This document shows, piece by piece, positions 1 through 17,327 of a DNA stretch of 17,327 nt; positions within the stretch are counted from its first letter, which is position 1, and every line of letters starts with the position of its first letter. The notes beneath the pieces are model-generated. The model did no database searches and was not told the DNA's origin. It was given only the letters and a program-made list of their open reading frames with translations. Source of the DNA: Atribacterota bacterium (GTDB lineage Bacteria; Atribacterota; Phoenicimicrobiia; Phoenicimicrobiales; Phoenicimicrobiaceae); the NCBI GenBank assembly GCA_038203565.1, contig JBBRDV010000027.1, positions 1 through 17,327 of the forward strand. The letters run 5' to 3'. A program made the translations under genes and the position numbers.

Positions 1-216
1 AAAGTTTTTTCTGTTGTCGGTATCGACTATACTGCGGCTATGGAGGGAATGTCCAGTGGAGACTTTTTGTTAGAGCCAATTTTTTATACCGTCTTTAGTT
101 TGGAGAATCTTGTTTTTTGCTTTGTATTAGGGGTAGTTGTAGTCACTATTGCCTGTATCATTCCGGCAAGGAAGGCCGCTAAACTTGAACCAACCGAAGC
201 CTTACGGCAAATATAA
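1..216 (+). CDS. ABC transporter permease, FtsX/LolE/MacB family, C-terminal part (5' truncated by window)
   Basis: Frame 1 is open from base 1 to TAA at 214-216: KVFSVVGIDY...FVLGVVVVTIACIIPARKAAKLEPTEALRQI*. The PARKAAKLEP.EALR ending is typical of FtsX-like permeases. Not in the ORF track. Confidence 0.9.
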   Translation, partial: KVFSVVGIDYTAAMEGMSSGDFLLEPIFYTVFSLENLVFCFVLGVVVVTIACIIPARKAAKLEPTEALRQI

Positions 217-220
217 CAAA

Positions 221-267
221 ACAAGTGACAAGTGACAAAACAAGTAACAAGTAATGAGTGGTAAGTA
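221..267 (+). repeat. Degenerate heptamer tandem repeat (ACAAGTR)
   Basis: ACAAGTG ACAAGTG ACAAA ACAAGTA ACAAGTA ATGAGTG GTAAGTA directly after the permease stop codon. Confidence 0.75.
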
Positions 268-271
268 ATAT

Positions 272-296
272 GTAGGGGCAGACCTCGTGTCTGCCC
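272..296 (+). repeat. GTAG-family REP-like palindrome
   Basis: GTAG + GGGCAGAC-CTCGT-GTCTGCCC: an 8-bp perfect GC-rich stem with a 5' GTAG tetranucleotide, the architecture of RAYT-associated REPs. Confidence 0.8.
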
Positions 297-300
297 ACTC

Positions 301-339
301 GAGATTGCCACGCTCCAATAAATTGTGGCTCGCAATGAC
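301..339 (-). repeat. GTCATTGCGAG...GCAATCTC palindromic repeat, copy 1
   Basis: Reverse complement is GTCATTGCGAGC-CACAATTTATT-GGAGCGTGGCAATCTC; both ends match the copy at 15414-15449. Confidence 0.8.
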
Positions 340-377
340 GATTAAACCAGCTAACCAAATTGAAAGGAGAATTAATA

Positions 378-1133
378 ATGCAAAAGATTAAAGGGTTTTT
401 ACTGATAGGAATAATGATATCGATTTTAATTGCTGATTTTGTGGTAATTACCGCTGCGGAGTTAACCGCTGAAGAAATAATTTACAAGAGAGATAATAAT
501 GAATATTTTGATTCAGTTAAAATAGAAGCAGAGATGATTATTGTTAGTGGTGGTCGTAAAATAACCAAAACTATGATTGCCTTGAGTGATAAGAAAAACT
601 CTTTAGTTGAATTTACTAATCCGCAAGATAGAGACACAAAATTTCTTAAGAGAGAAGATGACCTATGGATGTTTTTTCCTGATGCGGAAGATATTATTAA
701 AATTTCCGGTCATATGTTAAATCAGGGGATGATGGGAAGTGATTTTTCCTATCAGGATATAATGGAATCAGATAAACTAACCGATCTATACGATTTTAAA
801 ATTATCGGTGAAGAAGAAATTGATGGCCGTCCCTGTTATGTGTTGGAAGGTGTAGCCAGAGAAGGTGTTAAAGTCTCTTATTATCGTCGGGTAAGCTGGG
901 TAGACAAAGAGAGATTTATCGGTCTGCAGGAAGAATTATACACTCAAAGCGGGAAATTATTAAAAGAAACCAAATTAAATGAAGTGCAGGAGATTGAAGG
1001 TCGCTGGATTCCTATTGATTCGGTTATGGAGAATAAACTAAGAAAAGATACTTACACCGGATTTAAAATTGTTCAGATAGATTTTAATCCGGAAATTCCC
1101 GAGGGGACATTTAGTTTGCAGAATTTAAGATAA
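378..1133 (+). CDS. LolA-like outer membrane lipoprotein-sorting family protein
   Basis: Signal-peptide-like N-terminus and family motifs (LVEFTNPQDRDTKFLK, MMGSDFSYQDI, YYRRVSWVDKE, ELYTQSGKLLK, GRWIP, F+LQNL). ATG at 378 follows RBS AAGGAG and is preferred over TTG at 360. Confidence 0.85.
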   Translation: MQKIKGFLLIGIMISILIADFVVITAAELTAEEIIYKRDNNEYFDSVKIEAEMIIVSGGRKITKTMIALSDKKNSLVEFTNPQDRDTKFLKREDDLWMFFPDAEDIIKISGHMLNQGMMGSDFSYQDIMESDKLTDLYDFKIIGEEEIDGRPCYVLEGVAREGVKVSYYRRVSWVDKERFIGLQEELYTQSGKLLKETKLNEVQEIEGRWIPIDSVMENKLRKDTYTGFKIVQIDFNPEIPEGTFSLQNLR

Positions 1134-1195
1134 ATATTATCAACTATTTTTCTATTCCTTCTTTAAAATACAAACAGACATAACCAGAATTGAAA

Positions 1196-1251
1196 AGGGG
1201 CTCGGTTTACCGGGCCCGCAAAGATTCGGGGCGGATAAATCCGCCCCCTAC
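1196..1251. repeat. Inverted REP doublet (two GC-rich hairpins)
   Basis: AGGGGCTCGGT-TT-ACCGGGCCC, a 10-nt spacer, then GGGGCGGAT-AA-ATCCGCCCC-CTAC (GTAG end on the minus strand). It may also act as an mRNA-stabilising or attenuating structure. Confidence 0.75.
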
Positions 1252-1299
1252 CTGGAAAACCACACAAAATAATTTTGAATTAAGGAAATTAAATTAATT

Positions 1300-2409
1300 A
1301 TGAAAAAATATTGTAACATTAGCATTCTATTTATAATTTTTTTCTTCTTAGGATTAATTCCAGTTTCTGCCAAGGTAGATATTGGTGGCGAGTTCGCTGC
1401 TTCTCTAATAAATATCATTGATAATGAAGGAAATATTTTCACTTATCCTCAGGAAAGTTTGGATTTGGAATTATTCTTGCCGGCCTTTGATAATACCCAG
1501 GCTAAATTCGAGATATATTTATTTAACAATCCTATTAGTGGAGGATTTGATTATTTAATTAAAAAACTTTATCTTAAACATAAATTTGACAAATTACATC
1601 TCACCCTGGGTCGTCAGCCCATTTCCTGGTCTTTCGGTTCGATGCTCAACCCGGTTGATTTTACTTTGGGGACAATGGTAATGGATGAAGAGACCGGAGC
1701 TAAATACCATGATGCGATAGAGGCCTATGTCCCTCTAAATTGGAATTCGAGTGTATCATTGGTGGCTGCTTTTCCTGAAGCTAACCAGGATATTAAATGG
1801 GGCTTGAGAGGCAGAACCATGATTGAAGGATATGACCTTACCCTGAATTATGTCCGGGAACCAGAAATAAATTTTATGGGGATCATTATTCCGGCCAGCC
1901 AGAGAATAGGTTTTACCGCAAAAGGAGATTTGGGACCATTCGGAGTATATGGAGCCCTGGGATATTATTTCAAAAATAATGATCATGGTGATTTAGCTTA
2001 TCTCATCGGTGGTGATTATAGTCATTTTTTTGAAGCGGGGAATAAGATATACTTTCAGTTAGAATATTTATCTGTAAAACAAGATAACCTGTCCTCTATT
2101 TTGGGTCCCTTTTTTACAGGAGATGTTACCAACAATTTGAAGGAAAATATTGGATTAATTTCGGGTATGGCAAATTATGAAATTGATGAATTTTCTCAAG
2201 TTAATTTAACGGCTATTTCCAGCTTAAATGATGGAAGTATAATTATTATGCCCGGATATCTTAATCAATTAAGCAATAACTTAAGTTTTAATCTCAGTAC
2301 CGCAATTTATTTTGGTAAAGAAGACACTCTCTTTAGCCCAAATGTTTCTGAAGGAGCTCAACAGAAGCCCAAAGGAATGATTAGTATCGGCTTAACCTAT
2401 TCTTTTTAA
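1300..2409 (+). CDS. Probable outer-membrane beta-barrel protein (hypothetical)
   Basis: Signal peptide (…LIPVSA/K), amphipathic beta-strands, LTLGRQPISW and LNPVD motifs, and a C-terminal aromatic signature ISIGLTYSF. It sits next to the LolA-like and permease genes. Confidence 0.65.
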   Translation: MKKYCNISILFIIFFFLGLIPVSAKVDIGGEFAASLINIIDNEGNIFTYPQESLDLELFLPAFDNTQAKFEIYLFNNPISGGFDYLIKKLYLKHKFDKLHLTLGRQPISWSFGSMLNPVDFTLGTMVMDEETGAKYHDAIEAYVPLNWNSSVSLVAAFPEANQDIKWGLRGRTMIEGYDLTLNYVREPEINFMGIIIPASQRIGFTAKGDLGPFGVYGALGYYFKNNDHGDLAYLIGGDYSHFFEAGNKIYFQLEYLSVKQDNLSSILGPFFTGDVTNNLKENIGLISGMANYEIDEFSQVNLTAISSLNDGSIIIMPGYLNQLSNNLSFNLSTAIYFGKEDTLFSPNVSEGAQQKPKGMISIGLTYSF

Positions 2410-2446
2410 ATAAATTTTTATAATTAAACAGTTGAAGTTCGCTTAA

Positions 2447-2474
2447 AATGTCAAGGGGACGTCCCCTTGACATT
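2447..2474. repeat. Perfect 28-bp palindrome, possible terminator or REP-like element
   Basis: AATGTCAAGGGGAC|GTCCCCTTGACATT is self-complementary with no spacer. It lies between the beta-barrel gene and the fabK promoter. Confidence 0.85.
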
Positions 2475-2513
2475 AATTATTATAAATTTACCCCAAAAAT
2501 CTTTCTAAAAACA

Positions 2514-2542
2514 TTGACAAAAAATGAATTATTGTGTATGCT
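2514..2542 (+). promoter_or_regulatory. Sigma70/SigA promoter of fabK
   Basis: TTGACA (2514-2519), 17-nt spacer, TATGCT (2537-2542); conserved in the duplicate upstream of fabH. Confidence 0.8.
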
Positions 2543-2547
2543 TACCT

Positions 2548-2564
2548 TTAATAATAGGTCATAA
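2548..2564 (+). promoter_or_regulatory. Putative FapR-like operator
   Basis: TTAATAATAGGTCATAA, a 17-bp imperfect inverted repeat at the predicted +1. It resembles the FapR box TTAGTA-N5-TACTAA and is conserved at 4882-4898. Confidence 0.5.
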
Positions 2565-2627
2565 TAGTAGTTAATAAATAAATGAGCTATTCATAGAGCA
2601 TGAGAAACTTTATAAGGGGATGCATTA

Positions 2628-3569
2628 ATGTTTAAGTCTATTATATGTAAACTTTTAGGAATAAAATACCCGCTTATTCAGGGAGGGATGGCCTGGATTG
2701 CCGATGCTGAACTTGCCTCAGCAGTATCCAATGCCGGTGCTCTTGGAGTTATTGCTGCCGGTTATGCTCCGGGTGAATGGATTAGAGAAGAGATTCAAAA
2801 AACAAAAAAGCTAACCGAAAAACCCTTCGGACTCAATATTATGCTCTTAAATCCTAATGCAGATGAAATTGCCCGCATAGCTGTTGATGAAGGAGTAAAA
2901 GTAGTAATTACCGGTGCAGGAAACCCTGGTAAATATATAAAAATGTGGAAAGAAAATAATATTTTGGTATTTCCGGTAATTCCTTCAGTTGCTCTGGCTG
3001 TGCGAATGGAGAGAGCAGGAGTAGATGCAGTAATTGCAGAAGGTGGTGAAGCTGGAGGACATGTGGGGGAATTGACTACCATGACTCTTATCCCTCAAGT
3101 AGCAGATGCGATAAATATTCCGGTTCTGGCTGCCGGAGGAATTGCCGATGGCCGCGGTTTAGCAGCTGCCTGGATGTTAGGAGCTTTGGGATTTCAAATA
3201 GGTACCAGGTTTCTGGTCGCTTATGAATGTAATGTTCATACGAATTATAAGCAAAAGATACTTGCTGCCAAAGATACCAGCACCATAGTTACCGGAAGGC
3301 CAACCGGTCACCCGGTTCGGATAATAAAAAACAGGTTGGCAAGGGATTTCCAGGCGATGGAAAAAAGAAATGCCTCTTTAGAAGAATATGAAGAATTAGG
3401 GAAAGGTTCGCTTTATCGATCTGCCCGAGAAGGCGATATGGATTATGGTTCGATAATGGCCGGACAGTCAGCCGGTCTGGTGAAAAAAGAGCAAAGCTGC
3501 AAAGAAATAATTGAAGAAATATTTTTAGAAGCGGAAAAAATAATTTTAGAAAAAAGTAAATTAATTTAA
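2628..3569 (+). CDS. fabK: Enoyl-ACP reductase II (FMN-dependent)
   Basis: LLGIKYPLIQGGMAW, TGAGNP, EGGEAGGHVGELTTMTLIPQV, AAGGIADGRG, TGHPVR and MAGQSAGLV match FabK. Confidence 0.92.
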   Translation: MFKSIICKLLGIKYPLIQGGMAWIADAELASAVSNAGALGVIAAGYAPGEWIREEIQKTKKLTEKPFGLNIMLLNPNADEIARIAVDEGVKVVITGAGNPGKYIKMWKENNILVFPVIPSVALAVRMERAGVDAVIAEGGEAGGHVGELTTMTLIPQVADAINIPVLAAGGIADGRGLAAAWMLGALGFQIGTRFLVAYECNVHTNYKQKILAAKDTSTIVTGRPTGHPVRIIKNRLARDFQAMEKRNASLEEYEELGKGSLYRSAREGDMDYGSIMAGQSAGLVKKEQSCKEIIEEIFLEAEKIILEKSKLI

Positions 3570-3585
3570 CAATATTTTATTGATA

Positions 3586-3637
3586 TTAAGGAGAAGGTTA
3601 TAGGCAAGGAATGCGGTATTGATTTTATTAAATCATT
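3586..3637 (+). pseudogene. Eroded remnant of a fabF 5' end
   Basis: 3610-3637 matches fabF 6110-6137 at 26/28 nt, with both differences at synonymous positions (CGIDFIKS). It is preceded by TAAGGAGA and GTTATAGGCAA fragments that also occur at the fabF start. Confidence 0.65.
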
Positions 3638-3658
3638 ATCTGCAAAGGAGTTATACAG

Positions 3659-4762
3659 ATGAGCTTCAAAAAAATTCCCAAATTAAAAATAGGTAACTTG
3701 GAGGCGAAAATTCCCATTATTCAAGGGGGAATGGCTGTGGGAATCTCTTTATCAAGTTTAGCGTCTGCTGTGGCAAATGCAGGGGGTATCGGAGTTATAG
3801 GAACTGCCGGGATAGGTATGCTTGAACCTGACTTTGCTAAAAATTTTACTCAGGCGAATAAAAGAGCTTTACGTAAAGTAATAAGAAAAGCAAAAGAGAT
3901 GACCAAGGGTATTATCGGAGTAAATATAATGGCTGCTCTTTCGGATTTTTATGATATGGTCAAGATTGCAGTAGAGGAAAAGGCAGATTTAGTATTTATT
4001 GGAGCAGGTTTACCTTTAAGGGGTCTGGAAGTGCTGGTGCCTGATAAATTAAAAAAAAATATAACTAAAGTTGTTCCTATTGTATCATCTTCGCGGGCTG
4101 CAAAAATTATATTCCAATACTGGCAAAAAAATTATCATTACGTGCCTGATGTTGTCGTTGTTGAAGGACCATTAGCCGGCGGACACCTGGGTTTTAAAAA
4201 AGAGCAGATTGATAACCCGGATTTTGCTTTAGAAAAAATATTACCTGAAGTGATTTCCGTGATAAAACCTTACGAAAACGAATTTGATAAAAATATTCCG
4301 GTAATTGCCGCAGGAGGTATATATACCGGTGCAGATATTTACAAATATATTCAGTTAGGAGCTCAGGGAGTGCAGATGGCTACCAGATTTGTGGCTACTC
4401 ATGAATGCGATGCTTCTATCAAATTTAAAGAAGCTTATTTTAAATGCCAAAAAAATGACTTAATGATCATTGATAGTCCGGTTGGATTACCGGGAAGAGC
4501 AATAAAGAACAAATTTTTGGAAGAGGTTTCATCCGGGGTTAGAAAACCTTTTAAGTGTCCCTGGAAATGTTTAAAGACTTGTAATTTTAAAAATGCACCT
4601 TACTGCATCGCCCTTGCCCTAACTAATGCCCAACAAGGAAAATTTGACGATGGATTTGCTTTTGCAGGAAGCAATGCTTATCGGGTGGATAAGCTTATTT
4701 CAGTTAAGGAACTTATTGCAAATCTATCAGAAGAATATGAAAAAGCTTCATACAATAAATAA
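3659..4762 (+). CDS. FabK/nitronate monooxygenase-family FMN enzyme, FabX-like with C-terminal Cys cluster
   Basis: PIIQGGMAVGIS, VVVEGPLAGGHLG, AAGGI, GVQMATRF, SPVGLPGRA and CPWKCLKTCNFKNAPYCI; RBS AAGGAG upstream. Confidence 0.85.
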   Translation: MSFKKIPKLKIGNLEAKIPIIQGGMAVGISLSSLASAVANAGGIGVIGTAGIGMLEPDFAKNFTQANKRALRKVIRKAKEMTKGIIGVNIMAALSDFYDMVKIAVEEKADLVFIGAGLPLRGLEVLVPDKLKKNITKVVPIVSSSRAAKIIFQYWQKNYHYVPDVVVVEGPLAGGHLGFKKEQIDNPDFALEKILPEVISVIKPYENEFDKNIPVIAAGGIYTGADIYKYIQLGAQGVQMATRFVATHECDASIKFKEAYFKCQKNDLMIIDSPVGLPGRAIKNKFLEEVSSGVRKPFKCPWKCLKTCNFKNAPYCIALALTNAQQGKFDDGFAFAGSNAYRVDKLISVKELIANLSEEYEKASYNK

Positions 4763-4847
4763 TTATTGATTAATTCCTGCTTTAGAAGATATCTTTTTTT
4801 GTATGCCGAGTCCCTTCAAAAATGCCCTAGATCTTTCTAAAAAAACA

Positions 4848-4876
4848 TTGACAAGGAATGGATTATTATTTATACT
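4848..4876 (+). promoter_or_regulatory. Sigma70/SigA promoter of fabH-fabF
   Basis: TTGACA (4848-4853), 17-nt spacer, TATACT (4871-4876). Confidence 0.85.
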
Positions 4877-4881
4877 TGCTT

Positions 4882-4898
4882 ATAATAATATGTCATAA
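4882..4898 (+). promoter_or_regulatory. Putative FapR-like operator, second copy
   Basis: ATAATAATATGTCATAA, 15/17 identical to 2548-2564 and at the same distance from the -10 box. Confidence 0.45.
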
Positions 4899-4989
4899 TA
4901 GCAGTTAATAAATAAATTGGCTATTTATGTATTTATGAAGTATTAGAAACTTTATTTTTGTAGATAAAGAATTATTAAAGGAAGGTAAC

Positions 4990-5973
4990 ATGGTTTATTC
5001 AAAAATAATTAGCACAGGCGCTTATGTCCCCCAGAGAATTGTAAAAAATGATGAGCTTTCCAAAATGGTAGAGACTAACGATGAGTGGATTACCTCCCGA
5101 ACAGGTATAAAACAAAGAAGAATCTCCTCAGGAGAAAAGACATATCAGATAGCCGCAAAAGCAGCAACAGAAGCAATTAAAAATGCTGGTATAGATAAAA
5201 AAGAGATCGACATGATTATATTAGCTACAATAACCCCCGACTTTTTTATGCCTTCAACTGCTAATCTTGTTCAGGCAGAATTAGGATTAGTTGATATTCC
5301 CAGCTTTGATATAGCAGCAGGCTGTACTGGTTTTGTTTACGGATTACAGATAGCCGATCAATTTATCAGATCAAAACAGAGTAAGACAATTCTGGTAATA
5401 GGAGCAGAAGTTTTATCAAAGGTCACTGATTGGTCAGATCGGAATACTTGCGTACTTTTTGGAGATGGTGCCGGGGCAGTAATTTTAAAGAGTTCCAGCC
5501 AAGAGGGCATTATTTGTACTTATACTGGTTCTCAAGGAGATTTACAGGAGTCTCTCACTCTTCCGGCAGTTCCCTTAAAAAATCCTTTTTTGCAGGTTCA
5601 AAATAATAATGGAAAATCTAGCAATATATCTATGAACGGAAAAGAAGTATTTCAATTTGCTATTAGAGTAATGATAAAGAGTATTTCCCAGGTCCTAAAT
5701 AAGTCTAATCTTTCTATGGACGATATTGATTATATTATTCCCCATCAAGCTAATATTCGCATTATTGATTATGTTGCCCGGGAACTAAAGATTGAACGAG
5801 AAAAATTCATTATTAATTTAGACCGTTTTGGAAATACTTCTTCTGCCAGTATTCCGCTTGCTTTAGATGAAGCCCACAAGAAAAAAATATTTTCCCCGGG
5901 GAATCGGGTGATAATGGTTGCCTTTGGCGGCGGATTAACCTGGGGAGCTGTATTATCAAAATGGACAATGTAG
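4990..5973 (+). CDS. fabH: 3-oxoacyl-ACP synthase III
   Basis: WITSRTGIKQRR, catalytic Cys in AAGCTGF, DRNTCVLFGDGAGA, PHQAN, GNTSSASIP, FGGGLTWG. Confidence 0.96.
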   Translation: MVYSKIISTGAYVPQRIVKNDELSKMVETNDEWITSRTGIKQRRISSGEKTYQIAAKAATEAIKNAGIDKKEIDMIILATITPDFFMPSTANLVQAELGLVDIPSFDIAAGCTGFVYGLQIADQFIRSKQSKTILVIGAEVLSKVTDWSDRNTCVLFGDGAGAVILKSSSQEGIICTYTGSQGDLQESLTLPAVPLKNPFLQVQNNNGKSSNISMNGKEVFQFAIRVMIKSISQVLNKSNLSMDDIDYIIPHQANIRIIDYVARELKIEREKFIINLDRFGNTSSASIPLALDEAHKKKIFSPGNRVIMVAFGGGLTWGAVLSKWTM

Positions 5974-6018
5974 CTCAAATATTGATAGAAGACTAGTAAT
6001 ATAAGGAGAGTGAAAGAT

Positions 6019-7257
6019 TTGAAAAATAGAGTTGTTATAACCGGAATGGGAGCAATTACTCCGATAGGCAATAATGTTAAAACTTTCTGGGAAAATATAA
6101 AAAAAGGTAAATGTGGAATTGATTTTATTAAATCATTTGATACCTCCGAATTTAAGGTGAAAATAGCTGCAGAAATTAAAAATTTCAATCCTGCTGATGT
6201 TTTGGATTCTAAGGAATTAAAAAGGATGGATAGGTTCACCCAGATGGGGATAGTAGCTGCAAATGAGGCAGTGAATGATGCAGGATTAAGCAATGAAGGC
6301 GATTCCCGGGAAAATTGGGGAATTATTTTAGGCACCGGTATAGGGGGCTTTATTACTATTGAAAAAGAAAATCGAAAAATTATCGAAAAAGGGCCGGGAC
6401 GCGTATCTCCTTTTTTTATTCCTATGGCTCTTTGCAATATTGCTGCAGCAAATATTGCTATTAAATTTGGAATAAAAGGGATATGTGATACTGTAATAAC
6501 TGCCTGTGCTTCCGGTACATCGTCTATTGGGAATGCTTATCGTATTTTACAGCAGAATCAAGCGGATTTAATTATTGCCGGCGGTTCTGAGGCAGCAATG
6601 ACTCCACTGGCATTAGCCGGATTTACCTCGATGGGAGCTTTGTGTACTCACAATAAAGCGGAACAAGCTTCCATTCCCTTTGATATCCGAAGAACAGGGT
6701 TTGTAATGGGAGAAGGGTCCGGTATATTGATTTTAGAAACATTAGAGCATGCTCAAAAAAGAGGGGCAAATATTTATGCTGAGGTAGTAGGATATGGGAC
6801 TACCTGTGATGCTTACCACATAACTTCTCCTGCACCCGGAGGGAATGGCGGAGCAAGAGCAATGAGAATGGCTATTAATGATTCGGGTATCAATAAAGAA
6901 GAGATATCTTACATCAATGCTCATGGAACCAGCACTACTTATAATGATAAATGCGAAACCGAAGCAATAAAAACGGTATTTGGCGAAAAGGCATATGATA
7001 TTCCGATAAGTTCTACCAAGTCAATGACCGGGCATATGCTTGGCGCTTCGGGGGCAGCAGAAGCCATTGTCTGTATTAAAGCCATGCAGGAAAGTTTTAT
7101 TCCTCCTACCATAGGGCTGCAAGAGCAAGATCCGGAATGTGATCTGGATTATGTGCCACTTCAAGGAAGGAATCAAAATTTACAATATACTATTTCCAAT
7201 TCATTTGGATTTGGCGGGCAAAATGCCAGTATACTATTGAAAAAATGGGAAGAATAA
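6019..7257 (+). CDS. fabF: 3-oxoacyl-ACP synthase II
   Basis: RVVITGMG, TACASG, GFVMGEGSG, INAHGTST, STKSMTGHMLGA, SNSFGFGG. TTG at 6019 is better spaced from RBS AAGGAG than GTG at 6010. Confidence 0.96.
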   Translation: MKNRVVITGMGAITPIGNNVKTFWENIKKGKCGIDFIKSFDTSEFKVKIAAEIKNFNPADVLDSKELKRMDRFTQMGIVAANEAVNDAGLSNEGDSRENWGIILGTGIGGFITIEKENRKIIEKGPGRVSPFFIPMALCNIAAANIAIKFGIKGICDTVITACASGTSSIGNAYRILQQNQADLIIAGGSEAAMTPLALAGFTSMGALCTHNKAEQASIPFDIRRTGFVMGEGSGILILETLEHAQKRGANIYAEVVGYGTTCDAYHITSPAPGGNGGARAMRMAINDSGINKEEISYINAHGTSTTYNDKCETEAIKTVFGEKAYDIPISSTKSMTGHMLGASGAAEAIVCIKAMQESFIPPTIGLQEQDPECDLDYVPLQGRNQNLQYTISNSFGFGGQNASILLKKWEE

Positions 7258-7281
7258 GAGCATTAAGGAGTGAATGAGACG

Positions 7282-7863
7282 ATGGTTCTAAAAGTTGTGG
7301 GGATTGTAAGTAGTCCCAGGAAAGAGATGAACACTGATACCTTTGTAACAAAAGCCCTGGAAGGTGCCCGGTCCGTCGGTGCAGAAACAGAAAAAATCTA
7401 CCTCAATGATCTGGAAATAAAGCCCTGTCAAGCCTGTGACCGGTTTCCCGCCCCTGATTATTGCTTCTACAAAGATGGGATGGAAAAAATATATGATGCC
7501 CTTGCCACCGCTGATGCTCTGGTTATTGGGGCTCCTGCATATTTTAGTTCCTTCAGCGCTCAGCTCAAATTGCTCATTGATCGCTCAAATTGCCTGGCGG
7601 AGATGGTTACACTCCCGGATGGTAAATTGATATTCAAGTCGAGGTTGAAGAAAAAAAAGAAAGGTATCTTTATCTGGGTGGCTAACATATCAAAAAATCC
7701 TGAACACGCACTGGTATCTCTAAGAATCTGGTGCAAATATTTCGCCAATGTTGAGTTAGTAGATACTTTAGTTATTACGGACTCTGACCATGGAGAAGGT
7801 GCCAGAAAGCGAGAAGAACTGCTCCACAAAGCTTTTGAATTCGGGGTATCATTGGGACAATGA
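7282..7863 (+). CDS. Flavodoxin-fold / iron-sulfur flavoprotein (Isf, WrbA-like) family protein
   Basis: SSPRKEMNT, IKPCQACDRFPAPDYC, ADALVIGAPAY and SAQLKLLIDR. GTG at 7270 overlaps the RBS, so ATG at 7282 is the likelier start. Confidence 0.85.
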   Translation: MVLKVVGIVSSPRKEMNTDTFVTKALEGARSVGAETEKIYLNDLEIKPCQACDRFPAPDYCFYKDGMEKIYDALATADALVIGAPAYFSSFSAQLKLLIDRSNCLAEMVTLPDGKLIFKSRLKKKKKGIFIWVANISKNPEHALVSLRIWCKYFANVELVDTLVITDSDHGEGARKREELLHKAFEFGVSLGQ

Positions 7864-7918
7864 TGCAACTTCTGCGTATTTTTTCTTTGAAAAGCAGGCA
7901 GCTCCCTCAGGAGGTAGA

Positions 7919-8590
7919 ATCATAAAAATTAAAAAGATAATACGTTCAAAGAGAAAAAGTATTGCGATGTATATAAATGAAGATGCTGTATTAATAGTGA
8001 GAGCGCCTTTTCATGCCAGTGAAGAAGTGATAAATAAAATGGTTTTAAAATATAAGGAAAGATTGGAGAAAACGCAAAAAGAAGTTAAGTTAAGGAATTT
8101 GAAATTTAATAAAAAGGAATTTGTCAGTGGAGAAAGATTCCTTTATCTGGGGGATTATTACCATTTAAAGTTAGTGGATAATCGAGAAATTCTACTGGAT
8201 CTTCAAGATGAATTTTTACTTTCAAAAAAATATTTATCCTACGCGAAGAATATTTTTATTCTTTGGTATAAGAGAAGAGCCTATGAAACCATATCTGAGA
8301 GGATTAAATTATATGCACAAAAAAGGGGATTTGAATATAATAAAATAAATATCACTCATGCACAAAAGAGATGGGGTTCTTGCTCTCACCATGGCAATCT
8401 AAGTTTTTCCTGGCGATTAATTATGGCTCCTTTACCTATCATAGATTCTGTTGTTATTCATGAGCTCGCACACCTTGAAGTGAAAAATCATTCAAAGGCA
8501 TTTTGGAATAAAGTGGGAATCTTAGACCCGGAATATAAAGAACATAAAGATTGGTTAAAAAATAATGGCTATTTATTGAGGTTGGAATAA
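7919..8590 (+). CDS. YgjP/DUF45 (M48-like, SprT-like) metal-dependent hydrolase
   Basis: IRSKRKSIA, LIVRAP, GERFLYLG, KRWGSCS, LSFSWRLIMAP and VIHELAHLEVKNHSKAFW. The start is uncertain: the strong RBS AGGAGGT (7909-7915) is followed only by ATC/ATA/ATT in frame. Confidence 0.85.
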   Translation: MIKIKKIIRSKRKSIAMYINEDAVLIVRAPFHASEEVINKMVLKYKERLEKTQKEVKLRNLKFNKKEFVSGERFLYLGDYYHLKLVDNREILLDLQDEFLLSKKYLSYAKNIFILWYKRRAYETISERIKLYAQKRGFEYNKINITHAQKRWGSCSHHGNLSFSWRLIMAPLPIIDSVVIHELAHLEVKNHSKAFWNKVGILDPEYKEHKDWLKNNGYLLRLE

Positions 8591-8650
8591 GAAGGGGATG
8601 TAGAATATGAAGGTTATGGAAATTTAATGAATGAACTAAGGAGACTGTAG

Positions 8651-10351
8651 ATGTTTTTACCCACCACCAGAGAAGAGATGAAAGAATTATCCTGGGATAA
8701 GCTGGATGTAATTATTGTAACCGGGGATACTTATCTAGACAGTCCTTACATCGGAGCAGCGGTTATAGGAAAAGTGCTTTATGCCGCAGGATATAAGGTG
8801 GGAATTATCGCTCAGCCAGCTATAGAGGGTGAAAAAGATATCACCAGACTGGGAGAGCCTGCTCTTTTTTGGGGAGTCACTGCCGGTTCGGTAGATTCGA
8901 TGGTGGCTAATTATACAGCCCTGAAGAAGAGAAGGAGGGAAGATGATTTTACTCCCGGAGGAAAAAATACTAAGCGGCCTGATCGGGCAACCATAGTCTA
9001 TTCTAATCTGATAAGAAAATATTTTAAAAATACTGTTCCAATCGTTCTGGGGGGAATAGAAGCGAGCCTGCGCCGAATAGCCCATTATGATTATTGGGAT
9101 GACAAGATAAGAAGGGCGATACTTTTTGATGCCAAGGCCGATATTTTGGTCTATGGCATGGGAGAAAAGTCTGTTTTAAAGTTAGCTCTCAATTTAAAAA
9201 CCGGCAAGGACTGGAAAGATATCAGAGGGATATGTTATATCTCTCCACACTTCAGAGAAGAATATACCATACTCCCTTCTTACCAGGAAGTTAAAGGGGA
9301 TAAGAAAAAATTTATCTCTATGTTTCATACTTTTTATTTAAATAATGACCCTCTAACTGCCAAGGGATTATGTCAAGAGCAGGATAGCAGATATTTAATT
9401 CAAAACCCCCCCAACTATCCTCTTGTCCAAAAGGAACTGGATGAGATTCATAATTTAGCCTACGAAAGAGAAGTTCATCCTTATTATAAAAAAGAAGGAG
9501 AAGTAGAAGCCCTAAAGACCATAAAATTCTCTATTACTACTCACCGCGGCTGTTATGGGGAGTGTAATTTTTGCTCTATAACCGTTCATCAGGGCAAAGT
9601 TATCCAGGGAAGGAGCGAAAAGTCGATCTTAAGAGAAGCAAAATTATTAACTAAATTGGTGGATTTTAAGGGATATATTTTGGATGTGGGCGGACCTACC
9701 GCCAATATGTACGGGATAGAATGTCAGAAGAAATTAAAGTCGGGAAGCTGTACTGATAAGAGGTGTTTATATCCGCAGTTTTGTCCGAGTCTAAAGATAA
9801 ATCATAAAAAACAGATGGAAATTTTAAATAAGATAAGGCGGATTGAGGGGGTAAAAAAGGTTTTTGTCGCTTCAGGGATACGCTATGATATGTTATTAGG
9901 TGACCAAAAATATGGAGAAAAGTATTTACGCGGATTAGTTAAGTATCACATCTCCGGCCAGTTGAAAATTGCCCCTGAACATACGGAAAATAATGTTTTA
10001 GAAAAAATGGGTAAACCCGACCAGGGATATTTAAAAAGATTTAGAGATAAATTTTTACAGATAAATAAAGAAGAGAAAAAGAAACAATTTTTAACCTATT
10101 ATTTAATTGCCGCTCATCCGGGATGCAGGGAAGGAGATATGTACAAATTAAAAGAATATACCTCTAAAGAGCTAAAGCTCAATCCGGAACAGGTTCAGAT
10201 ATTTACTCCCACTCCTTCAACCTATTCAACTTTAATGTATTATACTGAAAGAGACCCTTTTACCGGAAAAGCCTTTTACGTGGAGAAGAATTTAAAGAAG
10301 AAAGAAAGACAGAAGGAGATTGTGATAGAAAAGAAAAGTAAACTCCGATAG
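8651..10351 (+). CDS. ygiQ: YgiQ (UPF0313) family radical SAM protein
   Basis: FLPTTREEM, VTGDTYLDSP, GGIEASLRRIAHYDYW, HRGCYGECNFC (CxxxCxxC), DVGGPTANMYG, LKIAPEH, IAAHPG, EQVQIFTPTP. Confidence 0.93.
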   Translation: MFLPTTREEMKELSWDKLDVIIVTGDTYLDSPYIGAAVIGKVLYAAGYKVGIIAQPAIEGEKDITRLGEPALFWGVTAGSVDSMVANYTALKKRRREDDFTPGGKNTKRPDRATIVYSNLIRKYFKNTVPIVLGGIEASLRRIAHYDYWDDKIRRAILFDAKADILVYGMGEKSVLKLALNLKTGKDWKDIRGICYISPHFREEYTILPSYQEVKGDKKKFISMFHTFYLNNDPLTAKGLCQEQDSRYLIQNPPNYPLVQKELDEIHNLAYEREVHPYYKKEGEVEALKTIKFSITTHRGCYGECNFCSITVHQGKVIQGRSEKSILREAKLLTKLVDFKGYILDVGGPTANMYGIECQKKLKSGSCTDKRCLYPQFCPSLKINHKKQMEILNKIRRIEGVKKVFVASGIRYDMLLGDQKYGEKYLRGLVKYHISGQLKIAPEHTENNVLEKMGKPDQGYLKRFRDKFLQINKEEKKKQFLTYYLIAAHPGCREGDMYKLKEYTSKELKLNPEQVQIFTPTPSTYSTLMYYTERDPFTGKAFYVEKNLKKKERQKEIVIEKKSKLR

Positions 10352-10433
10352 AGTTTTTGTTTTAAATCAGCATATTAATAGAAATGTGATGTGCTTATAT
10401 TTGCTATTTAAGCTTTAAATATGCTAACCTAAT

Positions 10434-10736
10434 GGAACTTTTTTTCAATTATTTTTTTCACGAGGCCTATTTCAAAATATAAAAAGTGCACCGATTGAGG
10501 CAACACTTGCCATTATTTATATGGGTATTTTCCCGGCTGCCTTGGCTTATATTACCTGGGCCTATGTCCTTTCCCGAATCCCAGCTTCTTTAGCCGGGAG
10601 TTATCTTTATTTATCTCCGGTATTAGCCATATTAATTGCCTGGATATGGTTAGGAGAAATACCTTTCTTTTTATCATTAACGGGAGGGTTTCTTGCTCTG
10701 GCCGGGGTAATCATTGTGAATGTTTGGGGGAGATGA
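10434..10736 (+). pseudogene. 5'-truncated EamA/DMT transporter remnant
   Basis: The frame extends upstream of ATG 10521 (GTFFQLFFSRGLFQNIKSAPIEATLAIIY) only to an in-frame TAA at 10425-10427, and no RBS is evident. It covers only the last ~100 aa of a ~300-aa EamA (LAYITW, YLSPVLAILIAWIWLGE). Confidence 0.75.
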
Positions 10737-10773
10737 GGACTTTTAAAAAAAAGAAAAATATTTTAAATAAAAA

Positions 10774-10803
10774 AGAGGATTTTAAAACTATTTTATAGAA
10801 TAT
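10774..10803 (+). promoter_or_regulatory. SigH-like promoter upstream of DUF2207-lemA
   Basis: AGAGGATTT-N12-ATAGAATAT; AGGA at 10776-10779 and GAAT at 10798-10801 fit the B. subtilis SigH consensus RNAGGAWWW-N11/12-RNNGAATWW. Confidence 0.6.
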
Positions 10804-10887
10804 ATTTAAAGAAACTATTTTAATAAAGAATTAATGAGCTATTTAAAGTGAGCAAAATATTAATATTATTTCATATTAATTCAGGGG

Positions 10888-12690
10888 GTGAGGGAAATTA
10901 AATCAAAATTGACCATAGGTTTCATATTATTAATCATTATAATAATATTTTCTTTTACTAATTTGCTTATTTATGCGGAGCAGAGTTTTGAAATAACTGA
11001 TTATCAAGCACGGGTAAAGATATTAGAAAATGGTGATATTAAGGTAAGCGAAATTTTTGAGTATGATTTTGATGGCGATTTTAATGGCATAATAAGGACT
11101 ATAGGAACAAAAGGATCGGATGGGCTGCAGTATTTCAAGGCTTCTGAATATCTCCCCACGGATAAAGAATTAAATTATGACCAAAGCACTACAGGGGATA
11201 CGGTCACTTATAAAATTTACGATACATCCAGCAATGAAAGAAAATTGTTTTTACTGGAATACCAGTTAAAAAATGTTGCAACTTTATATAATGATACCGC
11301 AGAATTTTATTGGAAATTTTTTGATCAGTCCAATACTTCCCCCATCGGACATATGAAGATAGAAGTAGAGCTTCCGTCTGCAGAAGTCTCAGCAGAAGAA
11401 TTGAAAGTGTTTGGACATGGTCCCTTAAATGGAAAAGTATCTATCCTGGAGGACGGAAAAATAGCATATGAGATTTTTGGATTGTCTTCAGGAGAAATGG
11501 TGGAAGCAAGAATTTTATTTCCTACCAGTATGATTCCTGATAGTAGAAAAATAATTAATCAGAATAAATTTGCTGAAATAATGAAAGAGGAATTAGGATG
11601 GGCTAAAAAAGCAGATCGAGGGAAAGGGTTCAACATCATAGTTATCTTATTAATTCCATTGGCAGTTTTATTTAATATATTCCAGGCTATTCGGCTTTAT
11701 TTTAAATATGATAGGGAACTTAAACCCGAAGTTGAAATGGATTATTACCGTGAATTACCCCAGGATATTACACCCGCAGTTTTAAGTAAATTAATGAGTA
11801 TCCAGGGGGTAGGTAGTAAAGATATTATGGCAACTTTGATGGACCTGGTGCGTAAAAAATATTTAAAGATTGAAGAAATTCAATTAGGAAGAAAGAAAGA
11901 TTATAAATTTATATTAATCAAGAGTGATACCAAGAATTTAAAAGAACATGAATCATATTTAATCCAATGGCTTTTTTATTCTATCGGTGATGGAACGAGT
12001 GTAACTCTAAAAGAAATACAAGATTATGCTAAGGCATCAAAAACCCAGAACAGTTTTCGGAGCAATTATTATAAATGGGTGAAAAAAGTGGGAGAGGAAT
12101 TTAAAAAATACAATTATTTTGGTGAATCGAAAGAAGGATTGAGAGCCGCAGGTAAGGTATTTTTAATGGAATTGGCTGCCATATTTTTATTGTTTGTTCT
12201 AGGGATCCTGTTAAGAGTACAGATATTTATTCTAATACCCTTATTTTTTACTGTCATCTTCACTGGTTTTGCGGTGATAGTCTATGGAGCAGTATTAAGA
12301 AAAAAGACTCAGACGGGAGTTAATGAATATACCAAATGGAGGGCATTTAAGCAATTCTTATTACATTTTAGCAATATGAAGGATTACGAAATCCCTTCTA
12401 TAGTAGTTTGGGAGCATTATCTGGTTTACGCTATCTCTCTGGGAGTGGCAGATAAAGTCATTTCAAAATTAAAACTGGTCATAAGTAATCAGGATATATC
12501 CTTAGGGAATTCTACCTACTTATACTTTATGACTGATAGAAGCGGACGATTGAATAATAGTATGTTCAAGTCTTTTGATTCAGTATTCAGTTCGGCTTTT
12601 ACCACGACAAGTTCTTCAACTGGTTCCGGCGGCGGTTTCTCCTCTGGAGGTGGCGGTGGCGGTGGCGGAGGCGGTGCCGGCGCTTTTTAA
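10888..12690 (+). CDS. DUF2207 family membrane protein
   Basis: Signal or anchor helix, YNDTAEFYWKF, FGHGPLNG, YYRELP, ATLMDLVRKKYL, WEHYLVYAISLGVA and a Gly/Ser-rich tail GGGFSSGGGGGGGGGGAGAF. Confidence 0.9.
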   Translation: MREIKSKLTIGFILLIIIIIFSFTNLLIYAEQSFEITDYQARVKILENGDIKVSEIFEYDFDGDFNGIIRTIGTKGSDGLQYFKASEYLPTDKELNYDQSTTGDTVTYKIYDTSSNERKLFLLEYQLKNVATLYNDTAEFYWKFFDQSNTSPIGHMKIEVELPSAEVSAEELKVFGHGPLNGKVSILEDGKIAYEIFGLSSGEMVEARILFPTSMIPDSRKIINQNKFAEIMKEELGWAKKADRGKGFNIIVILLIPLAVLFNIFQAIRLYFKYDRELKPEVEMDYYRELPQDITPAVLSKLMSIQGVGSKDIMATLMDLVRKKYLKIEEIQLGRKKDYKFILIKSDTKNLKEHESYLIQWLFYSIGDGTSVTLKEIQDYAKASKTQNSFRSNYYKWVKKVGEEFKKYNYFGESKEGLRAAGKVFLMELAAIFLLFVLGILLRVQIFILIPLFFTVIFTGFAVIVYGAVLRKKTQTGVNEYTKWRAFKQFLLHFSNMKDYEIPSIVVWEHYLVYAISLGVADKVISKLKLVISNQDISLGNSTYLYFMTDRSGRLNNSMFKSFDSVFSSAFTTTSSSTGSGGGFSSGGGGGGGGGGAGAF

Positions 12691-12729
12691 ATAATTTGTA
12701 AAAATAAAAAAAGAGAAAGGGGTGTTTTT

Positions 12730-13272
12730 ATGAGTTTTATAATGATTTTTCTTATTCTGATTGTAGCATGGGGGGTTTTAACTTACAATAAACTGGTAAC
12801 CTTGAGAGGTAGAATAGATAATTCCTGGGCACAGATCGATGTTCAGCTAAAAAGAAGGTTTGATTTAATTCCTAATCTGGTAAGCTCTGTAAAAGGATAC
12901 GCCAAGCATGAGAAAGAAACATTAGAAGAAGTTACTGCATCCAGAACCAAATATTTATCAGCAACAACACCGGAAGAAAAATTAGGAGCAAATTCAGAGC
13001 TAGCCGGTGCCCTGAGTCGATTATTTGCAGTTGCTGAAAATTATCCGGATTTAAAGGCCAATGCAAACTTCCTGGATTTACAAGCACAACTGAAAGATAC
13101 CGAAGATAAGATAAGCTATTCAAGACAATTCTATAATGATACTGCTATGAAATATAATATAGTGATAGTCCAAGTACCAACTTCAATAGTTGCCAATCTG
13201 TTCGGTTTTACCAGCAGGCCTTATTTTAAAACAGAAGGAGAAGAAAGAGAAAACGTTGAAGTAAAATTTTAA
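12730..13272 (+). CDS. lemA: LemA family protein
   Basis: N-terminal TM helix, YNKLV, WAQIDVQLKRRFDLIPNLV, AVAENYPDLKANANF, EDKISYSRQFYND. Confidence 0.95.
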   Translation: MSFIMIFLILIVAWGVLTYNKLVTLRGRIDNSWAQIDVQLKRRFDLIPNLVSSVKGYAKHEKETLEEVTASRTKYLSATTPEEKLGANSELAGALSRLFAVAENYPDLKANANFLDLQAQLKDTEDKISYSRQFYNDTAMKYNIVIVQVPTSIVANLFGFTSRPYFKTEGEERENVEVKF

Positions 13273-13276
13273 AAAA

Positions 13277-13311
13277 AACAGGGGACGGTTCTCCGTTCTC
13301 GTCCCCCTGTT
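13277..13311 (+). repeat. GC-rich hairpin (AGGGGACG family), possible terminator or REP-like element
   Basis: AACAGGGGACG-GTTCTCCGTTCT-CGTCCCCCTGTT with one bulged C. It shares AGGGGACG and CGTCCCC with the 2447-2474 palindrome. Confidence 0.65.
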
Positions 13312-13345
13312 CCTGTAAAAAACGACGTAAACAGGAGGAAATAAT

Positions 13346-13921
13346 ATGAGTTCAAAAGTCCCAACTCGAGAGGAAGCTTACCAGCTGCTTACCGAATATA
13401 ATAAAAGCGATAGCCTGATAAAACATGCATTGGCGGTAGAAGGAGTTATGGGCTATTTTGGCCGCAAGCGGGGAGAAGATGAAGAAAAGTGGCGCATCAT
13501 CGGTCTGGTTCATGATCTTGATTATGAGCAGTTTCCCGAGGAACATTGTCATAAAAGCGAGGAAATACTGAAAGAAAAGGGTTGGCCTGAAGAATATATA
13601 CGAGCAGTAGTGAGCCATGGTTGGGGACTCTGTTCAGAGACTGAACCAAAAACAGAATTAGAAAAAGTTCTCTATACTATAGACGAGCTTACCGGTCTGG
13701 TGGTAACTACTGCTTTGGTTCGACCATCCAAAAGTGTTATGGACGTAAAAGTAAAATCAGTGAAGAAGAAATGGAAAGATAAAAGATTTGCTGCCGGTGT
13801 AGATAGAACAATTATTGAAAAGGGCGCCCAGATGTTAGGAATGGAATTGTCTGATGTCATTGATGATACCATAGCCGGCATGCAGGAAGTAGCCGAAGAA
13901 ATTGGACTAAAAGGAGTATAA
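13346..13921 (+). CDS. HD-domain (HDIG) predicted hydrolase
   Basis: KHALAVE, GLVHDLDYE, SHG, DELTGL, VRPSKS and FAAGVDR; RBS AGGAGG. Confidence 0.88.
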   Translation: MSSKVPTREEAYQLLTEYNKSDSLIKHALAVEGVMGYFGRKRGEDEEKWRIIGLVHDLDYEQFPEEHCHKSEEILKEKGWPEEYIRAVVSHGWGLCSETEPKTELEKVLYTIDELTGLVVTTALVRPSKSVMDVKVKSVKKKWKDKRFAAGVDRTIIEKGAQMLGMELSDVIDDTIAGMQEVAEEIGLKGV

Positions 13922-13946
13922 ATGTAGATGATAAAGAGGAATGTTT

Positions 13947-14441
13947 ATGAAAAAATTTGAAAAGCTTAACCTTAATATCCGAAAGGCGGCGATAGATGAT
14001 GTCCCCTTAATTCTTAAATTTATTAAGGAACTTTCAGTATATGAAAAAATGTCTAAAGAAGTAGTTGCTACTGAAAATATTCTCCGAGAAACCCTCTTTG
14101 GAGATAAATCATATGCCCAAGTTCTTATAGCAGAAATTGAAGGAAAGCCCGCAGGTTATGCTCTATATTTTTATAATTTTTCTACTTTTATGGGGCGGCC
14201 AGGTCTTTATATAGAAGATGTATATGTTTCTGAGGAATATCGGGGACAAGGAATTGGCACTGCCTTATTTAAATATTGTGCCCATATTGCTAAAGAACAC
14301 AAATGTATGAGAATGGAATGGATTGTTTTAAAATGGAATCCTGCTCGAAAATATTATGACCACATGGGTGCAAAGCCTATGAAAGAATGGATCATTTATC
14401 GTTTAAAAGGGGATGCTTTAGACAAAATGGCGGATTTATAG
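13947..14441 (+). CDS. GNAT N-acetyltransferase (diamine/spermidine acetyltransferase-like)
   Basis: IKELSVYEK, FYNFSTFMGRPGLYIEDVYV, YRGQGIG, RMEWIVLKWNPA. ATG at 13947 is better spaced from the GAGGA RBS than ATG at 13941. Confidence 0.88.
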   Translation: MKKFEKLNLNIRKAAIDDVPLILKFIKELSVYEKMSKEVVATENILRETLFGDKSYAQVLIAEIEGKPAGYALYFYNFSTFMGRPGLYIEDVYVSEEYRGQGIGTALFKYCAHIAKEHKCMRMEWIVLKWNPARKYYDHMGAKPMKEWIIYRLKGDALDKMADL

Positions 14442-14467
14442 TGGGTAAATAATCGTAGGGAGATATT

Positions 14468-15409
14468 TTGAAAACTTTCTTAAAAAACAATACTACTTAT
14501 ATAAAATTATTTCTGGTAGCCTTATTCTTCGGAGGCACCTTTATTGCCGGGAGGATAATGGCAGCAAACCTACCTCCTTTCACTTCAGCTTTTTTACGCT
14601 TCCTATTAGCTTCTTTCTTTTTGGTTTTATTTGTCTTTAAAATTTATGGTAAATTCCCCCGGGTTAACTTTTCACAATTCTTATTGGTTATAGCTCTCGC
14701 ACTTACCGGGATTGTGGGTTATAATTTCCTCTTTTTCTCGGGATTAAAACATATTACAGCCAGCAGGGCATCCATGATTGTTTCTTTGAATCCCTCCCTA
14801 ATTACTATACTTTCGGTGTTGATATTTAAAGATAAATTTACTAAATTTAAATTTACAGGGATTATTCTTTCTCTAACCGGGGCATTAATAGTGATTTCTC
14901 AGGGCAATCTCCAGGTTATTTTACAAGGCAATATTGGATGGGGGGAATTATTTATATTGGGATGTGTGGTCTGTTGGGCTTCCTTTACGGTGCTTGGTAA
15001 AATTATAATGAAAGACCTAAAGCCAATTATAGCCATAACCTATGCCTGCCTAGCCGGAACTTTAATTTTAATTTTACCCGCTTATCAGGAAGGAGTGCTT
15101 CAAAATTTTATGCAATATAGTTTAGAAGTATGGTTGAGTGTTTTTGTTTTAGGATTTTTGGGAACTGTTTTAGCCTTTACCTGGTTCTATGAAGGAATTG
15201 ATAAAATTGGCCCTTCTCGGGCTGGAATATTTATTAATTTTGTGCCCATCTTTGCTACTTTGATGGCCATTCTAATTCTCCACGAAAAATTATCTTCTTC
15301 TCTTGTTATCGGGGCAATCTTCGTAGTCAGCGGAGTATATCTAACCAATTATCAGGTAAAAAATATTAAAATAGAGAAAGATGAAGAAGTAAAAGTTTTA
15401 GAAAAATAG
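14468..15409 (+). CDS. EamA/DMT family transporter
   Basis: About 10 hydrophobic segments in two EamA repeats (FGGTFIAGR, AFLRF, IGPSRAGIFINFVP, LHE); TTG start after GGGAG. Confidence 0.92.
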   Translation: MKTFLKNNTTYIKLFLVALFFGGTFIAGRIMAANLPPFTSAFLRFLLASFFLVLFVFKIYGKFPRVNFSQFLLVIALALTGIVGYNFLFFSGLKHITASRASMIVSLNPSLITILSVLIFKDKFTKFKFTGIILSLTGALIVISQGNLQVILQGNIGWGELFILGCVVCWASFTVLGKIIMKDLKPIIAITYACLAGTLILILPAYQEGVLQNFMQYSLEVWLSVFVLGFLGTVLAFTWFYEGIDKIGPSRAGIFINFVPIFATLMAILILHEKLSSSLVIGAIFVVSGVYLTNYQVKNIKIEKDEEVKVLEK

Positions 15410-15413
15410 AAAT

Positions 15414-15449
15414 GTCATTGCGAGCGACCGCAGGGAGCGCGGTAATCTC
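15414..15449 (+). repeat. GTCATTGCGAG...GTAATCTC palindromic repeat, copy 2
   Basis: GTCATTGCGAGC-GACCGCAG-GGAGCGCGGTAATCTC, 4 nt after the EamA stop; same ends as 301-339 in the opposite orientation. Confidence 0.8.
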
Positions 15450-15456
15450 TAATCCC

Positions 15457-15600
15457 TTAAGAATTTAGTATTTTATCAACAGATAATTTATTTTTTGCAG
15501 GTAAAATCTTATCCGCTTGGACAATTATCACCGAAAACACCACCATCAAAATCCCTACTAATTTCCATCCCCAAAGGTTTTTCTTGGCTTGTCTTTTTAA
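15457..15600 (-). pseudogene. Internally deleted membrane-transporter (DMT-like) remnant, or small membrane protein
   Basis: Minus-strand frame LKRQAKKNLWGWKLVGILMVVFSVIIVQADKILPAKNKLSVDKILNS*. It follows a strong RBS (AAGGGAGAGG) but begins at TTA, and its single TM helix resembles the last helix of EamA proteins. Confidence 0.5.
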
Positions 15601-15757
15601 ATTTATCCTCTCCCTTCTTTTTTTAATTTATTTTATAGAATAAATTTAATCATAATCTTTTCATAACATTCATGGTATAGCTATATTTCTCTCACCTCTC
15701 TATTGAGAGGATGAGTGATTACTTTTTTCTTTATTTTAAAAATATTTTTCACAAAAA

Positions 15758-15786
15758 AAAGGATTTTCTAAACTTTTATCGAATAT
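15758..15786 (+). promoter_or_regulatory. SigH-like promoter upstream of the TPR gene
   Basis: AAAGGATTT-N11-ATCGAATAT; AGGA at 15760-15763 and GAAT at 15781-15784, the same architecture as 10774-10803. Confidence 0.6.
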
Positions 15787-15841
15787 TAAAATATAACAAC
15801 AAAATTCACCCTGATCAAAATTACTCAAAGGAGATAAAAAT

Positions 15842-17020
15842 ATGAATTTATTTATAAATATTATTTCAATAGCAGGACCATTAATATTTGCTGCCGGCAT
15901 CTTTACCCTAAAAAATATACCCGCAGAAATGAAAATAGGGCTATGGATTGTCTGTGCTTTAATACTCGTATTTGATCTATATTTAATCATAAAGGATAAA
16001 AAGAATAAAGAAGAAAAGACTAAAAGAGAAGACCTATATAATCGTCTATACCAAAGGCAGGAATTATTCGACAGAAACATACCGGGAACAGTGACTGATG
16101 TCCTGGAAAGAAATCCTTTATTAAAAGAATCTTTCCGCTCAGGACAAAACCATGAGAAAGAATATAAATTTGAAGAAGCTATTAAAGTATATGAAAAATG
16201 TCTGCATGATTTAAGTATCCCCGAGGAAGATAAAATTGGCTTTAATATCCTTATTGGCAACTGTTATTATTTTTTATCTAAACTGAACGAAGCGGAAAAG
16301 CATTTTAAAGAATCATTAAATATTTTAAAAAGAGCAGAAAATAAAATTGCGAAATTGCCAGCCAAATCAGCTGCCCTCGGCAATATCGGAAACATCTACC
16401 ATAACTTAGGCAAACCAGATGAAGCATTAGAATATTATCAGCAGGCCTTGGAGATTAACAGAAAGCTCGGATACGAACAAGGTGTTGCCCATAGTCTTAA
16501 CAATATAGGTACCCTATACAATGAATTAGGTAAATATGATGAAGCCTTAAACTGCCAAAAAGAGGCCTTAGAGATTAGTCAGAAATTCAAAGATGAACAA
16601 GCCATAGCCAACAGTCTGACCAATATTGGAATAATATATACTGATTCAGGAAAACCTGAAGAAGGATTAAAGCTTTTTCAAGAAGCCTTAGAGATGAATG
16701 AAAAGAATAAATCCCAGGAAGGAATAGCCAATGTTTTTAATAATATTGGCCTGGCTCACAGTAATTTAGGAGAAACTGATCAAGCCCTAAATGATTATCA
16801 AAAAGCACTAGTTATAAATAAAAAAATAGGATATAAAGAAGGGGTAGCCACTAATTTGGGAAACATCGGCCTGATTTATATTACTTTAGGTAAACCCGAA
16901 GAAGCAATCAAGTATTATCAAGAGGCGTTGGATATATTTATACAGATGAATGCTCATCCGCGGATAGAAATATTATTAAGGCTGATTAAAATTATCCAGG
17001 AAGAAAAAAGGGAAAAGTAA
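15842..17020 (+). CDS. Membrane-anchored tetratricopeptide repeat protein
   Basis: Two N-terminal hydrophobic helices, then about 7 TPRs. Five have an exact 40-aa period (L.NIG..Y..LG..+EAL..YQ.AL.I). RBS AAGGAG. Confidence 0.9.
   Translation: MNLFINIISIAGPLIFAAGIFTLKNIPAEMKIGLWIVCALILVFDLYLIIKDKKNKEEKTKREDLYNRLYQRQELFDRNIPGTVTDVLERNPLLKESFRSGQNHEKEYKFEEAIKVYEKCLHDLSIPEEDKIGFNILIGNCYYFLSKLNEAEKHFKESLNILKRAENKIAKLPAKSAALGNIGNIYHNLGKPDEALEYYQQALEINRKLGYEQGVAHSLNNIGTLYNELGKYDEALNCQKEALEISQKFKDEQAIANSLTNIGIIYTDSGKPEEGLKLFQEALEMNEKNKSQEGIANVFNNIGLAHSNLGETDQALNDYQKALVINKKIGYKEGVATNLGNIGLIYITLGKPEEAIKYYQEALDIFIQMNAHPRIEILLRLIKIIQEEKREK
16370..16969 (+). repeat. Five diverged 120-bp coding repeats (TPR units)
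   Basis: NIG-encoding motifs (AAYATYGG) recur at 120-bp intervals from about 16382. Confidence 0.8.
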
Positions 17021-17048
17021 AAAATATTTTTAAGATGGAGATGATCAT

Positions 17049-17327
17049 ATGTCATTAGGAATAAACACTACCACCCCGGAAGGAATTGTTCTAGCTGCTG
17101 ACAGCCGGCAATCCTACCGCAACCGAAAAGGGATAGCTCGCATCGGAAGCGATAATGCTTCCAAACTTTTCCAATTAAACAAAAGGATAGGGGTAATTGT
17201 AACTGGTCTGGCTTTTTTACCGGAAGATGGGGTGATGAAAAGTGTCAGTAAATTTATCGAGCAGTTTAAAAGGGATACTGAAGTAGAAAAATTGAACGTA
17301 AGAGATGCAGCAGATAGGTTGCACAGT
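17049..17327 (+). CDS. Proteasome-beta/HslV-like Ntn-hydrolase, N-terminal part (3' truncated by window)
   Basis: GGAG RBS 8 nt before ATG 17049; open to the window end: MSLGINTTTPEGIVLAADSRQSYRNRKGIARIGSDNASKLFQLNKRIGVIVTGLAFLPEDGVMKSVSKFIEQFKRD... G(I/V)VLAADxR followed by K(L/I)F is the proteasome-beta signature. Not in the ORF track. Confidence 0.8.
   Translation, partial: MSLGINTTTPEGIVLAADSRQSYRNRKGIARIGSDNASKLFQLNKRIGVIVTGLAFLPEDGVMKSVSKFIEQFKRDTEVEKLNVRDAADRLHS

Follow-up and report, generated by a model that had tools for sequence, protein, structure and literature searches.

A truncated gene for a proteasome-beta-like Ntn hydrolase, most likely of the PMI-3 type, at a contig end of an Atribacterota genome

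The window analyzed here, a stretch of 17,327 nt from an Atribacterota bacterium, is an entire contig, one of 218 in the assembly, and an open reading frame (ORF) leaves it at its very last base. The names carried by near-identical proteins and loci likewise point to Atribacterota / Caldatribacteriota. This raises the question of which protein is begun at the contig end, and whether it belongs to a family that is already known. A preliminary description, made from the letters alone, had read the ORF as the start of a proteasome-beta-like Ntn hydrolase with an N-terminal serine as nucleophile. Here the ORF is referred to as the hydrolase gene. Its features and those of the upstream neighbour are compiled in Table 1.

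Table 1. Positions of the hydrolase gene, its predicted active-site codons and the upstream gene within the window
Feature	Position	Strand	Details and basis
TPR protein gene	15842..17020	+	392 aa, two N-terminal hydrophobic helices and five TPR_12 repeats; Pfam TPR_12, E 1.9e-73
GGAG, likely ribosome-binding site	17037..17040	+	8 nt 5' of the hydrolase ATG; read from the sequence, function inferred
Truncated PMI-type proteasome-beta-like Ntn hydrolase gene, 5' part	17049..17327	+	93 codons, ATG start, no stop
Ser codon TCA, predicted N-terminal nucleophile once Met is gone	17052..17054	+	On Thr1 of the mature 20S beta subunit by profile and structure
Asp-Ser-Arg codons (D17-S18-R19 of the mature protein)	17100..17108	+	Equivalent to proteasome Asp17/Arg19; alignment conservation; Asp17 codon GAC at 17100-17102
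Lys codon AAA (K38 of the mature protein)	17163..17165	+	Equivalent to proteasome Lys33; family alignment and profile
Gly codon GGT (G52 of the mature protein)	17205..17207	+	Equivalent to the oxyanion-hole Gly47; family alignment and profile

The translation from the ATG at 17049 begins with MSLGINTTTPEGIVLAADSRQSYRNRKGIARIGSDNASKLFQLNKRIGVIVTGLAF... and, numbered with the Met removed, carries S1, G11-I-V-L-A-A-D17-S-R19, K38-L-F and T51-G52. This readout agrees residue by residue with the preliminary description. The latter had also proposed that the Lys and the Gly are both shifted by five residues. The family profile alignment indeed shows this shift: an S2-S3 hairpin that is 5 residues longer, by insertions of 1 and 4 residues after Arg19 and ahead of the Lys, displaces K38 and G52. 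Upstream of the ATG, an in-frame stop is located at a distance of 5 codons, giving a total open frame of 98 aa, and the remaining nearby ATGs (17035 and 17041) are out of frame with the hydrolase. So short a stretch 5' of the ATG leaves no space for a propeptide, whose absence had already been noted. The same type of start was found in 118 of 120 listed close homologues: 116 begin with MSL and two with MTL, with Asp at position 18. The two exceptions were one protein without the motif and one that is cut N-terminally.

The hydrolase gene is real. Orthologues of the 93 residues were present in 22 of 40 related genomes with E-values from 1e-33 to 1e-54, and the ORF is thus more than a chance reading frame. 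With the own genome included, 23 of the 41 genomes searched had a match, among them 13 of the 20 high-quality ones. Where the contigs permit, full-length orthologue frames span 317-332 aa; the two that were translated have 316 and 319 aa, respectively. In the wider family, 1976 of 3586 candidate proteins reached E <= 1e-3. At the level of 50%-identity representatives, 923 were found at E <= 1e-3 and 320 of these at <= 1e-10. In an alignment of 54 sequences the positions D18, S19, R20, D35, K39 and G53 (here with Met included in the numbering) were at least 90% conserved, and D18, S19 and R20 were invariant in all 18 full-length sequences. Among 150 listed representatives, Asp stood at position 18 in 83, with Ser at position 2 in 45 of these and Thr in 38. 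In 53 of the rest, mostly fragments, residues 1-40 did not contain the motif, and in 14 it stood at another offset. The residues on which the first reading had leaned were strongly conserved, Asp17 and Lys38 in the 54-sequence alignment and Ser1 (Thr in two cases) together with Asp17 in the 120 listed homologues.

The window shows just 93 of about 316 codons, and the 3' part is absent from the assembly as well: a search of the 218 contigs with a 319-aa orthologue matched the 93 codons only. Both findings would fit a dead fragment or pseudogene whose working version exists in relatives only. However, we consider a dead copy very improbable, since the contig simply stops at this point, and the fragment is free of stops and 89-95% identical to intact orthologues of the same genus. 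Furthermore, DNA contigs from all four public runs compared extend beyond position 17327, and one of them, near-identical in sequence, continues for 115 letters. A branch point at 17272, seen in several sequencing runs, provides an ordinary assembly reason for the contig break. The fold, the insertions and the dimer described below were modelled on the 319-aa orthologue of another genome, which is 94% identical to the fragment over the 93 residues.

Profile searches placed the protein close to, but below, the limits of the proteasome family models. The Pfam model PF00227 scored 19.7-20.1 bits against a gathering cut-off of 22.4 for the fragment (19.7 bits when taken alone) and two full-length orthologues, and the NCBIfam model TIGR03634 gave a sub-threshold proteasome match of 18.9 bits against a cut-off of 224. 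A precomputed PF00227 match exists on many members of the wider family, and the ESM Atlas returned just unnamed clusters with partial PF00227 labels. Single-protein sequence searches against the PDB reached chance level only (response regulator, E 0.083 and 0.87), so that a family profile was needed. This profile matched 210 PDB chains, and every one of the 60 listed is a proteasome subunit (best E 1.7e-5). In this alignment residue 2 of the hydrolase, Met included, falls on Thr1.

Two further readings were tried and rejected. The first is a defence system: PADLOC matched the hydrolase to ZorA only at chance level (E 0.016) and the neighbour only to generic TPR models; the housekeeping genes in the neighbourhoods also speak against it. 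A phage origin was rejected for this subfamily. The PHROGs match to phrog_5990 (E 5.6e-10) is partial, spanning 27 residues of a 427-position profile, and viral relatives were found neither among 75 candidate stretches of viral contigs nor in 50,697 phage records.

The AlphaFold2 model of the 319-aa orthologue (pLDDT 92.9, pTM 0.89) predicts a proteasome-beta fold with the alpha-beta-beta-alpha core of Ntn hydrolases and the proteasome topology. The best Foldseek match of the model was the 20S beta subunit of T. acidophilum (E 8.6e-8). A search with VIA-align, which is independent of Foldseek, over 48,161 representative chains placed a 20S beta subunit at Z 19.9 (rmsd 2.6, 184 aligned residues, model 2..305 on chain 1..191), Anbu at 19.4, HslV at 15.1, BPH at 13.9 and connectase at 12.1. 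Further Ntn amidases remained below 12, among them acid ceramidase (11.6), NAAA (11.5) and the penicillin acylases (about 8.7). The Foldseek comparison that the preliminary description had recommended thus returned an Ntn fold with 20S beta in first place, and its proteasome-beta-like reading holds for the fold by AlphaFold2, Foldseek and VIA-align and for the active-site register by profile.

Within the model the helices H1 (66-76), H2 (84-99), H3 (200-207) and H4 (249-268) can be distinguished. Two insertions interrupt this arrangement. The first one (about 100-151) follows H2 and consists of an extra helix (101-118) and a three-stranded sheet with strands within 122-150; according to the 54-sequence alignment it is missing in relatives of 250-290 aa. 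The second insertion (about 208-248) is situated between H3 and H4 and contains three short helices at 211-236. The first 65 residues of the model are free of helical insertions, and its C-terminus is made up of short strands and has no long C-terminal helix.

Compared with the known proteasome homologues, the hydrolase is structurally closest to 20S beta (PF00227; T. acidophilum 1PMA/6BDF), with which it shares the nucleophile at mature position 1 and the equivalents of Asp17, Arg19, Lys33 and Gly47. It differs by a Ser in place of the Thr, by the lack of a propeptide, by two insertions that add about 110 residues, by the 5-residue longer hairpin, and by its score under the PF00227 gathering threshold. 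Membership in a 20S particle was rejected because the genome has no alpha-subunit partner: the PF00227 search of the whole assembly, which is 99% complete, gave two matches only, HslV and the hydrolase. Anbu (the ancestral beta subunit; 5LOY) is nearly equal in fold score and is likewise a bacterial, stand-alone proteasome homologue without propeptide or ATPase. Anbu is marked by its own sequence cluster and by an extended H5 coiled coil at the C-terminus. Its N-terminus is unlike that of the hydrolase and, as described in PMC8665760, it is devoid of the two insertions.

HslV shares with the hydrolase that it is a bacterial Ntn hydrolase of the proteasome family. However, it is compact (about 175 aa) with Thr1 behind a short propeptide, whereas the hydrolase has 316-319 aa and two insertions. 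The own HslV of this genome is encoded by a separate gene of 173-176 aa with the mature start TTIL..., located on contig C1 in the canonical order xerC-hslV-hslU, with the AAA_2 ATPase gene beside hslV. HslV identity was rejected on the grounds of the length and the insertions, the presence of the own hslV elsewhere and the lack of an adjoining ATPase gene in the window; the preliminary description had been right to set the hydrolase apart from it. A profile comparison of the hydrolase with the own HslV gave no significant alignment (probability 0.2), and for this reason counterparts of the proteasome residues Ser129, Asp166 and Ser169 were not identified.

The last of these homologues is connectase (MJ0548 / MM_2909; 6ZW0). 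Here, a Ser1 or Thr1 is bared by Met removal and no ATPase is involved, as is predicted for the hydrolase. For the enzyme of M. jannaschii, Ser1 is the nucleophile (PMC7980362), in line with the remark in the preliminary description. Connectase is reported to work outside a ring particle, as a monomer, and the hydrolase is likewise predicted not to form rings. On the other hand, connectase is the farthest fold among the proteasome homologues compared. As outlined in PMC8665760, it carries a lid of two helices inserted between S3 and S4 and has lost H1 and H2, whereas the hydrolase model contains H1 and H2 and lacks the lid. Connectase identity was rejected for these reasons together with the Z-score of 12.1 versus 19.9 for 20S beta.

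A group that combines the observed features was described by Fuchs, Alva and Lupas in 2021 (Bioinformatics, PMC8665760), who presented 22 new proteasome homologues from sequence searches. PMI stands for 'Proteasome homolog with Multiple Insertions', and its variants have no propeptide. A long insertion past H1/H2 is assigned to PMI-3 and PMI-4, and an insertion between H3 and H4 to PMI-2 to PMI-6. Table 1 of the paper lists PMI-3 for Proteobacteria, other bacteria and Euryarchaeota but not for phages and gives its size as 28 sequences (nr90) or 11 (nr70), while PMI-4 is larger, more diverse and includes phages. PMI and Anbu form separate clusters, each of which connects to WPH (PMC8665760).

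The hydrolase shows the proteasome-like core, the Ser/Thr1-Asp17-Lys33-Gly47 site and the missing propeptide of PMI-3, and its model contains insertions at both sites, after H1/H2 and between H3/H4. Both insertion sites are also common to PMI-4. Its distribution resembles that of PMI-3: Euryarchaeota, 'other bacteria' and deltaproteobacterial MAGs, but no phages. The very low sequence diversity is comparable as well (28 sequences at nr90 and 11 at nr70 versus 58-77% identity across phyla in our data). Based on both insertions, the lack of a propeptide and the taxonomic spread without phages, we would assign the hydrolase to PMI, most likely to PMI-3. This subfamily assignment is one by architecture and distribution, compared by description; the representatives OGZ26396.1 (PMI-3) and HDY66466.1 (PMI-4) named in PMC8665760 were not among the 20 protein clusters looked up.

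The hydrolase is therefore likely no new kind of protein. Its family was catalogued computationally in 2021, which lowers the novelty but leaves the first reading unaffected. That reading had spoken of a poorly characterised family. This holds in so far as no report on function was found, but the family is not an uncatalogued one (PMI, PMC8665760). In a full-text search of the literature since 2021, the paper of Fuchs, Alva and Lupas was the sole relevant item on PMI, and experimental characterisation has apparently not been published; accordingly, the hydrolase was not placed inside a characterised family.

To describe the distribution we used the best 80 of 212 loci. These belong to Atribacterota, CPR bacteria, Methanobacteriaceae, Desulfobacteraceae and a few other MAGs, and outside the own clade of the query the proteins share 58-77% identity with it. 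One Methanobacteriaceae copy lies in the complete genome of Methanobacterium ferruginis NBRC 105197. The hits also include Clostridia, Omnitrophota and Heimdallarchaeota MAGs, which are later than the paper, and some of the newer MAG phyla fall outside the PMI-3 row in Table 1 of PMC8665760. A tree was built from 57 of the 80 proteins after 23 Methanobacteriaceae rows had been thinned out. In this tree, which has a poorly resolved backbone, the Methanobacteriaceae form one clade and the Atribacterota two separate ones; the latter take 3 changes to explain, and 2 or more are enforced by the starred branches. Copies of the second Atribacterota clade, in which loci of a sister family of the same order are included, are only 60-63% identical to the query, whereas copies from Clostridia, Saccharibacteria and Heimdallarchaeota MAGs reach 74-77%. 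That distant MAG copies are closer than the second Atribacterota clade suggests horizontal transfer or an old paralogy, with mis-binned MAG contigs as a further possible cause.

The genes immediately upstream are lineage-specific. The TPR gene ends 28 nt 5' of the hydrolase gene. In the own-genus clade a TPR protein of 390-397 aa is encoded 27-28 nt upstream of the hydrolase in 10 loci, and the remaining two loci carry an ankyrin-repeat protein and a GNAT, respectively, at this place. The TPR gene is a conserved neighbour only within this genus. Elsewhere the upstream position is occupied by other genes: a small DUF5518-like membrane protein is encoded there in all 6 loci of the second Atribacterota clade, and also at most 3 genes upstream in 4 Methanobacterium loci, while proteins consisting only of a LexA DNA-binding domain directly precede the hydrolase in 8 CPR-type loci. 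Neighbours of the hydrolase gene in one family of Atribacterota are lgt, lit and murD. Clustering of 889 neighbour ORFs from the 80 loci (the best 80 of 212) revealed no partner common to several phyla. Additionally, no conserved ATPase or unfoldase neighbour was present in the 80 loci, and the 17,327-nt window contains no ATPase gene.

No terminator-like site was found between the TPR gene and the hydrolase gene, and none of the RNA-library contigs listed bridges 17020-17049. Metatranscriptome contigs of relatives span 17043-17327 (4 runs from 3 studies), which documents presence in RNA libraries as distinct from transcription.

Two copies of the orthologue, when folded together, reached a score of 0.60 compared to 0.27 for the best of 3 controls. 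Of 30 proteins whose solved structures are pairs of one chain, 20 attained this score, as did 1 of 23 whose structures are single chains; these counts are only approximate because our own alignment was used. At least 97% of the contacts were common to the runs, and the pLDDT of the partner was 85 or higher. The predicted interface is symmetric and comprises residues 201-278, that is H3, the H3/H4 insertion, H4 and the following loop. R204, G208, D210 and G272 are among its strongly conserved positions. The model of two copies thus predicts a two-fold homodimer via the H3/insertion/H4 face and is compatible with larger assemblies.

How might such a protein act? In the proteasome, the alpha-amino group and the hydroxyl of residue 1 work together with a proton relay of Lys33 and Asp17 and an oxyanion hole at Gly47. 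Methionine aminopeptidase takes off Met ahead of Ser or Thr. In the hydrolase, removal of Met by this enzyme would likely expose Ser1, which may then attack the carbonyl of a peptide or amide, with Lys38 and Asp17 as putative proton relay and Gly52 as candidate oxyanion hole. The resulting acyl-enzyme on Ser1 would be resolved by water. The bond cleaved would be an amide, most likely a peptide bond. With its active site predicted to be exposed, the protein would probably be a substrate-specific enzyme rather than a bulk degrader. The reading that we prefer, and which we regard as fairly probable, is that the ORF forms the start of a stand-alone PMI protein, most likely PMI-3, of about 316-319 aa, acting as a dimeric Ser1 amide hydrolase without ATPase partner.

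Three other activities have to be weighed against this reading. The protein might be a self-compartmentalising ring protease such as HslV, BPH or the 20S core, with the dimer contact corresponding to the trans-ring contact. The nearest folds, 20S beta and Anbu, are both ring-forming, and the helices that make the ring and trans-ring contacts, H1/H2 and H3/H4, are present in the model. Moreover, the predicted two-fold interface lies on the very H3/H4 face that joins beta rings (PMC8665760). Since this face is the trans-ring contact of solved proteasomes, the likeness may also contribute to the dimer score. However, an insertion of about 52 residues occupies the 'pore loop' site, and for PMI-3 and PMI-4 the authors of PMC8665760 argue that the insertion would clash in a ring. 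The 80 loci do not contain a conserved adjoining unfoldase gene either. We consider a ring protease unlikely.

A sequence-specific transpeptidase or ligase like connectase, in which the amino group of a second protein resolves the Ser1 acyl-enzyme, would account for several features: the Ser1 nucleophile shared with the M. jannaschii enzyme (PMC7980362), the lack of a propeptide and of an ATPase partner, and the active site predicted to be non-compartmentalised. An identity of 58-77% between bacterial phyla and archaea would be expected if a fixed motif were recognised, and in several lineages a variable gene lies immediately upstream. Against this stand the large distance in fold, with connectase as the farthest proteasome homologue compared, and the model itself, which keeps H1/H2 and has just a 5-residue longer hairpin in place of the two-helix lid. 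A candidate substrate common to the lineages did not emerge. We rate a ligase as unlikely, and of the 'protease or transpeptidase' proposed at first the second half is the weaker one, as the structure resembles 20S beta and Anbu more closely than connectase. Finally, many Ntn hydrolases are amidases for small molecules, and a lipid amide, an acylated metabolite or a cell-wall peptide could be the substrate here. The core fold is common to acid ceramidase, NAAA and penicillin acylases, and housekeeping, lipoprotein and murein genes (lgt, lit and murD) surround the gene in one Atribacterota family. But this neighbourhood is not kept across phyla, the proteasome matches are far stronger than the amidase ones in both sequence and structure, and the constellation of Asp17, Lys33 and Gly47 is that of the peptide-cleaving proteasome family. 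This renders an amidase improbable.

The neighbourhoods lead to a more far-reaching proposal, to which we give only a slim chance: PMI-3 proteins might be dimeric Ntn enzymes with an exposed Ser1 site and a single dedicated protein to cut or ligate, the product of the variable gene immediately upstream. If so, the substrate in the present genome would be the membrane-anchored TPR protein. Elsewhere in Atribacterota and in some Methanobacterium it would be the small DUF5518 membrane protein. In CPR bacteria the substrate would be a LexA-type DNA-binding domain that has no self-cleaving peptidase domain of its own, and the Ntn enzyme would then supply repressor cleavage in trans.

Returning to the stand-alone Ser1 amide hydrolase that we prefer, the Atribacterota genome carries, besides HslVU, a second and very different proteasome homologue. 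It belongs to a family which is 58-77% identical between bacterial phyla and methanogenic archaea, and for which a report of function was not found. New here are a single copy cut short by the contig end, the predicted interface of the dimer and the lineage-specific neighbours, which may serve as a guide to candidate substrates. Connectase sets a precedent of a divergent, stand-alone proteasome relative with an unexpected and useful chemistry, and this makes PMI-3 a reasonable target for biochemistry.

DNA- and RNA-library contigs of several runs part from the window at position 17272, all with the same loose-end sequence. This divergence looks like a strain-variant branch point, which probably explains the end of the contig 55 nt further on, within the gene for a proteasome homolog with multiple insertions (PMI).

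On another contig of the same Atribacterota genome (C1) a xerC-like integrase, hslV and an AAA_2 ATPase (hslU-like) form the canonical row, and the mature TTIL start of this HslV is preceded by MFKG. The genome therefore also has the usual bacterial proteasome homologue.

Contig C187 encodes a paralogue of the membrane-anchored TPR protein whose gene lies upstream of the PMI gene; the TPR protein is thus not unique to the PMI locus of the window. The paralogue has a different C-terminus, extending into another hydrophobic segment ahead of the contig end.

The remaining genes of the window include a fatty-acid synthesis block (Table). A 369-aa ORF, which separates the fatty-acid synthesis genes from a LolA-like gene, had no Pfam match at E <= 0.001. 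The FMN-reductase-like and YgjP-like ORFs, both called from the first start codon, overlap by 74 nt; the real start of the latter is probably located further downstream than called. The match of a 71-aa ORF was restricted to the C-terminal half of the EamA transporter domain (profile positions 68-134), and this ORF is probably a remnant.

Features of the window, of two further stretches of its genome (C1, C187) and of loci of PMI relatives (L numbers; best 80 of 212 loci)
Feature	Position	Remark
369-aa ORF	1300-2409	window
NMO/FabK-like enoyl reductase genes (n=2)	2628-3569, 3659-4762	fatty-acid synthesis block (2628-7257)
FabH-type KAS III gene	4990-5973	fatty-acid synthesis block
FabF-type ketoacyl synthase gene	6010-7257	fatty-acid synthesis block
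FMN-reductase-like ORF	7270-7863	window
YgjP-like metallopeptidase ORF	7790-8590	window
71-aa EamA-matching ORF	10521-10736	window
DUF2207 membrane protein (600 aa), then LemA family protein (180 aa)	10888-13272	window
Complete two-domain EamA gene	14468-15409	window
TPR protein	15842-17020	window
TPR paralogue	442-1761	C187 (L002)
xerC-like integrase, hslV, AAA_2 ATPase	68498-72016	C1 (L015), minus strand
DUF5518-like gene, directly upstream of PMI gene	about 5590-5960	L082, L086, L087, L094, L098, L103
DUF5518-like gene, <=3 genes upstream of PMI gene		4 Methanobacterium loci: L081, L083, L091, L092
LexA-domain gene, directly upstream of PMI match at about 6001		L049, L050, L084, L088, L099, L102; also L048, L104

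In a second Atribacterota clade, a small DUF5518-like membrane protein (117-131 aa) is encoded directly 5' of the PMI gene. Since such a gene was found near the PMI gene in Methanobacterium as well, the pairing recurs in both domains.

The neighbour in CPR-type loci, 1-16 nt 5' of the PMI gene, encodes a protein that matches the DNA-binding domain of LexA (PF01726, E 1e-12 to 1e-13). The C-terminal part of these proteins was short or unrelated, and an S24 peptidase domain was not detected in any of them. A putative repressor without its own cleavage domain, adjoining an Ntn hydrolase gene, is suggestive of a possible functional tie between the two in CPR loci.
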